Source of the DNA: Chloroflexota bacterium
GTDB lineage: Bacteria; Chloroflexota; Anaerolineae; JACRMK01
Reading direction: 5' to 3'
Assembly: GCA_016235055.1 (NCBI GenBank)
Contig: JACRMK010000046.1
Span: 34,958-98,957, forward strand
DNA: 64,000 bases
Shown here: piece after piece, positions 1-64,000 of the stretch
How positions within the stretch are numbered: position 1 is the first letter of the stretch
How the letters are laid out: the number at the start of each line of letters is the position of its first letter
Made by a program: the position numbers and the translations under genes
Notes under the pieces: generated by a model
The model's database searches: none
Seen by the model: only the letters and a program-made list of their open reading frames with translations
What the model was told of the DNA's origin: nothing

Positions 1-122
1 GCATGATCAATGATGGTGTATCGTGGGAGCGTATTCTAGCCGAGATCGACAAGTGTGAAGTGCGATGCGCAAACTGCCATCGCAGGCGAACAGCCGCTCA
101 GTTCGGCTGGTGGAAGCATTGA
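1..122 (+). CDS. HNH endonuclease-like protein, 3' fragment (gene enters window from upstream)
   Basis: Frame 3 reads ...WERILAEIDKCEVRCANCHRRRTAAQFGWWKH then TGA at 120-122; the C-x2-C / C-A-N-C-H pattern matches the C-terminal zinc knuckle of HNH nucleases; too short to appear in ORF track. Confidence 0.4.
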   Translation, partial: MINDGVSWERILAEIDKCEVRCANCHRRRTAAQFGWWKH

Positions 123-135
123 CCAAACACAATTC

Positions 136-208
136 GGGCCTGTAGCTCAATGGTCAGAGCAGCGCCCTCATAAGGCGTTGGTTGCTGGTTCGAGACCAGC
201 CGGGCCCA
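136..208 (+). tRNA. tRNA-Met, anticodon CAT, elongator-type (could also be tRNA-Ile2 if lysidinylated)
   Basis: 73-nt cloverleaf folded by hand: acceptor GGGCCTG/CGGGCCC (one G-T wobble), D-stem GCTC/GAGC, anticodon stem GCGCC/GGCGT with loop CTCATAA, T-stem GCTGG/CCAGC with loop TTCGAGA; G1-C72 paired and no three G-C pairs in anticodon stem, so not initiator; CCA not encoded. Confidence 0.9.
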
Positions 209-224
209 TCCATCTTCGGACACA

Positions 225-253
225 AGCCGCCCTCACCGTGCGGCTTATTTTTT
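225..253 (+). terminator. Rho-independent terminator after tRNA-Met
   Basis: Hairpin AGCCGC-cctcaccgt-GCGGCT followed by T-run TTATTTTTT. Confidence 0.6.
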
Positions 254-278
254 GTCCACCTTTATGTGAGGTCTTGCC

Positions 279-1991
279 ATGCCCGATTTCTCAGCCCTGC
301 CGCGCTACGCGCCCCGCCAGTGGGTGCCCGACCGCTTCGACCCGTCCGAGCCGGCGCAGATCGAAACGCTGTACGACCAGCTCGCCGAGCAGAACCTGGC
401 CTCCCCGGCCGCGCTCGAGCAGTTTCTGCGCCGCTGGAGCGAGTTGACCGATGCGATCCAGGAAGTCGGCATCCGGTGCTATATCGCCATGACCTGCCAG
501 ACCGACGACGCGACTGCCGCCGAGGCGTACCGCCAGTTTGTCACCGGCGTCGCCCCGCTCGTCAAGCGGCGCGACAACGAACTGGAGAAGATGGTCCTCG
601 CCTCGCCCGCGCGCAGCGCGCTGCCGGCGGCGCGCTACGCCGTCTTCGACCGCGAGGTGACGCGGCGCGACGAGATCTACCGCGAGGCCAATGTCGCGCT
701 GGAGACGGAAGACGAACTGCTGGCGCAAGAGTACACGACGCTGATCGGGTCGCTGACCGTGCAGTTCGACGGCGAGGAGCGCACGCTGGCGCAGTTGTAT
801 CCGGTGCTCGAAGAAACCGACCGGGCGCGGCGCGAGGCGGCCTGGCGCGCCATGAACGAGCGGCGCTACCGGGAGCGCGAGAAGCTCGACGCCATCCTGG
901 ACCGCATGATCGGCCTGCGCGAGACGATCGCGTGCAACGCCGGCTTCGCCAACTTCCGCGACTACAAATTTGCGCAGTTGCTGCGCTTCGACTACACGCC
1001 GGCCGACTGCTTCGCCTTCCATGACGCGGTCGAGCGCCACGTCGTGCCCCTGCTGCGGCGCATCCAGGCCGCGCGCCGCGCGCAAATGGGGTTGGGCGCC
1101 CTGCGCCCCTGGGACACATCGGCCGACCCGCTCGGCCGGCCGCCGCTGCGCCCGTTCGCGACCGCCCGCGAGTTGATCGACGGCTGCGCGCGCATCTTCA
1201 CGCAGGTCGACCCGGCGCTGGCGGCGCAGTTCGCGCAGATGGACCAGCGCGGCGTGCTCGATCTGGAGAACCGCAAAGGCAAGGGACCGGGCGGCTACCA
1301 GGAGCTGCTGCCGGAGTCGCGCGTGCCGTTCATCTTCATGAATGCCGTCAGCACCGATGGCGACGTGATGACGCTGCTGCACGAGGGCGGCCATGCCTTC
1401 AACGCCTTCGCCACGCAGAGTGAATGGCTGAACACCTACCGCCACCCGCCGATGGAGTTTGCCGAGGTCGCCTCGATGAGCATGGAACTGCTCGGCGCGC
1501 CGCACATCGAGGCGTTCTACGCGCTGGCCGACGCGCAGCGCTCGCGCACGCAGCACATGGAAAGTACCGTGACGGTGCTCTCGTGGATCGCGATCGTGGA
1601 TGCGTTCCAGCATTGGCTGTACACCGCACCGGGCCACACGCACACGGAACGCAACGCGGAGTGGGCGCGCCTTTACGCGCGCTTCGGCGGCGAGGCCGAC
1701 TGGACTGGGCTGGAGGCGTACCGCGACAGCATGTGGCATCGCCAGTTGCACATCTTCGAGGTGCCATTCTACTACATCGAATACGGCATCGCGCAGTTGG
1801 GGGCGTTGCAGATCTGGCGCAACATGCGGCAGGACCGCGCCGCCGCGATCGCCGCCTACCGGCGCGCGCTGGCGCTGGGCGGCTCCCGGACCCTGCCGGA
1901 GATCTACGCCACGGCCGGCATCGAGTTCAAGTTCGACGCCGGCACCGTCGCGCCGCTGATGGAGCTCGTCGCGAAGGAACTGGGCATATAA
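279..1991 (+). CDS. pepF: Oligoendopeptidase F, M3B family zinc metallopeptidase
   Basis: 570-aa ORF, HEGGH zinc-binding motif (HExxH), overall PepF-like length and composition; GAGG upstream of ATG. Confidence 0.9.
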   Translation: MPDFSALPRYAPRQWVPDRFDPSEPAQIETLYDQLAEQNLASPAALEQFLRRWSELTDAIQEVGIRCYIAMTCQTDDATAAEAYRQFVTGVAPLVKRRDNELEKMVLASPARSALPAARYAVFDREVTRRDEIYREANVALETEDELLAQEYTTLIGSLTVQFDGEERTLAQLYPVLEETDRARREAAWRAMNERRYREREKLDAILDRMIGLRETIACNAGFANFRDYKFAQLLRFDYTPADCFAFHDAVERHVVPLLRRIQAARRAQMGLGALRPWDTSADPLGRPPLRPFATARELIDGCARIFTQVDPALAAQFAQMDQRGVLDLENRKGKGPGGYQELLPESRVPFIFMNAVSTDGDVMTLLHEGGHAFNAFATQSEWLNTYRHPPMEFAEVASMSMELLGAPHIEAFYALADAQRSRTQHMESTVTVLSWIAIVDAFQHWLYTAPGHTHTERNAEWARLYARFGGEADWTGLEAYRDSMWHRQLHIFEVPFYYIEYGIAQLGALQIWRNMRQDRAAAIAAYRRALALGGSRTLPEIYATAGIEFKFDAGTVAPLMELVAKELGI

Positions 1992-1996
1992 GAAAA

Positions 1997-2027
1997 GACC
2001 CGAAGGGTTTGGGGAACCCTTCGGGTC
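1997..2027. terminator. Bidirectional terminator hairpin between convergent pepF and HAD hydrolase genes
   Basis: Near-perfect palindrome GACCCGAAGGGTT-tgggg-AACCCTTCGGGTC; member of a hairpin family reused at 17612, 23058, 28754 and 62679. Confidence 0.55.
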
Positions 2028-2037
2028 TGTCGTTCAT

Positions 2038-2688
2038 CTACTCCGCCATCACCCGCCAGCCGTGCTCGCGCGCCGCGGCCGCCAGCGGCTCGTCGGGCGC
2101 GACCGCCACCGGCGCGGCGCTCATTTGCATCATCGGCACATCGGCGGCGGTGTCGCCGTACGCCGCGACCAGCGCATCGCCGTTCAGCGCGGTGCGCAGG
2201 CGCTCGGCCTTCAGCGGGCCGACCGTCATCGGCCCGGTCAGCCGGCCGGTGGCGCGGCCATCGACCATCTCGAAGCCGGTCGCAATCGCCTCGGCCCCGA
2301 GCCGGCGGGCGAACGCTTCCAGCACGGGCAAGTACGAGCCGGAGGCCAGCACGACCCGGCGGCCTTCTTTCCGGTGCGCCTCCAGTTCGGCGATGACGGC
2401 CGCGCGCCGTTTCGGCCACAGTTCGTTCTCGACGACCCACTCGCCCATTTCGGCCAACTGCTCCGGCGTGCTGCCCTTAAACAGCCCAACCAGATCGATC
2501 AACCAACTCTGGCCGAACTTGTCGCGATCCATCCAGCCTAGTCGGACAGCGACGATGCCCGGCACGCGCGTGAAGAAGAAGCGGCGGTACGCGCCGGACT
2601 GGCCGCTCGCTTCCAGATAGCGGCCGATGCCGCGCCAGGTGGCGCCGCTCGACAGCGTCCCTTCCAGGTCCGATGCAACGACGGGCAT
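2038..2688 (-). CDS. HAD-superfamily hydrolase (HAD-IB / phosphoserine-phosphatase-like)
   Basis: 216 aa; N-terminal DLEGTL is HAD motif I (DxDGT-like); GAGGA upstream of start. Confidence 0.8.
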   Translation of the reverse strand: MPVVASDLEGTLSSGATWRGIGRYLEASGQSGAYRRFFFTRVPGIVAVRLGWMDRDKFGQSWLIDLVGLFKGSTPEQLAEMGEWVVENELWPKRRAAVIAELEAHRKEGRRVVLASGSYLPVLEAFARRLGAEAIATGFEMVDGRATGRLTGPMTVGPLKAERLRTALNGDALVAAYGDTAADVPMMQMSAAPVAVAPDEPLAAAAREHGWRVMAE

Positions 2689-2776
2689 GTGTTATGTCCT
2701 CGATCGCGTCGTGATGAATTGCCGATCCGCGAATAACGCGAATCGACGATACTTCTTCAAGTAGAGCGCGGTCTCA

Positions 2777-2920
2777 TGGTTGTCATGCTGAGCGCGAAGG
2801 TCGAACTATTGGCCTATCGTGCGCTTCGCGCGCGAAGCGCCTGAAATGCAGCACTTCAGATGTCTCGCGCGAGCGACGAGCCAAAGGAAAGAAGTCTTGC
2901 CTTCGCGCTCAACATGACAA
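2777..2920. repeat. MITE-like element, family 1 (terminal inverted repeats GTTGTCATGYTGAGCGCGAAGG)
   Basis: 22-bp terminal inverted repeats with one mismatch flank about 100 bp containing internal hairpins; related copies at about 17279-17415 and 28809-28950. Confidence 0.6.
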
Positions 2921-2950
2921 CATGACAAATTGGGGCACGGCCAAGTCGAA

Positions 2951-3337
2951 TCAGTATGACCACCACGTTTCCGCCGCGCGAGGGCGCCGCGCATACCATT
3001 CGACGAAGCGCAGTTCGCGGCGGCCTTGCGCCGGGGTGATCAGAATGGCGGTCTTCCCGTAGCGCACGCGGATGCGCTTGCGCAGGGATTCCTCGTCCCG
3101 GTCATGATCGACGACCGCGCGCTGGTGAACTGCCACGAACTCGTCGGCATAGCGCAGCCGCTCGTCCGGTGGCAGCGAAGCCCACCACGCCGACTCCGCA
3201 TTCACCTTATGTCGCTGGGCCTCGAATCGATAGTGCCGAATCGCCGTTTCCACAAGACTCTCCGCGTCGACCCCTTCGGCCTGCGCGGCCGCGCGGATCT
3301 GCGACGCCAGCGGCTCGTGAACCACCAATTCACTCAT
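2951..3337 (-). CDS. Hypothetical protein, possible ribbon-helix-helix N-terminus, last gene of metallophosphoesterase-amidohydrolase operon
   Basis: 128-aa reading frame inside track ORF 2951..3781 beginning MSELVVHEPL...; AGGAGG Shine-Dalgarno 5-10 nt upstream of its ATG, start lies 12 nt after the amidohydrolase stop. Confidence 0.6.
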   Translation of the reverse strand: MSELVVHEPLASQIRAAAQAEGVDAESLVETAIRHYRFEAQRHKVNAESAWWASLPPDERLRYADEFVAVHQRAVVDHDRDEESLRKRIRVRYGKTAILITPAQGRRELRFVEWYARRPRAAETWWSY

Positions 3338-3348
3338 CCGACCTCCTG

Positions 3349-4947
3349 TTACTTCCGCTCGTAGACGAACTTGCCGCCGACCATCGTCAGGTCCACCTTG
3401 ACGTCGGTGATGCGCGCCGGGTCGATCGTGAAGATGTCCTCGTTCAGCACGGCCAGGTCGGCCAGCTTGCGCGGCGAGATCGAGCCTTTGATGTTCTCTT
3501 CGCCGGAGGCGAACGCCGGGCCCATCGTAAAGCCGTACACCGTCTCCTCGACGGTCAGCTTCTGCTCCGGGTGCCAGCCGCCCGGCGGCGTGCCGTCCTT
3601 CTTCGTGCGGGTGACGGCGGCGTGGATGTTCGGCATCATGTCGAGCGGCTCGACCGGCGCGTCGGAGCCGAGCGCCAGCATCGCGCCCGAGTTCAGCAGC
3701 GTACGGAACGCGTATGTGCGCGCGGCGCGCTCCTTGCCCCAGAAGCGGTCGGCGTTGGCCATGTCGGCCGGCTGGTGGCACGGCTGCATCGAGGCGATGA
3801 CGCCCAGCTTGGCGAAGCGCCCGATGTCCGCGCTGTCCAGCGTCTGGCAGTGCTCGATGCGGCAGCGCAGTTGGCGCTCGGTCGGCCGCAGTTCTTCGTA
3901 GATGTCAAGCATCTCGCGGTTGGCGCGGTCGCCGATCGCGTGGATCGTCGTCGCCAGCCCGTTTTCGATCGCGCGCGACATGCGGTCGTGCAGGACCTCC
4001 AGCGGTGTGACGGCGATGCCGGTATTGGCCGGCGCGCCCTCGAACGGCGACAGCATCAGCGCCGTCTGCGAGCCGAGCGTGCCGTCGGAGAACAGCTTGA
4101 TGCCGCCGATACGCAGCCACTCGTCGCCGAGTCCGGTGCGCAGTCCGAGTGCAATGGCGTGGTCCAGGTCCTCGTCCGGGATGTACGCCAGCACGCGCAG
4201 GTTCAGCGCGCCGCGGTCCTTCAGCGCCTGGTACGCCCAGAGGTGATCCTTGAAGACGCCCTCGTTCGACATGTCGTGCACGCTGCTGATGCCGTGCTTG
4301 TGCGCGTACGCAATGCCATCCTTCATGGCGTTCAACGCGTCCTCGCGGGTCGTCGGCGGGATGAAGTTGCGCACCAGTCCCATCGCGCTTTCGCGCAGGA
4401 TGCCGGTCGGCTCGCCCGACTCGTCGCGGTCGATATGGCCGCCCGGCACGTCGGCCGTGTCTTTGTTGATTCCCGCGATCTGGAATGCGACCGAATTGCA
4501 CCAGAGCAGGTGCCCGTCCGTGCGGCTCAGTGCCACCGGATGGTTCGGCGCGACGCGATCGAGGTCCTGGCGCGTCGGGTAGCGGTTCTCGACCCACTCG
4601 GTCTGGTCCCAGCCACGCCCTTGAACCCACTGGCCGGCGGGCGTCTTCGCGACACGCTCGGCGACGCGCTTGAGCGCCTCCTCCAGCGACGGCAGATCGT
4701 TGTGATCGACCATCTGCATCGCCTGCGACATCGAGGCGAAGTGCAGGTGCGCGTCGCAAAACGCCGGCACCACGGTGCGCCCCTTCAGATCGACCGCCTC
4801 GACGCCGGGCCGGATCAGGTCCTTGAGGTCCTTGTCCATGCCGGCCGTGACGAACTCGCCGTTGCGAATCACGATCGCCTGCGCGCGCGGGCGGCGTGGA
4901 TCCATCGTATGAACGTTGCCGTTGTACAGCACCATGTCAATCTTCAT
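3349..4947 (-). CDS. Amidohydrolase family protein (metal-dependent hydrolase, amidohydrolase-3 / YtcJ-like)
   Basis: 532 aa; metal-binding H-x-H near N-terminus (CDAHLHF), C-terminal HAIGD and GSDAPV motifs typical of the family. Confidence 0.9.
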   Translation of the reverse strand: MKIDMVLYNGNVHTMDPRRPRAQAIVIRNGEFVTAGMDKDLKDLIRPGVEAVDLKGRTVVPAFCDAHLHFASMSQAMQMVDHNDLPSLEEALKRVAERVAKTPAGQWVQGRGWDQTEWVENRYPTRQDLDRVAPNHPVALSRTDGHLLWCNSVAFQIAGINKDTADVPGGHIDRDESGEPTGILRESAMGLVRNFIPPTTREDALNAMKDGIAYAHKHGISSVHDMSNEGVFKDHLWAYQALKDRGALNLRVLAYIPDEDLDHAIALGLRTGLGDEWLRIGGIKLFSDGTLGSQTALMLSPFEGAPANTGIAVTPLEVLHDRMSRAIENGLATTIHAIGDRANREMLDIYEELRPTERQLRCRIEHCQTLDSADIGRFAKLGVIASMQPCHQPADMANADRFWGKERAARTYAFRTLLNSGAMLALGSDAPVEPLDMMPNIHAAVTRTKKDGTPPGGWHPEQKLTVEETVYGFTMGPAFASGEENIKGSISPRKLADLAVLNEDIFTIDPARITDVKVDLTMVGGKFVYERK

Positions 4948-6343
4948 CGTGTCGTTGTCTCCCGGGAAGTAATGCTCGCAAGCGGGCGAGCAGGTTGCTC
5001 ACAAAATCGGCCAGCCGCTGCAGGATGCCTGGCGCGGCCGGCGGCGCATCGACGAGGCTGGGCGGGGCGTGCTCCAGCAGACGCGCTGTCACGCCGCCGG
5101 CGTCGTCAAAGTCGAGACGCGCATAGTTGAGGCGACGCAGGGCGGCGTATGCGTCCGGTTTAGCGAACAGTTCGCGCCAGCGGCTGTCGTTGGCCCCGGA
5201 CAGGTCCAGTTGCCAGACCCAGCAGCCGGTATTGATGTAGCGCGCGCCGTTCCGCAACTCCATATCGACCGGCCGGTGCGTGTGCCCCAGCAGGACGACC
5301 GTCGCGCCATTCGTCTGCGACAACTGGGCGGCGCCGTCGATCAGGCGACGGTCCTGCTCCTCCTGCATCTGCTGAGCCGTCGCCTGCGGATCGGCCGACG
5401 CGCCGGGCGCCGGCGTTTCGCGGGCGACCGCGTCCATTTCATCCAGCGCGTGGCCCAACAGCGCATGCACTTCGGCGCGATAGGCGTCGCTGGTGCGGTA
5501 GCGCTGGGCAGCGAATTCGGGGTTCGTTTGCAGGTTCGTCAGCCACGAATCGCGGATCTCGTCGCGCACGCCGGCCAGGCGCGGCGCGGCGCGCAACAGC
5601 GCGACCAGCGTGCGGAACGCAAACGACGGGTCGTATTTGAGCGCGTGCCAGACCAGCGCGCCGATCGGCTTGACGCCGTCCACCCAGTACTTGTCGCGCT
5701 CGACGCGGTTGAAGAACTCGATGACGAACTTCGAGCCCCACGGCGTCTCGATCTGCGACGGATCGCCCGGCGCGAGCGGCGCAGCCATGTCCCGGAACCG
5801 GTTGGCCGACTCGGCGTACTGGTTGCCATGTTCCATGCAGGCTGCCCCGTGCCGGTAGCTGACGGCTGGGAACTCCACCAGCGTGCGCCGCTCGCCGCCC
5901 GCGCCGATCGCCTCGCGCAGCGCCTCCTGCACGGCCGACCAGTACCAGTGCGGGTCGTGGTTGCCGCGCAGGATGACGAGCCGGCGGCGCGGCGCATCGG
6001 CGCGCAGCCAGTCGCGCAGCGCGTCGAACAGCGGCCCATGCCCGGCGATGACGTGCCGCAGCCGCTGGGCCGACGCGCTCGGGCCCATATCGGCGTAGTC
6101 GGCGGGCGGGTAGTCCTGCGCGGGATCAAACGAAGCAGCGCGTGGCACCTGCAGGAACTCGACGAAATCGCCGTTGATGACCAGTTCGGCGGCGCGGCCG
6201 CTCTCCTCGCTCTCGCGCGCCAGCGCGGCCAGCAGCGAGGCGAACGCGCCATCGCTGGCGAAGTCTTCGAGCGTGTTTCCGGCGTAGAACCGGCCCGCCC
6301 CGAGATGCAGATCGCTCAGGACGGCGACGATATCGCCTGCCAT
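4937..6343 (-). CDS. Metallophosphoesterase (calcineurin-like phosphoesterase)
   Basis: Start chosen at MAGDIVAVLSDLHLG (7 codons downstream of alternative ATG at 6364; track ORF begins further upstream at 6460); D-x-H, GDFVE, GNHD metallophosphatase motifs; 3' end overlaps amidohydrolase start by 11 nt. Confidence 0.85.
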   Translation of the reverse strand: MAGDIVAVLSDLHLGAGRFYAGNTLEDFASDGAFASLLAALARESEESGRAAELVINGDFVEFLQVPRAASFDPAQDYPPADYADMGPSASAQRLRHVIAGHGPLFDALRDWLRADAPRRRLVILRGNHDPHWYWSAVQEALREAIGAGGERRTLVEFPAVSYRHGAACMEHGNQYAESANRFRDMAAPLAPGDPSQIETPWGSKFVIEFFNRVERDKYWVDGVKPIGALVWHALKYDPSFAFRTLVALLRAAPRLAGVRDEIRDSWLTNLQTNPEFAAQRYRTSDAYRAEVHALLGHALDEMDAVARETPAPGASADPQATAQQMQEEQDRRLIDGAAQLSQTNGATVVLLGHTHRPVDMELRNGARYINTGCWVWQLDLSGANDSRWRELFAKPDAYAALRRLNYARLDFDDAGGVTARLLEHAPPSLVDAPPAAPGILQRLADFVSNLLARLRALLPGRQRHDED

Positions 6344-6349
6344 GCGCGG

Positions 6350-6355
6350 ATTATA
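6350..6355 (-). promoter_or_regulatory. -10 hexamer TATAAT 6 nt upstream of metallophosphoesterase ATG (leaderless-type promoter)
   Basis: mRNA-sense sequence TGGTATAATCCGCGCATG; spacing fits a transcript starting at or next to the start codon. Confidence 0.5.
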
Positions 6356-6523
6356 CCACGGCATGACGGCGTGACAGGATGACAGGCTGGCCGGGTGACA
6401 CGGTGACACGATGAAGAGATGACGGGATAACACGATGACAAGGGGCAGCTTGGGGCGCACTATGAGCGCAGATTCGCGTTATTCGCGGACAGGTTGTTTT
6501 TAAGAAGTCCGACGGTTTGACGG

Positions 6524-6529
6524 TATAAT
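6524..6529 (+). promoter_or_regulatory. -10 hexamer TATAAT 7 nt upstream of epimerase ATG (leaderless-type promoter)
   Basis: GGTATAATGCCGCGTATG; no Shine-Dalgarno between box and ATG at 6537. Confidence 0.5.
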
Positions 6530-6536
6530 GCCGCGT

Positions 6537-7487
6537 ATGTCCTTATGTCTCGTAACCGGCGCGGCTGGCTTTGTCGGCTCGACGCTATCTGAGCGGCTGC
6601 TTACCGACGGCCACACCGTCGTCGGCATCGATTGCTTCACTGACTATTACGCACGCGACGTCAAAGAGAGCAACCTTGCGACGCTGCGCCGACACCCGCG
6701 TTTCACGCTGATCGAGCGAAACCTCGCGACCGGCGACCTCTCGGACGTCATCGACGGCGTTGATGCCGTGTTTCACCAGGCCGGCCAGCCCGGCGTCCTG
6801 CCCTCCTGGGGCCGGCTGTTCGACCAGTACGTGACCAACAACATCATCGCGACACAGCGCTTGCTCGAAGCGCTCAAGGGGCGGCCGCTGCAGCGCTTCG
6901 TTTTCGCCTCGTCGTCCACCGTGTACGGCGAAACGCCCGACCTGCCGGTGCGCGAGACCTCCCTGCCGCGCCCGATCGTGCCGTACGGCGTCACCAAGCT
7001 GGCCGCCGAGCACCTGGTCAATATGTACCACCTCAACTTCGGGCTGCCGGCCGTGATCCTGCGCTACTTCAGCGTGTACGGCCCGCGCCAGCGGCCCGAC
7101 ATGGCGCTCCACAAGTTCATCAATGCCATCGCGCGCGGCGAGACGATCCAGATTCGCGGCGACGGCGAGCAGACGCGCGATGCGACGTACGTGGACGACA
7201 TCGTCGAGGCGAACGTGCTGGCACTGCGCGCCGGCGACGGCGTGCTCGGCAGCGTGTTCAACATCGGCGGCGGCGAAAGCGCCAGCGTGAACCAGATCAT
7301 TCAGCACATGGAGCAGATCATCGAGCGCGCCGCCGTGACGACCCATGTGCCGACGCAGCCCGGTGAACTGCGCCACCAGTGGGCCAATACGAGCCGCGCG
7401 CACGACGCGCTCGGCTTTGCGCCGCACATGCCGTTCAGTCAGGGCTTGCGCCACCAGATCGAATGGCAAATCGGCGGCGGCCAATGA
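6537..7487 (+). CDS. NAD-dependent epimerase/dehydratase (SDR family, UDP-sugar 4-epimerase-like)
   Basis: N-terminal TGAAGFVGS Rossmann motif, YxxxK catalytic pair (YGVTK); start taken at second ATG (MSLCLV). Confidence 0.9.
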   Translation: MSLCLVTGAAGFVGSTLSERLLTDGHTVVGIDCFTDYYARDVKESNLATLRRHPRFTLIERNLATGDLSDVIDGVDAVFHQAGQPGVLPSWGRLFDQYVTNNIIATQRLLEALKGRPLQRFVFASSSTVYGETPDLPVRETSLPRPIVPYGVTKLAAEHLVNMYHLNFGLPAVILRYFSVYGPRQRPDMALHKFINAIARGETIQIRGDGEQTRDATYVDDIVEANVLALRAGDGVLGSVFNIGGGESASVNQIIQHMEQIIERAAVTTHVPTQPGELRHQWANTSRAHDALGFAPHMPFSQGLRHQIEWQIGGGQ

Positions 7488-7876
7488 GCGCAACGGATCC
7501 ATCGCTGACGCGCGTCTTCATCATTCTTGCGATCAACATCGTTTCGAGCGTCAGCGGCCAGTTGCTGCTCAAGCTCGGTATGCGCAATGCCGGCGGGTTT
7601 TCGCTGGATGCCATCGCGCAGGACCCGCTGGTCATTCTGCGCATCGTGTTTAACCCGTTCGTCTTCGTCGGTCTGGTGCTGTACGTGGTGAACGTCTTCC
7701 TCTGGCTCGACGTCATCTCGCGCGCCGACCTGTCCTTCGTCTACCCCTTCCTGAGCCTCTCGTACGCCGCTGTCGTCATCGCCTCGTGGCTGATCCTCGG
7801 CGAGCAGATGTCGTGGATCCGGCTCGTCGGCGTCGCGGTTGTGACCGTCGGCGTCTATCTCATCTCCCGCAGTTAG
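7484..7876 (+). CDS. EamA-like small membrane transporter (ArnE/ArnF-like flippase subunit)
   Basis: 130 aa, four hydrophobic helices; ATGA start-stop overlap with epimerase gene indicates translational coupling. Confidence 0.7.
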   Translation: MSATDPSLTRVFIILAINIVSSVSGQLLLKLGMRNAGGFSLDAIAQDPLVILRIVFNPFVFVGLVLYVVNVFLWLDVISRADLSFVYPFLSLSYAAVVIASWLILGEQMSWIRLVGVAVVTVGVYLISRS

Positions 7877-7968
7877 CACGTACGATTCTTCGCGGCGACG
7901 CAGCGGCACAGAGAAGATCCCTATGGTTCTCTCCATGTCTCCGTGGTGGCCTGGTTCTGGTTTGGCTG

Positions 7969-10900
7969 CTACTGCCGTATCAGCGGCAAGTACAGTTTGG
8001 CGCGCTCCACGAACGTCCACGCGCGGCGCACCAGTACGAAGCCCTCATCGACATCCGCCACCTCGTACTGCGCATAGAACGGATCGGCCGCGGCCGGGTC
8101 AAGCTGCACCGTCCACGTCAGCGGCGGCGCGGCAGTCACCATCCCGCTCCAGCGGATGCTGCGCGATGGCGCATCATACGCCAGCGATGGATCACCCAGT
8201 GAGAGCAACGTCACGGAGGCCGGCAGCGTCACCGTGACGCGCGCGCCCGCGCCAAACGCCGCGTTGCTCGTCGTCAGGCTCAGTTGGTAGGTGAACGCCG
8301 CGCCGGTCAGCACGCTGCTCGGCGCGATCACCGCCGAGTCGCCGAGCGGGCCGAGCCAGCCGGCAACGCGGCCGAGCACCACCGGGCGGGCGGCCACCGG
8401 CAGCGTCTCAAATGGAAAGGCGAAATACGCCGTCTTCCAGACGCCGTTCGGCTGGCGCACCGTCACGGCCGATGGCTGAGCGCCGTTCCCGAGGTACGCG
8501 GCCGTGGCCGTCACGGTTGGCAGCACGTAGTCGCTAAAATTGTTGAACGGGAACGTCAGCGTGTATGGGCCGAGCCCATCGGCGATCGGGCTGTACCGCG
8601 CACCGCCAACGCTGGTGACGGTCACGTCGTTGGTGTACGACAGCACGCCGAGGTACGACGGCGCAAAGCTCGACTGCCCGTAGCGCACATCCAGATAGTC
8701 CTGCGACGTGAAGAACAATCGTCCCCCAGCGTTGAGATAGGCCGCCAGCACTGCTTCGTCGTTCGCGCTCAGCGGGTCGAACCAGTCGTAGCCGGTGAAC
8801 CAGACGACCAGCGGGTACATCTGCATCGTCGCGGTCGACGGCCCCGGTCCGCCGCGCGTGTCGAAAACATCGTACGCGATGCCGGCCGCAGCCAGCGTGG
8901 CGGTGTATTTCTGCTCCTGCTCGTACCAGCGGTCGTCGTCCACCAGCAGCAGCGGCGCGGGCGTCTTGCTGGTAACGGTGCGTGTCTGCGCCACGCTCGG
9001 ATCGCCCTGCGCCTGCACGGCCAGTTGCGCCTGATCCGATGTGTTGCGCGCGGCGTCGGTCGGAATCGTCGTGCGCAGTTCCAGCGCGCGTATTTCGCAC
9101 GCGCCCAGCGTCAGCGGCGATCCAAGCGGCGCGCCGCCGCTCCAGAGCGCGGTCGGCCACGCCTGGCCGGATAGCGCGAGGTCGAATGCATCGGACACGA
9201 TGCCGGTATTGCGCACGCTCACGGCATGCGTCACGGTGGCGCCCGGCACGCCGACGGCGATCGACGCGTCGTCGGTCACGCTCAGGCCGTGCACGGCCGG
9301 CGCTGCCGTCAGCCAGTTGATGAGCTGCTGCAGCGCAGCCTGGCGCGTGGCGGCCGGGCCCGCACCCTCGAATCCGAACGACAAGTACGCCGCGCGGTAC
9401 GGCACACAGGTGTCCACGACCAGCCCGGCGATATCGCCGGTGGCATAGCGCGCCAGCGGCCGCGCCGTGGCGTCGAGCGGCTGGACGGCGTCCGTGGAGC
9501 CCTGGTTGTGCGCGCTGTCGGTCGTGTTGAGCGTGAACGTGATGCCCTGCAGCGCTTCCCCGCTTATGCCTGCGACGTGGGTAGTGGCCACGGCATCGGC
9601 CGCAAACTGCCCATGCAGCCGATACGGGAAGTAGTCGTAGCCGGCGAAGCCCGGCCCGGCGTCCCAGAAGGCGATGTCCTGCCCCGATAGCAGCATCCGC
9701 CCGCCGTAGTTGAAGTACTCGATCAGCGTCTGCCCCGCGCCGATATAGTCCGGCGAATCGAACGGCGCCGACCAGACCACGATGTCATACGCCTGCAGGG
9801 TCGTCGTGGCCGGCGCGCCGTGCAGCGGATCGCCGATAGCGTGCACGGCGTATGGATAACCGAGCGCGTCGAGCGCATCGCGATAGTACTGGATCTGGCT
9901 GCCCATGTACCACGCGCCACTGTCCACCAGCAGGATGGTCGGGGCGGACGCCAGCGCGAAATCGACCGTGAGCAGCGCGTTGGCCGTCAGGCTGACCGTC
10001 GCCGTCAGCGCGCGGTGGGCCCAGGCCGATGTGCGCAGCGTGTAGTCGCCGACCGGCAGGGTCAATGTGTAGAAGCCATCGGCGCCGGCGGTCGTCGTGG
10101 CCGGCGTGCCGGATGCCTGCACGCTGGCGCTGATCGGTTGGCTGCTCGCTACGTCGGTCAGGCGCCCGCGCACGACGCCGGACGGCAGGCGCAGCAGCGT
10201 CGCGTCGAGTGTCGTGGCCTGCGCGGTCGTGATCGCAAGCGCGTTGTTGAGCGCTGGCGCAAAGCCGTATGCAAACACCGAAACCCAGTAGTCGCCCGGC
10301 GCCAGCGGTAGGCGGTATACGCCGTCGGGGCCGCTGCTCGCCGTCGCGGTGCGGCTCAGGCGGTCGGTCGCGACGATCTGCGCGCCGGCCAGTGGTGCGC
10401 CTTCGGCCGTGATCGTGCCGCTCAGCGTGCCGTAGGCCGTCGCCTGCAAAACCGCCTGGAAGGCGTCCACGCGGCCCCAGCCGGTATTGTTGTTCGGCAC
10501 GCTCGTCGTCAGCGGCAGGGCCGTGGATGTGATCAGATAGTATGTGCCATCGACCGTCAGGCTGGGCTGCGCCTGCCGGAGCAGCGCGGCCAGGCCCGCC
10601 ACATGCGGCGCGGCCATCGAGGTGCCGCTCATCAATTGGTAACCACCGCCGGGGACGCTGGAGCGCACACCGACGCCGGGGGCCGACACATCCGGCTTGA
10701 TGTGACCATCGATCGGCGACGGGCCGCGCGACGAGAAGTAGGCCACCTGGTCGGCGCTGTCGGTCGCGCCGACGCCGAACGACTCGGGGTACGAAGCGGG
10801 CGCGCCAACCGTGCCCAAGCCCATGACGCCGTTGTTGCCGTTGGAGAAGACCTGCACGATGCCGGCCGCGCGCACGGCCCGCACATCGTCCTGGAAGACG

Positions 10901-11889
10901 GTGTCGAAGCCGTTGTCGGTGCCCCATGAGTTCGAGACGATATCCGGCGCCAGCGCCGGGTCGCCTCCGGGCGCAATGACCCACTGGAAGCCGGCGTGAA
11001 TCCACGAGTCGAGCCCGCGCCCGCTGTTGTCGAAGATCTTCGCGGCGATCCACTTCGCGCCGGGCGCCACGCCGATTGTGTCGCCGGGCGCGCCGCCGAC
11101 GAGCGTGCCCATCGTGTGTGTGCCGTGGCCGTAACCGTCGCCGGGGTAAAGGTAGCCGCTGCCGGTGGCGTCGAACCAGTTGCCGGTGTGCACCGCCGGG
11201 CCGCTGCCGCGATAACCGCGGTAGCGCGTCTGCAGCGCCGGGTGTTGCCAGTCCACGCCGGTGTCGAGATTGGCGATGACGACGCCGGAACCGTCGATGC
11301 CGAACGCGCTCCAGACGCGGTCGGCGCCGATCAACTGGAGGTTCCACTCGGCGGCAGAGGCGGCAGCCGGGGCGGCGGGCGGCGCATCGTCCGCTGCCGT
11401 GAGCACGCCGTCGACCAGTTGCCGCACGTGATCGGCGCGCACAACCGACACCTCCGACAGGGCAGCCAGCGCGAGAATCGTATCGCGGTCGGCTTCGCCG
11501 GCCAGCGCGTTCGCAATCCAGAGCACGCGCGGCGGCCCGGCCTGCCCGGATGTCTGTCGCGCCGCGAGCAGCGCGCGCGCGTTGACCTGCGCCCGGTCGG
11601 CGGCAATTTGCAGCGCCGACACGACCGACGCCGCGCGCGGGGCGCGCCCGCCCGTCGTCGCCGGCACCAGGCTGGCGCGCGCCGAGAAATGCGCCACAAA
11701 TGGCACGCGACCGCCTTTGGTTTGCAGCAGTTGTTTGCGAAGCGCCGGCTCGAGCTTGCGCGCGCTGTCGGGGAACGGCGCGCCGGCGGGCGCGGCGCTG
11801 GTGGCCGGCCCACGCGGGTCGAGCAGGGCCGCGCAGAGCAGCAACAGGGGCAGCAGCGCGACCAGCACGCGCGATAGTCGGCGGTTCAC
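7969..11889 (-). CDS. Secreted subtilisin-like serine protease (peptidase S8) with long C-terminal beta-rich extension
   Basis: 1306 aa; signal-peptide-like N-terminus; catalytic triad motifs DTGVD, HGTHTMG, GTSMAAPHVAG; GTG start. Confidence 0.9.
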   Translation of the reverse strand: MNRRLSRVLVALLPLLLLCAALLDPRGPATSAAPAGAPFPDSARKLEPALRKQLLQTKGGRVPFVAHFSARASLVPATTGGRAPRAASVVSALQIAADRAQVNARALLAARQTSGQAGPPRVLWIANALAGEADRDTILALAALSEVSVVRADHVRQLVDGVLTAADDAPPAAPAAASAAEWNLQLIGADRVWSAFGIDGSGVVIANLDTGVDWQHPALQTRYRGYRGSGPAVHTGNWFDATGSGYLYPGDGYGHGTHTMGTLVGGAPGDTIGVAPGAKWIAAKIFDNSGRGLDSWIHAGFQWVIAPGGDPALAPDIVSNSWGTDNGFDTVFQDDVRAVRAAGIVQVFSNGNNGVMGLGTVGAPASYPESFGVGATDSADQVAYFSSRGPSPIDGHIKPDVSAPGVGVRSSVPGGGYQLMSGTSMAAPHVAGLAALLRQAQPSLTVDGTYYLITSTALPLTTSVPNNNTGWGRVDAFQAVLQATAYGTLSGTITAEGAPLAGAQIVATDRLSRTATASSGPDGVYRLPLAPGDYWVSVFAYGFAPALNNALAITTAQATTLDATLLRLPSGVVRGRLTDVASSQPISASVQASGTPATTTAGADGFYTLTLPVGDYTLRTSAWAHRALTATVSLTANALLTVDFALASAPTILLVDSGAWYMGSQIQYYRDALDALGYPYAVHAIGDPLHGAPATTTLQAYDIVVWSAPFDSPDYIGAGQTLIEYFNYGGRMLLSGQDIAFWDAGPGFAGYDYFPYRLHGQFAADAVATTHVAGISGEALQGITFTLNTTDSAHNQGSTDAVQPLDATARPLARYATGDIAGLVVDTCVPYRAAYLSFGFEGAGPAATRQAALQQLINWLTAAPAVHGLSVTDDASIAVGVPGATVTHAVSVRNTGIVSDAFDLALSGQAWPTALWSGGAPLGSPLTLGACEIRALELRTTIPTDAARNTSDQAQLAVQAQGDPSVAQTRTVTSKTPAPLLLVDDDRWYEQEQKYTATLAAAGIAYDVFDTRGGPGPSTATMQMYPLVVWFTGYDWFDPLSANDEAVLAAYLNAGGRLFFTSQDYLDVRYGQSSFAPSYLGVLSYTNDVTVTSVGGARYSPIADGLGPYTLTFPFNNFSDYVLPTVTATAAYLGNGAQPSAVTVRQPNGVWKTAYFAFPFETLPVAARPVVLGRVAGWLGPLGDSAVIAPSSVLTGAAFTYQLSLTTSNAAFGAGARVTVTLPASVTLLSLGDPSLAYDAPSRSIRWSGMVTAAPPLTWTVQLDPAAADPFYAQYEVADVDEGFVLVRRAWTFVERAKLYLPLIRQ

Positions 11890-11941
11890 AGACAGATGTT
11901 ACCGATAAAGCGGCGCAGGCGCAAGCGAGTTGTGCGGTAGG

Positions 11942-12192
11942 AGGTATATTCAGTTCTGGGGCGCAACCAATACGGAGCAAGAACATAGTAGCTCGTTATG
12001 TCCGCGTAGGGGCGCATGGCCATGCGCCCGCATCCAGAGGTGCTGCCCCCTGGATTCCCGCGGTGCTCTGCGGCCTTCATCCTGTGCCCGCGCCTGCGGC
12101 GCGGAGCGGGGCGAAGCCCCGCTGCACAGGACATCGCGCAGAGCGTTAACCGCCCGCTGGCCCGAAGCCAGCGGGAAACGCGCGGGAGTGAC
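11942..12192. repeat. Composite intergenic repeat, family 4 (GGTATATTCAGTTCTGGGGCGCAACC module plus GTAGGGGCGC hairpins)
   Basis: Modules recur at about 31255-31370 (inverted) and 55057-55220; several perfect short palindromes. Confidence 0.55.
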
Positions 12193-12433
12193 GTCTTGTT
12201 CTGCCACGGACACCTATTTGCCCCCAATTTGAAATGCGCTCCTATGCCGTAGTGCATACCCGAAAGGTTTAGCGCACCTCCGATAGCGGACAACCCACGA
12301 GAAACTCTTCGGGTCGCAACGCGCCGCGCTCCCATTCGTCGTGCCGGACAACCCTGTGCGCCGATATCCGCGCAATTCCAGCAGATTCATTTCCTCTAGT
12401 ATAATGACCGACGTACCAATTTTGGAGGTCTCT

Positions 12434-14107
12434 GTGGGCAACTCGCAGAAAGTGCTCGTCATCGGACTCGATGGCGTGCCGCTTGAACTGATCAAACCGT
12501 GGGCCGATGCAGGCCACCTGCCGACCCTCAAGCAATTCATCGCTGACGGCGCGTCCGGGCACCTGGCGAGCACCATGCCGCCGACGTCCGGCCCGTCGTG
12601 GTCCACCTTCGCGACCGGCAAGAACCCCGGCAAGCACGGCATCTATGACTTCCTGTTCCGTCATCCGAAGGCGTACGTCTTCCCGCCGGTCAACACGACC
12701 CGCCGCGACGGCAAGGCGCTCTGGAAGATCATCGCCGATGCCGGCAAGGTCGCCGGCTCGCTCAACGTGCCGATCGCGTACCCGGTCGACAAGTTGAACG
12801 GCGGCATGATCTCCGGCTGGATGACGCCGTACAACGCCAAGGACTTCGCGTACCCGCCCGAGCTGCTCGGCGAGATCGAGAAGCGCATCGGCGGGCACTA
12901 TCACATCTACCCGACCGAGACGTTCGCCGAGGGGCGCGGCGAGGAGGCGTTCATGCGCGCCTCCGACGACCTGCTGGATGGGCTGACGAAGACGACGCTG
13001 GCGATGCTGGACAAGTACGCGCCGGACTTCTTCATCACCGTGAACTTCGACACCGACCGCATCCTGCACCAGATGTGGCACTACCTCGACCCGACGCACC
13101 CGTGGCGGAACGACAGCGCAGACCGTTCGGGTCCCGTCCTGCGCTACTTCCAGAAGGTGGACCAGAGCATCGCGCAGATGCTGACGCGCGCCGACGAGAA
13201 CACGCTGGTCGTCATCCTGTCCGATCATGGCATGGGCGCGGCGCACAACTTCGTGGTGCTGAACAACTGGCTGCTGCAGACCGGCCTGCTGCAACTGAAG
13301 CGCGACATCCCGACGCGTCTGAAGCGACTGCTGTTCGACCTCGGCTTCACGCTGCGCAATGTGCACCGCATCGCGAACCGGCTGGGGCTGGCCAAGCACG
13401 CCGAGTACAAGATGGGCTACTTCACCGACGCGCTCATCAAATACTTCTTCCTGTCGTTCCGCAACGTGGACTGGGCGCGCAGCAGGGCGTACTCGTTCGG
13501 GCGGCACGTCGGCTCGATCTATATCAACGTCAAAGGCCGCGAGCCGCAGGGCAGCGTCGAGCGCGGCGCGGAATACGAGCGCGTGCGCGACGAGATCATC
13601 GCGCTGGCGAAGGATTTCCGCGACCCGCACGACGGCCGGGCGATCATCGCGCAGGTGCTCAAGCGCGAAGATGTCTGGACGGGCAAGCATCTCGACGAAG
13701 CGCCCGACCTGGTCATGCTGCCGAAGGAGCCGACCGATATCTTTTTCGGGCTGGCCGACTTCGGCTCCAACCAGTTGATGGACCGCGTGTACCGCTATTC
13801 CGGCATGCACCGCAACGACGGCCTGCTGTTCATGCGCGGCCCGATGATCAAGAAAGGCCACGTCATCACGGGCGCGCAGATCCAGGACATGGCGCCGACG
13901 ATCCTGTGGGCGATGGGCCTGCCGGTCGCGCGCGACATGGACGGCAAGCCGCTGACCGATGTGTTCGAGTACGCGTTCACCGCCGAGCACCCGGTCACCT
14001 ACGACGACGGCAGCAGCGCGGAGCAGAAGCCCGACGTGGCGGACTACAGCGACGAAGAGGCCAGGCAGGTCGAAGAGCGCCTGCGCGAGCTCGGCTACCT
14101 CGGCTGA
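12434..14107 (+). CDS. Type I phosphodiesterase / nucleotide pyrophosphatase family protein (alkaline-phosphatase superfamily)
   Basis: Start chosen at GTG preceded by GGAGGT (alternative ATG at 12404); N-terminal KVLVIGLDG motif typical of the family. Confidence 0.8.
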   Translation: MGNSQKVLVIGLDGVPLELIKPWADAGHLPTLKQFIADGASGHLASTMPPTSGPSWSTFATGKNPGKHGIYDFLFRHPKAYVFPPVNTTRRDGKALWKIIADAGKVAGSLNVPIAYPVDKLNGGMISGWMTPYNAKDFAYPPELLGEIEKRIGGHYHIYPTETFAEGRGEEAFMRASDDLLDGLTKTTLAMLDKYAPDFFITVNFDTDRILHQMWHYLDPTHPWRNDSADRSGPVLRYFQKVDQSIAQMLTRADENTLVVILSDHGMGAAHNFVVLNNWLLQTGLLQLKRDIPTRLKRLLFDLGFTLRNVHRIANRLGLAKHAEYKMGYFTDALIKYFFLSFRNVDWARSRAYSFGRHVGSIYINVKGREPQGSVERGAEYERVRDEIIALAKDFRDPHDGRAIIAQVLKREDVWTGKHLDEAPDLVMLPKEPTDIFFGLADFGSNQLMDRVYRYSGMHRNDGLLFMRGPMIKKGHVITGAQIQDMAPTILWAMGLPVARDMDGKPLTDVFEYAFTAEHPVTYDDGSSAEQKPDVADYSDEEARQVEERLRELGYLG

Positions 14108-14153
14108 GCCGGAGCGCATCCCGCGCGGCAGACGGGACGCGCGATCGACCTCC

Positions 14154-15989
14154 ATGGCTACGCGGACGCGCCTCGCGATTCTCGCCATACTGCTGGCGGC
14201 GTTCGCCCTGCGCGCGGGCAACCTCGACACGCAGAGCATCTGGGGCGACGAGGCGTTTTCGATCTTTACGGCGAAACAGGATATTGCATTTGTGACCGGC
14301 GGCGGGGCGGACACGCACCCGCCGCTTTATCATTTCCTCCTGCACACCTGGATGCTGACGGCGGGCCGCACGCCGTTCGCCATCCGCTGGCTGTCGGTCA
14401 TGGCGTCCATGCTGGCGGTGGCGGCCGCCTATGTGCTGGCCCGACAGGTGTCCGGGCGGAACGCGGGAGCCGGAGCGCCGCTGCTGGCCGCCTTGCTGGT
14501 CGCCGCTGCGCCGTTCCAGGTCTTCTATGCGCAGGAAGCACGCATGTACGCGCAGACCGCCGCGCTGTGCGCGCTCTCGCTGGCCGGATTCATTGGCTGG
14601 CACGCGCGCGGCACGCGCCGTGCGCTGCTCGGCTGGATCGTGGCGACGCTGCCCGCGCTCTACTCTCACTATTTCGCATTCTTCGTGCTGGGCGCGCAGG
14701 ACCTGTTCCTGCTCGGCTCGTTGTGGCGCGACCGCCGCACCGCGCCAGGGCGTTTGCGGGCGGCGGTAGTTGCGCACCTCGCGCTGGCGCTCGCCTATCT
14801 GCCATGGGTCAACGCGCAGCGGGAATACCTCTCCAGCCGCGCCAACGCGCGTGCCAGCACGCTCTCACTACAGGGCATCTGGGATGTGGTGCGCCAATCG
14901 CTTGGCGCATTGTTCGCCGGCACGACCCTCGATGGCCCGGTGCAGGTCGCTGCCGCGCTGTTCTGCCTTGCGCTGGCTCTGTTTGGCCTGTGGTCGGCGC
15001 GGCGCGCGCCATACGCGTGGCTGATGGCGCTGGCGATTGGCGTGCCGATCGCGGGCGCGATCGTGGTCAACCCGCTGTTGCCGTTCTTCCGCGAGCGATT
15101 CTTGCTGCTGGCATCCGTGCCGTTCGCGCTCCTGATGGCGGCCGGACTGTGGCGTTTACCGACGCCGGAGCGATGGGTGTCACTGGCGGTTATCGGAGCG
15201 ATTGTGGCACTCGCGCTGTCGAACACCTGGTACGCAGACCGTTTCCACAAGGGTGAATACGGGCTGGCGATCAACACGATCCGGTCGAATATGCGCGCCG
15301 GCGACGCGGTGATCGTCTATACGCCGATACAGGAGGCGGTGTACGACTACTACCGCATTGAGGGGTTGCCCGCCTACACCATGCCGGGCGCCGACCTGGC
15401 CGCTGTCGCGGCGAAGCAGTCGCGCATCTGGCTGCTGCTGTACGGCGATCCGGCCGTGTTCGATCCGAACCGCAGCGCGGAACAGTTCCTGAGCCAGCAC
15501 GGTTTCAAGAGTTTCTACCAGGGCTACCGTGACGGTGCCCTGGCTCGTTACGATATGGCATCCGAAGCCGTGACGCTGACACCCGCGCAGACGCGATTCG
15601 GCGATGCGGTCACGCTGACCGGCTATGCCGTACCGCCATCGGTGGCCCGCGGAGAGACGCTGCCGGTCGTGCTGCAATGGCAATCGAGCGCGCCGCTAAG
15701 CGAGGATTACACAGTCTTCGCACACCTGCTGGCGCCGGATGGCCGCGTCGTCACGCAGATGGACAGCCAGCCGGTCGGCGGTACGCGCCCGACGCGCGGC
15801 TGGAAACCGGGCGAACCGGTGCGCGACCAGATCGGCGTGGCGGTGCCGTTTGACGCGCCGCCCGGCGTCTATCGCGTCGAGGTCGGCATGTACCTGCTGC
15901 GCACGCTCCAGCGGCTGCCCGTGCGCGAGTCGGGCGGCCTGCCTGTTCAAGCAGACGCCGTGATCCTCGGATCGATTGAGGTGCGATAG
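14154..15989 (+). CDS. Glycosyltransferase family 39 / ArnT-like membrane glycosyltransferase (GT-C fold)
   Basis: 611 aa from internal ATG; multiple TM helices; first-loop IWGDEAF (DE motif); soluble C-terminal domain. Confidence 0.85.
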   Translation: MATRTRLAILAILLAAFALRAGNLDTQSIWGDEAFSIFTAKQDIAFVTGGGADTHPPLYHFLLHTWMLTAGRTPFAIRWLSVMASMLAVAAAYVLARQVSGRNAGAGAPLLAALLVAAAPFQVFYAQEARMYAQTAALCALSLAGFIGWHARGTRRALLGWIVATLPALYSHYFAFFVLGAQDLFLLGSLWRDRRTAPGRLRAAVVAHLALALAYLPWVNAQREYLSSRANARASTLSLQGIWDVVRQSLGALFAGTTLDGPVQVAAALFCLALALFGLWSARRAPYAWLMALAIGVPIAGAIVVNPLLPFFRERFLLLASVPFALLMAAGLWRLPTPERWVSLAVIGAIVALALSNTWYADRFHKGEYGLAINTIRSNMRAGDAVIVYTPIQEAVYDYYRIEGLPAYTMPGADLAAVAAKQSRIWLLLYGDPAVFDPNRSAEQFLSQHGFKSFYQGYRDGALARYDMASEAVTLTPAQTRFGDAVTLTGYAVPPSVARGETLPVVLQWQSSAPLSEDYTVFAHLLAPDGRVVTQMDSQPVGGTRPTRGWKPGEPVRDQIGVAVPFDAPPGVYRVEVGMYLLRTLQRLPVRESGGLPVQADAVILGSIEVR

Positions 15990-15997
15990 CGAACTCG

Positions 15998-16957
15998 CTA
16001 GCGCCCCGCCAGCCGCGCGACGATCGGCGCAAATTCCGCCACCCGATCATCCGGCACGACGTAGTACGAGAACCCGTACACCGCGCGTCGCTCTTCCATC
16101 TGGGCCGCCATCTGCTCCGGCGTGCCGATGAACACCGACGGCATCGCCAACACCTGCTCGACGGTGACGCCCACCCATCCGCGAGTGCGGATCAGCTGCT
16201 CGGCACCGCCCTGCCGGTCGTCTGTGAAGACCAGCCCCGGTATCAGATTCAACTCGATCTGATCGAATCGCTCGCCGGCCCCCTGCCGCACCCACTCTAT
16301 CTTCTGCCGCACCGATTCGGCCAGGCGCTCGGTCGGATCATCAGACAGCGCCCCGCTGGCGACCGACGTGGTCAACATGCTAATGATGTCGGCCTCCCGT
16401 CCGGCCAGCATCAACATCCGCTTCTGCCCGCCACCGAGCAAGATCGGCGGGCGCAGCCGCTGGATGGGCTTCGGGTAGCCGTTCAGATTCGTAACATGGT
16501 AATGCTCGCCCGCATAGGTGAATGGGCCGTCCGCAAACAGGCCGTTTAGCACCCGCAGTGACTCCGCGAGGCGGCTAATGCGCGTGCCAGCGGAATCGAA
16601 TGGCAATCCCGCCTGCGCGTATTCTGTGCGCAGCCAACCCGCGCCGAGCCCCAGTTCCAGCCGCCCGCCGGACAGCGCGTCCAGCGTCGCCGCTTCCTTG
16701 GCCAGCACGACCGGATGCCGGTAATCGTTGTCAATCACGAGCGTACCGACGCGCAGGGTTGTCGTCGCCAGTGCAGCGGCGGTCAGCGCGCTGAACGGCG
16801 CCAGTTGGTCGCCGAAATAGTCGGGCACGAAGTGGTCGCGGATCAGGAACGTCGCGTAACCGAGGTCTTCTACGCGACGTGCGTGGTTCATCCACGTCTG
16901 CGGGTAATGCGACTGCTCGTTGATGACGCCGAAACGGAACGGGTGTGGGTGGGCCAT
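15998..16957 (-). CDS. LLM-class (luciferase-like) flavin/F420-dependent oxidoreductase
   Basis: 319 aa, TIM-barrel luciferase-like composition, N-terminal FRFGV motif. Confidence 0.8.
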   Translation of the reverse strand: MAHPHPFRFGVINEQSHYPQTWMNHARRVEDLGYATFLIRDHFVPDYFGDQLAPFSALTAAALATTTLRVGTLVIDNDYRHPVVLAKEAATLDALSGGRLELGLGAGWLRTEYAQAGLPFDSAGTRISRLAESLRVLNGLFADGPFTYAGEHYHVTNLNGYPKPIQRLRPPILLGGGQKRMLMLAGREADIISMLTTSVASGALSDDPTERLAESVRQKIEWVRQGAGERFDQIELNLIPGLVFTDDRQGGAEQLIRTRGWVGVTVEQVLAMPSVFIGTPEQMAAQMEERRAVYGFSYYVVPDDRVAEFAPIVARLAGR

Positions 16958-17278
16958 GAACTACCGCCTTTCTGGAATCTCAGAACTGCGGCCAGTATAG
17001 CGAGTACCGATGCGTCGTTCTATCCGATTCTTGCGGTTCAAACTGCCGCACAAGCAGGGGACGGCAAAAAGGAATCGTCCGCGCTAGAGCATCTTGCAGA
17101 AACATCGGGCACGCCATGCGGTTCGCCGGGTAGGGGCAGGTCTTTGACCTGCCCAGCGGACAGGCCAAAGGCCTGTCCCTACAGGCGGCGTGCAGCACCG
17201 TATCGGATCATGTCGCAAACCGCTATAAACGCTGGCGACGCTTATGCTTATCCGGGCAGAGCGTGTCCGCAGGAACAT

Positions 17279-17415
17279 GTCATGTTGAGCGCGGCGGCCA
17301 AGTCATCATTAGGCAGACAATCACGCACGCGAAGCATCTATGCCGAAGCATTTCAGGTGCTTCGCGCGCGTGACAGGCCTACCCACAGCGGCCTTGCCTT
17401 CGCGCTGCTCATGAC
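17279..17415. repeat. MITE-like element, family 1 copy
   Basis: Terminal inverted repeats GTCATGTTGAGCGCGG / CCTTCGCGCTGCTCATGAC; internal GAAGCATTTCAGGTGCTTC hairpin as in the copy at 2777. Confidence 0.55.
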
Positions 17416-17611
17416 GTTCGCGGTATTGCTCGTAGGGCCGACCCCGACCCGTTCGCCCCCTTTGGGGGGTTGCGGTCGCCCGGTGCTGGGCCGGGCAAGC
17501 GCTGCTCCTACACGGCTGTCATGCAACGGCGCATGCCCGCCGGGCATGGGGTTCTCGCAATGACGCTTTTGTCGCAGCGCCGCTTACTCTGCAAACCGCT
17601 TCAAAACAAAA

Positions 17612-17644
17612 CAGCCCTTCGGGTCTCTTAACCCGAAGGGCTGT
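17612..17644. terminator. Terminator hairpin (CCCTTCGGGTC family) downstream of L,D-transpeptidase gene
   Basis: Palindrome CAGCCCTTCGGGT-ctctta-ACCCGAAGGGCTG. Confidence 0.55.
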
Positions 17645-17668
17645 TGGTTTCTGGGCGAAGTGTTGCGT

Positions 17669-18472
17669 TTAGTAGTGCGTCCGCACCGGCATGCCGACGT
17701 AGCCGAAGCTGTAGAAGTACGCCGCGTCGTCGAGCGTCAGGTTCACGCAGCCGTGGCTCATCGGGTGCCCGAAGTTGCGGTGCCAGTAGGTGCCGTGCAG
17801 CGCGAAGCCGCGATAGAAGTACATGATGTTCGGCACGCCGGGCAGGCGGTAGTAGTCGCGGGCCGCGCGCGAGCCGCCGGACATTGTCTGCGACTTGACC
17901 TTGGCCCAGACGCGGAACAGGCCGACGACCGTCGGATGACGACGCACGCCGGTCGAGGTCAGCACGGTCTTCAGCGGCGTCGAGCCGCGATAGGCGGTGA
18001 CCGTCTGCCGCGAGATGTTGACGTCCACCCACATGCCGGAGGTCGGCGGGTTCGCCACCGGGCCGGCCAACGTCGTCTCGGCGGTCGTGCGCGGCCAACC
18101 GGGGGCGTCGCCGGGCTTCGCAGGCGGCGCGCCAAGCACGCCGGGCGGCAAGCCGAGCGACAGCGCGCTCTCGAAGGCGGGCGTTTCCGTGGGCGGCATC
18201 GCGAATGCCTCGCTGCTCAACGGCACGCCGCTCATATCCGGTCCACTGGCGGCCAACTCATCGTCGGCAAACAGATCGGCATCGGCGCCGGCCATGATCG
18301 GGTCAAAGCTCAACAGCGCGACCGGATCGATCTCCGCTGACTGCTGCAGCAAATCAGCGGCAACGGCAATGCGCTCCTGCGACACAAAGGCCAGCCCCGT
18401 GCCGATCACGAGCAGCAACAGACTTGCAGCGAGCAGTATACGGTTCTTCAATGTGCCCCCTTTGGCGCTCAA
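17669..18472 (-). CDS. L,D-transpeptidase (YkuD domain), membrane-anchored
   Basis: HGTYWHRNFGHPMSHGCVNL contains the YkuD catalytic His/Cys motif; N-terminal hydrophobic anchor; start is TTG (18472, or a second TTG at 18451 preceded by AAGGGGG). Confidence 0.8.
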   Translation of the reverse strand: MSAKGGTLKNRILLAASLLLLVIGTGLAFVSQERIAVAADLLQQSAEIDPVALLSFDPIMAGADADLFADDELAASGPDMSGVPLSSEAFAMPPTETPAFESALSLGLPPGVLGAPPAKPGDAPGWPRTTAETTLAGPVANPPTSGMWVDVNISRQTVTAYRGSTPLKTVLTSTGVRRHPTVVGLFRVWAKVKSQTMSGGSRAARDYYRLPGVPNIMYFYRGFALHGTYWHRNFGHPMSHGCVNLTLDDAAYFYSFGYVGMPVRTHY

Positions 18473-19566
18473 CGTGCAAAGTTAGGTTGTTCCGTTTTAC
18501 TGCCATTAAGATGGCTTGTCAAGCGCTGCCAATCGGAAACCATCGCTTCGACGCGTACGGCCGCCTCTGCATCTTCCGGCAGCGGGCCGTCGTGCAGGTC
18601 GGCGTACGACGCGCGCTTGTGCGGCGGCACGCAGCCGGCCAGCGTGCCGAGCATCAAGCTCCAGCAGCGCGCGACCGTTTCCGGATGATAGCCGCCGCCG
18701 CCGAACAGCAATAACCGCCCGCCGCACAACTGGTGCGCGGCCGCGTGCAGGCGCTCAGTCAGCGCCTGGTAGGTCTGCGTGGTCAACTGCAATCCGACGA
18801 GTGGGTCGTTGGCGTGCCCGTCGGTGCCGAACTGGACGAGCACGAACTGCGGCCGGTAGGCGCGCAGCGCGGGCAGCGCCACGCGATCGAACGCGTCGAG
18901 GTAGGCGCTGTGTCCCGTCCGGCGCGGCAGCGGCAGGTTGATGTTGTGGCCGAGGCCGGCGCCTTCGCCGTGGTCTTCCAAGCGGCCGGTGCGCGGGTAG
19001 AAGCGCCCGTCGTACTGGTGCAGGGAGATGGTCAGCACCGGTTCGGCGTACAGCAGGTTCTGCGTGCCGTCGCCGTGGTGCCCGTCCACGTCTACGACCG
19101 CGATGCGCGATAGCCCCTGCGCCTGCAGCCAGCGCACGACGATGACGATGTCGTTGAAGATGCAGAACCCGCCGGCGCGGTCGCGCTGCGCGTGGTGCAG
19201 GCCGCCGCTCGGGTTGAAGACGTGGTCGGCTGCGCCATCCATGATCAGCCGCGCGCCGAGCAGCGAGCCGCCGACGCTCAGGCGCGCGCGCTCGAACACG
19301 CCGGGGTAGGCCGGCGTGTCGCCGCCGTCAAGGAAGCCGCTGCCCTCGGCGTCGCGCTGCCGGACATAGTCGACGTACTCCGGCGTGTGCACGCGCAGCA
19401 GTTCGTCCACGCCGGCCGGCGCCTGCCGCTCGACGCGCAGCCCGTTGGCAAAGAAGCCAAGCGACTCAAACAGACGGTAGCTGTCGCGGTAGCGCATCCA
19501 CGAGCGCTGCATCCGCGCGAAGCCGCGCTCGTTGTAGCGCGGGTGGTAAATGAGGACGGTCGACAT
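18469..19566 (-). CDS. Histone deacetylase-family protein (AcuC / acetoin utilization-like deacetylase)
   Basis: 365 aa from internal ATG; zinc-site motifs DVDGHHGDG and GGGGY typical of HDAC/arginase-fold deacetylases. Confidence 0.85.
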   Translation of the reverse strand: MSTVLIYHPRYNERGFARMQRSWMRYRDSYRLFESLGFFANGLRVERQAPAGVDELLRVHTPEYVDYVRQRDAEGSGFLDGGDTPAYPGVFERARLSVGGSLLGARLIMDGAADHVFNPSGGLHHAQRDRAGGFCIFNDIVIVVRWLQAQGLSRIAVVDVDGHHGDGTQNLLYAEPVLTISLHQYDGRFYPRTGRLEDHGEGAGLGHNINLPLPRRTGHSAYLDAFDRVALPALRAYRPQFVLVQFGTDGHANDPLVGLQLTTQTYQALTERLHAAAHQLCGGRLLLFGGGGYHPETVARCWSLMLGTLAGCVPPHKRASYADLHDGPLPEDAEAAVRVEAMVSDWQRLTSHLNGSKTEQPNFAR

Positions 19567-19573
19567 GCGGGGT

Positions 19574-19909
19574 CTACCAGATCCAGCGCTTCGGGCTGTA
19601 GCCGAAGACGAGCACGCCGCAGGCCGCGGCGGCCGAGACGACCGCCATGGCGATGACATCTTCGACGGGCGTCACGCCGAACAACCAGATGCCAAGCACC
19701 TGCTGCGGGTCGAAGTACCACGCGCCCCACTGCCCGCCGAGCGGGTCGGTGACGAGCATCCACAGTTCGGCGATCAGCACGACCGTGATGATTATGCGGC
19801 GGCGGCTCCAGAGAAAGCGCGCGTTGCGCGCCCACAGGATCGCCATGAACAGCGCGCCCATCGCCCCCGTCATCACGAGATAGGTGGCGCGCGGGGGAAT
19901 CAGATCCAT
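19574..19909 (-). CDS. Lycopene cyclase domain protein (heterodimeric CrtYc/CrtYd type), subunit 2
   Basis: 111-aa membrane protein with PVED (PxE[ED]) motif; ATGA overlap with upstream subunit. Confidence 0.75.
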   Translation of the reverse strand: MDLIPPRATYLVMTGAMGALFMAILWARNARFLWSRRRIIITVVLIAELWMLVTDPLGGQWGAWYFDPQQVLGIWLFGVTPVEDVIAMAVVSAAAACGVLVFGYSPKRWIW

Positions 19910-20223
19910 CAGACGCGGCCCTCCGCTTCGGCCAGGACGATCGTCAGTGCGCCGAACAACACGGTGATGGCGGCGATCCAGATCCACTCTTCAATCGGCA
20001 GGCCGAGCAGCCAGATATTGGCGATGTGCTCCGGCGCGTAGAACCAGACGCCGCGCCGCACGGCCAACGCGTCCCACAGCCAGCCGCCGGCCAGCGAGCC
20101 GAGCGTGACCCACGTCAGCGCGCGCCGCTGCTTCCAGAAGACCTGTCGCCAGCGCAGCAGCGCCAGCAGCGGCACGCCCATGCAGAGCGCCAGCCAGATC
20201 AGGTATGTGTAGTGACCGAACAT
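19909..20223 (-). CDS. Lycopene cyclase domain protein (heterodimeric CrtYc/CrtYd type), subunit 1
   Basis: 104-aa membrane protein with PIEE (PxEE) motif. Confidence 0.75.
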   Translation of the reverse strand: MFGHYTYLIWLALCMGVPLLALLRWRQVFWKQRRALTWVTLGSLAGGWLWDALAVRRGVWFYAPEHIANIWLLGLPIEEWIWIAAITVLFGALTIVLAEAEGRV

Positions 20224-20233
20224 AGCTGTTATC

Positions 20234-20452
20234 GGGGATCGGGTTTCAGGTGTCAGGGATCAGGGGATAGGGTATAGGGCATAGTGAGAGCGTCTTGCGC
20301 CGGCCGTCGACATCCGCTTCGCGCAGCAACGCCTTGCTCCGATCCCGAATACCCGATGCCCGGACTCTATGCCTTGTTCCCCGAAACCTGACCCCTGATT
20401 CTCTATTCCCTATCCCCTGATCCCTGACACCCGATCCCTGATACCCGACCCC
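20234..20452. repeat. Large imperfect palindrome in divergent promoter region
   Basis: Left arm GTGTCAGGGATCAGGGGATAGGG is mirrored as CCCTATCCCCTGATCCCTGACAC about 140 bp away; arms extend to about 50-85 bp with mismatches. Confidence 0.6.
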
Positions 20453-20500
20453 CGCTCAACGCGTTTGATTATACCGCCGATATTGTGGTATTGTGATGAT

Positions 20501-21724
20501 ATGCCGCGCGCTGAGCCGCGGCTTCCGAAAATGTCAGACCTCCGAATCAAAGGGCTTGTCGCCGCGATGAACCGCGCCCGCGAGGGGTGGAGTCACGGCG
20601 TGCCCGTCGCCGAAGCCGACGATTTCCGCCGCATGGTGATGGATACGGTCGCGCAAGTCGAAGCGATCTGCCGGCGCAACCAGGTCAAGCCGTCGCAACT
20701 GCCCGGCCCCTCGTACCGCGCGTACCGCTACCTCAAGTCGCTCGATCTGGCCGCGCTGCCGGTCTGCGACGAGTCGGCGGCGCCGTCGCGCGCCGTGCGC
20801 ATCAAGAACGCCATCGCGACCGCGAACCGCATCCGCGCCGACCTGCTGGCGCTGCCCGGCCGCGCCGAACCGGCCGCCCTGCAGCATGGCCCCGCGGCCG
20901 CGCTGCTGAAGCGCATCCAGTCGCAGTCGCGCGCGATCGAGGAGATCTGCGCGCGGCTGTCGAGCTCGCCGGCGCGCCTGCCGCTGCCGTCGCGCCGCGC
21001 GTACCAGTGGCTCAAGTTCCTCAGCGCGACCGACAATCTGCTGTCGCACTGGGCGACGCTGGCGCTGGTGCGCGAGATCATCGGCAGCCTGCGCTGGATC
21101 AAGCAGCGCTGGCCCGGCTACGCCTTCAGCTTCGAAATCTACCCGAGCGACTATCTGTACCGCGCCCAGGTCAATCACACGCAGGTGCGCATCGTCGCCG
21201 CGCCCGGTTTCGTCGGCGCGCCGCCCGATGCGCTCGAAGCGTTGGTGCGCGCGGCGGTCAGCCGCCGGCAGGCGAGCGCAACCAACGCGGTCAAGCGCTA
21301 CATCAACGGCGAGGACTTCGCCGAGGCGTCGCTGGCGTTCGAGTTGTGCCTGGAGCGCCCCGACGGCGGCCTGAAGGGGCGCCACTACGACCTGGCCGAG
21401 GTGTTCGCGCGCGTCAACGCCGCGTACTTCGACGGGTGCATGCCGCGCCCGCGCCTGCAGTGGAGCCGCACCGTCACCGAGCGCACGATGGGCCACTATC
21501 AGGTCGAGAGCGACACGGTGATGATCAGCATCGCGCTCGACGACCATCGCGTGCCGCAGTACGCCATCGACTTCGTGATGTACCACGAACTGCTGCACAA
21601 GCAACTGGGCGTGCAGTTCGTGGACGGGCGGCACTACGCCCACACGCGCGCCTTCCGCGAGGCCGAGAAGCGCTTCAAGCGCTACGACGACGCCGAGGCG
21701 TTCCTGCAGTCGCTGGCGCGCTGA
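20501..21724 (+). CDS. Putative zinc metallohydrolase with C-terminal DUF45/SprT-like HExxH domain and N-terminal internally repeated domain
   Basis: C-terminus ...ISIALDDHRVPQYAIDFVMYHELLHKQ...HTRAF resembles YgjP/DUF45 metal-dependent hydrolases; two about 33-aa N-terminal repeats (...EAICRRNQ...PSYRAYRYLK / ...EEICARLS...PSRRAYQWLK). Confidence 0.65.
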   Translation: MPRAEPRLPKMSDLRIKGLVAAMNRAREGWSHGVPVAEADDFRRMVMDTVAQVEAICRRNQVKPSQLPGPSYRAYRYLKSLDLAALPVCDESAAPSRAVRIKNAIATANRIRADLLALPGRAEPAALQHGPAAALLKRIQSQSRAIEEICARLSSSPARLPLPSRRAYQWLKFLSATDNLLSHWATLALVREIIGSLRWIKQRWPGYAFSFEIYPSDYLYRAQVNHTQVRIVAAPGFVGAPPDALEALVRAAVSRRQASATNAVKRYINGEDFAEASLAFELCLERPDGGLKGRHYDLAEVFARVNAAYFDGCMPRPRLQWSRTVTERTMGHYQVESDTVMISIALDDHRVPQYAIDFVMYHELLHKQLGVQFVDGRHYAHTRAFREAEKRFKRYDDAEAFLQSLAR

Positions 21725-21739
21725 CCGGAAAGCCCACCG

Positions 21740-21955
21740 CAGAGCACGCAAAGAGCGCAAAGAAAAGCTTTGTTGACCGTGAATAACGCGAATTGGCGCT
21801 AGTCGAACGCTAACCGCAGAGAACGCAGAGGAAAACAAGACCAACCGCAAAGCACGCAAAGAGCGCAAAGGAGAACCCTGCTTTCGATTGGCGTCGATTC
21901 GCGTTATTCGCGGATAGAGAGCTTTTCTTTGCGGTCTTTGCGCCCTTTGCGGTTC
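21740..21955. repeat. MITE-like element, family 2 (nested inverted repeats; inner GAATAACGCGAAT / ATTCGCGTTATTC)
   Basis: Outer inverted repeat CGCAAAGAGCGCAAAG / CTTTGCGCCCTTTGCG and inner CCGCGAATAACGCGAAT-type termini; related copy at 56831-56974 and solo ends near 2712, 6465, 24808. Confidence 0.6.
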
Positions 21956-22026
21956 AATGTTCTTGGTGTCCATTCGTGTTCCTTCGTGGACAAAGGTGAT
22001 GTTGAATCTTCCCTGGGGATTTTCTA

Positions 22027-23052
22027 ATGACTGACAAGCTGACCATTATGATCGCCTCGCAACTGGAGCCGGAGCACATCGAGCGCATCCGCGCCGTCGA
22101 TCCGCGCATCGAGGTGCTATACGACCTCGCGCTCGTGCCCCAGATGCGCTACATCGCCGACCACACCGGCGGCCCGTTCCAGCGCACGCCGGAACAGCAG
22201 GCGCAGTGGCTCGACTGGCTTAAGCGCGCCGAGGTGCTGTTCGACTTCGAGCGCGCCGCACTGAAAGATCTGCCGGTCACCGGCCCGCGCGTCAAGTGGA
22301 TCCAGTGGACGAGCGCCGGCATCGGCCAGGTGATCAAGGGCGCGGGCATCGACCGGCTGCCGATCGCGCACACGACCGCCAGCGGCGTGCATGCGCGGCC
22401 GCTGGCCGACTTCTGCCTGATGGTCATGCTGATGACGGTCAAGAACTTCCTCTGGATGCAGCGCGACAAGCGTGCGCACCACTGGGAGCGCTACTGCGGC
22501 GAGGAACTGACCGGCAAGACGCTGGCGATCGTCGGCATGGGGCGCGTCGGCAGCGAGGTGGCGCGCACCGGCAAGCTGATGGGCATGTGTGTGATTGGCA
22601 TGCGCCGTGGCACCGAGCCGGCGCCGTACGTCGACCGGATGGTCACGCGCGCGGAACTGCCCGACATGCTGCGCGTGGCCGACTTCGTGGTGCTGATCGC
22701 GCCGCACACGCCCGAGACGGAGAACCTGATCGGTGGTACGGAACTGGCGCAGATGAAGCCGACCGCCGTGCTGATCAACATCGCGCGCGGCCAGTTGGTG
22801 GACGACGCCGCACTGGTGCGCGCCCTGCAGAGCGGCCAGATCGCCGGCGCGGCGATCGACGTGGCGCGCGTCGAGCCGCTCGACCCGGCGTCGCCGCTGT
22901 GGGCGATGCCGAATGTCGTCATCAGCCCGCACTCGGCCAGCACCGTGACGGCCGAGAACGATCGGATCATGGACATCTTCTGCGAGAACATCGGCCACTA
23001 CCTGCGCGGCGAGCCGATGCGCAACCGCTGGAACCCCGATCTGCTATATTGA
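22027..23052 (+). CDS. D-isomer-specific 2-hydroxyacid dehydrogenase, NAD-binding
   Basis: GxGxxG-type motif IVGMGRVG, conserved catalytic R/E/H region (NIARG..., ISPH). Confidence 0.85.
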   Translation: MTDKLTIMIASQLEPEHIERIRAVDPRIEVLYDLALVPQMRYIADHTGGPFQRTPEQQAQWLDWLKRAEVLFDFERAALKDLPVTGPRVKWIQWTSAGIGQVIKGAGIDRLPIAHTTASGVHARPLADFCLMVMLMTVKNFLWMQRDKRAHHWERYCGEELTGKTLAIVGMGRVGSEVARTGKLMGMCVIGMRRGTEPAPYVDRMVTRAELPDMLRVADFVVLIAPHTPETENLIGGTELAQMKPTAVLINIARGQLVDDAALVRALQSGQIAGAAIDVARVEPLDPASPLWAMPNVVISPHSASTVTAENDRIMDIFCENIGHYLRGEPMRNRWNPDLLY

Positions 23053-23057
23053 TTGGC

Positions 23058-23092
23058 AACCCTTCGGGTCTTCAAGACCCGAAGGGTTTTTT
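23058..23092 (+). terminator. Rho-independent terminator (CCCTTCGGGTC family) after dehydrogenase gene
   Basis: Palindrome AACCCTTCGGGTC-ttcaa-GACCCGAAGGGTT followed by TTTTTT. Confidence 0.65.
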
Positions 23093-23121
23093 GGATTCGC
23101 GAAACGACCGGAGGCGCGGAT

Positions 23122-24765
23122 ATGATCATCAAACGCCTGCTATACCTCGCCTGCACGCTCGTCGCGCTGTTTGCCGCGTACCGCATCCTTGTCGTGGACG
23201 GCGGCATCGTACGTACCTCGACCGTCGTAGATGGCATCCCGGTCGAGATATTCGCGCCGGCACCTGAGCCGAACGCGCGGCTGCCGCGAGTGTACCCTGC
23301 TGTCGTTATCGCACATGGCTATGCGGGAAGCAAGCAGGTCATGTACGAACTGGCGCGCACCCCGATCTATTTGTCACCGGATCAAGGTTTGTTTGTAGCG
23401 GGATTGCTCTCTGGTCCTGGACAGGCAATCGCTGTCACGTTCGACTTCACCGGGCATGGCGCTAATACAACTCCGCTTTCAGCGACCGCACGACTAGATC
23501 AACTGCAGAAGGATATAGGCCGCATTGTGCAGTACGCGCGCTCGCTGCCCAATGTGGATCCAAATAGCATCGCTTTGATTGGTCACTCGATGGGGGCCGG
23601 CGCAGTCGTGCAATACGCCAATCAACACCCGGATATCAAGGGGGTCATATCCATTTCGGGAGGCGCTACCGAGGTGACGCCCAACGCGCCGAAGAATCTG
23701 CTATTGCTGGCCGGTGTTCTCGAATTCGATTCAATCAAGACAGCCCAGAAGATCGCTCTGGCAAACGCGGGGGGCTCGTCCGAAGCATTTTGGTCAGGAC
23801 GGGCGCGAGCATTGGAGTTTGTACCGTCTTCAGAGCACCTTACGGTTTTGTGGAATGACATGACGCTAGTCAGCGCGGCGAGTTGGTTACGGTATTGCTT
23901 TCTCGGAGGGATTCCAGATCGCCTGAGAATAATCGATCGTTGGGGACCATCATTTTGGCAAACGTTGCCACAATCACTGCTTACCGTGCGGGCTATTCAG
24001 GCAGCGCTCTTGCTATCGCTCGCCGTCTTCGTCCTCTTCTTCCCCCTCTCATCATTCGCCGTGTCGCGGCTCGGCCTGCGCGTGGCCGCGCCCGTGCCCG
24101 CCGGTCTGCCGTACGGGCAGGTGCTGCTCGTCGCGCTCGTGCCGGCCGTGCTCGCGCCGCTGATCCTGCGTGGGCTGTCGCTGACGCCGATTGACCCGGC
24201 GACGTGGCTGCCGATCCAGATCGTCAACTACATGGCGATGCATTTCCTGCTGTACGCCGCGCTAATGCTGGGAGTGCTGCGACTGTTCGGCGTGCGCGAC
24301 CTGTGGGCACGCATCCGGCGCAATCTGCGGCCGGCTGCGCTCGTGCTGGCGGCGCTGTTCTTCGCGTGGATCTACGTCACGAACGGGGTGGTGGCGCACC
24401 TGACGTGGCTGAACTTCCTGCCGTCGGGCAGCCGGCTGTGGCTCTGGCCGGTGGTCTGCGCGTTGGCGATGCCGTACTTCGTGCTGAACGAGTATGTGAC
24501 GAAAGCGGCGACGATGCGGCGGAGCGCGCTGAACGAGTTGACCTCGAAGGTCGCGCTGATCGGCTCGCTGCTGTTCGCGGTGGCGATCACGCCGGGGTTG
24601 TTCTTCCTGCTGCTGGTGATCGCCGTCTTTGCGGTCTTCTTCGCCGTGTATGGCGCGTACGCGGTGCGCCTGCATAGCCTGACCGGCAACCCGCTGATCG
24701 CCGCGCTCGGCTACGCGGCTATGACCGCCGCGTTGCTCGTCGCCGTGTTCCCCATCACCGGATAG
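23122..24765 (+). CDS. Alpha/beta-hydrolase fold protein fused to C-terminal polytopic membrane domain
   Basis: GGAGG 7 nt upstream of internal ATG; N-terminal signal anchor; GHSMGAG nucleophile elbow (GxSxG); about 250-aa C-terminal region of 6-8 predicted TM helices. Confidence 0.75.
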   Translation: MIIKRLLYLACTLVALFAAYRILVVDGGIVRTSTVVDGIPVEIFAPAPEPNARLPRVYPAVVIAHGYAGSKQVMYELARTPIYLSPDQGLFVAGLLSGPGQAIAVTFDFTGHGANTTPLSATARLDQLQKDIGRIVQYARSLPNVDPNSIALIGHSMGAGAVVQYANQHPDIKGVISISGGATEVTPNAPKNLLLLAGVLEFDSIKTAQKIALANAGGSSEAFWSGRARALEFVPSSEHLTVLWNDMTLVSAASWLRYCFLGGIPDRLRIIDRWGPSFWQTLPQSLLTVRAIQAALLLSLAVFVLFFPLSSFAVSRLGLRVAAPVPAGLPYGQVLLVALVPAVLAPLILRGLSLTPIDPATWLPIQIVNYMAMHFLLYAALMLGVLRLFGVRDLWARIRRNLRPAALVLAALFFAWIYVTNGVVAHLTWLNFLPSGSRLWLWPVVCALAMPYFVLNEYVTKAATMRRSALNELTSKVALIGSLLFAVAITPGLFFLLLVIAVFAVFFAVYGAYAVRLHSLTGNPLIAALGYAAMTAALLVAVFPITG

Positions 24766-24839
24766 AACTTTTCACCGCAGAGAGCGCAGCGAGAACCTTT
24801 GTATCCGCGAATAACGCGAATCGGCGCGAATAGAACAAC

Positions 24840-24995
24840 TGCGTCCCCCAATGAACGCAAAGAGCGCAGAGGTTACTCCCTGCGCTCTCGTCATCTCTTC
24901 ATCCAGTTATCTTGTCATCTCTTCATCCAGTCATCTTGTCATCTCTTCACCTTGTCACCTTGTCACCTTGTCATCTTGTCATCCCGTCATCTTTC
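24840..24995. repeat. Short tandem repeats (CTTGTCAYC units) next to solo family-2 repeat end
   Basis: TCATCTCTTCATCCAG... then CACCTTGTCACCTTGTCACCTTGTCATCTTGTCATCC; similar GTGACAGGATGACAGG tract in inverted orientation near 6380-6450. Confidence 0.55.
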
Positions 24996-25479
24996 AGATG
25001 ACCGGCTTCTCCTTGTCGGTCAGGTTGACGACGACGGCGCGGCTCGCCTTGACCAGGTCGGCCGGCGCAATCAGGATCTCCTCGCCCCACTGGCCGGTGC
25101 CGACGCCGAGCACGCTCTCAATCAGCAGTGACGCTTCGAGGAACGAGCGGAAGCCCGGCCTCTGCCAGTGAAACGGCGGGATCGAGCCGATCTCGTAGCC
25201 GGTCGTCGTTTTGACCGCTTCCGGGCTGGCGAGCTTGATGTTGCGCGAGTTGAGCACCTTCTTCAGGTGCCCGGAGATCGCGCTCTGGTCGCCGCCGAGC
25301 ATGATCAGTGCCCGCTCGCCGCGGTCGTTCTCGAAGATCAGCGTCTTGACCATCTGCCGCTCGTTGAAGCCGAGCGCGCGCGCCACCGAGGCCGCGCCTT
25401 TCTCGATGTCGGTCGGGAATGAGCGCCGCTCGTATGGAATATTCTGCTGGTCGAGGTAGTCGTGGGATGGCAGGTTCAT
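24994..25479 (-). CDS. ybaK: YbaK/ProX-type aminoacyl-tRNA deacylase (Cys-tRNA(Pro) editing domain)
   Basis: 161 aa from internal ATG with AGGAGA upstream; central G-rich loop and K...GG editing-domain pattern (MVKTLIFENDRGERALIMLGGD). Confidence 0.75.
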   Translation of the reverse strand: MNLPSHDYLDQQNIPYERRSFPTDIEKGAASVARALGFNERQMVKTLIFENDRGERALIMLGGDQSAISGHLKKVLNSRNIKLASPEAVKTTTGYEIGSIPPFHWQRPGFRSFLEASLLIESVLGVGTGQWGEEILIAPADLVKASRAVVVNLTDKEKPVI

Positions 25480-25587
25480 CGCGGTCTCCTGTGCCGGTTG
25501 GCGTAGTGCGCGTATTATAGCCGAACCGCATCCACGAAGGAATACAAAGGGGCACGAATAGACCGCCGACACACAGCAATCCCGACC

Positions 25588-25687
25588 GTCATGCCGGCAA
25601 GTAGTAAGCCGGCATCCACGACCACGGCACGCAAAAGCCCGTGACTCTTGGCCGTGTGGATTCCGGCCAAAATCACGCCGGAATGAC
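25588..25687. repeat. MITE-like element, family 3 (termini GTCATGCCGGCA ... GCCGGAATGAC)
   Basis: About 100 bp with 11-bp terminal inverted repeats and internal hairpin GCCGGCAAGTAGTAAGCCGGC; second copy 41470-41568. Confidence 0.6.
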
Positions 25688-25852
25688 AAATTGCCGATTG
25701 TTGCCGACTTTTAGCGCTTCTTGCCTGTTTGGTGCCCCTTCGTGCCGCTTCGTGGACAATGCTCCCGCGATTTCTGGTATACTTTCAAGGATACGGCCGC
25801 GCGCGGCGGCGCGCCAGCCGGCTGGCGCTGGTTACCCACGGAGGACGCGAAT

Positions 25853-27763
25853 ATGGCTCACGGAAGCACTGGCAAGATCCTGCACGTCAATCTCACCACA
25901 TCGGCTATTCACACCGAAGATATCGACGAGGCGCTGTACCGCCTCTACCCCGGCGGCAAAGCGCTGGCCGCCTACCTGCTGCTCAAGCAGATGCCGGCAC
26001 ACGCCGACCCGCTCGGCCCCGACAATGTGCTGATCCTGGCCAACGGCGTGCTGACCGGCGCGCCGGTCTCGACCGCCACGCGCTTTTCGGCCGTCGCGCG
26101 CTCGCCACTAACCGGCGCATTCGGCGAGTCGGAAGCGGGCGGTTTCTGGGGCCCGGAACTCAAGTTCGCCGGCTTCGAGGCGATCGTGCTCAAAGGGCGC
26201 GCCGACAAGCCGGTCTACCTCTGGATCAAAGACGGCCGGGTCGAGATTCGCGATGCAGCGCACCTGTGGGGCAAGGAGACCGGCGACACGCAGAACGCCG
26301 TGCGCGCCGAACTGGGCGACAAGCTGGTGCGCTTCCTGCAGATCGGCCCCGGCGGCGAGAACCTGGTGCGCTTCGCCTGCCTGACCAACGACCTGCGCCA
26401 CTACAACGGCCGCAACGGCATGGGCGCGGTGATGGGCTCCAAGCGGCTCAAGGGTATCGCCGTGCGCGGCAGCGGCAAGTACCTCGACCTTGCCGAGCAG
26501 CCGAAGGCGCTCTCGGAGTTCGGCAAGCTGCTGTCGAAGCGCGTCAAGAACCAGCCGCAGTCGTTCGACTTGCAGGAGAAGGGCACGCCGGGCATCACCG
26601 GCGGCCTGAACGCGGCCGGCATCCTGCCGACGCGCAACTTCCTGCAGGGCGCGTTCGAAGGCGTGGACGGCCTCAAGTGGGAGGTATACGAGAAGGAACT
26701 GCTGACCGCCCGTCGCTCGTGCTACGCCTGCGCCGTGCGCTGCAAGCGCGAGGTCGCGGTGAACGACCGCTACGTGGTCAGCGATACTTACGGCGGCCCG
26801 GAGTACGAGGCGGTCGGCGGCTTCGGCTCGAACTGTGGCATCGGCGACCTGCAAGCGGTCGCCAAGGCGAACGAACTGTGCGGGCGCTACACGCTCGACG
26901 CCATCTCGACCTCATCGGTCATTTCGTTCGCCATGGAATGCTTCGAGCACGGGCTGATCACGACGAAGGACACCGGCGGCATGGAACTGCGCTTCGGCAA
27001 TGTCGACGCGATGCTGAAGACGGTCGAGTTGATCGCGTTCCGTAAGGGCATCGGCGACCTGCTGGCCGAGGGCGTCAAGCGCGCGGCTGAAAAGATCGGC
27101 GGCGACGCGCCGTTTTTCGCGATGCACGTCAAGGGCCAGGAACTGCCGATGCACGACCCGCGCGGCAAGATTGGCGTTGGCATCGGCTACGCCGTCAACG
27201 AGGGCGGCGCGGATCACCTCGTCGCGTACCACGACACGGCGCTCGCGAACCCGGCGTCGGCCGGTTTCAAGAGCGCGACGGCGCTCGGCATCACGGAAGC
27301 GGTGCCACCGCGCGAACTCAGCGCGCGCAAGGCGTTCAACTACGCGATTCTGGAGAACTGGAGCAGCGCCGGCAAGGTGACCGGCTACTGCTACTTCGGC
27401 CCCGGCCCGCGCTCGTTCATCGAGGCGCAGGAAGTCGTCGATTCGGTGCGCGCGGCGACCGGTTGGGATCTGACGATTGCCGACCTGCTCAAGATCGGCG
27501 AGCGGGCGACGAACCTGGCGCGCGTCTTCAACGTGCGCGAAGGGTTCTCGCGCAAAGACGACATGATCCCGGAGCGGTTGTTTGCGCCGTCGCCGGTCGG
27601 CGCGCTGCAGGGCGTCGGCATCTCGCACGACGAGTTCGAGCAGGCGCTGACCGAGCTGTACCGGCTGAAGGGCTGGGACCCGGAGACCGCGAAGCCGACC
27701 CGCGAGCGCCTGCGCGAGCTGGGCATCGAGTGGGCGGCGGACATCGTCGAGGCGTCCGCGTAG
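25853..27763 (+). CDS. Aldehyde:ferredoxin oxidoreductase (tungsten/molybdopterin AOR family)
   Basis: 636 aa from internal ATG with GGAGGA upstream; N-terminal HVNLT...YPGGKAL AOR signature; cysteine motif CYACAVRC for the [4Fe-4S] cluster. Confidence 0.9.
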   Translation: MAHGSTGKILHVNLTTSAIHTEDIDEALYRLYPGGKALAAYLLLKQMPAHADPLGPDNVLILANGVLTGAPVSTATRFSAVARSPLTGAFGESEAGGFWGPELKFAGFEAIVLKGRADKPVYLWIKDGRVEIRDAAHLWGKETGDTQNAVRAELGDKLVRFLQIGPGGENLVRFACLTNDLRHYNGRNGMGAVMGSKRLKGIAVRGSGKYLDLAEQPKALSEFGKLLSKRVKNQPQSFDLQEKGTPGITGGLNAAGILPTRNFLQGAFEGVDGLKWEVYEKELLTARRSCYACAVRCKREVAVNDRYVVSDTYGGPEYEAVGGFGSNCGIGDLQAVAKANELCGRYTLDAISTSSVISFAMECFEHGLITTKDTGGMELRFGNVDAMLKTVELIAFRKGIGDLLAEGVKRAAEKIGGDAPFFAMHVKGQELPMHDPRGKIGVGIGYAVNEGGADHLVAYHDTALANPASAGFKSATALGITEAVPPRELSARKAFNYAILENWSSAGKVTGYCYFGPGPRSFIEAQEVVDSVRAATGWDLTIADLLKIGERATNLARVFNVREGFSRKDDMIPERLFAPSPVGALQGVGISHDEFEQALTELYRLKGWDPETAKPTRERLRELGIEWAADIVEASA

Positions 27764-27787
27764 CGCCGGGCTGATGGAGGAGAGTCG

Positions 27788-28120
27788 ATGAGCACCCCCG
27801 TAATCGCCGAGCCGCCGTGCTTGGCTGAAGCGATTGAGCGCATCGTGCAGCAGTTTCACCCGCTGCGCATCATCCTGTTCGGCTCCTGGGCGCGCGGGGA
27901 CGCCCGCCCGGACAGCGACCTTGATTTGCTGGTGGTGATGCCGGAGGCGCAGAACAAGCGCGCTATGACAGTTCGCATAGGCAATTCGTTGAGTGATCTG
28001 CCGATCAGCAAAGATGTCGTGGTAACGACGCCAGCGGAGATCGTGGAGCACGGGCAGACTATCGGGCGGGTGCTCCAGCCGGCGCTGGCCGAAGGCAAAG
28101 TCGTCTATGAGCGCCGATGA
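27788..28120 (+). CDS. Nucleotidyltransferase (MNT/MntA-like antitoxin component)
   Basis: GSWARGD...DSDLDLLVV matches the GSx9-13Dx[DE] minimal nucleotidyltransferase motif; GGAGGAG upstream. Confidence 0.8.
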   Translation: MSTPVIAEPPCLAEAIERIVQQFHPLRIILFGSWARGDARPDSDLDLLVVMPEAQNKRAMTVRIGNSLSDLPISKDVVVTTPAEIVEHGQTIGRVLQPALAEGKVVYERR

Positions 28121-28508
28121 TGTAGGCACTTGGCTGGCGTATGCGCATTCCGACTTGGGGGCGGGTCGGTCACTCTTGCTCGGGCCTGAGCCTTTTTCAC
28201 GCCAGTCGTGTTTTTATGCACAACCGGCTGCGGAAAAGGCGCTAAAAGCTGTGCTGGTAGCGCATGGCATCAAAGTTCCGCACACGCATGACCTTGATCA
28301 TTTGCGTGAGATCATCCCGGGCGGGGCTTCGGTGAAAGTCGAATTCCCGCACCTCTATGCATTGTCGATCTGGGCCGTCGAGGCGCGCTATCCCGGCGAT
28401 CCGCAAGAGGTCACGGCCGATGAGGCACGCGCGGCGCTCGATCTGGCGGAACGAGTGCTGCGGGCGGTGGAGCGCGACTTGCGCGCCGGCGGCGCAGAGG
28501 CGTCGTAG
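28107..28508 (+). CDS. HEPN domain protein (toxin component), overlaps MNT gene by 14 nt
   Basis: 133 aa with HEPN-like helices (QQA/QPAAEKALKAVL); gene order MNT-HEPN with overlapping ends is the canonical arrangement. Confidence 0.75.
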   Translation: MSADDVGTWLAYAHSDLGAGRSLLLGPEPFSRQSCFYAQPAAEKALKAVLVAHGIKVPHTHDLDHLREIIPGGASVKVEFPHLYALSIWAVEARYPGDPQEVTADEARAALDLAERVLRAVERDLRAGGAEAS

Positions 28509-28745
28509 ATGCAGGTGCATCTCGGCGGGCATCTCAACTGGTACGAGCCGCAGCGCCGGGTCTGGGTGGAGTTGCCTGCCGGCGGGGCCATGCGCTTGCT
28601 GGCGATCTGTGCCGCGGTGGGCGTGCCGCCGGAGGAAGTCGCCATCGCCGTCGTGAACGGCCATGCGGTCGACCTGGAGCGTGCCACGGCGACCGATGCC
28701 GACCGCGTGGAGTTATACCCGCCGATCGGCGGCGGGGTGGCATAA
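28509..28745 (+). CDS. MoaD/ThiS-family small beta-grasp protein (sulfur-carrier-like)
   Basis: 78 aa; about this size and with Gly-Gly near the C-terminus (IGGGVA); this family commonly accompanies AOR genes. Confidence 0.55.
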   Translation: MQVHLGGHLNWYEPQRRVWVELPAGGAMRLLAICAAVGVPPEEVAIAVVNGHAVDLERATATDADRVELYPPIGGGVA

Positions 28746-28753
28746 CAACACCA

Positions 28754-28787
28754 AGCCCCTTCGGGATTTCAAGACCCGAAGGGGCTT
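28754..28787 (+). terminator. Terminator hairpin (CCCTTCGGG family)
   Basis: AAGCCCCTTCGGG-atttcaa-GACCCGAAGGGGCTT. Confidence 0.55.
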
Positions 28788-28808
28788 CTGTTTCCGGCCA
28801 CCTCGGGC

Positions 28809-28950
28809 GGTCATCCTGAGCGCGAAAGCGGGGCGTATGTCCTTTGGCTCGTTAGGCGCGCGAAGGATCTGAACTGCCGCCTCTCAGATTCTTCGCGCGC
28901 GAGGCGTGTTGCACGCCATCGGTCTTGCCGCCGCGCTCCGAATGACAGCG
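28809..28950. repeat. MITE-like element, family 1 copy
   Basis: Termini GGTCATCCTGAGCGCGAAAG / CCGCGCTCCGAATGACAGCG with internal CGCGCGAAGG...CTTCGCGCGCG hairpin. Confidence 0.5.
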
Positions 28951-28999
28951 GACCAGGGTATGCTCAGCGCAAAACCGCTGTACCTGCGCTTGATTTGCG

Positions 29000-29842
29000 C
29001 TACCGCATCGCGCCGTAGACCAGCACGGCGGTGACGGCGCCGGCCAGCGACGCGAGGAAGTTCACCACGTCGTTGTCCATCCATGCCAGCCCGCGCGTCA
29101 GGATCGCCGGGCGGCCGCAGGCGTGGATCGGCTTCTCGGTGTACGCAGCGTCGCTCGCGCAGTAGTAGAGCGCCTGCACCGTTGCGCCCAACAGCGAATC
29201 GACTACGCTGCCGATGAAGCCCGCGATCAGCGCGGTGGTCGGCAGCCAGAGATACGCGCTCAGGGGCACGTCCGCGAAGAATCCCTCGACGTAGCGCCCC
29301 AGCAGCGCCGCCGAGCCGATCAGCAGCGCGCCGGTGGCCGCCGAGATCAGGCCGAGCGTGCTGACCGCGCCGTTCTCGCCGGTCCGCGTCTCGCGCCAGG
29401 TGGTGACCATGCGCGGCGGCGTCAGGCTGAGCATGCCCAGTTCCGTCGCCCACGTGTCGGCCGTCACGGCCGCCATGGCGCCGGCAAACGCGGCGAAGAT
29501 CGGCAGGGTGTACGCGGGAAAAATGGCGCCCGAGACGGCCAGCACGGCCGCCGCGCCGCCGTTGGCGAGCGTCTGCGCCAGGTCGCGGCGGCCACCCTTG
29601 GCGAACTCGGCGGACGATTCGCGTTTGCGTTCCGCGCCGTAGCGCGTCAGCGCCGACGACGAGACGAAGAACGCCACGACGACCACGGCCCAGGCGAAGC
29701 CGCCGAGGCCGAACGTCAGCGTGCCGACGATGGCCGCGCCCGCGACGCCGTCGCGCGTCAGCGCGCCGCGTCGCTGCGCCGCCAGCCCGATCAGCAGGCT
29801 GAGCGCGAACCCGGCGGCCAGTTGCAGAGGCGAAAGAGACAT
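29000..29842 (-). CDS. Integral membrane protein, DUF92 / TIGR00297-like
   Basis: 280 aa, 7-8 predicted TM helices, Gly/Ala-rich composition as in DUF92 membrane proteins. Confidence 0.55.
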   Translation of the reverse strand: MSLSPLQLAAGFALSLLIGLAAQRRGALTRDGVAGAAIVGTLTFGLGGFAWAVVVVAFFVSSSALTRYGAERKRESSAEFAKGGRRDLAQTLANGGAAAVLAVSGAIFPAYTLPIFAAFAGAMAAVTADTWATELGMLSLTPPRMVTTWRETRTGENGAVSTLGLISAATGALLIGSAALLGRYVEGFFADVPLSAYLWLPTTALIAGFIGSVVDSLLGATVQALYYCASDAAYTEKPIHACGRPAILTRGLAWMDNDVVNFLASLAGAVTAVLVYGAMR

Positions 29843-29896
29843 AGGCAGCCCCTCCGGCGCGCGGCGCGGAGGGGCGTTTTCTTCGGAGCGCGGAGA

Positions 29897-30172
29897 CTAC
29901 TGCGGCAGGATGAAGCGCAGTGCAATCATGCCCGCGAGCAATATGGTCGCGAGCACGGCGATGCGGACCAGGTCGCTCTTGACGTGCGCGTACTGCTGCG
30001 CGGGTGCGGACGACAGCGCCGGCGCGGGCGACCGGGGCGCCGGGGCGGCGGTGACGCGCTCGATCGGCTCCATTGAAGCGCCATGCGGCATGGTGGCGGG
30101 TGCAGCGGAGCGGGGCGCCCTGGGGGTCTTGTCGCCCATGCGGCGGCGCTCGCGGCGTGACGGTTTTGCCAT
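29897..30172 (-). CDS. Small tail-anchored protein (basic N-terminus, C-terminal TM helix), hypothetical
   Basis: 91 aa; GGAG 9 nt upstream of ATG; lies between sortase and DUF92 genes on the same strand. Confidence 0.5.
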   Translation of the reverse strand: MAKPSRRERRRMGDKTPRAPRSAAPATMPHGASMEPIERVTAAPAPRSPAPALSSAPAQQYAHVKSDLVRIAVLATILLAGMIALRFILPQ

Positions 30173-30212
30173 GTGAATACTCCGGTGTCTGTGAAATGGC
30201 CCGAAGGGCCGG

Positions 30213-31037
30213 TTACTTCGCCAGTTGGGCGAAGACGATCATGCGCTGGTTGTCGATCAGGTACGGATAACAGGTGATCAGCGTCAGCGTCGGTTCGGTC
30301 GTCGCCTGCAGCACGCTGACGTCCGTCGGCTCGACAATGCGCCGGTTGCGGACGACGTATGTAAACTTCGCTTCCTTCGAATAGACCTGCACCTCGTCCC
30401 CGGCTTTCAGGTCGCCGATATAGCGGAAGACCTCGCCGAAGACATCATCGTGCCCCGATATGACCATGTTGCCGCGCTGGCCCGGATTGGTCGAGCCCGC
30501 CCGGTGTCCCGCGCCTTTCTTGAGCGCTTCCCAATCGTCGCCCTCGACGACCAGCGAATCGACGTTGATCGCCGGGATGACGATGCGCACCGGCTGCTGC
30601 GGGCCGGGCGTCGGAATAGCGACAGGCACGACCTGCTTGAGCACGCCCTTGAACCGCTCCGGCGTGCCCGCCGAGGGCGGCTGTGAAGCGCCGGGCAGCG
30701 TGGCCGCCGCCTCGGGACTGCCGGTGCGCACCTGGCCGCTGCCGGACTGCGCCGCCGCGCTCTCGCGGTTGAGCTCCTGCAGACGAAAGAAGATGGCGAG
30801 GCCGGCAATCAGCAGTCCCGCCACCGCAAAGACCTCGACAGCCAGCAGCAGGCGATTGCCGACGCGCATGAAGTTGATGTCGGGGCGCGCCGTGCCCGCC
30901 GCCTTGAGCTTCTGCGCGCCGCGCTCCATCGCGCTGGTCTGCGACTCCATGCGCGTGCTGAAGCGTTGCCGCGCGCGTTTCTCGGCCAGCAGTTTTTCCA
31001 GCTCTTCAATCGACAGGTCGTTCAGGTGGGTGCTCAT
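30213..31037 (-). CDS. Class E-like sortase (transpeptidase)
   Basis: N-terminal TM anchor, catalytic TLITCYP (TLxTC) motif and conserved His (MVISGHDD). Confidence 0.8.
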   Translation of the reverse strand: MSTHLNDLSIEELEKLLAEKRARQRFSTRMESQTSAMERGAQKLKAAGTARPDINFMRVGNRLLLAVEVFAVAGLLIAGLAIFFRLQELNRESAAAQSGSGQVRTGSPEAAATLPGASQPPSAGTPERFKGVLKQVVPVAIPTPGPQQPVRIVIPAINVDSLVVEGDDWEALKKGAGHRAGSTNPGQRGNMVISGHDDVFGEVFRYIGDLKAGDEVQVYSKEAKFTYVVRNRRIVEPTDVSVLQATTEPTLTLITCYPYLIDNQRMIVFAQLAK

Positions 31038-31254
31038 ACGACGCCCGTCGGCGCAATCGAAATTATACCCGCGCTATGGATGACGGGCAACTGGCGACCC
31101 GGCAACGGGTATACCGACAAACTGTCGGGGACTCAATCGGTCGTCATGCCGGAATGGCGGATTGGTCAGCCGTGCGGCCCCGACACTTTTGCGGTATACC
31201 CTTTCAATTGGGTGCATTTCGGATTGGGGCCGGGCGCATGCAACTCAACGAGGC

Positions 31255-31370
31255 GTCACTCCCGCGGAAGCGGGAGTCCAGGGACAACACCGCTGGATGC
31301 CCGCGCTGGTCGGCGGCGAGCCACCGTGGTCTCATACCGTATTGGTTGCGCCCCGGAACTGAAAATACCC
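31255..31370. repeat. Intergenic repeat, family 4 partial copy
   Basis: CGTATTGGTTGCGCCCCGGAACTGAAAATACC is the reverse complement of the module at 11942; CACTCCCGCGGAAGCGGGAGTC hairpin. Confidence 0.5.
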
Positions 31371-31467
31371 CCTTTCAACGTCTCAAGCATAGCGAACTGC
31401 CTGCGCAGGGGAGCGATTTGCGAGCTCATCGGGTCGGTATTCATAGGGCGTGCCGGGCGCGCCCGGA

Positions 31468-32397
31468 TCACACGTAGACGGTGCAGCCGCGCGTCTCAAG
31501 CTCCACGAGCCATGTGGGTGCGGCCAGCATCTTGTTCCAGCGCAGATCGAGCTTTTCCAGATGAGGCAGGTTGCGGATGCCCGCAGGCAGTTGCGCCAGC
31601 CGGTTGGCGCGCAGGTCGAGGGTGCGCAGATTGCGCAGGCCGCCGAGGGTTTCCGGCAGGGCGATCAGCGCATTGTTTCGCAAGTCGAGGTCAGTCAGGC
31701 TGCGCAGGCCACCGATTGACTCCGGGAGCGTGGTCAGCCGATTGTCCTGCAATACCAGTTTCCGCAGCGCCCCGAGCGCTCCAATGGATTCCGGCAGCGA
31801 CGCCAGCCGGTTGTTCATCGCGTGCAGTTCCCGCAGGCGCGTCAACCGCCCCAGCGATTCCGGCAGCGCGCCGATCTGGTTGTTGTACACGCGCAACTCG
31901 CTCAGTTGCGTCAGGTCGCCGATGAACTCCGGTAGCGACGTGAGCCGGTTATCGGTCACGTTCAGGTAGATCAGCCTGCCGAGTTTCCCCATTGATTCGG
32001 GCATGCTCGTCAGTTGATTGTTGCTCCCGTACAGAAACGCCAGTTGGCCCAGCCTGCCGAGTGCAACAGGGAGCTCGGCCAATGCGTTGTGCCCCAGGTC
32101 GAGCATGCGCAGCGCGGTGAGCTCGCCGATGCCGCCCGGTAATGCGGTCAGCCTGTTGTCCGCGACGTTGAGCGTTTGCAGCGCGCTCAACTGCCAGAGC
32201 GAGTCGGGCAGTTCGCTCAACCGGTTGTGGTACAGGCTCAACGATGTGAGCGTAATCAGTTCGCCGATCCAGCGGGGCAGTTCGCTCAACCGATTCAGAT
32301 CGAGGTCGAGATCGGCCAGCACAGCGCTGGCGCGAATATGGTCGGGCACGCTGGCCAAGTCGCGGCCGCGCAGGCTGATGCTGGTCGGGTTGTGCAT
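31468..32397 (-). CDS. Leucine-rich repeat (LRR) protein
   Basis: About 12 tandem 23-aa repeats of LxxLxLxxNxLxxLPxxIGxLxx; no other domain; start at internal ATG (MHNPTS). Confidence 0.8.
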   Translation of the reverse strand: MHNPTSISLRGRDLASVPDHIRASAVLADLDLDLNRLSELPRWIGELITLTSLSLYHNRLSELPDSLWQLSALQTLNVADNRLTALPGGIGELTALRMLDLGHNALAELPVALGRLGQLAFLYGSNNQLTSMPESMGKLGRLIYLNVTDNRLTSLPEFIGDLTQLSELRVYNNQIGALPESLGRLTRLRELHAMNNRLASLPESIGALGALRKLVLQDNRLTTLPESIGGLRSLTDLDLRNNALIALPETLGGLRNLRTLDLRANRLAQLPAGIRNLPHLEKLDLRWNKMLAAPTWLVELETRGCTVYV

Positions 32398-32565
32398 GAT
32401 GAGGTGCCGGCATTGTAGGTGCGGCCCCGGCAATCCGCAAATCGGCGCCAGATGCGCGCACGGTTAGCAGCACAATACGCCGTCGAATCACACCTTATTG
32501 TCGGAAAGCCTACCCTTCGACAGGCTCAGGGTACGTGTGTCATTGCGCCCGGCCGCTGGCCGTGT

Positions 32566-32571
32566 TATGAT
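32566..32571 (+). promoter_or_regulatory. -10-like hexamer TATGAT 7 nt upstream of ATG (leaderless-type)
   Basis: GTGTTATGATGCCGGTCATG. Confidence 0.4.
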
Positions 32572-32578
32572 GCCGGTC

Positions 32579-33601
32579 ATGGATACCATCCGCACCCTCC
32601 GCGTCGCCGTCAGCGGCATCCCGCGCGGCTGCCAGACGGCCCGCCCCGATGGCAACTGGCTCTCGCCTGTTCAGCGGACGCAGATCGAGTCCGTTTCCTC
32701 CCGCATCGAGTTAATCGAGCATCCGGCCGACCGGATCGGCGCACCGGTCGGCAGCGAGGTGCTGCTGGCCGAAGGCGGCAACCGCACGCACTACCCCGGC
32801 GAATTGGACTGGGACGACTATCTGCGCTTCTTCATGCCGAGCCTGCGCTGGGTGCAACTATGCAGCACCGGCTTCAGCGACAACATCACCCCGCAGGTGC
32901 TCGACGGCTCCGTGACGCTGACCAATGCGCCGGGCATTCACACCATTCCGATCGCCGAGAGCGTGCTGGCGGCGATGCTCGATCACGCCAAGCGCCTGCG
33001 CGAGCGGCGCATCCACCAGCAGTCGCGCGACTGGCAGGCGCTGCACACCGGTGAACTGCACGGGCGCACCGTGCTGATCATCGGCCTGGGGCGTATCGGC
33101 GGGCGCGTGGCGCAACTGGCGCGCGCGTTCGGCATGCGCGTGATCGGCGTGCGGCGCACCACGGCCGCCGCAAACGAGGCCGATGAAGTGATCGGTCCGC
33201 CGGCGCTGCGCGCGCGCCTGCCCGAGGCCGATTACGTTGTCATGACCGCGCCGTTGACGCCGGAGACCGAGCGCATGCTCGGCGCGGCTGAACTGGCCGC
33301 GATGAAGCCGTCGGCGTACTTCGTCAACGTCGGGCGCGGTTCTACGGTGGACGAAGACGCGCTGGCGCGCGCCATGGCGACGCGGCAGATCGCCGGCGCG
33401 TACCTCGATGCGTTTGCCGACGAGCCGCTGCCGCCGGCGCACCCGTTCTGGGCGCTCGACAACGTCCTGCTGGTGCCGCACGACAGCCACTCGTCGCCGC
33501 ACATCACCGACCGGATGGTGGCGCTGTTCTGCGACAACCTGCGGCGCTATGTCGGCGGCGAACCGCTCCTGCATGTCTGCGACCGGACGCGAGGCTATTG
33601 A
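32579..33601 (+). CDS. D-isomer-specific 2-hydroxyacid dehydrogenase, NAD-binding (paralog)
   Basis: IIGLGRIGG nucleotide-binding motif; catalytic region NVGRG ... VPHDSH. Confidence 0.85.
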   Translation: MDTIRTLRVAVSGIPRGCQTARPDGNWLSPVQRTQIESVSSRIELIEHPADRIGAPVGSEVLLAEGGNRTHYPGELDWDDYLRFFMPSLRWVQLCSTGFSDNITPQVLDGSVTLTNAPGIHTIPIAESVLAAMLDHAKRLRERRIHQQSRDWQALHTGELHGRTVLIIGLGRIGGRVAQLARAFGMRVIGVRRTTAAANEADEVIGPPALRARLPEADYVVMTAPLTPETERMLGAAELAAMKPSAYFVNVGRGSTVDEDALARAMATRQIAGAYLDAFADEPLPPAHPFWALDNVLLVPHDSHSSPHITDRMVALFCDNLRRYVGGEPLLHVCDRTRGY

Positions 33602-33723
33602 GATGAACGGAATCCATACCAACAATGCCGGACAGGGCGCACTCCGTATAATAAAGTAGATACTCAACCGTCCGCGCATGGCGCGGCCTATCAGCAGATG
33701 ATACACTCTGCAAGGTGTAGATA

Positions 33724-34659
33724 ATGAACTGGACTGCAAACGACCTGCCCGACTTACGCAATCGAACCGTGATTGTCACCGGCGCGAACAGCGGCGTCGG
33801 GTTTGAATCGGCGCGCGGCCTGGCGCAGCACGGCGCGACCGTGGTCATGGCCTGCCGCGACGAGGGGCGGGGCCAGCGCGCGGCCGACGCGATCCGTGCC
33901 GGTCAGCCGGATGCGGCGCTCGCGGTCATGCCGCTCGATCTGGCCGATCTCTCCTCCGTGCGGCGCTTCGCTGATGCGTTCACGGCGCGCCATGACCGGC
34001 TCGATGTGCTGCTGAACAACGCCGGCGTCATGGCCATCCCGTACCGCACGACGGCCGATGGCTTCGAGATGCAGTTCGGCACGAACCACCTGGGGCACTT
34101 CGCGCTGACGGGGCGGCTGCTGGACGCGCTGCGGCGCACACCGGGCGCGCGGGTGGTCGTGGTCAGCAGCGGCATGCACCGTCGTGGCCGCGTTGCGTTT
34201 GATGATCTGCAATCGAAGCGAGCGTACAGCCGCTATGGCGCATACGGGCAGAGCAAGCTCGCCAACCTGCTGTTCGCCTACGAGTTGAATCGCCGCTTCG
34301 CCGCGAACGGCGTGCCGGCGATCGGCGTGGGCGCGCATCCCGGCTATGCGGCGACCAACCTGCAGACGGCGGGGGCGCGCATGGACGGCGCACGCATGAC
34401 GGAGACGATCACGAACGCCGTGACCAATCTGGTGGCGCAGAGCTCGGCCATGGGCGCGCTGCCGCTGATGTACGCGGCTGCCGCACCGGGCGTCAGCGGC
34501 GGCGACTACATCGGCCCAACCGGGTTGGCGGGCATGCGCGGCTACCCCGGCCAGGCCAAGTCGAGCACCGCCTCGCACAGCCGCGCCGATGCCGCGCGCC
34601 TGTGGGAGAGCTCCGAGCAGCTGACTGGCGTCTCGTACAACCTGCCGCCCGCGCCGTGA
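33724..34659 (+). CDS. Short-chain dehydrogenase/reductase (SDR) family oxidoreductase
   Basis: TGANSGVG (TGxxxGxG) cofactor motif, NNAG, catalytic YGQSK (YxxxK). Confidence 0.85.
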   Translation: MNWTANDLPDLRNRTVIVTGANSGVGFESARGLAQHGATVVMACRDEGRGQRAADAIRAGQPDAALAVMPLDLADLSSVRRFADAFTARHDRLDVLLNNAGVMAIPYRTTADGFEMQFGTNHLGHFALTGRLLDALRRTPGARVVVVSSGMHRRGRVAFDDLQSKRAYSRYGAYGQSKLANLLFAYELNRRFAANGVPAIGVGAHPGYAATNLQTAGARMDGARMTETITNAVTNLVAQSSAMGALPLMYAAAAPGVSGGDYIGPTGLAGMRGYPGQAKSSTASHSRADAARLWESSEQLTGVSYNLPPAP

Positions 34660-34754
34660 CGCTTGCCCGCGCTGGGGCGGGTGGTACAATAGACCGTGCT
34701 GCGCCCGGCGCAGCTCAAAATCACGCTATTCCGGTCACCGGCAAGGAGAACCAG

Positions 34755-35606
34755 ATGGCAATCAAGACGGTCGGTGTTGTCGGCTGCGGTTTGATGGGGT
34801 CGGGTATTGTCGAAGTCTGCGCGAAGAGCGGCTACGACGTCATTGTAATGGAGATGAACGACGGGCTGTTGAAGCGCGGGCTGGAGCGCATCGATGCCAG
34901 CCTGGCCAAAGCGGTTGAGCGCAAGAAGCTGGACGCCGCCGCCCGCGACGGCATCCGGGCGCGCATCCGTGGCACCACCGGTTTCGCCGATTTCCGCGAC
35001 GCCGATTTCGTCGTCGAGGCGGCGATCGAGAACCTCGACGAGAAGAAGCAGATCTTCGCGCAGCTCGACACAGTCACCCGGCCGGACGCAACTCTGTCGT
35101 CGAACACGTCGTCGCTGTCGATCATCGACATGGCGTCGGCGACGAAGCGGCCGGCGCAGGTGCTCGGCATGCACTTCTTCAATCCGGTGCCGGTCATGCC
35201 GCTGCTCGAGATGGTGCGCTCGTTCCTGACGAGCGAGGCGACCTACCAGGCGGCGCGGGCTTTCGGCGAATCGCTCGGCAAGACCGTGGTCGTGGCGAAG
35301 GACAAGCCGGGCTTCATCGTCAACGCGTTGCTGATCCCGTACCTGCTCGACGCGATCCGCATGGTCGAAGAGGGCGCCGCGTCACGCGAGGATATCGACG
35401 CCGGCATTCATCTGGGGCTGAACCACCCGATGGGCCCGCTGACGCTGACGGACTTCGTGGGGCTGGACACGACGCTCTACGTGGCCGACGCGATGTTCGC
35501 GGAGACGAAGAACGCGCGTTACGCCGCGCCGACGCTGCTGCGCCGCATGGTCACGGCCGGGCACATGGGCCGCAAGAGCGGCAAGGGGTTCTACGAGTAT
35601 GAGTGA
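34755..35606 (+). CDS. hbd: 3-hydroxyacyl-CoA / 3-hydroxybutyryl-CoA dehydrogenase
   Basis: N-terminal VGVVGCGLMGSGI Rossmann motif; AAGGAGAA upstream of internal ATG; C-terminal dimerisation domain. Confidence 0.9.
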   Translation: MAIKTVGVVGCGLMGSGIVEVCAKSGYDVIVMEMNDGLLKRGLERIDASLAKAVERKKLDAAARDGIRARIRGTTGFADFRDADFVVEAAIENLDEKKQIFAQLDTVTRPDATLSSNTSSLSIIDMASATKRPAQVLGMHFFNPVPVMPLLEMVRSFLTSEATYQAARAFGESLGKTVVVAKDKPGFIVNALLIPYLLDAIRMVEEGAASREDIDAGIHLGLNHPMGPLTLTDFVGLDTTLYVADAMFAETKNARYAAPTLLRRMVTAGHMGRKSGKGFYEYE

Positions 35607-35751
35607 GGCTTGGGGGCTTGCAAAAGCCTCGGCTGGCACACTTGCCACGCTGCCGCCCATAGCGGTTATGGGCGGCAGCGAGTTGATTCCCCCCGTTTGG
35701 TCCGTCGGCGGCCAGAACGACGGTCTGGCCGCCAATCACGAACTCGGCAGA

Positions 35752-35997
35752 TTACGGGCAGGATGAATTGACCACAGCGGTGTGCATGCCGATGTTTCCA
35801 TTGATGTTATCGCGAGCCATCGGAATACTCCCCATCGTGGCGTCGGCGATCATGTTGCGCGCTCCGGCATATCCGGTGCCCGGAGCGGGGCACGTTCCGC
35901 CATCAGCCTGTGCCGGGCGCGGCGCGAGCGCGCCTGCACCCAATGCCAGGATAGCCAGCAACGCCCAAACCTTGATAGAGCGAATATTCATGTGCAT
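35752..35997 (-). CDS. Small secreted protein (signal peptide plus about 50-aa Gly/Ala-rich mature part with 2 Cys)
   Basis: GGAGGT 9 nt upstream of ATG; predicted signal peptide ending ...RPAQA; flanked by terminator-like hairpins and its own upstream region. Confidence 0.6.
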   Translation of the reverse strand: MHMNIRSIKVWALLAILALGAGALAPRPAQADGGTCPAPGTGYAGARNMIADATMGSIPMARDNINGNIGMHTAVVNSSCP

Positions 35998-36393
35998 GGT
36001 GGTCAGACCTCCAGTCTGAAGATGCGCTTTTGATCATGCTTATCCATTGCCGCGGAATTGAAGCCGAGACACAATTACACCGTTGTTGATCCGCAGTCAG
36101 ATTAGGGCGACATGTGAGCCTCCTTGAGAGTCCGCGCGCCTGCCCTTTGTGACGCACTGCAGTCGTGTCGTCGGAGCGAACGTTGCTATCGGGCAATGGC
36201 GTCTTGCAGCTAGCCTGCTTCGGGCACGCGCTCGACGGTCTGGATGTACTCCTCTATGAGCGTAGAACCCTGGGCTGTCTCGCGCTCCTCGCGCTTACGG
36301 CGGGTCGACCAATCGCGTCCGCCTTAATCTCCCTCCGGGCACGGTCGCTAGGCGTGCCCGGAGATCGACGCAATTGAAACCCGCTCGGCGATT

Positions 36394-37308
36394 CTAGCCG
36401 GGTTTCACGACCGGCAAACCGGCCTTGGCCCACGCGGCGAAGCCGCCGGCCAGGCTTTTTACGTTGGTATAGCCCAGCAGGCGCAGCGCCATCATCGTCT
36501 GCGCACCGTTGTGCCCGATGGAACAATGGGTCACGATGGGCGCGTTTTTGTCCTGCGGGAGCTTGTCCAGGTTCTTGAATAGGTTGCGGATCGGCACGTT
36601 CAGCGCGCCGACGATCATGCCGTTGGTTTTCAGATCCTGCTCGTTGCGCACATCGAGCACGACCGGCTTGCCCGCGGCCAACTGGTCTTTGAGACCAGCC
36701 GGCGCGACGGCGTTGTAGTCGTCCGGGAGGTTGCTCAGGTACTGGTCAACCAGTGCCAGCCGGTCGGCATCGACCGCGGCGGCTTTGCCCGCCACCGGCG
36801 CCGCGATCGGTCCTTTGACCACGGGCAGATTGGCGCCCGTCCAGCCGGCAAAGCCGCCCGCCACGCTTTTCACGTTCGTGTAGCCCAGCAGGTGCAGCGC
36901 CATCATGCTCTGCGCCCCGTTGTGCCCGATCCCACAGTACACCACGATGGGCGCCGTCTTGTCCTGCGGCAGCTTGTCCAGGTTCTTGGCCAGCGTGCGG
37001 ATCGGGATGTTGACTGCCCCCTCGATGTAACCATTCGTCGCCACGTCCTGGGCGCTCCGCACGTCCACCAGGAACGGCTTGCTGCCGGCCAGTTGCTCCT
37101 GCAAGCCAGCGGGTGTGACCGCCCAATTGCTGTCGGGCAGGGTCTCGATGTAGTTCTGGACCATGGCGCGGACGTCGAGCGCGGCTTTGGTTGGCGCTTG
37201 CGTCGGCGCCGGCGCGGGCGCAAGCGGGCCGCACGCCACCGTGCCGACAAAGGCAAGCAGCGTGAGCAGCATGGCGAACAACACAGTGAACCGATATTGG
37301 TTTCTCAT
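36394..37308 (-). CDS. Tandem-rhodanese sulfurtransferase lipoprotein
   Basis: Lipobox-like TVAC; two rhodanese domains each with active-site Cys loop (YCGIGHNG, HCSIGHNG). Confidence 0.85.
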   Translation of the reverse strand: MRNQYRFTVLFAMLLTLLAFVGTVACGPLAPAPAPTQAPTKAALDVRAMVQNYIETLPDSNWAVTPAGLQEQLAGSKPFLVDVRSAQDVATNGYIEGAVNIPIRTLAKNLDKLPQDKTAPIVVYCGIGHNGAQSMMALHLLGYTNVKSVAGGFAGWTGANLPVVKGPIAAPVAGKAAAVDADRLALVDQYLSNLPDDYNAVAPAGLKDQLAAGKPVVLDVRNEQDLKTNGMIVGALNVPIRNLFKNLDKLPQDKNAPIVTHCSIGHNGAQTMMALRLLGYTNVKSLAGGFAAWAKAGLPVVKPG

Positions 37309-37320
37309 GTCTCTCCTTGA

Positions 37321-37963
37321 TTATTTTCGCCCTAAGGCAATATGCGCAGCTGTTCGATAGACTTGTTCGTCACCGTCGACGTATGTTTGCAGGGCCCGCC
37401 CGATATCGCCCTCTACCGCCCGCGCCACGGCAGCGCGCTCATCGGGGCCCATGGTACTTACGGCGGGGACACATCCCCCAACGCTCGCCAGAATCGGAGC
37501 AATGATCTGCGGACTGCGCGGCTCACGCACGTTGTAGGCGCGAGCCGTGATCGTCACATCGATAAACCCGGCCGCCTCCAGCAGCGCCTCGAGTTCGCTC
37601 GCGTCGCCAAGATTGAAGAACGGAAGTAGGACGGAGACGCTGGTAGCAAAGCGATGGGCGAGCGCTACCCAGATGAGCCGCACCTTCGGATGGTGTTCAA
37701 TGGAGCGCCAGACACAACTGGCGGCGCGCCCGCATGGCTGGATCGATGTCCACGCCCACGACGATGCCGGCGCACCCCACGCGCGGTGCGACCCGCCGGG
37801 CGACGATTCCCGTGCCGCACGCCACATCCAAAACTCGCTCGCCGGGCAGTGGGTTGGCGATTTCGAGCAGGAGCGTCGCCCATGATCCCATCTGGTAGGT
37901 AACGAGGTTCTTCTCATAGTTCTCGGCTGCGGCCAGTGCGGGATTGGGTTGTGGTTGAGTCAT
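37321..37963 (-). pseudogene. Class I SAM-dependent methyltransferase, reading frame disrupted
   Basis: Motif I VLDVACGTG in ORF 37697..38005; C-terminal MTase-like part continues in a different frame (ORF 37321..37917). Confidence 0.5.
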
Positions 37964-38202
37964 GTGCTCTTCGATCGCCGTGTCGATATGGCATGCGCGT
38001 TTCATTCCCCTATGAACCCAGTTTAGCCAACCGGGCCAGAATGTATATGCTCAAAATCAACCGTTTATCGGCGCAAGTGCGCCGCAGGTCCCGCGGCACC
38101 ACTAGTCAATTTGGACTGTGCAAGAAAAAACCTGACGGTGCCAATGGGCCCGTCAGGTCTGCGCCTGCGTGCGAAGTTAGCGGCCGCCCGGCCGCTTGCG
38201 GC

Positions 38203-41200
38203 TCAGATCAGGCGGCGATCCAAAGCGGCGCGCATGGCAGCCGAACGAGAGGGCACGTCCAGCTTGGCGTAGACCGACCGCAGATGACCGCGCACGGTAT
38301 GCACGCTGATAACCAGCCGGTCCGCGATTTCCTTGTCGCTTAGGCCCTGAGCGAGCCAGCGCAGCACCTCCATCTCGCGCGCGGTCAGGGGTTCGCCGGG
38401 CGTTGGCGGTGCACCTTCGTCAACGGGCCCGCCATGCGACTCGGGAGAGGGGTGTTGCCGCTTGGGACCCAGTGCCTCCAGCGCGGCGCGCGCGCGCGCC
38501 GCGTCGGGCAGCGCCTGCACTTCCTCAAAACCGGCCAACGCGCGGGAAAGATAGTCGTGCGCGCGGACAGCGTCGCCGCGCGCGCGTTCGAGGTCGCCGA
38601 GGTCGGCCAACGTGCGACCCGTTTGCCAGGGGGTGCCTAATTGCTGGAACAGCGCCAGTGCCTGCTGGAAGCGTGTTTCCGCTGAGGGGTATTCGCCGGC
38701 CAGCCGGTGAGCCACGCCCCAGGCGCGATGGGCGACGGCCTGATAGAGCACATGGCCGTAGCGCATGGCCAGCGCTTCGGCGAGCGGCGCGTACCTGCGC
38801 AGCATCGGCTCGTCGGCCCGCTGCGCCGCCGTGTCGGCCATTGTGGCGAACAGATCATGGTCGCCGGGCCAGCTTCCGTTATTAAACACCTGTGGGTTGT
38901 TCGCAAATCGCTTCTGCAATGCCCCTTCCAGGTGCTGCTCCACGAGGGCGAACTCGCCCTCCGCCATTAACGGCAGCGCATGTCAGTAGTGCTGGGTGCG
39001 TCCCCACCCATCGGGCCCGACGACCGCGCCCATGATCTGGGCCGACTCGAGTCGCAGCCGGCGCGCGCGTTCGGAATCCCCGCGCATCGCATAGGCGCAC
39101 GAGAAAATGGCGGTGTGCCAGCAAGGATATTGGAACAGGTCCTGCGTGGAGCGCCGCTGCAGCGCAACCATGATTTGCTCGCTGCGGAGGACCTCGTTCC
39201 AGCGGTCGAGGCGCAGCCAAGACAGTGCCTGGCTCGCAAGTGTATGGAGGCAAAGGTCCAATGCGCGAATCTGCCCGGCCTGCGTCTGTGCTTCATCCAG
39301 ATACCGCAGCGCGTCTGTGTATTCGCCCACCGACGCCAACGCCGCGCCCAATTGCATCAAAATCCGCACACGCTCGCGCTGATCGCGGAAACGGGCATCG
39401 CGGCTCAGCGCCAACCGGCGCTGCACCAACTCTATTTGCTCGCGCAGCATGCCCTGCGCGCCATAGACCAGGGCCAGCGCGTCGAGCGCAACCGACGTGA
39501 CGACAGGGTCGTCCAGTTTTTCGGCCATATCCACGCCGGCGCGGGCGTACCGCTCGGCAGCCTCCCAGTCTGCGCTCGCTTGCCGGATCCACATGGCCGA
39601 GGAAAGGGTGGCCAGCAAGTAAACCGTTTCCACATGCGGCGGTTCCACGCTCGCTATTTCCCATGCAACGGCCAGCTGGGCCCGCGCATCGACCCGGAAG
39701 CGCTGGAAGTCGGCGCCCGCGCGCAGATTGAGCACGGCGTTCCCAAACTTGCGGCGCAAGCGAACGGCAAGCATCTTGTCACCGCTGGCCAGCGCGTCCC
39801 ACAGCGCGATCGCCTGCGCGAAGAGCGGAACCGCCAGCAAGGTGTCTCCCTGTTGGTCGTATATGTCGGCCAATTGCTCGACCACGGCGGCTTGCGTGTC
39901 CGGTTTGCGGCTGCCCTGCAGCCAGTCCAGCGCGCGGTGCAAATGCTGCGCCGCCGCGTCATACGCATGGACGGACTGAGCACGCCGCGCCGCCTTGCAG
40001 GCGTAATCGATCGCTTTGTCGCGCTCTCCGGCCGCGCTGAAGTGATAAGCCAGCGCTTCGTCGTCATCCGGATGCCGGCCCTCGATCGCCATCGCAACCT
40101 GGCGGTGAAGATGCTGGCGGCGCGGGGCCACAATATCTTCCTGCAGCGCCGACGGGATGAGCGCATGGGCAAAGACGGACAGGCTGTGCCCGCCTCGCCG
40201 CGTCTCCCGGATCAGCCCCGCGCGCCCGGCGGTCTCCAGGGCATCGATCAGCCGATCGGCCTCCAGGTCGCCCGCAATACGCAGCAGGTCAACGTCAAAT
40301 TCCCTGCCGATGATCGCCGCCAGGCGCAAGACATCCTGCACAGCAGCCGGCAGTTTCTCCACGCGCGCCCGGACCACGGCGCGCACGTTCTGCGGGATGT
40401 GGGACTGTTCCGGCGAGGGCCAGTGCCAGCGTTCTCCTGTGCGATACAGCGTGCCGTCTTCGAGCAGTCCTTTGACAACCTCCTCAATAAAGAAGGGGTT
40501 GCCTTCGGTCTGGCGATACAGGTATTCCAGAAATGCGGGCTCGACCTCGCCGCCAAAAGGCGCGGCCAGCAGCTCGCGAGCCTGCTCGAGGGTGAAGCGC
40601 GACACGCCGAGGTGCGTGCTCAGCCGCTCGCGATTGAGGTCCAGCAGCAGGTGGCCGAGGGCCGCGTTGTCGTGCAGCTCCTCCTCTCGGTAGGTCAGGA
40701 CCACCATGAGACGCATCTGGAATGCGCGGCGAGCCACGTGGCGCAGCAGGTCGAGGGTGCCTCGATCAGCCCAGTGCACGTCCTCAATAGCGAGCACGAC
40801 GGGCGTGCGCGCGGCCGGCGCAGCGCACAACTCCGCGACGCTTTCAAAGATGCGCTCTCGCTCCGAGAGCGGATCGAGCGTGGGATTTGGAGCTATGGCC
40901 GGATAGCGTGCACGCAGCGCCGGCGCGAGTGTAACGAGGTCAGCCAGGGCGAATGCGGGGAGACGCAATTCCTCGCTGGACTGCTCTAAGGCTTGCCGGA
41001 TGAACTGGGCAATGGGAGCATACGGCGTGCCGCCTTCGGCATGGCAGTCGCAGATGAACGCGCGTGCGCCGGCGCGGGACGCCCGGGAGGTGAATTCGCG
41101 CACCAGGCGCGTCTTGCCGACACCCGGCTCGCCGCTCACGAGCAGCGTATGACCTTCGCCGTCCAGCACTCGCCCGAACACGGCGTCGGCCTCGGCCAAC

Positions 41201-41253
41201 TCCCGCGCACGTCCAACAAATGGGCTGCGTAGCAGGCGTTCCAGCATTGGCAT
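38203..41253 (-). pseudogene. Large LuxR-family regulator (N-terminal AAA/NTPase, helical repeats, C-terminal LuxR HTH) interrupted by one in-frame TGA
   Basis: Walker A GEPGVGKT near N-terminus; LuxR HTH (EIADRLVISVHTVRGHLRSVYAKL) at C-terminus; ORFs 38983..41253 and 38203..38967 are in the same frame, separated by TGA at 38983-38985 plus 5 sense codons. Confidence 0.7.
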
Positions 41254-41469
41254 TAGAATCTCGGACCGACTAGCTAATGGAGTGCTACGGGGGTGTATTT
41301 ACCCGTGATCGTCGCGATCTGGGACACGGGCGTGCTCCCTTCCATAGCACGCTGCGCCGATGGTGCTGCCTCATTCGGGTAGACCGATAATAGGCTCGCG
41401 GGAAGCTAATGTCAAGCGAGTAAAAGGTAGGAGCGCACCTCAGTTTCGGGGTAGAGTTGTTGGCAACCC

Positions 41470-41568
41470 GTCATGCCGGCATGTAGTTAGCCGGCATCCA
41501 CGCCAGCATCTGGCGCGCATGCTGGCCCGTGTTACGCCGGCGTGGATTCCGGCCTTCGCCGGAATGAC
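41470..41568. repeat. MITE-like element, family 3 copy
   Basis: GTCATGCCGGCATGTAGTTAGCCGGCAT ... GCCGGAATGAC; close match to 25588-25687. Confidence 0.6.
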
Positions 41569-41792
41569 GGCTTGGATATGCGGTGCATCAGTTTCTGCAC
41601 TCACGCATCCGACGCTGCGGGATGTAATTCTTGCAACGACAGTCTCGCTGAGTGGTGGTTATGCGTATCGGACATCTCTGTTACTGAGTTGTCGAAATCT
41701 AGCATTCATCCGATATTCGCAATATACACTGTATTTCCGGGCGCTTCGTACTCATCGCATGCGCGCTATTTGCTGAAAAGTCAGTAAGCGTT

Positions 41793-42485
41793 CTAGCCGC
41801 CGCTGCGGCGGCCGGGCAGTCCCGCAGAGTCTTTCGGTGCCGTGCGCATCTTTTCCATCATCCGCATGCGCACCTGCGCCAGCGCGTGCTTGAGCGGCGT
41901 CACGCGCAACAGCAGCAGTAACGCGAGCACCGTGCCGTACACCAGCGGCAGGCCGACGTTGCCTTGCAAACGCAGGAAGTCGCCTTTGACCGATAGAACG
42001 AAGTGCACGACCACCAGCGGCGCAATCAGATAGACCAGCTTGTGCAGGCGCGTCCAGCCTTTGCCAAGCCGTTTCATCCAGTAGCGGAACGACGTGACCG
42101 CCAGCGGCACCAGCAGCAGGAACGCCGTCGTGCCGATGATGATGTACCACTTGCTGCCGACGTCGGCCCAAATCAACCCGAAATCGAACGTGTAGTCCAC
42201 CCCGACGAACGCCAGCAGGTGCAGGCTGGCGTACATGAAGCCATAGAGCCCCAGCGCCTTGCGGCGCCGCAGCACCGCCTTCCAGCCGCCGATCGAGGCC
42301 AGCGGCGTGCAGGCCAGCGACAGCAGCAGGAAGGTCAGCGCGACCAGCCCCGTGCGCTGCTCGATCGCCTGGATCGGGTTGGATGTCAGGTTGCGCGCCA
42401 GCGCATCGGCAGCCAGCCACGCCAGCGGCAGCCAGCCGCCGATGTGGACGAGCGCCTGCAGCGGGTCAGGCAAGTGATGTTTCAT
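41793..42485 (-). CDS. msrQ: Protein-methionine-sulfoxide reductase heme-binding subunit MsrQ (YedZ-like)
   Basis: 230 aa from internal ATG, 6 TM helices, conserved His residues for heme b; immediately downstream of msrP. Confidence 0.85.
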   Translation of the reverse strand: MKHHLPDPLQALVHIGGWLPLAWLAADALARNLTSNPIQAIEQRTGLVALTFLLLSLACTPLASIGGWKAVLRRRKALGLYGFMYASLHLLAFVGVDYTFDFGLIWADVGSKWYIIIGTTAFLLLVPLAVTSFRYWMKRLGKGWTRLHKLVYLIAPLVVVHFVLSVKGDFLRLQGNVGLPLVYGTVLALLLLLRVTPLKHALAQVRMRMMEKMRTAPKDSAGLPGRRSGG

Positions 42486-42535
42486 GACCGGACGTAGACC
42501 TGGCGGGTTTGCAAAACCCGCGAGGTCTTTCTCGC

Positions 42536-43507
42536 TCAATAGTTCTTCCGCAAGTCCAGCCCCGCGTAGAGGCCGGCGACCTGCTCGGCATAGCCGTTGA
42601 ACGGCTGCGTCGTCCGCCGGCGCAATTCGCCGATGCGCCGCTCGCTGCCCTGCGACCAGCGCGGGTGATTGACCTCCGGATTCACATTAGCGTAGAAGCC
42701 ATATTCATTCGAGGCAATCGTGCTCCACATCGTCTTCGGCTGCGTGTCGGTTAACTCGATCTTGACGACCGCCTTGATCGACTTGAACCCGTACTTCCAC
42801 GGCACGACCAGCCGGATGCCGCCGCCGTTCGCGGCCGGTAGTTCGCCGCCGTACAGGCCGGTCGCCAGCAGCGTCAGGTCGTTCATCGCCTCGTCGATAC
42901 GCAGCCCTTCCTGGTACGGCCAGGGGTAGAACGGCGAGCGCTGGCCGGGGAAGTCGTCCGGCTTGAAGAGCGTCTCGAAGCGCACATATTTCGCGGCTGC
43001 CGTCGGTTCGACCGCCTTCAGCAGCTTCGCGAGCGGGAAGCCGACCCACGGGATGACCATGCTCCACGCTTCGACGCAGCGCAGGCGGTAGATGCGCTCC
43101 TCGGGCTGGAAGCGCTTGATCATCTCCTCGACGGCGTACTTGCCCGGCTTGCCTACCAGGCCCGACACCTGCACGTCCCACGGCGACGTCTTGAAGTTGG
43201 CGGCGCGCGGCGCAACGCCCTCTTTCTCTTCCGTGAACTCGTAGTAGTTGTTGTAGTGCGTGATGTCCTGGTACGACGTCGCCGGATCGCCCAGTTCGTC
43301 CTTGCGCGCGGACGCGCCCGGCTGGGCCGCAGGCGGCGCCGTGGCCGAAGGCGCCGGCTGCGCGTCGTTGCCTGCCAGCGGACCGCACGCCGCAAGTGCC
43401 ATGCTGCCCGCCACCACGCCGGTGGCCTTGATAAACTCGCGCCGCGAGAGGTACACCGCCTTCGGCGTGACCTCGGATTCCGCGATGCGCGGATAACGGC
43501 TCTTCAT
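42536..43507 (-). CDS. msrP: Protein-methionine-sulfoxide reductase catalytic subunit MsrP (YedY-like molybdopterin oxidoreductase)
   Basis: Twin-arginine signal (SRREFIK), sulfite-oxidase-fold motifs (ITHYNNYYEF, RLRCVEAW, GGGIRLVVPWKYGFKSIKAV). Confidence 0.9.
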   Translation of the reverse strand: MKSRYPRIAESEVTPKAVYLSRREFIKATGVVAGSMALAACGPLAGNDAQPAPSATAPPAAQPGASARKDELGDPATSYQDITHYNNYYEFTEEKEGVAPRAANFKTSPWDVQVSGLVGKPGKYAVEEMIKRFQPEERIYRLRCVEAWSMVIPWVGFPLAKLLKAVEPTAAAKYVRFETLFKPDDFPGQRSPFYPWPYQEGLRIDEAMNDLTLLATGLYGGELPAANGGGIRLVVPWKYGFKSIKAVVKIELTDTQPKTMWSTIASNEYGFYANVNPEVNHPRWSQGSERRIGELRRRTTQPFNGYAEQVAGLYAGLDLRKNY

Positions 43508-43531
43508 ACAGCTCTCCCTCCCTGGGTGTGT

Positions 43532-44083
43532 CTAAGCCGGCTCATTCAGCAATGTCACGATGGCGGCTTCCAGTTCATCATACCGCCCCTCGCCGATATG
43601 CGTGAATCGAATGCGGCCGTGCTTGTCGATCAGGTACAACGTCGGCCAGAACTGATTGCGATACGCGCGCCACGTCGCACCGTCATTGTCCTGCGCCACC
43701 GCATATGGCACGCCCAACCGGGCCACGGCATCCTTCAGATTGCCAAGGTCGGCCTCGTAGCCGAACTCCGGGAAATGGTTGCCGATGATCGTCAGCCCTT
43801 GCGGGCCGTACTGCGCATGCCAGCCCCTCAACGAGGGGATCACATTACGGCAGTTGATTCAGCCAAACGTCCACATATCGAGCAGCACGACGCGCCCGCG
43901 CAGATCGGCCAGCCGCAGCGGGCGGTCGGTGTTGAGCCAGACCGTGTTGGTCAGCTCCGGCGCCGGGCCGAGATCAACCAGTTGCGCCTTTGGCGCGCCG
44001 GCGGCTTGCGGCAACTGCGCAGCCGCCTGCGGAGCGCACGCCGCCAAACATACGAGGGCCAACAGCCAGATAGCATGTCTCAT
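43532..44083 (-). CDS. TlpA/DipZ-type thiol:disulfide oxidoreductase lipoprotein with in-frame TGA at first active-site position (candidate selenoprotein, U-x-x-C)
   Basis: ORFs 43859..44083 and 43532..43843 are in the same frame; TGA at 43859-43861 gives ...[19 protein letters not shown]..., matching the WTYTCINC redox motif of this family with Sec in place of Cys; AGGAGG 6 nt upstream of ATG; lipobox LAAC. Confidence 0.7.
43803..43850 (-). promoter_or_regulatory. Candidate SECIS-like hairpin downstream of the in-frame UGA
   Basis: mRNA CCCCUC-guu-GAGGGG hairpin about 20 nt 3' of UGA, nested in a longer GCCGUA...UACGGC pairing; not verified against a SECIS model. Confidence 0.3.
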
Positions 44084-44150
44084 GGTCGCCTCCTGAAAAC
44101 ATACTAACCGGTTGACATTACGAAAGTATTACCCGGCGCTGAATGGCCGC

Positions 44151-45383
44151 TTACGGCAGCGTAAAGCGGAACGTCGTCCCGGCACCCGGTTCGCTCGCGA
44201 CGCTGATGTCGCCGCCGTGCGCCTGCACCAGCCCGCGCGCGATCGCCAGCCCCAGCCCGGAACCGCCGGTCGCGCGACTGCGCGACTTCTCGCCGCGGTA
44301 GAACTGCTCGAACACGCGCGCCAGATCCTCGGTGCGAATCCCCTCCCCGCTGTCGCTGATGCTCACGCCAACCTGGCCGCCCTCGCGTGCCGCCTGCACG
44401 ACCACGCGCCCGCCGGCCGGCGTGTGCCGCAGGCCATTGCCGACCAGGTTGCTCAGCACGCGACCAATGCGTGCCGCGTCCATCGTGACCGGATCCACAC
44501 CGGGCGCGACAGCCCCTTCCAGCACGACGCCCTGGCGAGCCGCCATGGCGGAAAAGCTTTCCAGCGTGTCGGACACCAGGTCGGCGAGCGAATTCGGCGC
44601 GCGGTCCAGCCGCAGGCCGCCCGCGTCGATCTGGGCCATCTGGAACAGGTCGTCAATCAGCGCCGACAGCGCGCGCACGTCGCGCTGCGCGCCTGCCAGG
44701 TACCGGCGCGCCGTCTGCGGATCGTCCACCACGTCGTCGGCCAGCGCCTCGACAACCGCACGGATCGACGCGAGCGGGGTCTGCAGATCATGGCCCACCC
44801 AGGCGATCAGGTCAGCGCGGAGCCGCGCGACCTCCTGCTGGCGCTCGGCCGCTTCCTGCAACTGCGCCGCCATGCGGTTGAAGGCGCGTGCCAGCGATGC
44901 CACCTCGTCGGTGCCGTGCGCCTCGACGCGCACGCCGAGCTCGCCCCCGGCCACCGCCTGCGCCGCGGACTCGACCTGCCGGATGCGGTCGGTCACAGCG
45001 CTGGATAGAAAATATCCGAGCGCCATCGCCATACCACCGGCAAAGACCAGCAGGATCGTCGCCAGCGCCAGATCATGCGCGCTGGCGAACATCAGGCGCG
45101 CAGTCAGCCATACATTGACGAACGTCAGCACGCTGGACAGGGCATGCCCGGCCAGCAGCGCCCATCGCAGCGTCGGCGCGTACGACAGCCAACCCAGCCG
45201 GTAGGCCGCAAAAGCCGCCGCGCCGGAAATGATCGCCGTCACGCCCAGGAACGCCGTCATCAGCCCGAGCTCGGCCGGCGGCGGCTGCATGACGAGCGTA
45301 AACAGCGCCAGCGCCGCCAGGGTGGCGATCAGGACGCCGGCGGCATAGCGCGCGGCCAGTGGTATGCGAGTGATAGCGCTCAT
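44151..45383 (-). CDS. Sensor histidine kinase (HAMP-HisKA-HATPase)
   Basis: Two N-terminal TM helices; H-box EVARLRADLIAWVGHDLQTPL; N, G1, G2 boxes (GLGLAIAR, GAGTTF); ATGA overlap with response-regulator gene. Confidence 0.85.
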   Translation of the reverse strand: MSAITRIPLAARYAAGVLIATLAALALFTLVMQPPPAELGLMTAFLGVTAIISGAAAFAAYRLGWLSYAPTLRWALLAGHALSSVLTFVNVWLTARLMFASAHDLALATILLVFAGGMAMALGYFLSSAVTDRIRQVESAAQAVAGGELGVRVEAHGTDEVASLARAFNRMAAQLQEAAERQQEVARLRADLIAWVGHDLQTPLASIRAVVEALADDVVDDPQTARRYLAGAQRDVRALSALIDDLFQMAQIDAGGLRLDRAPNSLADLVSDTLESFSAMAARQGVVLEGAVAPGVDPVTMDAARIGRVLSNLVGNGLRHTPAGGRVVVQAAREGGQVGVSISDSGEGIRTEDLARVFEQFYRGEKSRSRATGGSGLGLAIARGLVQAHGGDISVASEPGAGTTFRFTLP

Positions 45384-46069
45384 GGTTCGAACTTGTACCC
45401 CACGCCCCACACGGTCAGCAGGCGGCGCGGATTGGAGGCGTCGGCCTCGATCTTTTCGCGCAGACGCCGCACGTGCACCGTCACCGTGCCTGGGTCGATG
45501 TATTCCGCGCCACCCCACACGCGCTCCAGCAGTTGATCGCGCGTGAACACCTGGCGCGGGTGTCGTGCGAACAGGTAGAGCATGTCAAACTCCCTGGCCG
45601 TGAGTATGGCCGGCGCGCCGGCAACCGTGACGCTGCGCGCACGTGGGTCCACGCACAGGTCGCCATGCTGGATGGCGCGCTCGCCGTCGGCGCCCTTGTC
45701 TCCGCCGGCGCGGCGCAGCACAGCGCGCACGCGACTGACCAGCTCTTGCGGGCTGAACGGCTTAACCATGTAGTCGTCGGCGCCCATCTCCAGTCCGGCA
45801 ATGCGGTCAATCTCCTCGCGTCGCGCGGTGAGCATGATGATCGGCACGTCGCTCTGCTCGCGCAGCCAGCGGGTGAGCGTGTAGCCGTCCAGACCCGGCA
45901 GCATCAGATCGAGCACGAGCAGAGCGGGCAGGCGCTGCGACAGCCACGTACGCGCCGACAGACCGTCCGCCGCGATGTGAACGGTGTAGCCCGAGCGCCG
46001 GAGGTATAAGCCGATCACTTCAGCGATGCTCGGTTCATCTTCAACGACAAGGATTGTTTTCTCGGACAT
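45380..46069 (-). CDS. OmpR-family response regulator (REC plus winged helix)
   Basis: ILVVEDEP, phospho-acceptor region LLVLDLMLPGLDG, C-terminal ...LTVWGVGYKF winged-helix signature. Confidence 0.9.
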   Translation of the reverse strand: MSEKTILVVEDEPSIAEVIGLYLRRSGYTVHIAADGLSARTWLSQRLPALLVLDLMLPGLDGYTLTRWLREQSDVPIIMLTARREEIDRIAGLEMGADDYMVKPFSPQELVSRVRAVLRRAGGDKGADGERAIQHGDLCVDPRARSVTVAGAPAILTAREFDMLYLFARHPRQVFTRDQLLERVWGGAEYIDPGTVTVHVRRLREKIEADASNPRRLLTVWGVGYKFEP

Positions 46070-46259
46070 CGTTCGTGCCCCGCCTCACTGAATAATACAC
46101 CGATTCCGGTCAAACTCATCACTTTGTTAAGAATCTTGTAATACTCCGGCAGGCTGCGCGTAATGAGGATGCGGTAGGATACGCACAGTTATCAATCCAC
46201 CGTGCCGACGGCTTCCGCAAGTCAGGAACCCGTACCGGCCGCTTTTCAAGGAGCAAACC

Positions 46260-47024
46260 ATGCGCAAAGAGATAGCAACCGTCGTGTTGGGATTAACAAT
46301 GATACTCGCGGCTTGCGGGCCGACCCCCACACCCGCCGCCATGATGCAAGCCGCGATGCCAACGCCTGACGCAATGATGGCCAAGCCGACGCCCGATGCG
46401 ATGATGGCCAAGCCGACGCCCGATGCCATGATGGCCAAGCCGACGCCCGACGCCATGATGGCGCGCCCAACACCCGACGCGATGATGGCGCACCCAACAC
46501 CCGACGCCATGATGGCGCACCCAACACCCGACGCGATGATGGCGCATTCGACCCCGGATGCCATGATGCAAGCCCCGGCCTGGTTTGGCGCATCGCTGAC
46601 CGATGTGCGCACCGGTCAGACGTTCTCGCTCAACGGCTTCAAAGGCAAGGTGGTGCTGGTCGAAACGATGGCGCAATGGTGTCCGAGTTGCCGCACGCAG
46701 CAGACGCAGGTGAAAGACCTGCGCGCGATGTTTGCCGGGCGCGATGATCTGGTGACGATCGCGCTCGACGTGGATCCGAATGAGCAGGCCGCCGACCTGA
46801 AGAAATACGTGCAGGCCAACGGCTTCGAAGGGTTCTACGGCATCGCGCCCGCCGCCGTGGCGCGCGAGATCGGCAATCTTTATGGCGCGCAATTCCTGAA
46901 TCCGCCGTCCACGCCGATCCTGATTGTGGACCGCCACGGCCTGGCGCATCCCCTGCCGTTCGGCATCAAGAGCGCACGCGATCTGGCGAGCGCCATCGAG
47001 CCGTACCTCAAGGACGCCATGTAA
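46260..47024 (+). CDS. TlpA/ResA-like thioredoxin-fold lipoprotein with tandem nonapeptide linker
   Basis: Lipobox ILAAC; seven to eight repeats of A[KRH]PTPDAMM; redox motif WCPSC; AAGGAG upstream. Confidence 0.85.
   Translation: MRKEIATVVLGLTMILAACGPTPTPAAMMQAAMPTPDAMMAKPTPDAMMAKPTPDAMMAKPTPDAMMARPTPDAMMAHPTPDAMMAHPTPDAMMAHSTPDAMMQAPAWFGASLTDVRTGQTFSLNGFKGKVVLVETMAQWCPSCRTQQTQVKDLRAMFAGRDDLVTIALDVDPNEQAADLKKYVQANGFEGFYGIAPAAVAREIGNLYGAQFLNPPSTPILIVDRHGLAHPLPFGIKSARDLASAIEPYLKDAM
46341..46560 (+). repeat. 27-bp tandem repeat array inside the tlpA-like gene (coding, in frame)
   Basis: GCCAAGCCGACGCCCGATGCGATGATG-type unit repeated about 8 times with third-position and K/R/H variation. Confidence 0.8.
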
Positions 47025-47088
47025 GGCTGCACGGTTGCGGGCGGACGGCGCTCCAGGGAGCGCCGTCCGCCCCGGGAGGGACAGTTCT

Positions 47089-47757
47089 ATGGAAACGATT
47101 CTGACCGCGATCGGCATTGGCCTGTTGGCGACGACCAGCCCGTGCGTGTTCCCGCTCTATCCCGGGTTTCTCGCCTATATCGGTGGGGGGCCAGTGGCGC
47201 CGAGCCGCGCCGGGCGCTACACGCTGGGCGTGTTCGTGTTGGCGGGCGTGCTGACCATGATGCTCGCACTGGGTGCGCTAATCGCGGCGCTATCCGTCTC
47301 GGTCGGCCGCGCGCTCTCCCTGCTCGTGCCGCTGGCCGACGGCCTGATCGTATTGCTGGGCGTGCTGTTGTTGCTGGGCGCCAACCCGTTCAAGGCGCTG
47401 CCGCAGGTACGTGTGCCGGCGCTGTCGCACCCCTTCGCCAACGCATTCGTCTATGGCTTGTTGTATGGACCGATCGCCCTGCCGTGCGCGGGTCCATTGC
47501 TGGTCGGCCTCTTCGCGTTTTCGCTGACCGCGACGGAGTTCGTCTCGAAACTGGGAGTCTTTCTGGGCTTCGGGTTCGGCTTCGGCTTGCCGTTGCTGGC
47601 GCTTTCGTTTCTGTCCGGCGCCGCCCAGCGCGTCATCACGCGCGCCTTCGCGCGTCATAGCCGGGCGATCAACCGCGCGAGCGGCAGCCTGTTGGTCGGC
47701 GTGGGAGCGTACGATCTCTGGTCGAACTGGACGCTGATCAGCGCGTACCTCGCCTGA
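47089..47757 (+). CDS. ccdA: Cytochrome c-type biogenesis protein CcdA (DsbD-like transmembrane electron transporter)
   Basis: 222 aa, 6 TM helices, two conserved Cys in TM1 and TM4 (TSPCVFPLYP, LPCAGP); GGGAGGG upstream; perfect 30-bp palindrome between tlpA and ccdA. Confidence 0.85.
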   Translation: METILTAIGIGLLATTSPCVFPLYPGFLAYIGGGPVAPSRAGRYTLGVFVLAGVLTMMLALGALIAALSVSVGRALSLLVPLADGLIVLLGVLLLLGANPFKALPQVRVPALSHPFANAFVYGLLYGPIALPCAGPLLVGLFAFSLTATEFVSKLGVFLGFGFGFGLPLLALSFLSGAAQRVITRAFARHSRAINRASGSLLVGVGAYDLWSNWTLISAYLA

Positions 47758-48006
47758 CTTGTGCGCACCGGTTCTTGAAGCGCAATACCGTTTCCCGGAG
47801 TAGACCAGGAGCTAGCGCAGCGTGCAGAACCATCGAGCAGGCAGAATGGAAATCGCCACCCGCGCTGTGCCATGCCTGGCGTCCGGCTTTTGCGGGAATG
47901 ACGTACCGAGACCGTGCCGGTTCATTCTACAAGCCGCGCCAGGGGATGAAGTGGCTCAGCATCGCGCCAGTATGCGCCGTGATGATGGAGACGGATGGCG
48001 ACTGCG

Positions 48007-48174
48007 TCAAAGCAAAACCGTATGCACGCGCCCGGGCGCGCCCGGCGGCCCGCAGGCCGCGATGGCCATACTGCCCGCCACGACGCCGGCGGCCATGATG
48101 AATGCGCGCCGCGAGAGGTACGCCGCCTTCGGCGTGACCTCGGATTCCGCGATGCGCGGATAGCGATTGTTCAT
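48007..48174 (-). pseudogene. Truncated duplicate of the msrP 5' end (RBS plus twin-arginine signal peptide only)
   Basis: About 110 bp near 48060-48175 is roughly 90% identical to msrP 43395-43505 including the GGGAGG ribosome-binding region; reads MNNRYPRIAESEVTPKAAYLSRRAFIMAAGVVAGSMAIAACGP then terminates; end coordinate approximate. Confidence 0.5.
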
Positions 48175-48338
48175 ATTTTTCCCTCCCCTGGATATACGCG
48201 CAGGCCGCCCTGGTCCATTGCCTCCGGCTGTGGCAGCGTGCTGTTCATCTTACCGCCCTTGCCCGAATTGCGTGAACGGCCGCCGGCAACAAAAAGCCCC
48301 GCGTAAGCGCGGGGCGTGTCTGGCTGACCCGCTGCGGG

Positions 48339-49283
48339 CTACCCGCCCGCGCAGATGCTCATGTTCGGATAGAACTGCTTGCAGATGCGCGGCACCGACG
48401 GGCCGAGGATCACCAGGCCCAGCGCCGGCAGCAGCATCAGCACCAGCACCACGCTCATCTTGACCGGCGCGCGCTGCGCCTCTTCCTCGGCGCGCTGGCG
48501 CCGCTGAATGCGCATCATGTCGGACTGCACGCGCAGCACCTTGGCGATATTCACACCCAATTGCTCGGCCTGCAGGATGGCCGCCACAAAGCTGGACAAC
48601 TCCGGCAGGCCGGCGCGCGCCGCCATATCGCGCATCGCTTCGGAGCGCGTCTTGCCGATCTGCACCTCCACCAGCATCTGCGCCAGCCCGCGCGCCATCT
48701 CGTCGTCCCGCTCGCGCGCGACGCGCGCCATGGCCGCCTCCAGGCCAAGTCCGGCTTCCACGCTGACCGTGATCAGGTCAATCGCATCCGGCAGCGCGCG
48801 GCGAATCAAATGCTGGCGGGCGCGAATGCGGCTGTTCAGCCAGAGCACCGGCGCATAGAATCCCAGGCCAACCACCGCCAGGAAAACCAGGATCTGGTTG
48901 GCCAGCGGCAAATTGAGCACCCCGAAAAGCAGTAAGCCGAAGCCGCCGAATAGCGCCGCCAACACGACCCGCATCCCCAGGAAATCGGCCGGCGCCCAGC
49001 GAAACGGGTTGCCCGCCATATCGAGCTTGAGCCGGATCGCATCCAGGTTGACCTGCGGCATCAGGCGCAGCAGCAGTCGCGCCAGGTTGCGCAGTCCGGG
49101 CCGGATCACACGCTCATACAGCGGCTGGTCCAGATCCACCTCGTCCAGCGAGCGGACGCGGCGCCCGTAGTTTTCGAGGCGCGCCTGCACGCGATCGCGG
49201 CGCGTAGTTACCGCCAGGCCCGCGAAGACCAGAAAGATGCCGTAGGCCAGCGACAGCGCGATAATGACAATCTCGGTGGGCAT
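48339..49283 (-). CDS. tadC: Tad pilus inner-membrane platform protein TadC (T2SS F-family)
   Basis: 314 aa, N-terminal TM, cytoplasmic GspF-like domain, two C-terminal TM helices. Confidence 0.85.
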   Translation of the reverse strand: MPTEIVIIALSLAYGIFLVFAGLAVTTRRDRVQARLENYGRRVRSLDEVDLDQPLYERVIRPGLRNLARLLLRLMPQVNLDAIRLKLDMAGNPFRWAPADFLGMRVVLAALFGGFGLLLFGVLNLPLANQILVFLAVVGLGFYAPVLWLNSRIRARQHLIRRALPDAIDLITVSVEAGLGLEAAMARVARERDDEMARGLAQMLVEVQIGKTRSEAMRDMAARAGLPELSSFVAAILQAEQLGVNIAKVLRVQSDMMRIQRRQRAEEEAQRAPVKMSVVLVLMLLPALGLVILGPSVPRICKQFYPNMSICAGG

Positions 49284-49292
49284 GGGGTTGCG

Positions 49293-50267
49293 TCAAACCT
49301 CGATACTGATAATCCGGCGGATGACCAGCATGGCCGAGCCGACCAGCACCAGCACTGTGAAGAAGATCAGTTGCCCGCACAGCGAGTTGAAGAACTGTCC
49401 CATGTACGCGGGGCTGATGACAAAGAGCAGCACGGTCAGCAGGAACGGCATGGCGCCGACAAAATAGCCGGATGCCTGCTGCTGCGTGGTCAGGATGCGC
49501 ACCTCACCCTTGATGCGGATGCGCTCGCGGATCGTGTGGTTGATCGTGTCGAGAATGAGCGAGAGGTTGCCGCCGACCTCGTGCTGGATCAGCAGCGCGG
49601 TGACCAGCAGGTCGAGGTCTTCATTGCGGATGCGATTGCGCATGTTTGAGATCGCCTGATCGAACGCCACGCCAAGGCCGATCTCGCGCACCACCCGGCC
49701 GAACTCCTCCGAGATCGGCGGCTGCAGTTCCCGCGACAACAACTCCATGGACTGCAAGAGGCTGTAGCCGGACCGCAGCGAGGTGGACATCAGGCTGATC
49801 GCGTCGGGCAGTTGCCCGCTGAAGGCGCTGCGCCGCTGGTACTGGCGGAACACCAGGTACCAGCGCGGGCCCAGGTAGCCCAGGATGGCGCACGGCAGCG
49901 CCACATACCACTGCTTGAAGATGAGGAGTCCCAGCGCAAACGCGAGCAGCACGCCGGTGACCATCACGACGATGAACTCGCCGGGCGTCAGCTTCAGGTC
50001 GGCCTGCGCCAGCTCCAGCTCCAGCGTGTGGCCGCGACCGCGGCGCGTCAACTGGCGGTCGATGTCGCGCGTCAGGCGCCCGCGCGCGCGCGCGCCGCCC
50101 GTCACGTGCCCGCCGACGACGCTGGCGCGCATCGCATAGTGTTCCATGCGGTCGTCCACGTCGTACGGGTTGCGCGATAGCGCGCGCGCCAGCCCGGCAA
50201 AGAACAGGACGATCCCCAGCATGGCGAGGCCGCCGACGACCAGCGCCGCAACGGGTAGCCCGCCCAT
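49293..50267 (-). CDS. tadB: Tad pilus inner-membrane platform protein TadB (T2SS F-family)
   Basis: 324 aa with the same topology; start codon directly abuts cpaE-like stop. Confidence 0.85.
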   Translation of the reverse strand: MGGLPVAALVVGGLAMLGIVLFFAGLARALSRNPYDVDDRMEHYAMRASVVGGHVTGGARARGRLTRDIDRQLTRRGRGHTLELELAQADLKLTPGEFIVVMVTGVLLAFALGLLIFKQWYVALPCAILGYLGPRWYLVFRQYQRRSAFSGQLPDAISLMSTSLRSGYSLLQSMELLSRELQPPISEEFGRVVREIGLGVAFDQAISNMRNRIRNEDLDLLVTALLIQHEVGGNLSLILDTINHTIRERIRIKGEVRILTTQQQASGYFVGAMPFLLTVLLFVISPAYMGQFFNSLCGQLIFFTVLVLVGSAMLVIRRIISIEV

Positions 50268-51536
50268 CTAGCGTGCTCCGAACAGCCCGTGCTTCGGCCG
50301 GGAACCGGCCGCGCGCAACTCGGGCGCCATGTGCTGCGCCAGGTGTAACACCACCTGGCTGATCGGCGTTTTGGGACTGCTGATGACGAACGGCAGGCCG
50401 GACTGCACCGCCTCGACCGCCGTCTTGTCGTCGCGCTCGATCACGGCGACGATCGGCTGGCCGATGGCAGATTCGATCTCCTTGGGCGACACGCGTCCTT
50501 TGGGGTTATGCCGGTTCAGCACCAGCATCATCTTATTCGCCGGGTATTTGAGCAGTTCCGCAACCTCCAGGAACAGCCGCATGTTCTTGACGACATGCAC
50601 CTCGCTGGTGGCGACCAGCACGATCCGGTCGGCATGGTCGAGGATCGTCAGCATCGTCTCGTCGAGCGCGCTGAATGTGTCCACGATCACATAGTCGAAC
50701 TGGTCGCGCAGCGCGTTCAACACCTGGTCAACGGCATGCGGCGTCAGCGTGTCGGCAAGCTCCGGCGACGCCGGCGCCAGCAGGACCTTAACGCCGCTGT
50801 GGTGCGCGGCCAGCACGTCGGGCAACGCCGCCAGGTCCACCTTGCCGTTGGACGAGCAAATATCGGTGATCGTGCGCTGGGAGCGCAGGTTCATGTACAC
50901 GCCCACGTCGCCGTAGCGCAGGCTGGCATCCATCAGCGCGACCCGTTCGATCCCGCCGGTTTGCAGCGCAATGGCCAGGTTAACCGCCAGCGTGGTGCGC
51001 CCGATGCCGCCGTTGGCGCTGTACACGGCAATGATTCGACCGTGCCGCGACGGCGGTGGCGGTGGCGGCGGAGCGATCGCGGCCAGGCGCGGCGCCGAGC
51101 CGGGTATCACGCTGCCGGGCGACAGCGGCATAGGGCCAGCCGACGGCGCAGCGTACGCGGTGCGCCGGATCCCTTCCAGCAGTTCTGCCGACTCAAACGG
51201 CCGGATGATAAACTCGCGCGCGCCAGCCAGCAGTACGCGCTGCAGATATTCCGCGCTCGCCAGCGACTTGGGAATCACCATCAAGATGCGCGTGGCGGGC
51301 AAGCGCTCGGCAATCGCCTGGCTAATCTGCAGACCATCGGCGCCCTGGCCGCCCACCACCGCCACCAGCACGACGTCGGGCATCTTCTGCTCGGCCGCAA
51401 ACAACGCGTCGTGCAGCGAGGTCGCCGTACCCACAATCTGGATGGTAGACTCAAGGGACAGCAACTGCTCAAGCGCAGACAGCGTGTCCCGCTCGGCGTC
51501 GACTAACAGGAGTCGGATCGGTTGCGTTGAGTTCAT
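50268..51536 (-). CDS. cpaE: CpaE/TadZ-like pilus-assembly ATPase (ParA/MinD fold) with N-terminal receiver-like domain
   Basis: Deviant Walker A VYSANGGIGRTT; N-terminal about 120-aa REC-like domain (IRLLLVDAE...); Pro-rich linker. Confidence 0.85.
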   Translation of the reverse strand: MNSTQPIRLLLVDAERDTLSALEQLLSLESTIQIVGTATSLHDALFAAEQKMPDVVLVAVVGGQGADGLQISQAIAERLPATRILMVIPKSLASAEYLQRVLLAGAREFIIRPFESAELLEGIRRTAYAAPSAGPMPLSPGSVIPGSAPRLAAIAPPPPPPPSRHGRIIAVYSANGGIGRTTLAVNLAIALQTGGIERVALMDASLRYGDVGVYMNLRSQRTITDICSSNGKVDLAALPDVLAAHHSGVKVLLAPASPELADTLTPHAVDQVLNALRDQFDYVIVDTFSALDETMLTILDHADRIVLVATSEVHVVKNMRLFLEVAELLKYPANKMMLVLNRHNPKGRVSPKEIESAIGQPIVAVIERDDKTAVEAVQSGLPFVISSPKTPISQVVLHLAQHMAPELRAAGSRPKHGLFGAR

Positions 51537-51560
51537 AAAGAGCTATCGGACCGGTTGACG

Positions 51561-51953
51561 CTAGCGCGGCTTGCCCAATTGCGCCGCCACAAAACGGACA
51601 ATGCTCAGCGCGTATTGATAATATTCCCCGGATTGCTCGATCGTCGGCGCCGCTTCAATATCAGCCGGGTAGACCGATTGCGTCGTAAACGGCACGAGCG
51701 CCGCCACCGGCCGCTCAAACTGGCGGAACGCCGCATCGACCGAGACACACAGCCCCAGCAGGTAGGTCAGGTTCTGGCGCAGCAAAAAGTGCTTGGCGCT
51801 CGCCACCAGATATGCCTTCAGGCTCTTTTCGATCGCCTGCTGGCAATGAAAGGCGTGGATCGCCGTCGGGAAGTCGTCGACGTGCTGCAGAATCTCCGCG
51901 GTTCTAAGGTCGGACTGCGCATAGCGCAGCCAGTCTTGAGCATTTTCAGCCAC
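51561..51953 (-). CDS. HEPN domain protein, orphan (no adjacent nucleotidyltransferase gene)
   Basis: 130 aa, GTG start; helix pattern HCQQAIEKSLKAYL similar to the HEPN at 28107; sits between cpaB and cpaE-like genes. Confidence 0.7.
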   Translation of the reverse strand: MAENAQDWLRYAQSDLRTAEILQHVDDFPTAIHAFHCQQAIEKSLKAYLVASAKHFLLRQNLTYLLGLCVSVDAAFRQFERPVAALVPFTTQSVYPADIEAAPTIEQSGEYYQYALSIVRFVAAQLGKPR

Positions 51954-52004
51954 GGGTGCGTCTATCCTTTGTGTAGTGTGATGCAGAGCGTCCGTCGCGG
52001 CCGC

Positions 52005-52778
52005 TCACTTGACGAGCATGCCGTTGAAGCCGAAGCGAATATCCACGTATTCCACGACGATCGGCTGGGTCCGGAAGCGCTGGTGGTCGCCCGCCGCGCG
52101 CAGGACGAGATGCAGCCCCGATGACGTCTCGCGCAGGAACTTGAGCGTCAGCGCGTCCTGCGGCGTCAGCAGGAAGGTCACGTACGACTGCGCGCCCGCC
52201 TCAGCGCTCGCCGACCAGAGGCCGACCTTGAGCACCTCGACGTCCTGCAGCGCGATCTGGGTGATCTGCCGCCGGGTGACGCCGGTCGTGATGTTGCCGG
52301 TCGAGGCGACATCGTAGGACGCCAGCACGTCCACGTGGTCGCCTTCGCGCAGCGCCGATGCTACGCCGCTGACGGCGTCGATCGCGTATGCCATCGCCAC
52401 CAGGCCGTTCGGGACAATGTATGAGGCCTGGCTGCCGGCGCCGCGGCGCGTCTCCTCGATCTCTTTGTCGATCAGCATGCCGGGCAGGATGACCTGCCCC
52501 TCGGCGATCTGCGTCGCCGCCAGCCGGTTGTACGCGTCGACCGGATCGGTCAGCGCGCCGCGCGGCACGGAGGCGGTTGGCCAGTCGGCCAGCCCGATCG
52601 TATCGGTTGTCACCGTCGCGCGCGGCGCAATCGCCCGGCGCGCCACGACGACTTTGGTCGTCTGCACTTCCACCTGCGCCCGATTGCGATCGGGGTTGAG
52701 AAAGACAAATGACGCGATGAGTGCGAGGCCGCCGAGCAGAATGCCCAGCAGGATCAGAACGCGCCCGCTTCGTTGCAT
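52005..52778 (-). CDS. cpaB: Flp pilus assembly protein CpaB (RcpC-like)
   Basis: N-terminal TM anchor, SAF-like and beta-rich periplasmic domains typical of CpaB. Confidence 0.85.
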   Translation of the reverse strand: MQRSGRVLILLGILLGGLALIASFVFLNPDRNRAQVEVQTTKVVVARRAIAPRATVTTDTIGLADWPTASVPRGALTDPVDAYNRLAATQIAEGQVILPGMLIDKEIEETRRGAGSQASYIVPNGLVAMAYAIDAVSGVASALREGDHVDVLASYDVASTGNITTGVTRRQITQIALQDVEVLKVGLWSASAEAGAQSYVTFLLTPQDALTLKFLRETSSGLHLVLRAAGDHQRFRTQPIVVEYVDIRFGFNGMLVK

Positions 52779-52838
52779 ACGATTCTCCGAATGGCCGGCG
52801 AAAGTCGCTTGCGCAGCGACGCTGCTGCGCGCCGCCGG

Positions 52839-53855
52839 CTAGTTGGTCAGATTGACGCTCTTAACGCCCGACACACCACCACAGTTGGTTATACAGATCT
52901 CGCCCGGCATGATGTAATGCTGGAAATAGCCCATTACCGTCTTCGGATTGCCGGTCATGTTTACCACGCTTACCACGAGGCGCGCGAAGCCCACGACGTG
53001 GTACATCTTATGGCCCTGCTCCGAATTCGCTGTGTCGTAGAATAATACCGTCACCGACATCCCCTGATGCGCTACGATGGCGTCGCGAATGTTCTGCGTA
53101 TTGCCCAGGCCGGTGTCGCCGTCCAGGCAATCGCCGATGGACAGCATCGTCTTCGATGTCGCCTGATTCTGATCGCACTCGCCGCCTGAATACAGATAGG
53201 TCATGTACGGGCTGGCGGACTGACCGTTCAGCCAATTCAGCGTGTCGGTCGAATTGTTGTTGCCGCCATTAAAGTCGACCCACCCGAACGTGCCCGGCTG
53301 GTAGTTGGTGCCGTTGTCGTTGAACAGCGTATACACCTGACCATAGGACAATGGCGAGGTGATCGACGGCGTGTGCACAACCATCGGCCACAGCGGCGCA
53401 TTGGTCATTCCGATCGGCCCGGCGCACGCCGTGGCTTGCGCGGACGTGTTCATCGCGTTGAATCCGACGATGCCCATGAAGTAGGTGCCAAAGGTCACGT
53501 AGGTTGTGACCCGCACGCAGTTGTCGCTGGCCGACGGGTTGGTCGTTTTGACATCGTTGTTGCTGGGCAGGAAGACACCTTCCCAGTTGTCGGCGCGATT
53601 GCCGAAACCGCCGCCGCCCACCGTGTACGACTGAACCTGTCCTTCGATAATCGAGCGCGCCATCGCGTTACCCAGTGCATACGCGCCTGCCATGGAACCC
53701 GAATCGGCGGCGTTCTGCATCATGCGCCGCCGCTCGAAAACCTGCGCACCATCCAGCGCCAGACCCACGAACGCGACCAGCGCAACCGCCATCAGCGCCA
53801 CCAGCACAACGGCTTGCCCGCGCCGGCGACGGTCCTTCAAATGTAGGCCGTTCAT
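52839..53855 (-). CDS. TadG-like pilus-assembly protein (Tad N-terminal domain plus large extracellular domain)
   Basis: N-terminus RRGQAVVLVALMAVALVAFVGLALDGAQV matches the Tad/TadG motif; Gly/Asn/Thr-rich remainder. Confidence 0.7.
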   Translation of the reverse strand: MNGLHLKDRRRRGQAVVLVALMAVALVAFVGLALDGAQVFERRRMMQNAADSGSMAGAYALGNAMARSIIEGQVQSYTVGGGGFGNRADNWEGVFLPSNNDVKTTNPSASDNCVRVTTYVTFGTYFMGIVGFNAMNTSAQATACAGPIGMTNAPLWPMVVHTPSITSPLSYGQVYTLFNDNGTNYQPGTFGWVDFNGGNNNSTDTLNWLNGQSASPYMTYLYSGGECDQNQATSKTMLSIGDCLDGDTGLGNTQNIRDAIVAHQGMSVTVLFYDTANSEQGHKMYHVVGFARLVVSVVNMTGNPKTVMGYFQHYIMPGEICITNCGGVSGVKSVNLTN

Positions 53856-53927
53856 GGGACCATCTCCTTCTGCATCAGACCGCTCCCCCTTAGGCCTCGA
53901 AAGCCCTGGGACCTTCCGCCCTCACCG

Positions 53928-54359
53928 TTAATTGCACGTGCTATTATTGTTCGTACGGCCAATCCGCATGGTCGCCGTCGCCGCCAGCGGCAAACTCGGA
54001 ATAAACGACACGATCGGCGAGAACGTGTAACTGGTGCCCACCTGGATCCGATTGCCAAACGAGCAGTAGCTGCTGCCGGTGGCGCCGGCATCGTTCAAGC
54101 AGGTGACCGTAACGTCGCTGGATGTCATACCCACCGCGACGACGCGCTGCAAAGCGACCTGCGTGACGCATGCCGTATTCTGGTTAACTATCCCGTAGCG
54201 CGCGCCTTCTTCCGCCGCGCTCAGGACGGTGTTGTAATAGAAATAGGCGCGCGAGAACTCCAGAATGCCGAACACGATCAGAAACAGCAGGGAAGCGATC
54301 GCTGCAAACTCAACCAGCGATTGCCCGGCCTGCCGCATGCGCGCGACAATGCTCATCAC
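53928..54359 (-). CDS. TadE/TadF-like pseudopilin
   Basis: N-terminal GQSLVEFAAIASLLFLIVFGILEF (TadE motif); 143 aa. Confidence 0.75.
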   Translation of the reverse strand: MMSIVARMRQAGQSLVEFAAIASLLFLIVFGILEFSRAYFYYNTVLSAAEEGARYGIVNQNTACVTQVALQRVVAVGMTSSDVTVTCLNDAGATGSSYCSFGNRIQVGTSYTFSPIVSFIPSLPLAATATMRIGRTNNNSTCN

Positions 54360-54821
54360 CTAATTCCCGGTCGTCAAAACCATCATGTCAGCCTGCCCCA
54401 TCAGCGGAATCGTCGAGAAGCCGATGATGCCGGCGAAATACGGGGTCAGACTGTAGGCGACCGCGACGCGCACCGGGCAACCTGCGGCGGCAGAGCCGCC
54501 GGCGCACGTGATTGTTCCGCTGAGCGCTGGATAGCTGACCGTCACATCGCCGCACGCCACCGTCAGTGTGCCGGACAGCGATTCCTGCACACGCGAGCAG
54601 ACCGTCGCCGACGTTCCATCCGGCAGCGCAGCATAATATGCGCCCTCGCGCGCCGCGTTGGTCAGCGCGATGTAGATACGAAACGCGTTGGCGAAGTCAA
54701 CCACGCCGGCCAGCAGGAGGATGAGGAACGGCAACACGAGCGCGAACTCGATCACGCTCTGCGCCCGGCTGTTTTTGCGGTGCAATACTCCGACCATATC
54801 ACCCCATACTCCCTTAACCAT
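54360..54821 (-). CDS. TadE/TadF-like pseudopilin
   Basis: N-terminal AQSVIEFALVLPFLILLLAGVVDF (TadE motif); 153 aa; start may be the internal ATG 24 nt downstream. Confidence 0.75.
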   Translation of the reverse strand: MVKGVWGDMVGVLHRKNSRAQSVIEFALVLPFLILLLAGVVDFANAFRIYIALTNAAREGAYYAALPDGTSATVCSRVQESLSGTLTVACGDVTVSYPALSGTITCAGGSAAAGCPVRVAVAYSLTPYFAGIIGFSTIPLMGQADMMVLTTGN

Positions 54822-55056
54822 ATTATAACATTATAACGGCATAGCGGGAGCGCAACAATAGCCCATACGGCACAAAAGTCGCTGAACTGTGCCATCCGGC
54901 CAGCCGGCCAGCGCGGTGCCGTCAGGCTCTGCCGGGGTGGAAGGCGCCAATCCCCTCGCCTGCGACGCCGTTGGGTGAGCCTGCCGAACCCCGTCGCGGG
55001 AGAGGGTTTGGGAGCGGGCCAATCCGACTCTGAAAAGACCCAGACCCGATAAGCAG

Positions 55057-55220
55057 GGTGCATTTCACTTCTGGGGCGGCTAATGGGCCAACAAGCCGTC
55101 ATGCCGTTGCCCGCTGGCCCCTTGCCAGCGGGCGCTTGACGGTCAGCGGCGAGAAGCCGCTGACCAGCGCGGGCATCCAGAGGTGTTGCCCCTGGACTCC
55201 CGCTTTCGCGGGAGTGACGA
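55057..55220. repeat. Composite intergenic repeat, family 4 copy
   Basis: GGTGCATTTCACTTCTGGGGCGGC module; GCCCGCTGGCCCCTTGCCAGCGGGC and TCCCGCTTTCGCGGGA hairpins matching modules at 12030-12192. Confidence 0.55.
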
Positions 55221-55316
55221 TGTGGAGGGCTGACTGGTTATGCGCCGAATCTCGCCCCTAATCTGAAATACACCCGATAAGAACATTTGTTTCATTGGTG
55301 GTTCATCCTGTGGTAT

Positions 55317-55322
55317 TATAAT
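55317..55322 (+). promoter_or_regulatory. -10 hexamer TATAAT 6 nt upstream of ATG (leaderless-type)
   Basis: GGTATTATAATGATGCCATG. Confidence 0.45.
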
Positions 55323-55328
55323 GATGCC

Positions 55329-56690
55329 ATGCCCCAGCCGATCCATTTTGAGAAAGGCGCGACGCAGACCGTCGCCTTTGTGCCCGGCGCCGACGCGACC
55401 GCCATCGCCGAGACGATGGTCGCCTTCGCCAATGCCGAGGGCGGCAGCCTGTTCATCGGCATGAGCGCCGACGGCCGCATCCACGACCTGTCCGGCGAGG
55501 ATGTCGACGCCTCCGTCACGCGCGCGCAGTCGCTCTGCCGCCCGCCGGTGCGCTCCGAGTGGCAGCGCGTCGAGACGCCGGCCGGCTTCGCCATCGGCAT
55601 CACCATCGCGCGCAGCCCCGAATTGCACTCGCTGGCCGACGGCCGCGTGCTGATCCGCGCCGGCGCGGAGAACCGGCCGCTGGCCGGCTCCGAGATCCGC
55701 CAACTGGCGGCGACCAAGGGCAGCGGCGATTTCGAAGCGGAACTGGTGCCTGCCGCGCGCCGCGCCGATCTCAGCGACGCCCTCATCAAGGAGTACATCG
55801 CCAAGCGCGAGGAGAAGCAGCGCCGTCGCTTTGCCCAGCCCGCCGACGAGATCCTGCGCGACGCCGCGTTCACCGACGAGCACGGCAACCCGACCGTGGC
55901 CGGATTGCTGCTGCTCGGGCACAACCCGCAAGCGCTCCTGCCGCAGAGCGGGCTCGTCTTCGTGCGCTTCCCCGGCACCCAGCCGACCTCCGGCGAGAAA
56001 GCCGGTTACGGCCGCCGCGAGGAGATCGGCGGCCCCCTGCCGCGCCTGACCGAAGAGGCGTGGGACTTGATTCACCAGGAGATGCGCGTCGGCGCCGTCG
56101 TCACCGGCCTGCGCCGGCAGGAGACGACCGAGTACCCGCCGTTCGCCGTGCGCGAGGCGCTGATCAACGCCGTGGCGCACCGCGACTACCGGCTGGGCGG
56201 TCGGCGCATCGAGGTGCGCATGTTCGACGACCGGCTGGAGATCATCAGCCCCGGCGGGCTGGCCGGCTACATCACCGTGGACAACATTGTCGAGGAGCAC
56301 TTCTCGCGCAACCCGCGCATCGTGCACGGCCTGTTCCAGTGGGGCTACATCGAGGAGCTCGGGCTCGGCGTGGACAAGATGATCGACGACATGCTGGCCG
56401 CCGGGCACCCGCCGCCCAAGTTCAAGCCCGCGCCGTACTCGTTCACCGTGATCCTGTCGAACCAGAAACAGCGCGCGCCGATGCCGACCTGGCAGAAGAA
56501 CATCAGCGAGCGCCAGAAGCGCGCCGTGCAGTACGTGCAGGAGAACGGGCGCATCACCAATCGCGAGTACCAGCAACTGTGCCCCGACGTCAGCGCCGAG
56601 ACGCTGCGCATCGATCTGGCCGACCTGGTCGACAAGGGCCTGCTGATCCGCATCGGCGACAAGAAGGGCACCTATTACATGCTGAAATGA
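55329..56690 (+). CDS. Schlafen/AlbA_2-type ATP-binding protein with HATPase_c_4 and C-terminal HTH (RecG-C-terminal-like putative regulator)
   Basis: N-terminal AFANAEGGSLFIGMSADGRI (AlbA_2 pattern); middle REALINAVAHRDY; C-terminal winged-helix-like segment. Confidence 0.75.
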   Translation: MPQPIHFEKGATQTVAFVPGADATAIAETMVAFANAEGGSLFIGMSADGRIHDLSGEDVDASVTRAQSLCRPPVRSEWQRVETPAGFAIGITIARSPELHSLADGRVLIRAGAENRPLAGSEIRQLAATKGSGDFEAELVPAARRADLSDALIKEYIAKREEKQRRRFAQPADEILRDAAFTDEHGNPTVAGLLLLGHNPQALLPQSGLVFVRFPGTQPTSGEKAGYGRREEIGGPLPRLTEEAWDLIHQEMRVGAVVTGLRRQETTEYPPFAVREALINAVAHRDYRLGGRRIEVRMFDDRLEIISPGGLAGYITVDNIVEEHFSRNPRIVHGLFQWGYIEELGLGVDKMIDDMLAAGHPPPKFKPAPYSFTVILSNQKQRAPMPTWQKNISERQKRAVQYVQENGRITNREYQQLCPDVSAETLRIDLADLVDKGLLIRIGDKKGTYYMLK

Positions 56691-56830
56691 TGCGGGTGCG
56701 TAGGGGCGCGTTGCACGCGTCCCGCAACGGGGCACATGCAATGTGCCCCTACGTTATCCGCAGGTGGCAGATGTCGTTCTGCGAAACGATCATCCGCTGC
56801 CCGCCCAGCACCTCCGCCGCATAGACTCAT

Positions 56831-56974
56831 CCACGAAGGGACACGAAGGAACACCAAGAACACCTTTATCCGCGAATAACGCGAATGAACGCGAATAGAG
56901 CCCACAAACTCCAGAACTGATTGGCCTCGATTCGCGTTATTCGCGGATCGCTTTTTATTTGTGTTCCTTCGTGG
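56831..56974. repeat. MITE-like element, family 2 copy (nested inverted repeats)
   Basis: Outer CCACGAAGGGACACGAAGGAACAC / GTGTTCCTTCGTGG; inner CCGCGAATAACGCGAAT / ATTCGCGTTATTCGCGG. Confidence 0.6.
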
Positions 56975-56982
56975 ACGGTGTG

Positions 56983-58008
56983 TTAGATCATCGCGCGCGC
57001 GCGGCGGGCGAGGGCCGGCACGCCGGTATCCAGCATCGCGAAGAACGGGTCGTCGGTCGTGCCGAGCTGATGGCGCTTATAGCTGCCTTCCAGCAGGATC
57101 GCCAGCTTCCAGATCGCCAGCACGATGTAGAAATTGAGGTTGGCGACCTTGCGGCCGCTCAGTTCCTCGTAGCGCGCGGCGACCTCCGCGCGGCCCGGGA
57201 AGCCGCCCGAGGCCGTTACATCGCCCATGTCGTCGGGCAGCGGCGTTGTTGGCGCCTCGCCCGGCTCGCGCCAGAACGACAGCAGGTAGCCCAGGTCGGC
57301 CAGCGGATCGCCGAGCGTGGACATCTCCCAGTCGAGCACCGCCAGCAGCTTGACCGGCGGCCGGCTGGCGTAGATCGCGTTGTCGAGCCGGAAGTCGCCG
57401 TGCACGATCGTCGCGGCAGGCGATTCCGGGATGTGGCCTTGCAGCCACGCGCTCACGGCGTCGAGGTCGGGCAGGTCGCGGGTACGCGCGCCGTCCAGTT
57501 GGCCGACCCAGCGCTTGACCTGCCGCGCGATGTAGCCATCGGGCTTGCCCAGCGTGCCGAGGCCGGCCGCCGTGTAGTCCACCGTGTGCAGGGCAACCAG
57601 CGCGCGAATCAACTCATCGGCGAGCGCGGCGCGTTCCGCCGGGCCGCTCAGAGCTGCCGGCAGCTTGTTGCGCACGACCGCGCCCTCGATGCGCTGCATC
57701 AGGTAGAACGGCGCGCCGATGACCGCCGTGTCTTCGCACAACAGGATCGGTTGCGGGACCGGAAAGTGCGCCGCCGTCAGCCCCGCGATGACGCGGTACT
57801 CGCGCGCCACGTCGTGCGCGGTCGGCAGGTACGGCGGGCGCGGCGGGCGGCGCAGGACGTACTGCTCCGCGCCGCGCGAGACGAAGAACGTCAGGTTCGA
57901 GTGTCCCGCATCGATCCGTTCCGCGCGGACCGGCGCCTCGCTCGGCGACAGCGCGCGGTCGAGGTACGCTTGCAGGTTCGCTTCATCCACGAGCGGGGGC
58001 AGGGTCAT
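56983..58008 (-). CDS. Phosphotransferase-family protein (APH-like kinase fold)
   Basis: Brenner motif HGDFRLDN and downstream D-W-E metal-binding region (VLDWEMS). Confidence 0.8.
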   Translation of the reverse strand: MTLPPLVDEANLQAYLDRALSPSEAPVRAERIDAGHSNLTFFVSRGAEQYVLRRPPRPPYLPTAHDVAREYRVIAGLTAAHFPVPQPILLCEDTAVIGAPFYLMQRIEGAVVRNKLPAALSGPAERAALADELIRALVALHTVDYTAAGLGTLGKPDGYIARQVKRWVGQLDGARTRDLPDLDAVSAWLQGHIPESPAATIVHGDFRLDNAIYASRPPVKLLAVLDWEMSTLGDPLADLGYLLSFWREPGEAPTTPLPDDMGDVTASGGFPGRAEVAARYEELSGRKVANLNFYIVLAIWKLAILLEGSYKRHQLGTTDDPFFAMLDTGVPALARRARAMI

Positions 58009-58347
58009 GGCTGGTCATCCTCACAACACAATGGGTCGATGCGGACGCAAGCCATTATAGCACGGCCGAATGAGCGCGGCGCTAGTTTGCTTCTGCGCGT
58101 TATCGCGGTTGCAGCTGGAGTAGATGGATGGTTTGCCGGCACGGAAGGTCATGGGGCAGGTCGAATTGCACTCCCTTTGATCCCAGATGAGGTTTGCTGG
58201 TCCGGGCTACTGCGCTTGCTTCATGGATTGAGGGCGCATATAATCCCATTGACCCCGACGGTTTACGAGCATCGTTGGTGGTAGCTGCGGGACGGATGAC
58301 CTGCGCACCAGGCATAGTGGCCGGTTCGCAAAAGGAGACGCGACTCC

Positions 58348-58686
58348 ATGAACATAACGGCGCAAGGAAGCCGCACGGCGTCAACACGTGGACGGTCCGA
58401 TCTGAACCGATTCAGACGAATCCTGAAGCGGCACATGCCTGATTTGGAGAACCGCTACAACGTCCGGTCGCTAGGCATCTTCGGATCGTATGTTAGGGGC
58501 GAACAGCGGAAGCGTAGTGATCTGGACGTGCTGGTCGAATTCGCCAAATCGCCCGACCTGTTCGAGTTCACGGCATTGGCCGACGACCTCGAGCACCTGT
58601 TGGGCGTTAAGGTGGATTTGGTCAGCCGGAACGGCCTGCAAGGCCGCTTGGCAGAGCGCATCTTAAGCGAGGTTGTGCCGGTATGA
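58348..58686 (+). CDS. Nucleotidyltransferase MntA-like antitoxin
   Basis: LGIFGSYVRGE...SDLDVLV motif; AAGGAG upstream. Confidence 0.8.
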   Translation: MNITAQGSRTASTRGRSDLNRFRRILKRHMPDLENRYNVRSLGIFGSYVRGEQRKRSDLDVLVEFAKSPDLFEFTALADDLEHLLGVKVDLVSRNGLQGRLAERILSEVVPV

Positions 58687-59069
58687 GTGCCGCGCGCCGC
58701 CATCTCGACTACCTGCGGGACATCGCCGACATGATGGGCACCGTTGTCGAGTTGACCGATGCGATGACGTTTGAGCAGTTTGCGACTGACAAACGCACGG
58801 CTTTGGCCGTCAGAAAGGCAATCGAGATCATCGGCGAAGCCGCCAAGCATCTGCCACCGTCCTTCCGCGATCGGCACGATGCAATCCCCTGGAAACAAAT
58901 GGCTGGCATGCGCGATCGGTTAATCCACGCTTACTGGGGCATCAACATTGACATTTTGTGGGCAACGGCAACCGAAGTGATTCCCAGCCTGCGCCCGCGC
59001 ATCGCACTAGTCCTGGAACAGGAGCTGGCACGCGAACAGCGCGCGCGGCCGGCGCCAGATGATACGTGA
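58683..59069 (+). CDS. HepT-like (DUF86) HEPN toxin
   Basis: R-x4-H-x-Y HEPN motif (RDRLIHAY); ATGA overlap with mntA-like gene. Confidence 0.8.
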   Translation: MSAARRHLDYLRDIADMMGTVVELTDAMTFEQFATDKRTALAVRKAIEIIGEAAKHLPPSFRDRHDAIPWKQMAGMRDRLIHAYWGINIDILWATATEVIPSLRPRIALVLEQELAREQRARPAPDDT

Positions 59070-59186
59070 GTCACATCCGTTCCAGCCGGTCTTATTTATC
59101 TCGCCTCGCTTGACTTTCCCCCGCCAAATCGAGTACGCTTGCAACGCAACACCGTCCACAACCATGACCTGGTAAGGAGGCATCCC

Positions 59187-60785
59187 ATGACCACGTTGTA
59201 TGCCGAGAAGCAGGCTGCGTTCGATTGGATCGAAGCCAACCGAGCGCGCCTTTCCGGCTTCTGCGAGCAGATCTGGAACTATGCGGAGACGGCGTTCCGC
59301 GAGTACAAGTCCGCGCGCGCGTATTGCGATCTGCTGCGCGCCGAAGGGTTCACCGTCGAGGAAGGCTCCGCCGAGATGCCGACGGCGTTCGTCGCGACGT
59401 ACGGCAACGGCGGGCCGGTGCTGGCGACGTTCTCCGAATACGACGCCGTGCCGGAGAACTCGCAGGAGCGCGTGCCGTACCCGTCGCCGCGCGCCGGCCT
59501 GAACCGCTGGGCGGCCGGGCACACCGACCCGCACTCGTCGCTCGGCACGAGCGCGCTGATCGGTGCGCTGGCCGCCAAGGCGATGATGGTCAAATACGGG
59601 CTGCACGGCACGCTCAAGCTGTTCGGCGAGCCGGCGGAGAAGGTCTGCGGTTCCAAGCCGGTACACGCCGCCAAGGGGTATTACGACGGGCTCGACGCGG
59701 CGGTCGTCTATCACCCCAATGCCAGCAACTCCGTAGTGTGGGAAACACACAGCGGCTCGTACTGGAGCGCGGCGTTCGTCTTTGAGTGCATCGATCCGGA
59801 GGAGTGGATCGACCAGCGCCTGCTGCCGAACACGAGCACCTCGCACGCGGCGGCGCGCTGTCCGGCGGCGATCGACGCGCTGTGCCTGATGTATACGCTG
59901 ACCAAGTACAGCAAGGAGGCGATGTTCCCGCACACCGGCACCTGGACGCTCAACGAGAACATCATGGTTGGCGGGCAGTGCACCTCGGACAACCTGCCGC
60001 CGCGCCTGGCGGTCATCCAGTACTCGTGGCGCTCGCCGACGCTCGACATCCAGGAGCGCGTATTCCAGGTGCTGGCGCAGAACGCGCGGCAGGTCGCCGG
60101 CGCGACCGGCTGCGTCGCCTCGGTGCGCTGGATCACGAAGACGCGCGTCGGCCTGCCGAACCTGGCGATCTCCGACCTGGCCTACCGCAACCTGGAACTG
60201 GTCGGCGCGCCCCAGTTTGGAGACGAGGCGCGCACCTTCGCCCGCGCGATCCAGAAGAATCTCGGCTTCGAGCCGATGGACGACCCGTTCATTGCCGACA
60301 ACCAGACGCTGACGCCGCCGCCCGAACTGGAAGCGCGCGTGCGCCAGGGCCTGCCGCCGTGGCAGCTCAACTTCACGTCGGATGATTATGTGGAATACAC
60401 CTGGCACGCGCCGACCGTGCGGCTCTACACGGCGCGGCCGCGCCTGAAGGCGCCCAAGCCCGGTTACACGTACCCGGCATGGGTGAACAACGCGATGGGC
60501 GGCGTGCCGGCCTGCATCGATCCCGGCATGTTCGTCGCGGGCAAGACGATCGCCGCGACGATGCTCGATCTGCTCAAGTCCCCGGACGAGCTCGCCAAAG
60601 CGCAAGCCGAGTTCCGCGAGCGGACGGGTGGCGGCGTGGGCGGCAGCCAGTGGGTCGCGCCGCTGTTGGCGCGCGATTTCCCGCCGCCGGTCGAATTACG
60701 CTGGCCGGAGTACGTGCAGACGCCGCGCGGCGAGGAGTGGTGGGTGCCGACGGTGACGCACGAATCGGCCTACGTGAAGCTGTAG
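59187..60785 (+). CDS. M20-family amidohydrolase (aminobenzoyl-glutamate-utilization AbgB-like)
   Basis: 532 aa from internal ATG with AAGGAGG upstream; metal-ligand regions (GHTDPHS, EPAEK) typical of M20 peptidases. Confidence 0.8.
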   Translation: MTTLYAEKQAAFDWIEANRARLSGFCEQIWNYAETAFREYKSARAYCDLLRAEGFTVEEGSAEMPTAFVATYGNGGPVLATFSEYDAVPENSQERVPYPSPRAGLNRWAAGHTDPHSSLGTSALIGALAAKAMMVKYGLHGTLKLFGEPAEKVCGSKPVHAAKGYYDGLDAAVVYHPNASNSVVWETHSGSYWSAAFVFECIDPEEWIDQRLLPNTSTSHAAARCPAAIDALCLMYTLTKYSKEAMFPHTGTWTLNENIMVGGQCTSDNLPPRLAVIQYSWRSPTLDIQERVFQVLAQNARQVAGATGCVASVRWITKTRVGLPNLAISDLAYRNLELVGAPQFGDEARTFARAIQKNLGFEPMDDPFIADNQTLTPPPELEARVRQGLPPWQLNFTSDDYVEYTWHAPTVRLYTARPRLKAPKPGYTYPAWVNNAMGGVPACIDPGMFVAGKTIAATMLDLLKSPDELAKAQAEFRERTGGGVGGSQWVAPLLARDFPPPVELRWPEYVQTPRGEEWWVPTVTHESAYVKL

Positions 60786-60835
60786 CCAAACGCGACGCAC
60801 AAACGGAAGCGGGACAGGCATGATGCCTGTCCCGC
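60705..60835 (+). repeat. Direct repeat, left copy (3' end of M20 gene plus terminator)
   Basis: 131 bp; identical to 62092-62222 except 2 substitutions. Confidence 0.85.
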
Positions 60836-60841
60836 TTTTTT
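60811..60841 (+). terminator. Rho-independent terminator of M20 gene
   Basis: GGGACAGGC-atga-GCCTGTCCC followed by GCTTTTTTG. Confidence 0.7.
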
Positions 60842-60945
60842 GTTGTGCGTGCTATCCCTCAGCGCGCCCGGCTGGACGAAACTGGCTTGAATCCCCGTTT
60901 GCGGCAATCCGCACGAGGAATGTCAAACAGCATCAGTACGGAGAA

Positions 60946-61080
60946 AATGGGGGTACGACGGCGTGTGCCCATTGCCAACGCAGTGGGCAACAAGTCAAGG
61001 ACGGAATCAATGCGTTTGGCAGCCTGCAGTATCGATGCAAAGGCTGTTGCCCTTCTGAACTTTTTCACTTAACACGGTAG
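60946..61080 (+). pseudogene. Possible IS1595-family transposase N-terminal zinc-ribbon remnant
   Basis: ...NGGTTACAHCQRSGQQVKDGINAFGSLQYRCKGCCPSELFHLTR then stop; pattern NG..C.HC...(13)...YRCK.C...F resembles the Zn_Tnp_IS1595 ribbon; no DDE domain follows. Confidence 0.3.
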
Positions 61081-61086
61081 CAATTG

Positions 61087-61743
61087 TCATCTTCCAAGCA
61101 ATTCTGCATTCGACTGGAATAGAGGAATCTGTGTACTTTCAGTATCATCGCAGTCCGGTGAGAACTTGTATTTCACGTTGAAACTCATTTCTGAATAGCT
61201 GTAGGCTTGATACCCTTTAAAATGGGAATTGGAAAGCTGGGTAAAGCGATTCTCAATAGGTTTCCATACGGCGGTGCTCCAATATGAAACCGGATATCGT
61301 ATGCACGACCTCTCGTGAGCCCCACCATCTTGAACATCCAAATCGACAAAAACCAAGAATCGATCTGAACCGAACTTCACATACTCGACCAAGTAGTAGC
61401 CCTTGCCATGATACCAAACGTCTCGCCTGACCCCGACGTTTATCGAACCAAGCGCTTGTGCCTTGGTGATAAACGCCGCGACCCCTGAGGCATCTTGCAC
61501 GGCCGCAGTCGCCCAGAAGGTATTTTCGCGTTGAGCTTTACGCTGTGACTCAATTGTGCTGACAGCTCGATCATCAAGTGTACCATATGAAATCGCATTC
61601 GACGCGCCTTGGTAAACTGCGACGACGGCAGAGAATCCGACGAGGATGATCAGGAGGCCGATTAATCCCCTCAGCAAATTGCCAAAACATCCCGACTCGA
61701 TCAAAATACCCAAGCCAACAGCTCGAAAGAAGTTATCGCTCAT
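61087..61743 (-). CDS. Hypothetical membrane-anchored protein (cargo gene B)
   Basis: 218-aa ORF in AT-richer DNA where stop-free frames of this length are unlikely by chance; two N-terminal hydrophobic helices; ATGA overlap with upstream ORF. Confidence 0.55.
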   Translation of the reverse strand: MSDNFFRAVGLGILIESGCFGNLLRGLIGLLIILVGFSAVVAVYQGASNAISYGTLDDRAVSTIESQRKAQRENTFWATAAVQDASGVAAFITKAQALGSINVGVRRDVWYHGKGYYLVEYVKFGSDRFLVFVDLDVQDGGAHERSCIRYPVSYWSTAVWKPIENRFTQLSNSHFKGYQAYSYSEMSFNVKYKFSPDCDDTESTQIPLFQSNAELLGR

Positions 61744-62054
61744 ATTCCGCCTGCGTCTTTCTCTTCGGTGACAACTGGAGGAAAACAGCGCTTTGCACTA
61801 GAAAGCATGTCTCGCCGTGTGTACCGCATGTATCCAATCTTCAAGTATATGCACTTTGCATTGTGGCGACCATCATGATAGCGGTGTGAGTTTCCAGGCT
61901 TGGGCAATGGCGAACGAAGATGGAAATAGCATCGAACTTCGCTCGCGTATTTTCTTCTGAACTCAGCCCACGGTTGGTTTGTCCCATAAACACAGTCATT
62001 ATACAACTTTGTGCTGCGTTTCTGGTTTATCGGCAATGGGTGTAGCAACGACAT
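61740..62054 (-). CDS. Hypothetical Cys/His-rich small protein (cargo gene A)
   Basis: 104 aa; 4 Cys and 6 His could form a metal site; no obvious RBS. Confidence 0.45.
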   Translation of the reverse strand: MSLLHPLPINQKRSTKLYNDCVYGTNQPWAEFRRKYASEVRCYFHLRSPLPKPGNSHRYHDGRHNAKCIYLKIGYMRYTRRDMLSSAKRCFPPVVTEEKDAGGI

Positions 62055-62091
62055 ACACTTGATTCCATCGATACCGTGCGGTTTGCTCTGG

Positions 62092-62222
62092 CCGGAATAC
62101 GTGCAGACGCCGCGCGGCGAGGAGTGGTGGGTGCCGACGGTGACGCACGAATCGGCCTACGTGAAGCTGTAGCCAAACGCGACGCACAAACGGAAGCGGG
62201 ACAGGCATCATGCCTGTCCCGC
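62092..62222 (+). repeat. Direct repeat, right copy (duplicate of M20 3' end plus terminator hairpin)
   Basis: Same 131 bp as 60705-60835 with G-to-A at position 6 and loop ATGA-to-ATCA; followed by TTCATTTTC. Confidence 0.85.
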
Positions 62223-62459
62223 TTCATTTTCACTCGGGCGCGGTATTCTGTTCGGACCCTATCTGGCTGCGTCGGGATCGCGTAGGGGCGCACCGACGTG
62301 TGCGCCCGCCTGGCACGCTGCGGGCCGACACGCAGGTCGGCCCCTACCACCGGCGCTTTGCGGGTGGCTTTGCCCAATTCGCACGCATGTTCTAAGTTTG
62401 TGCTATAATAGCGACGGGCACAGAACATTAGTTCTCACTACCGCTATAGGAGAATCGCG

Positions 62460-62654
62460 ATGATCACCGGACCGCAATCCCAACTGCTCTTCATCGGCGT
62501 GTTTGCCGTGCTGTTCGCCTTTTGCCTCGCGTTCGCGTGGCTGTTTGCCACCGTGGCCGCCAGGATCGGCATGCCCAATGACGACGAGCTCGACGAACTA
62601 GCGGAGGCCGTGCTGAATGGCACGCCGGTCCGCGCGCCGCGCGTCGCCGAGTGA
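62460..62654 (+). CDS. Small membrane protein, hypothetical
   Basis: 64 aa; AGGAGAA 7 nt upstream of ATG; TATAAT-like box about 50 nt upstream; one TM helix plus acidic C-terminus. Confidence 0.55.
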   Translation: MITGPQSQLLFIGVFAVLFAFCLAFAWLFATVAARIGMPNDDELDELAEAVLNGTPVRAPRVAE

Positions 62655-62678
62655 CCAGCTCGTGCGGTTGTAACAAAA

Positions 62679-62710
62679 GACCCGAAGGGTTTGCAAACCC
62701 TTCGGGTCTA
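62679..62710. terminator. Bidirectional terminator hairpin (CCCTTCGGGTC family) between convergent genes
   Basis: AGACCCGAAGGGTT-tgca-AACCCTTCGGGTCT. Confidence 0.6.
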
Positions 62711-62733
62711 TTTCGCTGCGCCCGCGACGGCGC

Positions 62734-64000
62734 TTACGCCGGTCGCCAGCAGAGGTCCGGCTTGCGCGCTGCCGTCGCCTCGTCCAGCCGCGAGACCGGC
62801 GTGGTGTGCGGCGCAGAGCGCACGAGCTCGGGGTTCTCCTCGGCCTCGCGCGCGATCTGCAGCATCACCTCGCAGAAGCGGTCGATCGTCTCCTTGCTCT
62901 CCGTCTCGGTCGGCTCGACCATCAGCGCTTCCTCGACGACCAGCGGGAAGTAGACCGTCGGCGGGTGAATGCCGAAGTCGATCAGCCGCTTGGCGATGTC
63001 GAGCGTGCGCACGTTGTTCTTCGCCTGGCGCTTGCCGGAAAAGACGACCTCGTGGTAGCAGGTGCGGTCGAACGGCAGGTCGTACGCGCCCTTGAGGCGC
63101 TCCTTGATGTAGTTCGCGTTCAGCACGGCGATCTGGCTCACCTCGCGCAGGCCGTCCTCGCCGTGTGAGCGGATGTACGCGTAGCCGCGCACCAGGTTGG
63201 CGAAGTTGCCGTGGAACGCGCGCACCCGGCCGATCGACAGCGGCCGGTCGTTGTCGAGCGTGTAGCGGCCATCCTTGAATGCGACGACCGGCGCCGGCAG
63301 GAACGGCGCCAGCGCCTTGGAAACGCTTGTGCCGCACGCGCCCGGCCCGCCGCCGCCGTGCGGCACGCCGAACGTCTTGTGCAGGTTGTAGTGCAGGATG
63401 TCGAAGCCGACCTCGCCCGGCTTGCAGATGCCGAGCAGGGCGTTCATGTTCGCGCCGTCGCCGTACACCAGGCCGCCCGCCGCGTGCACCAGTCGATTGA
63501 TCTGCTCGATGTGCTGGTCGAAAAGGCCAACCGTCGACGGATTGGTGATCATCATGCCCGCGACCGTGTCGTCGAGCAGCGCCTTCAGCGCGTCCACGTC
63601 CACGTTGCCGTGGGCGTCCGCCTTGACGGTGACGACGCTGTAGCCGACCATCGCGGCGGTCGCCGGGTTGGTGCCGTGCGAGCTATCCGGCACGATAATT
63701 TTGGTGCGCTTCGTGTCGCCGCGCGACTTGTGATAGCCGTGGATCATCAGCACGCCGGTCAGTTCGCCGTGCGCGCCTGCCGCCGGCTGCAGCGTCGCGC
63801 CCGCGTGCCCTGCGATCTCGGCGAGCTGCTCCTGCAGTTCGTACATCATGCGCAGCGCGCCCTGCACGGTGCTCTCAGCCTGGTACGGGTGAATGCGCGC
63901 AAAGCCCGCCTGCCCGGCGATGACGTCGTTGATCTTCGGGTTGTACTTCATCGTGCACGAGCCGAGCGGATAGAACACGGTATCCACGCTGAAGTTCTTG
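62734..64000 (-). CDS. gcvPB: Glycine dehydrogenase (decarboxylating) subunit 2, GcvPB; 5' end lies beyond window
   Basis: PLP-enzyme motifs incl. [13 protein letters not shown] and LHKTF (Lys for PLP); reading frame stays open to the window edge. Confidence 0.9.

Follow-up and report, generated by a model that had tools for sequence, protein, structure and literature searches.

Eukaryotes are well known to possess proteases of the Spartan/Wss1 type that are dedicated to crosslink repair. Human Spartan (SPRTN) carries, in addition to its SprT protease domain, a zinc-binding subdomain, a basic region and ubiquitin-, PCNA- and p97-binding motifs (PMC9240642), and yeast Wss1 is a minimal protease domain lacking the zinc-binding subdomain (PMC9240642). 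In literature titles and abstracts, we found neither a bacterial crosslink protease of the SprT type nor a pairing of an SprT-like protein with a uracil-DNA glycosylase (UDG).

The window analyzed here, the whole 64-kb stretch of Chloroflexota DNA, contains a gene that very probably encodes a zinc protease of the SprT-like kind, carrying a novel, duplicated extension. The gene and its parts are as follows, with positions counted from the first nucleotide of the window:

20501..21724, + strand: gene for the SprT-like protein, 407 aa, stop codon included
20534..20800, + strand: helical repeat unit 1, aa 12-100, with predicted helices 19-32, 36-59 and 69-80
20657..20743, + strand: conserved core of repeat 1, aa 53-81, VEAICRRNQVKPSQLPGPSYRAYRYLKSL, the portion noticed in the initial annotation
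20801..21112, + strand: helical repeat unit 2, aa 101-204, with predicted helices 104-117, 130-152, 162-174 and 177-203
20936..21022, + strand: conserved core of repeat 2, aa 146-174, IEEICARLSSSPARLPLPSRRAYQWLKFL, which aligns with aa 53-81
21113..21370, + strand: middle beta3-alpha3 domain, aa 205-290, from the predicted fold; consensus APxxVLxALxxxAL
21383..21721, + strand: SprT-like minimal zincin catalytic domain, aa 295-407, from the family profile and fold prediction
21584..21598, + strand: HELLH, aa 362-366, a conserved motif with two putative zinc ligands and the catalytic Glu
21641..21655, + strand: H381-T-R-A-F385, from the Spartan alignment; H381 is the putative third zinc ligand

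The open reading frame (ORF) opened by the ATG at 20501 (+) ends at the stop codon 21722-21724. Other possible starts are a TTG at 20465, which gives the longest ORF, and an ATG at 20531; the latter may be the true start, and the N-terminus it would give (MSDLRIKGLV...) agrees with the N-termini of the homologues. More than 320 full-length homologues with 40-56% identity to the window protein show that the ORF is truly coding. Its G+C content at the third codon position is 0.926, compared with 0.86-0.92 in Pfam-verified neighbours. A long antisense ORF (20534-21973), with a third-position G+C of 0.654, was dismissed as a shadow. No hydrophobic N-terminal stretch was seen in the window protein, and the product is predicted to be a soluble, cytoplasmic-type protein of four modules. 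In the gene flanks, no intrinsic terminator was found, and Rfam returned only far-sub-threshold matches of miRNA precursors to a long hairpin. Upstream of 77 family genes, there were no exact matches to the LexA box GAAC-N4-GTTC, and boxes with one mismatch numbered 4 against 6.6 expected; no prominent 8-mer was shared by the upstream regions of the family genes.

The initial annotation had proposed a search of Pfam for DUF45 or SprT-like domains. Searched alone, the window protein gave no match in Pfam and NCBIfam at E ≤ 1 and none in a PDB sequence search; taken literally, this is the outcome that the initial annotation had named as refuting its reading, and it is at the level of the family that the SprT half of the reading recovers. 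The SprT-like family PF10263 was reached through the relatives, however, 21 of 42 matching it at E ≤ 0.01 (best E 3.3e-8). The family straddles the gathering threshold of PF10263 (25.6 bits): of ten relatives tested, five scored above it (26.6-29.9 bits, over model positions 2-97 of 108) and three scored 24.2-25.4. The family profile matched the SprT domain of Spartan (6mdx) with an E of 3.2e-4, in register at FxxxNxxFFxGxL, the strand Trp, HExxH and H-x3-F; VFxRVNAAYFxGxL...LtW of the family aligns with LFVQFNDQFFWGQL...VKW of Spartan, and H381 with the His of the HGPEF motif. The family thus has both the N-terminal helix motif of SprT (F-x3-N-x2-[FY]F-x-G-x-L) and the Trp strand ahead of the HExxH helix. 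The AlphaFold2 model of the window protein (pLDDT 90.2) places HELLH in a predicted helix (353-369), and the order within the catalytic domain is the helix FxRVNAAYFxGxL, three strands, the HExxH helix and C-terminal helices. With the predicted C-terminus, Foldseek returned jannalysin, selecase and abylysin (TM 0.62-0.73 on the target) as well as Spartan at a probability of 1.0. The SprT-like assignment therefore rests on the family profile, the relatives that pass the Pfam threshold and the predicted fold.

The putative active site is highly conserved. H362, E363, H366 and H381 are each kept in 294-296 of 297 family sequences, the spacing from H366 to H381 is 15 in every family sequence in which the motif was located, and F385 and E389 are invariant in the full-length family; N306, F310 and W321 are at least 98% conserved. 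The initial annotation was right in reporting a gene with HELLH followed by H...F. Neither PADLOC nor PHROGs models matched the window protein at E ≤ 1 (0 matches each), and a defence or phage origin was therefore dropped.

The SprT domain of Spartan (6mdx, 6mdw) and the catalytic domain of the family have the same minimal zincin fold (Foldseek probability 1.0, 22% identity); in both, the second His of HExxH is followed exactly 15 residues on by a third, and this by xxxF. Unlike Spartan, the family has no zinc-binding subdomain, ahead of which the alignment ends, no basic region and no ubiquitin-, PCNA- or p97-binding motifs. The extension of the window protein, about 290 aa, is N-terminal, whereas that of Spartan is C-terminal, and the window protein is bacterial and lies below Pfam SprT-like detection, whereas Spartan is a human protein. 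Yeast Wss1 (5xbn) was a structural match (probability 0.84, TM 0.52) with no match at the sequence level, and its SUMO- and Cdc48-binding tails are absent from the window protein. In structure, the catalytic domain was most similar to the minigluzincins selecase, projannalysin and proabylysin (4qhf, 4jix, 4jiu), which are likewise soluble zincins of about 110 aa. These show 10-18% identity and no sequence-profile match, and are stand-alone archaeal proteins without N-terminal modules.

The N-terminal part of the protein turned out to be larger and richer than first described. A C-terminal domain of about 150 aa preceded by about 250 aa had been proposed, and the corresponding lengths are about 110 aa (aa 295-407) and about 290 aa; the whole comprises two three-helix units of about 90 aa, the beta3-alpha3 domain and the protease of about 110 aa. 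A duplicated N-terminal module had also been claimed, with repeats of about 33 residues. The duplication held, but the size did not: the true repeat is a three-helix unit of about 90 aa in two copies. The local score between the two repeat cores was 74, compared with 28 ± 5 for shuffles (z ~9-10), and a profile-profile comparison of unit 1 with unit 2 by hhalign gave 67 aligned columns with E values of 1.3e-19 and 1.9e-21. The repeat is detectable in the DNA too, with 71% identity across 55 nt. Unit 1 has a near-invariant C57 and closes with the motif LPxPSYRAYxYLKxLDLxxLP, and unit 2, which is the one retained by single-repeat relatives, bears the motif LPxxSRRAYQWLxFL.

A phmmer search with the N-terminal module against 1.84 billion representatives gave 322 matches, of which the best 150 were all proteins of the same family or fragments of them; by these sequence comparisons, the module appears to occur in this family alone. 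It has no Pfam match, and Foldseek searches with the full model and with a model of aa 1-290 against PDB and the viral library turned up nothing credible for the helical repeats (best, the mDia1 armadillo, probability 0.20). Designed helical bundles and IL-6, which appeared in a profile search of PDB with the family, were judged to be artefacts of helix composition. Likewise, a DprA winged-helix match in one relative was rejected (20.1 bits against a cut-off of 22.9, and 0 of 42 aligned members at E ≤ 0.01). Pfam, PDB and the viral structure library revealed no recognised DNA-binding domain within aa 1-290, and the net charge of the helical module is only mildly positive; a DNA-binding role of an unrecognised type is still possible for it.

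The family, which is uncharacterised, was detected in no fewer than 276 species genomes and is confined almost wholly to Anaerolineae. Its members form a growth series, from a core of about 240 aa through a form with one helical unit (about 310 aa) to one with two units (about 400 aa), to which the window gene belongs. The starts of the single-repeat and repeat-less relatives were checked against the upstream gaps, and two unannotated ORFs upstream of one core-only relative (L088) did not contain the helical module. In two core relatives of about 240 aa, P0290 and P0288, the middle domain was recognised with E values of 3e-4 and 2.4e-6 and the SprT domain with 5.5e-35 and 1.6e-52, respectively, and P0290 clears the PF10263 cut-off with 25.8 bits. 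Both resemble the window protein in these two domains but have no helical repeats, and P0288 instead has an additional SEC-C zinc motif at its C-terminus.

The middle domain, which is thus present also in repeat-less relatives, lacks metal ligands (aa 205-290). It may be a degenerate, dead copy of the zincin fold, for which the indications are weak but consistent. In the model, the middle and catalytic domains have the order beta-beta-beta-alpha-alpha-alpha in common, and hhalign aligned them in register with E values of 0.008-0.013 (probability 3-5%), compared with 0.16-0.5 for controls. Weak reciprocal HMM matches link the two domains, and SprT-like and metallopeptidase structures still recurred among the matches when the catalytic domain was left out of the model. 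Since register, topology and fold-search enrichment concur, we retained the dead-copy reading as a hypothesis.

A survey of the genomic context of homologues, which the initial annotation had suggested, was carried out on the 78 related loci with at least 700 nt of downstream sequence. In 31 of them, the locus includes a family-5 UDG gene, always on the same strand; it is directly downstream of the family gene in 25 (several with 4-nt overlaps) and immediately upstream in about four. The linked enzyme is an orthologue of the family-5 UDGB of Thermus thermophilus (2d3y, E 1.6e-65) and is the commonest neighbour of the family genes. In about ten loci, genes for a BFN nuclease, DnaB, a DnaD-like protein or RecA are found nearby, and a UvrA-like gene lies upstream of one core-only relative. 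UDG adjacency is restricted to two of 14 deep clades. The clade of the window gene is without it, and no UDG is encoded within the 64-kb window, where the immediate neighbours (lycopene-cyclase domains, an HDAC-type deacetylase, a 2-hydroxyacid dehydrogenase and an alpha/beta hydrolase) have no relation to DNA repair. The context of the window gene consists of housekeeping genes with uniform G+C. Two relatives have other surroundings: L004 has an ArdC-N gene, a primase, UvrD, SymE and PIN in its vicinity, and L087 lies among transposases.

We tentatively favour the explanation that the protein is an SprT-like protease with a duplicated extension that acts on DNA-bound proteins, which seems a good possibility if somewhat short of probable. 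One zinc ion would be bound by H362, H366 and H381 of the C-terminal domain, and E363 would serve as the general base in peptide-bond hydrolysis. The middle domain may pack beside the protease and shape or gate the substrate cleft, a role that belongs in Spartan to the zinc-binding subdomain. The duplicated helical module would select or sense the target; its putative function as a substrate-targeting extension, as initially suggested, is plausible. The most likely role would be to clear DNA of proteins that are stuck or cross-linked to it, for example adducts at abasic sites of base-excision repair or a trapped glycosylase. This proposal draws on the fact that the protein is homologous to Spartan and that the family gene often seems to share an operon with a family-5 UDG, and also on the DnaB, RecA, nuclease and UvrA-like genes near some relatives; a role in DNA repair seems somewhat less likely than not. 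A more far-reaching version, in which the family would be a DNA-activated bacterial counterpart of Spartan, with the duplicated three-helix module reading DNA or a lesion, the dead protease copy gating the active site and an operon with UDGB coupling it in many Anaerolineae to abasic-site or glycosylase-DNA adducts, is unlikely to hold in all its parts.

The strongest alternative, which we consider somewhat unlikely, is that the SprT-like protease has a substrate other than DNA-bound proteins, for example in protein quality control or as a specific target in the cytoplasm that the helical module selects, and that UDG adjacency is merely an inherited gene order of certain clades. The window gene and its clade have no UDG or repair neighbour, the contexts of the UDG-less loci are heterogeneous, no SOS box precedes the 77 family genes, and the searches of Pfam, PDB and the viral structure library detected no DNA-binding domain, all of which fits such a substrate. 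However, UDGB adjoins the family gene in both orders, often with overlapping stop and start, and does so in no fewer than 12 of the 29 sub-clusters, with protein identities of just 35-45%, an arrangement that would be hard to maintain without selection. Its rank as commonest neighbour likewise speaks against a mere inherited order, and the biochemically characterised SprT-domain enzymes are, as far as is known, all DNA-dependent (PMC9240642).

Quite improbable is a regulatory protease of the IrrE/ImmA kind, in which the N-terminal module would sense a signal such as ssDNA or stress and the zincin would cut a single repressor. Such proteases typically have a big non-catalytic, sensor-like extension, the minimal zincin fold is compatible with them, and IrrE is among the lower-ranking Foldseek matches (3dti, probability 0.35, and an IrrE-N-like viral match). 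However, Pfam scans of the 42 members gave no match to the IrrE/ImmA family, the motifs found are those specific to SprT, and no conserved adjacent gene for a helix-turn-helix repressor was found across the family loci, whose contexts vary.

YgjP proteins are about 240 aa long, as is the two-domain core of the family. The initial annotation had assigned the C-terminus to a YgjP/DUF45 metal hydrolase, and on this reading the middle and HExxH domains would be the two halves of YgjP. The protein is indeed an HExxH zincin, but membership in DUF45 is very unlikely. HExxH...H...F and the zincin clan are common to the window protein and the YgjP-like family (PF01863), the HExxH region gives weak YgjP-like matches (E 0.002-0.05), and two relatives are named 'M48 family metallopeptidase/peptidase' by NCBI. 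Despite the similar overall size, only the shared HExxH segment aligns (model positions ~140-206), and all scores are 14-18.7 bits, below the cut-off of 26. At E ≤ 0.01, only 1 of 42 members matches PF01863, compared with the 21 that match SprT-like. Further arguments against it are the alignment with Spartan and the N-terminal helix motif of SprT.

An ArdC-type mobile-element or anti-restriction protease on integrated elements is hardly credible, because, although two relatives lie among mobile-element genes, there is no PHROGs or PADLOC match, the family's at least 276 species genomes belong to one class with mostly ordinary chromosomal contexts, and the window gene sits among housekeeping genes of uniform G+C.

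Conserved, and with its gene recurring in an apparent operon beside that of a base-excision glycosylase, the SprT-type protease is a concrete, testable candidate for a bacterial crosslink protease. If the link to UDG were mere synteny, the family would be one more uncharacterised, clade-specific zincin. If an inactive protease domain is indeed paired with an active one, this would be a neat case of regulation through domain duplication. Whatever its function, the helical module of about 190 aa is a domain new to Pfam and without a structural match in PDB, and the natural variants with zero, one or two helical units make experiments on domain function straightforward.

Translation of the ORF at 20501-21724 gives a 407-aa protein that is very probably an SprT-like zinc protease with a novel duplicated extension.

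TTG 20465 or ATG 20501 to stop 21722-21724, plus strand: ORF of the window gene.

Its third-position G+C is 0.926, compared with 0.86-0.92 in Pfam-verified genes nearby, and 327 relatives were retrieved from 5.8 billion proteins, the best matches being full-length at 40-56% identity, together with one identical fragment. Therefore, the ORF is a genuine gene. An antisense ORF (20534-21973) with a third-position G+C of only 0.654 was rejected as a shadow. Judging by the N-termini of homologues, translation may really begin at ATG 20531 (MSDLRIKGLV...), and no Shine-Dalgarno sequence precedes either this codon or ATG 20501. By eye, positions 20465-20500 contain TTGATT, an 18-nt spacer and TATTGT ending 6 nt 5' of ATG 20501, a sub-threshold promoter-like layout that would yield a leaderless or near-leaderless mRNA; a consensus promoter scan made no call there.

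The initial annotation had proposed an HExxH-type hydrolase with a C-terminal DUF45 (YgjP) domain of about 150 aa. The motif was confirmed as HELLH at aa 362-366, followed by H381-T-R-A-F385. H362, E363, H366, G370, H381, F385, E389 and F392 do not vary across a 42-sequence family alignment. Among 297 family sequences, 294-296 retain the four candidate catalytic residues, and the second and third His are spaced by 15 throughout. Searched alone, the window protein drew no match at E<=1 from Pfam or NCBIfam and no meaningful one from the PDB. At the family level, SprT-like (PF10263) was matched by 21 of the 42 members (best E 3.3e-8) versus a single one for YgjP/DUF45, and half of ten examined members (5/10) passed the PF10263 gathering score of 25.6 bits (26.6-29.9 bits; model positions 2-97 of 108). 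The family profile matched the crystallised SprT domain of human Spartan (E 3.2e-4), and in that alignment the two share the register of the N-terminal helix motif, Trp strand, HExxH and H-x3-F segment. AlphaFold2, run on the family alignment, gave a confident model (pLDDT 90.2, pTM 0.70). For its C-terminal ~110 residues, Foldseek gave Spartan and three minigluzincins (jannalysin, selecase and abylysin; TM 0.62-0.73) a probability of 1.0, and Wss1 one of 0.84. Conservation, PF10263 matches, the Spartan profile match, the model and Foldseek together identify aa 295-407, some 110 residues, as a minimal SprT-like zincin and not the proposed 150-aa DUF45 domain. The window protein itself would be a borderline sequence member, predicted to work alike. 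In databases, relatives are entered as 'hypothetical protein', with 'SprT-like domain-containing protein' and 'M48 family metallopeptidase' as occasional names.

Unlike Spartan, the window protein has neither a zinc-binding subdomain nor a basic region, and the DNA-, ubiquitin-, SUMO- and PCNA-binding parts of Spartan and Wss1 are absent. Where those proteins carry binding parts, it carries an undescribed N-terminal module, in which two internal repeats of about 33 residues had been proposed. The duplication is well supported, the cores at aa 53-81 and 146-174 aligning with a score of 74 vs 28 +/- 5 for shuffles and their DNA still being 71% identical across 55 nt, while the length needed revision: judged from sequence, the repeat is a unit of about 90 aa. 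When aa 12-100 were compared with aa 101-204, profile against profile, the probability was 99.2-99.4% (E 1.3e-19 to 1.9e-21, 67 columns). Each modelled unit runs from a short to a long helix and, through a Pro-rich loop (LPxPS), to a third helix bearing a RAYxYLK or RAYQWLKFL motif; the net charge is mildly positive (median +5 for repeat 1, +1 for repeat 2). A filter-free phmmer search of 1.84 billion representative proteins with aa 1-204 returned 322 matches, the best 150 of which were all same-family proteins or fragments thereof; the module is family-specific. Pfam yielded no match to it in any of 42 members, and the best structural match from the PDB and a viral structure library reached a probability of just 0.20, too low to be credible.

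Between module and protease lies a separate, confidently predicted beta3-alpha3 domain (aa 205-290; model of aa 1-290 alone, pLDDT 93.1, pTM 0.86). It lacks metal ligands, and its modelled secondary-structure order is that of the catalytic domain. Comparison of the two sub-alignments by hhalign gave E values of 0.008-0.013, compared with 0.16-0.5 for control pairs, and placed ALVxAAL of the middle domain on YHELLH and YAxxEAF on YAHTxAF. A query stripped of the catalytic domain still brought up Spartan, selecase, jannalysin and MATCAP in the PDB search (probability 0.15-0.35), and among the 50 best viral matches about a dozen were annotated as SprT-like, IrrE-like or metallopeptidase. Reciprocal HMM matches were weak and pointed in the same direction. 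Since these lines, each weak, agree, it is plausible, with slightly better than even chances, that the middle domain is a degenerate, catalytically dead duplicate of the protease fold.

Shorter relatives were found by searching with aa 205-407. Five proteins of 303-327 aa (P0259, P0270, P0272, P0268 and P0271) have one helical unit before the middle and SprT domains, closer to the repeat-2 profile (74-101 bits) than to repeat 1 (32-48 bits). The upstream gaps of 155 and 13 nt leave no space for another unit, so the starts of these relatives are genuine. Two relatives of ~240 aa (P0290 and P0288) keep the middle and SprT domains with zero helical units. Given these zero- and one-unit forms, the family forms a series of core, core plus one unit and core plus two units, with the window gene as the last form. 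Repeat-less P0288 (247 aa) carries a SEC-C zinc-binding motif at its C-terminus (PF02810, E 7e-10), which suggests that different lineages add different accessory modules to one common core.

In a scan with one genome per species, relatives occurred in 276 genomes; metagenome-assembled genomes of Anaerolineae or other Chloroflexota make up nearly all of those listed. For a few loci the genome label is Pyrinomonadaceae, Roseobacter, Nitrospinota, Calditrichaceae, Heliobacteriaceae or Clostridiales, and these may reflect binning errors or horizontal transfer. One metagenome-assembled genome (CAZCJG01) holds two copies (L058 and L065).

Clustering of all ORFs from 80 retrieved loci, the window and loci fetched earlier revealed one dominant neighbour, a gene of the uracil-DNA glycosylase (UDG) superfamily orthologous to Thermus thermophilus family-5 UDGB (2d3y, E 1.6e-65).

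L003 9236-9919, L001 9336-10079 and about 29 further loci: UDGB orthologue beside the SprT-like gene of many Anaerolineae, in both gene orders.

Among 78 loci whose downstream sequence reaches 700 nt or more, it is present in 31, always on the same strand; in 25 it follows directly (median gap ~40 nt, with several 4-nt stop/start overlaps), and in about four it lies immediately upstream, two more upstream matches being weak or cut by contig ends. About ten loci run on with genes for a BFN-domain nuclease, DnaB, DnaD-like and DnaC-like proteins and RecA. Adjacency occurs in at least 12 of 29 sub-clusters (50% identity); among 14 deeper clades it is confined to 2, which do not include that of the window gene. 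At L088 (1609-6747), core-only P0290 is preceded on the same strand by a gene for a 994-aa UvrA-like protein and by a pair of unannotated ORFs, which overlap each other by 4 nt and are unrelated to the helical module; the second is rich in charged, coiled-coil-like sequence. Literature searches, judged by title and abstract, turned up neither bacterial SprT-type crosslink proteases nor an SprT/UDG pairing.

The neighbours of the window gene are unrelated to repair, and no UDG gene lies anywhere within the 64 kb. Divergent from it on the upstream side lie two lycopene-cyclase-domain genes and the genes for an HDAC-type deacetylase and an L,D-transpeptidase; the downstream side encodes a 2-hydroxyacid dehydrogenase, an alpha/beta hydrolase, a tRNA-editing-domain protein and an aldehyde:ferredoxin oxidoreductase.

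19574-20223, minus strand: two small lycopene-cyclase-domain ORFs side by side (137 and 104 aa), listed with overlapping ends, PF18916 just above threshold.
20232-20448, divergent intergenic region upstream of the window gene: inverted repeat, 51-nt arms, 84% complementary, 115-nt loop.
21736-21954, also 2727, 6470, 24805, 56870 and 56928: dispersed intergenic repeat, core CGATTCGCGTTATTCGCGG.
23053-24765, plus strand: 570-aa protein, N-terminal alpha/beta-hydrolase domain joined to a long hydrophobic C-terminal half.

The cyclase pair looks like a split, heterodimeric-type enzyme. The C-terminal half of the 570-aa protein looks, by eye, like a multi-pass membrane region, and the start of its gene abuts the dehydrogenase stop. 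With arms made of short G-rich and C-rich units, the inverted repeat folds at -106 kcal/mol (z -7.1 vs shuffles), occurs once in the window and has no real Rfam match. The CGATTCGCGTTATTCGCGG core occurs seven times in the window vs 0.02 expected, with copies 21777/21895 and 56870/56928 as inverted pairs. Just 3' of the window gene's stop it forms nested inverted repeats (arms 34-37 nt, 81-88% complementary), and it resembles a palindromic element of the REP or MITE kind.

A DNA-repair role of the family is a tentative proposal, somewhat short of an even bet. Against it stand the lack of a known DNA-binding domain, the only mild positive charge of the repeats, the failure to find a LexA box upstream of family genes and the lack of repair neighbours around the window gene; moreover, phylogenetic inertia may lie behind the UDG link. 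The remaining contexts of relatives are heterogeneous, two of them with mobile-element genes. A protease acting in a process unrelated to DNA is somewhat less likely than a repair role. A regulatory protease of the IrrE/ImmA type, a kind represented among the viral structural matches, is quite improbable. More doubtful still is a DUF45-type hydrolase: YgjP-like scores in the ten examined members stay at 14-16 bits vs a cut-off of 26, and by that family's own threshold the window protein is not a member. An ArdC-like mobile-element protease is highly improbable.

Established are an intact SprT-type metal site and fold, from sequence and model, the duplicated helical module peculiar to the family, the middle domain devoid of ligands and, for part of the family, an often operon-like pairing with UDGB. 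Beyond this, the protein would hydrolyse peptides in a zinc-dependent manner with E363 as the base, the middle domain would shape or gate the cleft and the helical module would recognize the target. The protease may serve to clear DNA-stuck proteins in base-excision repair or replication.

What the first reader, a model, noticed from the sequence alone, without database searches (positions are those of the whole stretch)
21740..21955. MITE-like family 2 with nested inverted repeats (CCGCGAATAACGCGAAT core)
Two complete copies (21740-21955 and 56831-56974) and three solo ends (near 2712, 6465 and 24808) contain the inner inverted repeat CCGCGAATAACGCGAAT / ATTCGCGTTATTCGCGG, wrapped in a second inverted repeat that differs between copies. 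The solo ends suggest recombination between copies has happened.
Basis: seen in the sequence. Interest (0 to 1): 0.4.

Follow-up and report, generated by a model that had tools for sequence, protein, structure and literature searches.

The report
Palindromic repeats tied to GxxExxY nucleases
The repeats are real hairpin-forming elements built from short 'CGCGAAT' words, and the same arms occur in at least five bacterial phyla, where they tightly wrap genes of an uncharacterised nuclease family, so the window seems to hold gene-less copies of a widespread selfish DNA element for which I found no description.

Summary
The 17-mer CCGCGAATAACGCGAAT occurs 7 times in the window (0.29 expected): two inverted pairs and three single arms, all intergenic. 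Each pair sits inside an outer inverted repeat made of different words.

It is not a genome-specific MITE. Each arm is about 32 nt, made of three CGCGAAT words spaced 9-10 nt apart, and nothing else is conserved. The same palindrome occurs in Acidobacteriota, Chloroflexota, Planctomycetota, Verrucomicrobiota and Lentisphaerae.

In four related Pyrinomonadaceae genomes it occupies different slots of one conserved operon, which shows gain and loss.

The new result is that the same arms enclose genes for the GxxExxY protein (TIGR04256/PF13366, a PD-(D/E)XK nuclease fold of unknown function). In 80 metagenome loci found through the protein alone, 48 of 75 testable genes are flanked by such inverted arms, against 4% of control ORFs. 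Word "dialects" co-vary between the two arms and follow protein relatedness.

Gene-less hairpins far outnumber the genes.

Best reading: the window copies are non-autonomous members of this cassette family. That the nuclease mobilises them is inference. No GxxExxY gene was found in the window or in the Chloroflexota loci. No matching Rfam family or paper was found.

The parts
21736..21769 (.). Copy A, outer left arm: three CGCAGAG/CGCAAAG words
   Evidence: Inverted repeat I5, 88% complementary to 21920-21953; word array; pairs in the fold.
21777..21810 (.). Copy A, inner left arm: CCGTGAATAACGCGAAT plus a degenerate third unit (TGGCGCTAGTCGAAC)
   Evidence: (I6, 82% complementary to 21880-21913).
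21811..21879 (.). Copy A, loop of the inner hairpin. It holds further unpaired word arrays: CGCAGAG x2 at about 21813-21832, and CGCAAAG x3 at 21843-21879. The latter is an alternative partner for 21918-21954.
   Evidence: (I4).
21880..21913 (.). Copy A, inner right arm: ...ATTGGCGTCGATTCGCGTTATTCGCGG
21920..21953 (.). Copy A, outer right arm: CTTTGCG words
   Evidence: (I5).
21958..21990 (.). Single array of CCTTCGTG-type words (reverse complement of the CACGAAGG words that form the outer arms of copy B), abutting copy A
   Evidence: tandem repeat 21958-21988.
56831..56863 (.). Copy B, outer left arm: CACGAAGG words x3
56868..56896 (.). Copy B, inner left arm: ATCCGCGAATAACGCGAATGAACGCGAAT (three units)
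   Evidence: (I8, 86% complementary).
56897..56919 (.). Copy B, loop (23 nt)
56920..56948 (.). Copy B, inner right arm. On its own it also forms a 9-bp mini-hairpin followed by a T-run (56928-56950).
56961..56974 (.). Copy B, outer right arm: GTGTTCCTTCGTGG
2725..2755 (+). Single left arm (third unit degenerate), 38 nt upstream of the start of the HAD-hydrolase gene 2038-2688(-). It is followed by an unrelated 146-nt TIR element.
6460..6490 (-). Single right arm between divergent genes, 39 nt upstream of the epimerase gene 6528-7487(+). It is preceded by a TGACAGG octamer array at 6358-6440.
24803..24834 (+). Single left arm with all three units (CCGCGAATAACGCGAATCGGCGCGAATAG), lying in the loop of an outer CGCAGAG hairpin (24780-24789 / 24879-24889), between convergent genes

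Best explanation
The window copies are gene-less (non-autonomous) members of a cross-phylum family of palindromic 'word-array' elements. Each arm is two to four copies of a 7-nt word of the type C-R-C-G-R-A-W (here CGCGAAT) spaced 9-10 nt apart, and the two arms are inverted. Full-length members carry one small gene in the loop. That gene encodes a GxxExxY protein (TIGR04256 / Pfam PDDEXK_3), which has an intact D...ExK nuclease motif.

Shown: the shared arm architecture; the tight wrapping of GxxExxY genes; the concerted change of both arms; gain and loss at orthologous intergenic sites; and the large excess of gene-less hairpins.

Inferred: the elements are copied at the DNA level into intergenic DNA, sometimes into the loops of resident hairpins. 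This is initiated by the GxxExxY nuclease acting in trans on the phased words, in a homing-like or transposition-like way. The gene-less copies then persist as nearly neutral passengers. As a by-product they put very stable hairpins into 3' UTRs and intercistronic RNA.
For: (1) Family membership. The 17-mer plus a third unit and a palindromic partner recur in at least 120 genome stretches. 78 of about 128 arms have a partner arm with 4 or fewer mismatches within 300 nt, where chance gives about 0.4%. One window arm is 29/32 identical to the arm that wraps the gene in L001.
(2) Wrapping. 4 of the 5 GxxExxY genes present in those loci lie between three-unit arms, with the start 5-12 nt and the stop 7-20 nt from the arms.
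(3) Independent sample found by the protein alone. 48 of 75 genes have a flanking inverted repeat scoring 14 or more, against 4.3% of 209 other ORFs. 63 of 73 have a word array of 3 or more units on at least one side, 39 on both sides, and 31 of those 39 carry the same word in inverted orientation.
(4) The dialect follows the protein. The nearest protein neighbour shares the dialect in 30 of 51 cases, against 19% by chance. At an orthologous site the arms changed together, CGCGAAT versus CGCGAAA.
(5) Turnover. In four Pyrinomonadaceae genomes (TruA 67-83% identical), the truA-DUF952-uppS operon has elements in different slots, and the empty slots are 0-58 nt long.
(6) Nuclease. TIGR04256 scores 130 bits. 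D70 and E80-x-K82 are invariant. The AF2 model (pLDDT 78) is nearest to Cas4, Hjc resolvases, splicing endonucleases and a homing endonuclease.
(7) Excess of gene-less copies within one isolate. Gemmatirosa has at least 67 hairpins against 2 genes on its two megaplasmids.
Against: No GxxExxY gene is present in the 64-kb window or in about 126 kb of Chloroflexota loci. The link for this phylum therefore rests on arm identity only. No biochemical or in vivo evidence shows that GxxExxY binds or cuts these arms. No target-site duplication or exact element boundary could be defined. About a third of the GxxExxY genes show no clear flanking repeat. Some genes sit between two complete hairpins rather than inside one (L057, L149, L165, Gemmatirosa). 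The dialect-protein correlation could reflect shared ancestry rather than recognition. Structural matches are weak (TM 0.35-0.5). The remnant of a GxxExxY C-terminus in one gene-less loop is only suggestive (E 0.007, about 0.16 expected).
Confidence: 0.6

Rival explanations
1. It is a classical MITE: an internally deleted DDE-type insertion sequence, mobilised by a transposase that recognises the terminal inverted repeats.
For: The family has inverted ends, is small, non-coding, multi-copy and intergenic, and shows presence/absence polymorphism in related genomes.
Against: No conserved body exists beyond about 32-nt arms. No target-site duplication was seen. The arms are tandem word arrays rather than a unique TIR. 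All-against-all clustering of ORFs within 2.5 kb of 120 loci found no recurrent transposase, only ABC transporters, kinases and two-component genes. The one gene repeatedly found between the arms is a PD-(D/E)XK-family gene.
Confidence: 0.1
2. It is a REP/REPIN-type element mobilised by a RAYT (IS200-like Y1 HUH transposase) acting on single-stranded hairpins.
For: It has the inverted-doublet architecture, high copy number and extragenic location. The window also carries GTAG-tagged REPIN-like doublets. RAYT-like genes do occur in the sampled genomes (L031, L098).
Against: The arms lack the GTAG/CGTC tag that defines the two REP super-families (PMC3733652). The RAYT-like genes seen are flanked by other repeats (GGGGCGAGGCAT..., TCTATTTGCGGAAAAGC...), not by CGCGAAT arms.
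Confidence: 0.1
3. It is a host-selected RNA element, acting as a transcription terminator, mRNA 3'-end stabiliser or RNase III site. On this reading the gene association is secondary: the arms regulate or insulate GxxExxY expression, as the stems of 23S rRNA intervening sequences do.
For: The predicted RNA hairpins are very stable. Many copies lie directly after stop codons and inside operons. In wrapped genes the Shine-Dalgarno-like AGGAAG/AAGAAG lies in the inner end of the stem. The architecture equals that of the Coxiella IVS, which has a 28-bp stem with an ORF in the loop and is cut by RNase III (PMC4990558).
Against: No U-tract terminator was found at copy A, and only an arm-internal mini-hairpin at copy B. 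Copies also lie between divergent genes (13 of 84 classified) and upstream of starts in the window (2727, 6472). On the mRNA-sense strand, G:U-type mismatches (17) are not favoured over A:C-type (31). Occupancy of orthologous sites is not conserved. No Rfam family matches.
Confidence: 0.15
4. The phased words are binding arrays for a DNA-binding protein (iteron-like, centromere-like or nucleoid-associated), and the sequence is conserved because that protein is conserved.
For: The 9-10 bp spacing puts successive words on one face of the helix. There are three words per arm in inverted arrays. The same word occurs across phyla.
Against: No candidate protein emerged other than GxxExxY itself. Many dialects coexist in one genome, which fits poorly with a single host factor. 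Site turnover is high.
Confidence: 0.05

Closest known systems
REP / REPIN elements with their RAYT transposase (Pseudomonas, E. coli; PMC3116915, PMC3733652)
   Same: Both are short extragenic palindromic repeats in high copy, often as inverted doublets forming long hairpins. In both, non-autonomous copies vastly outnumber a single-gene 'parent' that is flanked by the same repeats.
   Different: There is no GTAG/CGTC tag. The arms are tandem 7-nt words at 9-10 nt spacing rather than a single imperfect palindrome. The associated gene has a PD-(D/E)XK fold (GxxExxY), not a Y1 HUH transposase. The same arm sequence is shared across phyla.
23S rRNA intervening sequences (Coxiella, Leptospira, Salmonella; PMC4990558)
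   Same: Both have a roughly 28-32-bp terminal inverted-repeat stem enclosing a 400-450-nt loop with one small ORF of unknown function. Both have a sporadic, horizontally patchy distribution, and gene-less forms exist.
   Different: IVSs sit in helix 25/45 of 23S rRNA, whereas these elements sit between protein-coding genes. The Coxiella IVS ORF is S23p, not GxxExxY. From memory, S23p belongs to the four-helix-bundle family PF05635. RNase III processing is shown for IVSs and is untested here.
Bacterial MITEs (Correia/NEMIS, RUP, Nezha, ERIC)
   Same: They are small, non-coding, have inverted ends, are intergenic and multi-copy, are co-transcribed with neighbours, and vary in presence between relatives.
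   Different: No conserved body, no demonstrable target duplication and no DDE-type parent were found. The arms are internally repetitive.
Cyanobacterial STRR heptamer arrays and small dispersed repeats (Mazel et al. 1990; Elhai et al. 2008; both recalled from memory)
   Same: Both are short words (about 7 nt) repeated in tandem in intergenic DNA, with many word types per genome and small repeats nested in one another. The window also has true heptamer/octamer arrays at 20232-20448 and 24886-24996.
   Different: STRRs are contiguous heptamers (period 7) described in cyanobacteria. Here the period is 9-10, the arrays come as inverted pairs, and they have a gene partner.
PD-(D/E)XK homing endonucleases (I-Ssp6803I from memory; I-Bth0305I, PDB 3r3p)
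   Same: They are small PD-(D/E)XK proteins encoded inside the DNA element that they propagate, and they recognise (pseudo)palindromic targets. I-Bth0305I appears among the structural neighbours.
   Different: Those enzymes are intron- or intein-associated. The structural similarity here is weak (E 0.07), and no activity is known for GxxExxY.

Membership tests
Word-array palindromes that wrap GxxExxY genes (family defined here) | Arm of at least 2-3 tandem C-R-C-G-R-A-W words at 9-10 nt spacing | tested here: met
   All 7 window arms contain CGCGAAT-AA-CGCGAAT plus a third unit. The same pattern appears in the arms around GxxExxY genes.
Word-array palindromes that wrap GxxExxY genes (family defined here) | Second arm with the same word in inverted orientation | tested here: met
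   Met by two of five window loci, 21777/21897 and 56870/56930. The other three are single arms.
Word-array palindromes that wrap GxxExxY genes (family defined here) | GxxExxY ORF in the loop (full-length form) | tested here: not met
   The window loops are 23 and 69 nt. tblastn and an HMM of 75 family members find no GxxExxY gene in the window. The window copies are therefore gene-less.
Classical MITE | Terminal inverted repeats | tested here: met
   Arms are 82-86% complementary.
Classical MITE | Target-site duplication flanking each copy | tested here: inconclusive
   No common direct repeat flanks the window copies. The filled and empty sites available are too diverged (TruA 67-83% identical) to define boundaries.
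Classical MITE | Parent IS with the same ends encoding a transposase | tested here: not met
   No recurrent transposase lies near 120 loci. The only recurrent enclosed gene is GxxExxY.
REP/REPIN-RAYT | Unpaired GTAG or CGTC tag at one end of each unit (PMC3733652) | tested here: not met
   Arms begin (A)TCCGCG or GCCCGCG. Separate GTAG-tagged doublets exist in the window.
REP/REPIN-RAYT | RAYT gene flanked by the repeats | tested here: not met
   RAYT-like ORFs in L031 and L098 are flanked by unrelated repeats. The whole genome of the window organism was not available.
23S rRNA intervening sequence | Insertion in helix 25 or 45 of 23S rRNA and excision by RNase III | tested here: not met
   Rfam finds only a tRNA in the window, and all copies lie between protein-coding genes. 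RNase III cleavage cannot be tested with these tools.
Intrinsic (Rho-independent) terminator | G+C-rich stem followed directly by a U-tract | tested here: not met
   No site was found at copy A. One arm-internal site was found at copy B, 56928-56950. In other phyla the consensus stem is followed by GCAAAA.
Cyanobacterial STRR | Contiguous tandem heptamers (period 7) | tested here: not met
   The period of the CGCGAAT arrays is 9-10. Other arrays in the window have period 7-8.
Curated RNA family (Rfam 15) | Score at or above a family's gathering threshold | tested here: not met
   No hit in the window apart from a tRNA, and no hit in 10 loci with canonical copies.

The most novel reading that the evidence does not exclude
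GxxExxY proteins are the nucleases of a previously unrecognised class of selfish element. This family had at least 7,900 significant hits among the 8,000 candidates scored in each of two searches, and no function is known for it. On this reading each protein recognises its own 'dialect' of phased 7-nt words and propagates a palindromic cassette (arm-gene-arm), plus a much larger population of gene-less hairpins, through the intergenic DNA of Acidobacteriota, Chloroflexota, Planctomycetota, Verrucomicrobiota, Gemmatimonadota and others. 23S rRNA intervening sequences would then be the rRNA-resident analogue of the same strategy.
Probability: 0.35. Interest if true: 0.85.

Novelty: new variant of a known kind. 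Interest (0 to 1): 0.62.

Why it matters
If the link holds, it does three things. First, it assigns a testable role to GxxExxY / PDDEXK_3, a very large orphan protein family listed as 'unknown' in the PD-(D/E)XK survey (PMC3424549). The role would be propagation or targeting of palindromic repeats. Second, it identifies a repeat family whose arm sequence is nearly identical across phyla that diverged very early. This is unusual for REP- or MITE-like DNA and implies either recognition by a conserved, co-transferred protein or frequent inter-phylum transfer. Third, it explains a practical nuisance: these hairpins break short-read assemblies and seed spurious small ORFs such as '...IRVIRG...'. 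For the window itself, the elements place hairpins of -64 to -119 kcal/mol in a 3' UTR or intercistronic spacer and between convergent genes. There they probably affect mRNA ends, as REPs do in E. coli.

Tried and rejected
1. Presence/absence in close relatives of the window genome was not possible. The flanking gene 20465-21724 has no relative above 56% identity. The three nearest contigs are not syntenic and carry no such repeats. The neighbouring protein is known only from a 1.2-kb Logan contig.
2. Rfam gave no family for the window or for canonical copies.
3. Literature: no paper holds the 16-mer. The only papers mentioning GxxExxY / PDDEXK_3 / PF13366 give no function and no repeat association. 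Further searches supplied comparators only.
4. A recurrent neighbouring transposase was not found.
5. Phage carriage: 12 exact hits in IMG/VR, almost all coding or chance, and no hairpins.
6. Defence-system role: no PADLOC hit for three GxxExxY proteins.
7. RNA-level selection: the G:U versus A:C mismatch test gave no bias towards the sense strand.
8. A direct Chloroflexota link failed. The 'ATCCGCC' flavour (L151) turned out to be Chthoniobacterales, and no GxxExxY gene is in the Chloroflexota loci.
9. Nesting as a general rule: only 2 of 23 long loops elsewhere hold another inverted repeat. Nesting is therefore a feature of this genome rather than of the family.
10. The raw count of 17-mer hits (at least 120) is not in itself significant, because about 70 are expected by chance in 596 Gb on both strands. 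About 17 hits inside ORFs without a partner arm are probably chance.
11. The two single arms at 2727(+) and 6472(-) are correctly oriented to bracket a 3.7-kb segment holding an amidohydrolase, a metallophosphoesterase and a DUF5678-like ORF. They share nothing beyond the 17-mer, so I treat this as coincidence.

Full report
OBSERVATION. The 17-mer CCGCGAATAACGCGAAT occurs seven times in the window with at most one mismatch. The positions are 2727+, 6472-, 21777+ (1 mismatch), 21897-, 24805+, 56870+ and 56930-. The chance expectation is 0.29, and none of 100 shuffles reached seven. The copy-specific outer inverted repeats are also real. CGCAGAG/CGCAAAG words at 21736-21769 / 21920-21953 surround the first pair. 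CACGAAGG words at 56831-56863 / 56961-56974 surround the second. Both composites fold far better than shuffled sequence: -119 kcal/mol with z -8.4, and -64 kcal/mol with z -8.1. A GC3-based gene call places all five loci in intergenic DNA. One lies between tandem genes, two between convergent genes, one between divergent genes, and one upstream of a gene.

ANATOMY. The core is itself repetitive. It is CGCGAAT repeated at 9-10 nt spacing, with three units in the arms at 24805 and 56870. Aligning the seven arms gives one conserved block of about 32 nt, (T)ATCCGCGAATAACGCGAATCGRCGCSAATMGAA, and nothing conserved outside it. There is thus no conserved element body. The outer repeats are built in the same way from other words of the same general shape (CGCAAAG, CGCAGAG, CACGAAGG). 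The single arm at 24805 lies in the loop of an outer CGCAGAG hairpin. The window therefore holds modular hairpins of several word 'dialects', nested in one another.

THE FAMILY IS NOT GENOME-SPECIFIC. A random 17-mer is expected about 70 times in that much DNA, so the count alone means little, and about 17 partner-less hits inside ORFs are probably chance. The rest are clearly not chance. 78 of about 128 arms have an inverted partner with 4 or fewer mismatches within 300 nt, where about 0.4% is expected. Spacers are mostly 20-55 nt. Of the 80 loci whose titles were listed, I count about 37 Acidobacteriota (mainly Pyrinomonadaceae/Blastocatellia), 18 Chloroflexota, 12 Planctomycetota, 5 Verrucomicrobiota and 2 Lentisphaerae. 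The consensus is a near-perfect palindrome: AAGAATTTTGC-CCGCGAATAACGCGAAT-nnn-CGCGAATAAGAA-loop-TTCTTATTCGCG-nnn-ATTCGCGTTATTCGCGG-GCAAAATTCTT. The closing bases are phylum-specific: ATCCGCG in Chloroflexota, as in the window, and GCCCGCG elsewhere. The window genome is a 65% G+C Chloroflexota (Anaerolineae-like) organism without close relatives in the databases. No Rfam family matches the window or canonical copies, and no paper in the library contains the sequence.

TURNOVER. Four Pyrinomonadaceae genomes (L034, L037, L038, L081) share a truA-DUF952-uppS operon, with TruA 67-83% identical. The truA|DUF952 spacer holds an element in three of them and 58 nt of unrelated sequence in the fourth. 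The DUF952|uppS spacer is filled only in L081. Three further slots are filled in one genome each, and empty slots are 0-58 nt long. At the truA site, L081 carries a CGCGAAA variant in both arms. L038 carries a CGCGAAT hairpin followed by a single right arm of the CGCGAAA type. These elements therefore come and go on the timescale of species divergence. The two arms change together. Single arms can arise when one element replaces part of another. It could not be run on the window genome itself, because the nearest homologues of the flanking gene are 56% identical or less and not syntenic.

THE GENE PARTNER. In L001 two exact arms lie 485 nt apart and enclose a 146-codon gene. Its start is 12 nt from the left arm and its stop 7 nt from the right arm. 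The product is a GxxExxY protein (TIGR04256, 130 bits; Pfam PDDEXK_3/PF13366). Of the five GxxExxY genes present in the 120 loci, four are enclosed in this way by three-unit arms of CGCGAAT, CGCGAAA or CACGAAT words. The fifth lies between two hairpins.

To test this without circularity, I fetched 80 metagenome loci using the protein alone. 48 of the 75 genes with enough flank have a flanking inverted repeat scoring 14 or more, and the arms usually lie 0-15 nt from the start and stop codons. Only 4.3% of 209 other ORFs in the same loci reach that score. When tandem word arrays are called independently on each side, 63 of 73 genes have one on at least one side and 39 on both. In 31 of those 39 the 3' array is the reverse complement of the 5' word. 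The dialects include CACGAAA, CGCGAAT, CACGGAA, CGCGAAA, CGCTAAA, CGCCAAA, CGCGGAT, CGCGAAG and CACTGAA. A gene's nearest protein relative shares its dialect in 30 of 51 cases, against 19% by chance. The cassette in L001, L034 and L081 sits at an orthologous site (73% DNA identity across cassette and flanks), and its arms have switched dialect on both sides.

Cultured organisms show the same pattern. In Treponema saccharophilum pTS1 the annotated GxxExxY gene is wrapped by a 23-nt inverted repeat. In Gemmatirosa kalamazoonensis the gene lies between two complete hairpins of GGACTGAAGAA words. That hairpin occurs at least 40 (capped) plus 27 times on the two megaplasmids, against two gene copies. 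Gene-less hairpins thus greatly outnumber gene-bearing ones, both there and in the 17-mer-seeded sample, where 2 of 78 paired elements carry the gene.

THE PROTEIN. D70 and E80-x-K82 are invariant in two alignments, which is the PD-(D/E)XK signature. An AlphaFold model (pLDDT 78) has the expected alpha/beta core. Its weak best matches in the PDB are Cas4 SSO0001 (E 4.6e-4, TM 0.46), tRNA-splicing endonucleases, archaeal Hjc resolvases and the homing endonuclease I-Bth0305I. There is no sequence match to any solved structure and no hit to defence-system models. The PD-(D/E)XK survey lists the family as of unknown function with 'multiple transfers' (PMC3424549). The family is very large: at least 7,900 significant hits among the 8,000 candidates scored, in each of two searches.

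INTERPRETATION. The window's CGCGAAT hairpins are best read as gene-less members of this cassette family. One window arm matches the arm that wraps the L001 gene at 29 of 32 positions. What is shown is the shared architecture, the tight gene-arm association, the concerted arm evolution, the turnover, and the excess of gene-less copies. What is inferred is the mechanism. My preferred version is that the small nuclease recognises the phased words, whose 9-10 bp spacing puts them on one face of the helix. It then cuts in or near the palindrome, and repair from another copy spreads arms with or without the gene. That would account for genes, and in this genome other hairpins, sitting in loops.

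Several points weigh against over-reading this. No GxxExxY gene is in the window or in about 126 kb of Chloroflexota loci. About a third of the genes lack clear arms. Some genes are flanked by whole hairpins rather than enclosed. No boundaries or target duplications could be defined. The dialect-protein correlation may only reflect common descent. One gene-less loop (L053) retains a weak remnant of the protein's C-terminus, which is only suggestive.

RIVALS. A DDE-type MITE is unlikely, because there is no body, no parent IS and no recurrent transposase. A RAYT-driven REPIN is unlikely, because there is no GTAG/CGTC tag and the RAYT-like genes seen carry other repeats. A host RNA function (terminator, stabiliser or RNase III site) remains possible as a secondary effect. 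The architecture matches 23S rRNA intervening sequences, which have a 28-bp stem with an ORF in the loop and are cut by RNase III (PMC4990558), and the ribosome-binding site of wrapped genes lies in the stem. However, U-tracts are missing, site occupancy is not conserved, copies occur in divergent promoter regions, and stem mismatches show no G:U bias on the sense strand (17 versus 31). The elements are essentially absent from viral contigs.

VERDICT. The element is a non-autonomous palindromic repeat of a cross-phylum family whose full-length form carries a GxxExxY nuclease-family gene. I could find no description of this association. Confidence is 0.6 in the family assignment and non-autonomous reading, and about 0.35 that GxxExxY is the mobilising enzyme.

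Noticed in passing
window 12006-12030, 17133-17185, 56700-56752, 62283-62350: GTAG-tagged REP/REPIN-like palindromic doublets (GTAGGGGCGC...GCCCCTAC). They form a separate repeat family of the classical REP type, and one lies 80 nt upstream of copy B.
   Followed up: partly
window 2775-2920, 17275-17400, 28825-28960: Three copies of a roughly 146-nt element with terminal inverted repeats GTCATGCTGAGCGCGAAGG...CCTTCGCGCTCAACATGAC and a central CTTCGCGCGCGA palindrome. Similar 'gtcattctgagc...gaagaatctc' / 'gtcattgcgag...ctcgcaatgac' sequences appear in loci of other phyla (L078, L093, L026, L019), sometimes nested in CGCGAAT hairpin loops.
   Followed up: no
window 20232-20282 / 20398-20448: A 51-nt-arm inverted repeat (84% complementary) built of GGGATCAG/GGTATAG-type heptamers, lying between divergent genes. 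It is an STRR-like word-array hairpin of yet another dialect.
   Followed up: partly
window 24886-24996 and 6358-6440: Long octamer arrays: GTCATCTT/GTCACCTT (13 units) and its complement TGACAGGA/GATGACAA. Each abuts a single CGCGAAT arm.
   Followed up: no
window 60786-62230: A 1.3-1.4 kb low-G+C island (43-54% against 65%) with two ORFs that have no Pfam hit (61087-61743 and 61740-62054, both on the minus strand). It is bracketed by a roughly 50-nt direct repeat that includes the 3' end and terminator hairpin of gene 59139-60785. It looks like a recent insertion.
   Followed up: partly
window 58348-59069: An adjacent nucleotidyltransferase (MNT) and HepT-like RNase gene pair, which is a type VII toxin-antitoxin arrangement.
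   Followed up: partly
window 46359-46568: A 27-nt (54-nt) in-frame tandem repeat, about 8 copies at 87% identity, in the N-terminal part of a thioredoxin/AhpC-like protein (46260-47024). It gives a histidine/aspartate-rich repeat region.
   Followed up: no
window 12050-12180, 31240-31300, 41470-41570, 55090-55220: Another dispersed repeat containing 'ccagaggtgctgccccctggattcccgcg' and 'gtcatgccgg...ccggaatgac' motifs in four long intergenic regions.
   Followed up: no
L024, L027, L048, L096 (Chloroflexota MAG JANMVQ01): In this genome the CGCTAAT/CGCGAAT hairpin lies inside a larger, nearly identical repeated unit bounded by GTAACTATTCAG...CTGAATAGTTAC. This is a composite element carrying the hairpin.
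   Followed up: no
L220 3263-3972 (Gemmatirosa kalamazoonensis plasmid 1, NZ_CP007129.1:1092262-1092971): The sequence AAACACGTACGTGGAGCC follows both hairpins that flank the GxxExxY gene. It could be a target duplication or part of a hairpin-plus-gene cassette unit, reminiscent of integron cassette/attC organisation.
   Followed up: no
L033 7345-7821: A different word-array inverted repeat (ACGATAGGAATGAAATGGATGATAGGAACG...) encloses a 63-codon ORF (MRLSEIERVIRTQRIIVPP...). Word-array arms may therefore wrap small genes other than GxxExxY.
   Followed up: no

Follow-up and report, generated by a model that had tools for sequence, protein, structure and literature searches.

CGTC-tagged REPs, as described by Di Nocera, De Gregorio and Rocco (2013; BMC Genomics 14:522, PMC3733652), carry a CGTC, TGTC or CCTC tag, a stem of 8–9 bp with A-T and then T-A in the first and second positions, a loop of 4–5 nt (other lengths occur in some species) and a 3′ CCA tail. 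They are found mainly as head-to-head dimers with spacers of 20–100 bp, and heterodimers are common. They lack a dedicated transposase, and no RAYT gene flanked by CGTC repeats was found in any species. The family CGTC-1 in Neisseria is dRS3. These repeats were reported from five phyla; Chloroflexi are absent from that list and carried GTAG repeats only (PMC3733652).

Chenal et al. (2025; Nat Commun 16:2388, PMC11893778) extended dRS3 to a 28-nt NTS and to a degenerate Ssn-related motif (SRM), for which they give the search string HGTCWYN(0-2)YYVSBRHN(0-5)WNVSBRGN(0-2)RNCYNB. SsnA is a 94-aa single-domain GIY-YIG protein that binds and cuts the forward strand only, as ssDNA only, just upstream of the hairpin; it is inactive on RNA. 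The GTC upstream of the palindrome and the C after it are critical for SsnA, and the motif typically stands on both sides of ssn genes (PMC11893778).

Here we examine two elements of ~100 bp in a 64-kb stretch of DNA (the window) from a Chloroflexota MAG, which an earlier note had called MITE-like. We conclude that each is probably (at roughly 70%) a head-to-head heterodimer of CGTC-tagged REP hairpins, of the sequence class of the Neisseria NTS and the SRM.

Results

Anatomy of the two elements

Elements A (25588–25687, 100 nt) and B (41470–41568, 99 nt) lie where the earlier note had placed them, but its description of two near-identical copies does not hold. Their global alignment has 81 identical columns out of 107 (76%), which is above the line of about 70% that the note had drawn for the pair, and the middles are divergent. 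Over the left ∼35 nt, 32 of 35 positions match, and the right units have the same stems around loops of 9 and 4 nt. Identity between the spacers (∼40 nt) is 55%, and shuffled spacers reach 47 ± 4.5%. Judged from these alignments, what is conserved between the copies is two end modules and their architecture, not a 100-bp sequence. The 11-bp terminal inverted repeats of the note were recovered, the outer 11 nt (GTCATGCCGGC and GCCGGAATGAC) being complementary at 10 positions, and so were its internal hairpins, since hairpins containing GCCGGC are present in both elements.

Each unit consists of C/T-GTC, an 8-bp stem AT(G/T)CCGGC (ATKCCGGC), a loop of 9 or 4 nt, the return stem GCCGG(C/A)AT and CCA. 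In both elements the left unit is on the plus strand and the right unit on the minus strand, with the GTC heads pointing outward and the CCA tails inward (head-to-head). The left unit of A (25587–25618, plus strand), delimited by sequence and by the SRM string, has a C tag, GTC, stem ATGCCGGC (25591–25598), a 9-nt loop AAGTAGTAA, stem GCCGGCAT (25608–25615) and the CCA tail; a covariance model matches it at 25586–25620 with 37.2 bits (E = 1e-8). Its right unit (25657–25688, minus strand), delimited likewise, has a T tag, GTC, stem ATTCCGGC, a 9-nt loop GTGATTTTG, stem GCCGGAAT and the CCA tail, and is matched at 25655–25689 with 36.9 bits (E = 1.3e-8). By alignment and folding, the 38-nt spacer between them (25619–25656) differs from that of copy B and has complementary ends (CCACGG...CCGTGTGG). 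The left unit of B (41469–41500, plus strand) matches the SRM string and the covariance model (35.3 bits, E = 3.7e-8); it repeats the C tag, GTC, both stems (ATGCCGGC, GCCGGCAT) and the CCA tail of its counterpart in A around the loop ATGTAGTTA. The 42-nt spacer of B (41501–41542) folds into a hairpin of its own and is unrelated in sequence to spacer A. The right unit of B (41543–41569, minus strand), delimited by sequence and the SRM string, has a C tag, GTC, stem ATTCCGGC, the 4-nt loop GAAG (41554–41557), stem GCCGGAAT and the CCA tail. It is the best covariance-model match in the window (46 bits, E = 2.3e-11) and has the canonical CGTC-1 form (Di Nocera et al., 2013).

Stem position 3 is G:C in the left units and T:A in the right units, a compensated difference which indicates that each arm pairs with itself and not with the other arm. 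Indeed, all four units have eight of eight stem pairs within the unit, whereas pairing of arm to arm would carry one mismatch. Folding with DNA parameters gave −25 to −36 kcal/mol for the elements (z = −3.7 to −5.5). The pattern GTCATKCCGGC-N4-12-GCCGGMATCC has four matches in the window against 0.00 in shuffled sequence, and a looser version also picks up 31255 and 55218, two units of a second family. When a covariance model of 140 units was run on the window with filters off, exactly these six units and no others were significant (E = 2e-11 to 4e-8). Rfam at its gathering thresholds returned a single result over the whole window, a tRNA at 136–208.

Comparison with CGTC-tagged REPs and the SRM

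The 5′ tags are CGTC at 25587, 41469 and 41569 (minus strand) and TGTC at 25688 (minus strand), both among the published tags. The stems (ATGCCGGC/GCCGGCAT and ATTCCGGC/GCCGGAAT) are of the published length and begin with A-T and T-A. All four units end in CCAC, which contains the CCA tail and is a minority form (13 of ∼250 units). Both elements are head-to-head, their spacers fall within 20–100 bp, and their arms differ at stem position 3. Six units plus relics lie within the 64-kb window. The loops depart in part from the published families, with 9 nt in three of the four units and 4 nt in one, against 4–5 nt (and other lengths in some species). The SRM string matches all four units of A and B and one further site at 55219 (minus strand), five matches against 0.49 ± 0.66 in 100 shuffles.

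With CGTC-1, A and B thus share the CGTC or TGTC tag, the 8-bp stem starting with AT, the CCA tail, the head-to-head arrangement with a variable spacer, the formation of heterodimers whose arms differ in the stem, and the absence of an adjacent transposase. They differ in the 9-nt loops of three of four units, in the stem core (CCGGC here, CCCGC in Neisseria) and in the host, here a Chloroflexota MAG. Neisseria dRS3 is a short palindrome of the same descent (ATTCCC-N8-GGGAAT, compared with ATTCCGGC-loop-GCCGGAAT here), and dRS3 and the NIMEs likewise have palindromes that bracket variable segments of 50–150 bp in intergenic DNA; large clusters and a DUS context are absent here. The strict dRS3 consensus ATTCCC-N8-GGGAAT itself was rejected as a description, the ATKCCGGC stems being related to it but outside it. 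Like the NTS and SRM, the units have GTC just 5′ and C just 3′ of the palindrome, the positions that are important for cleavage and binding, and they face outward as do the units around ssn genes elsewhere; no ssn gene is seen in the window itself. On these sequence features the elements appear to be a known kind of repeat, newly seen in Chloroflexota (outside the five phyla of Di Nocera et al., 2013), in an unusual 9-nt-loop variant.

Relics and a second CGTC family in the window

The earlier note had also listed fragments near 31150, 47860 and 55095. The first is a genuine relic: at 31142–31159 (plus strand), CGTCATGCCGGAATGGCG joins the head of a left unit to the end of a right unit at their shared GCCGG, with one mismatch to the predicted junction and 0.02 such matches expected by chance. 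This collapsed dimer, or deletion footprint, is what stays when a dimer loses everything between its two GCCGG motifs, and it shows such elements to be unstable. The candidate at 47860–47902 was rejected as not significant (10.1 bits, E = 1.5 with the covariance model). The fragment near 55095 is the outer end (55097–55105) of the partner unit of another CGTC dimer, at 55097–55220.

That dimer belongs to a second CGTC family with stem ACTCCCGC, spacer GGGRCARCACCK and partner stem ATGCCCGC. It is a full head-to-head dimer (listed on the minus strand; covariance model 44.5 bits) made up of a unit at 55191–55220 on the minus strand and a partner at 55097–55180 on the plus strand, which has two extra hairpins in its loop. 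At 31254–31312 (plus strand; 40.8 bits) the unit CGTCACTCCCGCGGAAGCGGGAGTCCAG is followed by the spacer GGACAACACCG and a truncated partner (CTGGATGCCCGC...); the region forms a 94% inverted pair with 55156–55219. A third, degenerate copy is probably present at approximately 11997–12193 on the minus strand, as read from the sequence (ACTCCCGC...GCGGGAAT, with ∼120 nt inserted in the loop). Its spacer (GGGGCAGCACCT) is of the second-family type and its partner has decayed; the covariance model does not detect this copy, and related modules appear as the pairs I6 and I11. The modules in the second-family loops (55097–55180 and ∼12051–12193) are related to one another, with pairs 12137–12180/55105–55148 and 11939–11995/31317–31373. 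The position of hairpin modules exactly in these loops suggests hot spots for insertion.

An 8-bp sequence is repeated in tandem, as (GTCAYCTT)n, in the window at 24886–24997 and inverted at 6363–6438, and also in locus L201 (3375–3480) and locus L087 (3040–3320). These arrays contain the head (CGTCAT) and the tail (ATCCAGT) of a CGTC unit, with the stem absent, and the covariance model matches one of them at 24888–24907 with 14.6 bits. Similar head-derived arrays stand beside units near ssn in a Nitrospirae locus, and a Dehalococcoidia MAG has an array with a 62-bp period.

Gene context

Copy A lies between two divergent genes, a tRNA-editing-domain gene on its left (24994–25479, minus strand) and AOR on its right (25853–27763, plus strand). 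The AOR label of the earlier note stands; the protein is MBI5878140.1 (100% identical), with the next relative at 73%. Among loci of AOR relatives from metagenomes, 0 of 80 carry a unit, the best relatives being 73% identical. The 'LuxR-type regulator' beside copy B is in fact an AAA_16/TPR ORF of 756 aa (38983–41253, minus strand), and 15 nt beyond it lies a separate TPR+GerE ORF of 254 aa (38203–38967, minus strand). Taken together (38203–41253), the two ORFs resemble one large LuxR-type (LAL) regulator that has been split or frameshifted. On the other side of copy B is a Ferric_reduct gene (41793–42539, minus strand).

The suggestion that both elements sit in promoters and could alter expression was not borne out. 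The sole strong predicted promoter, TTGACA-17-TATTAT at 41415–41387 on the minus strand, lies between copy B and its gene, with copy B ∼55 bp upstream of the −35 element, and an effect of the elements on expression is therefore unsupported. No promoter-like site overlaps copy A; an extended −10 (TGgTATACT, 25775–25783) was seen by eye downstream of it.

The window holds several other repeats. A family built of the modules CCGCGAATAACGCGAATC, GCAAAGAGCGCAAAG and TTCGTGGACAA occurs at 2709–2756, 6450–6501, 21733–21993, 24776–24871, 25729–25759 and 56830–56978; it forms a long palindromic element at 21733–21953, and one of its modules stands between copy A and the AOR start. A palindromic family, GCGCGCGAAG...CTTCGCGCGC, is found at 2822–2918, 17321–17370 and 28810–28906 and includes a 97-nt inverted pair with 75% complementarity. 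A recurrent hairpin, CCCTTCGGG-N-CCCGAAGGG, lies at gene ends (23060–23093, 28757–28790 and 42499–42532), its first copy followed by a T-run; these hairpins look like terminators. At least eight copies of a 27-bp tandem repeat (46326–46595) occupy the 5′ part of an AhpC/TSA-Redoxin-type gene (46260–47024) and encode a repeated peptide rich in proline, alanine and methionine. Finally, direct repeats of 151 bp at 60687–60837 and 62074–62224 (95% identical) flank ∼1.2 kb of DNA with a low GC content, 48% compared with 65% elsewhere. No Pfam match was obtained for the ORFs inside (61087–61743, 61740–62054 and 62027–62428, all minus strand), and 60687–62224 is possibly a small acquired insert.

The same hairpin in other genomes

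A scan for the exact pattern, with one genome per species, found at least 120 stretches with the unit. Among the matches listed are 20 Chloroflexota/Dehalococcoidia MAGs, isolates of Dyella, Sphingomonas, Dokdonella, Ottowia and Nocardia uniformis, and many delta-proteobacterial, Nitrospirota, Bacteroidota, Patescibacteria and other MAGs; because the taxon labels come mostly from MAGs, binning errors in them are possible. Loops in the wider family are mostly GAAA, GAAG, GCAG or GCAA, and the tails are CCAG, CCAT or CCAC. At genome loci among the matches listed, neighbouring units within 400 bp of each other form 55 pairs, of which 45 are head-to-head, with unrelated spacers, and flanking duplications sought at 45 dimers in other genomes were absent. 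On IMG/VR contigs the head-to-head pairs were 19 of 27.

The hairpin is supported by compensatory changes. In the 140-unit alignment, double-sided changes occupy 63 cells against 5.9 in shuffles, although this set was pre-selected for pairing. A fairer test located partners by their flanks alone (GTCA...TCCA), with pairing not required: 64 of 76 partners were complementary at all seven free stem positions, with many different stems, whereas controls mostly gave one or two of seven.

A unit from Nocardia uniformis (L011:1851-1885) is nearly identical to the right unit of A, at 31 of 35 positions, including the compensated stem pair, the rare 9-nt loop and the CCACA tail. Similar 9-nt loops recur in Nocardia, Syntrophobacteraceae and Omnitrophota loci.

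Two contigs have a different arrangement. The IMG/VR contig IMGVR_UViG_3300050015_000339 (L209/L255) carries 12 units and a Chromatiaceae MAG contig (L118; 6.6 kb, coverage 484) carries seven, in each case all on the same strand. These single-strand sets contrast with the chromosomal head-to-head rule and may bear on the strand-specific cutting by Ssn.

Association with ssn genes

Loci with ssn were gathered with an approximate family consensus, which retrieved thousands of PF01541 proteins of ∼95 aa. In other organisms, units flank ssn in six of eight distinct loci examined. The simplest layout, unit-gene-inverted unit, was seen at four: in the Nitrospirae locus L201 and the Sulfuritalea locus L204 a forward unit lies 30–90 bp before the ssn start codon and an inverted unit just past the stop, and the layout is the same on Novosphingobium aromaticivorans pNL2 and on a Sphingobium plasmid. 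Dimers stand beside ssn in a Desulfobulbaceae locus and in Azospirillum lipoferum, and the N. gonorrhoeae ssn locus has 12 units in 1.5 kb. A simple detector found no units at the S. meliloti and Planktothrix ssn loci. The stems of the units flanking ssn are of the CCCGC or CCCGG type, not ATKCCGGC.

The window was searched for such a cd10448-type gene in several ways. An HMM of 120 Ssn homologs had no match in the 64 kb or in ∼1.9 Mb of other loci that carry units, GIY-YIG motifs sought near units by regex were absent, and tblastn of approximate ssn consensus sequences against the window gave no match either. Pfam searches of ∼55 window ORFs found no GIY-YIG, RAYT (Y1), IS110 or other transposase domain. 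As ssn was found neither in the window nor in those ∼1.9 Mb, a nuclease partner in this organism is one that we infer.

Discussion

The term MITE-like is apt for A and B in that they are small, non-coding and repeated, with inverted ends. A classical MITE would be a deletion derivative of an IS, with terminal inverted repeats recognized by a DDE transposase and a target-site duplication, and bacterial examples such as the Correia elements share with A and B the similar size, the intergenic site and the inverted ends. The 10 of 11 inverted outer nucleotides, the length of ∼100 bp and the collapsed copy at 31142–31159, which is readable as an excision footprint, could all be taken that way. Classical MITEs, however, have conserved interiors, target-site duplications and IS-derived ends, none of which is seen at A or B: the flanks are ..CGACC/AAATT.. 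for A and ..AACCC/GGCTT.. for B, with no duplication here or at the 45 dimers elsewhere, and the interiors resemble each other little more than shuffled spacers do (55% and 47 ± 4.5%). Moreover, each 'terminal inverted repeat' is the outer half of a hairpin that pairs within itself, the two arms differing by a compensated base pair; these ends are found in many phyla around interiors unrelated to one another; no IS or transposase lies within the window; and the ends fit the definition of CGTC-tagged REPs and the SRM. We give a classical MITE hardly any credence, and the label is only loosely apt. Mobilization of a REPIN- or BIME-type doublet by a RAYT (REP-associated tyrosine transposase, IS200/IS605-like) follows the same logic as the arrangement found here, with two inverted REP hairpins that bear an unpaired tag and fold on ssDNA, and REPINs too are regarded as non-autonomous, with a partner gene that is present in single copy between repeats of their own kind. 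Their tag, however, is GTAG (GTRG) and not CGTC or TGTC, and their enzyme is a tyrosine HUH transposase, whereas the genes found between units of the present kind encode GIY-YIG nucleases. With no Y1 transposase in the window, and given that Di Nocera et al. found CGTC repeats around a RAYT gene in none of the species (PMC3733652), this explanation is very unlikely.

A role at the RNA level or in regulation, as a 3′-end stabilizer or a modulator of AOR and the AAA_16/LuxR-type regulator, would be compatible with the main explanation. It draws on the strong folding (z = −3.7 to −5.5 with DNA parameters), on the GAAA, GAAG, GCAG or GCAA loops that prevail in the wider family, on the location of copy B, which follows the same-strand Ferric_reduct gene at a distance of 225 nt, and on the report that REPs in most cases lie 3′ of genes and may function as RNA (PMC3733652). 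Such a role is nevertheless unlikely: a promoter is predicted between copy B and the AAA_16 gene, copy A is placed such that neither of the divergent transcripts need include it, the elements contain no terminator-like site, and SsnA is inactive on RNA (PMC11893778). A reading of the elements as intrinsic terminators was rejected because no T-run follows either hairpin. The units might instead serve as an attachment or target site for a site-specific recombinase of the IS110/Piv type, as dRS3, the core of the related Neisseria unit, does for the specific recombinase of filamentous Nf prophages (PMC11893778), and other repeat modules do sit exactly in the second-family loops at 55097–55180 and 12051–12193. 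Elements A and B are free of insertions, however, and the window has no IS110-type gene or prophage; use as a target would also account for how the units are used but not for their origin or dimer form. We regard it as highly improbable.

We therefore return to the head-to-head heterodimer of CGTC-tagged hairpins. Since units bracket ssn in six of eight loci, the dimer resembles that cassette without its gene, and these small non-coding repeats are probably non-autonomous relatives of a gene-bearing cassette. In a single-stranded state (during replication, repair or the arrival of incoming DNA), each strand would extrude a single 'forward' hairpin. If this genome encodes a single-domain GIY-YIG nuclease of the Ssn type, the enzyme could by analogy bind the stem and the C just 3′ of it, and might then cut the single strand immediately 5′ of the hairpin. 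The inversion of the units would give each strand one cuttable site. The dimer would be the gene-less counterpart of the unit-ssn-unit cassette and probably multiplied by means of such a nuclease and host repair, not by DDE cut-and-paste. The dimer would not be a promoter element, and any effect on neighbouring genes would be incidental. A stronger proposal, that the dimer is the miniature, gene-less form (a 'MITE' in that sense) of a mobile unit-ssn-unit GIY-YIG cassette and that the repeat/nuclease pair recently crossed phyla, is tentative and in our judgement rather doubtful as a whole; its recent inter-phylum movement is drawn from the identity of 31 of 35 positions between a Chloroflexota and a Nocardia uniformis unit.

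The analysis corrects a MITE and promoter-element reading to a documented repeat class. For annotation, the elements are repeat features and not regulatory sites, and ORF calls that run through them are over-extended, one example being the 231-aa TTG ORF at 24994–25689. The range of CGTC/SRM hairpins is extended to Chloroflexota, together with Actinomycetota and several candidate phyla (under labels that are mostly MAG-based, with binning errors possible), and a 9-nt-loop variant is documented. The loci compared here also provide simple evidence, at the level of sequence, that the outward-facing hairpins around ssn genes form the same bracket as those of the gene-less dimers; this shared bracket bears on the spread of CGTC repeats, for which no transposase is known.
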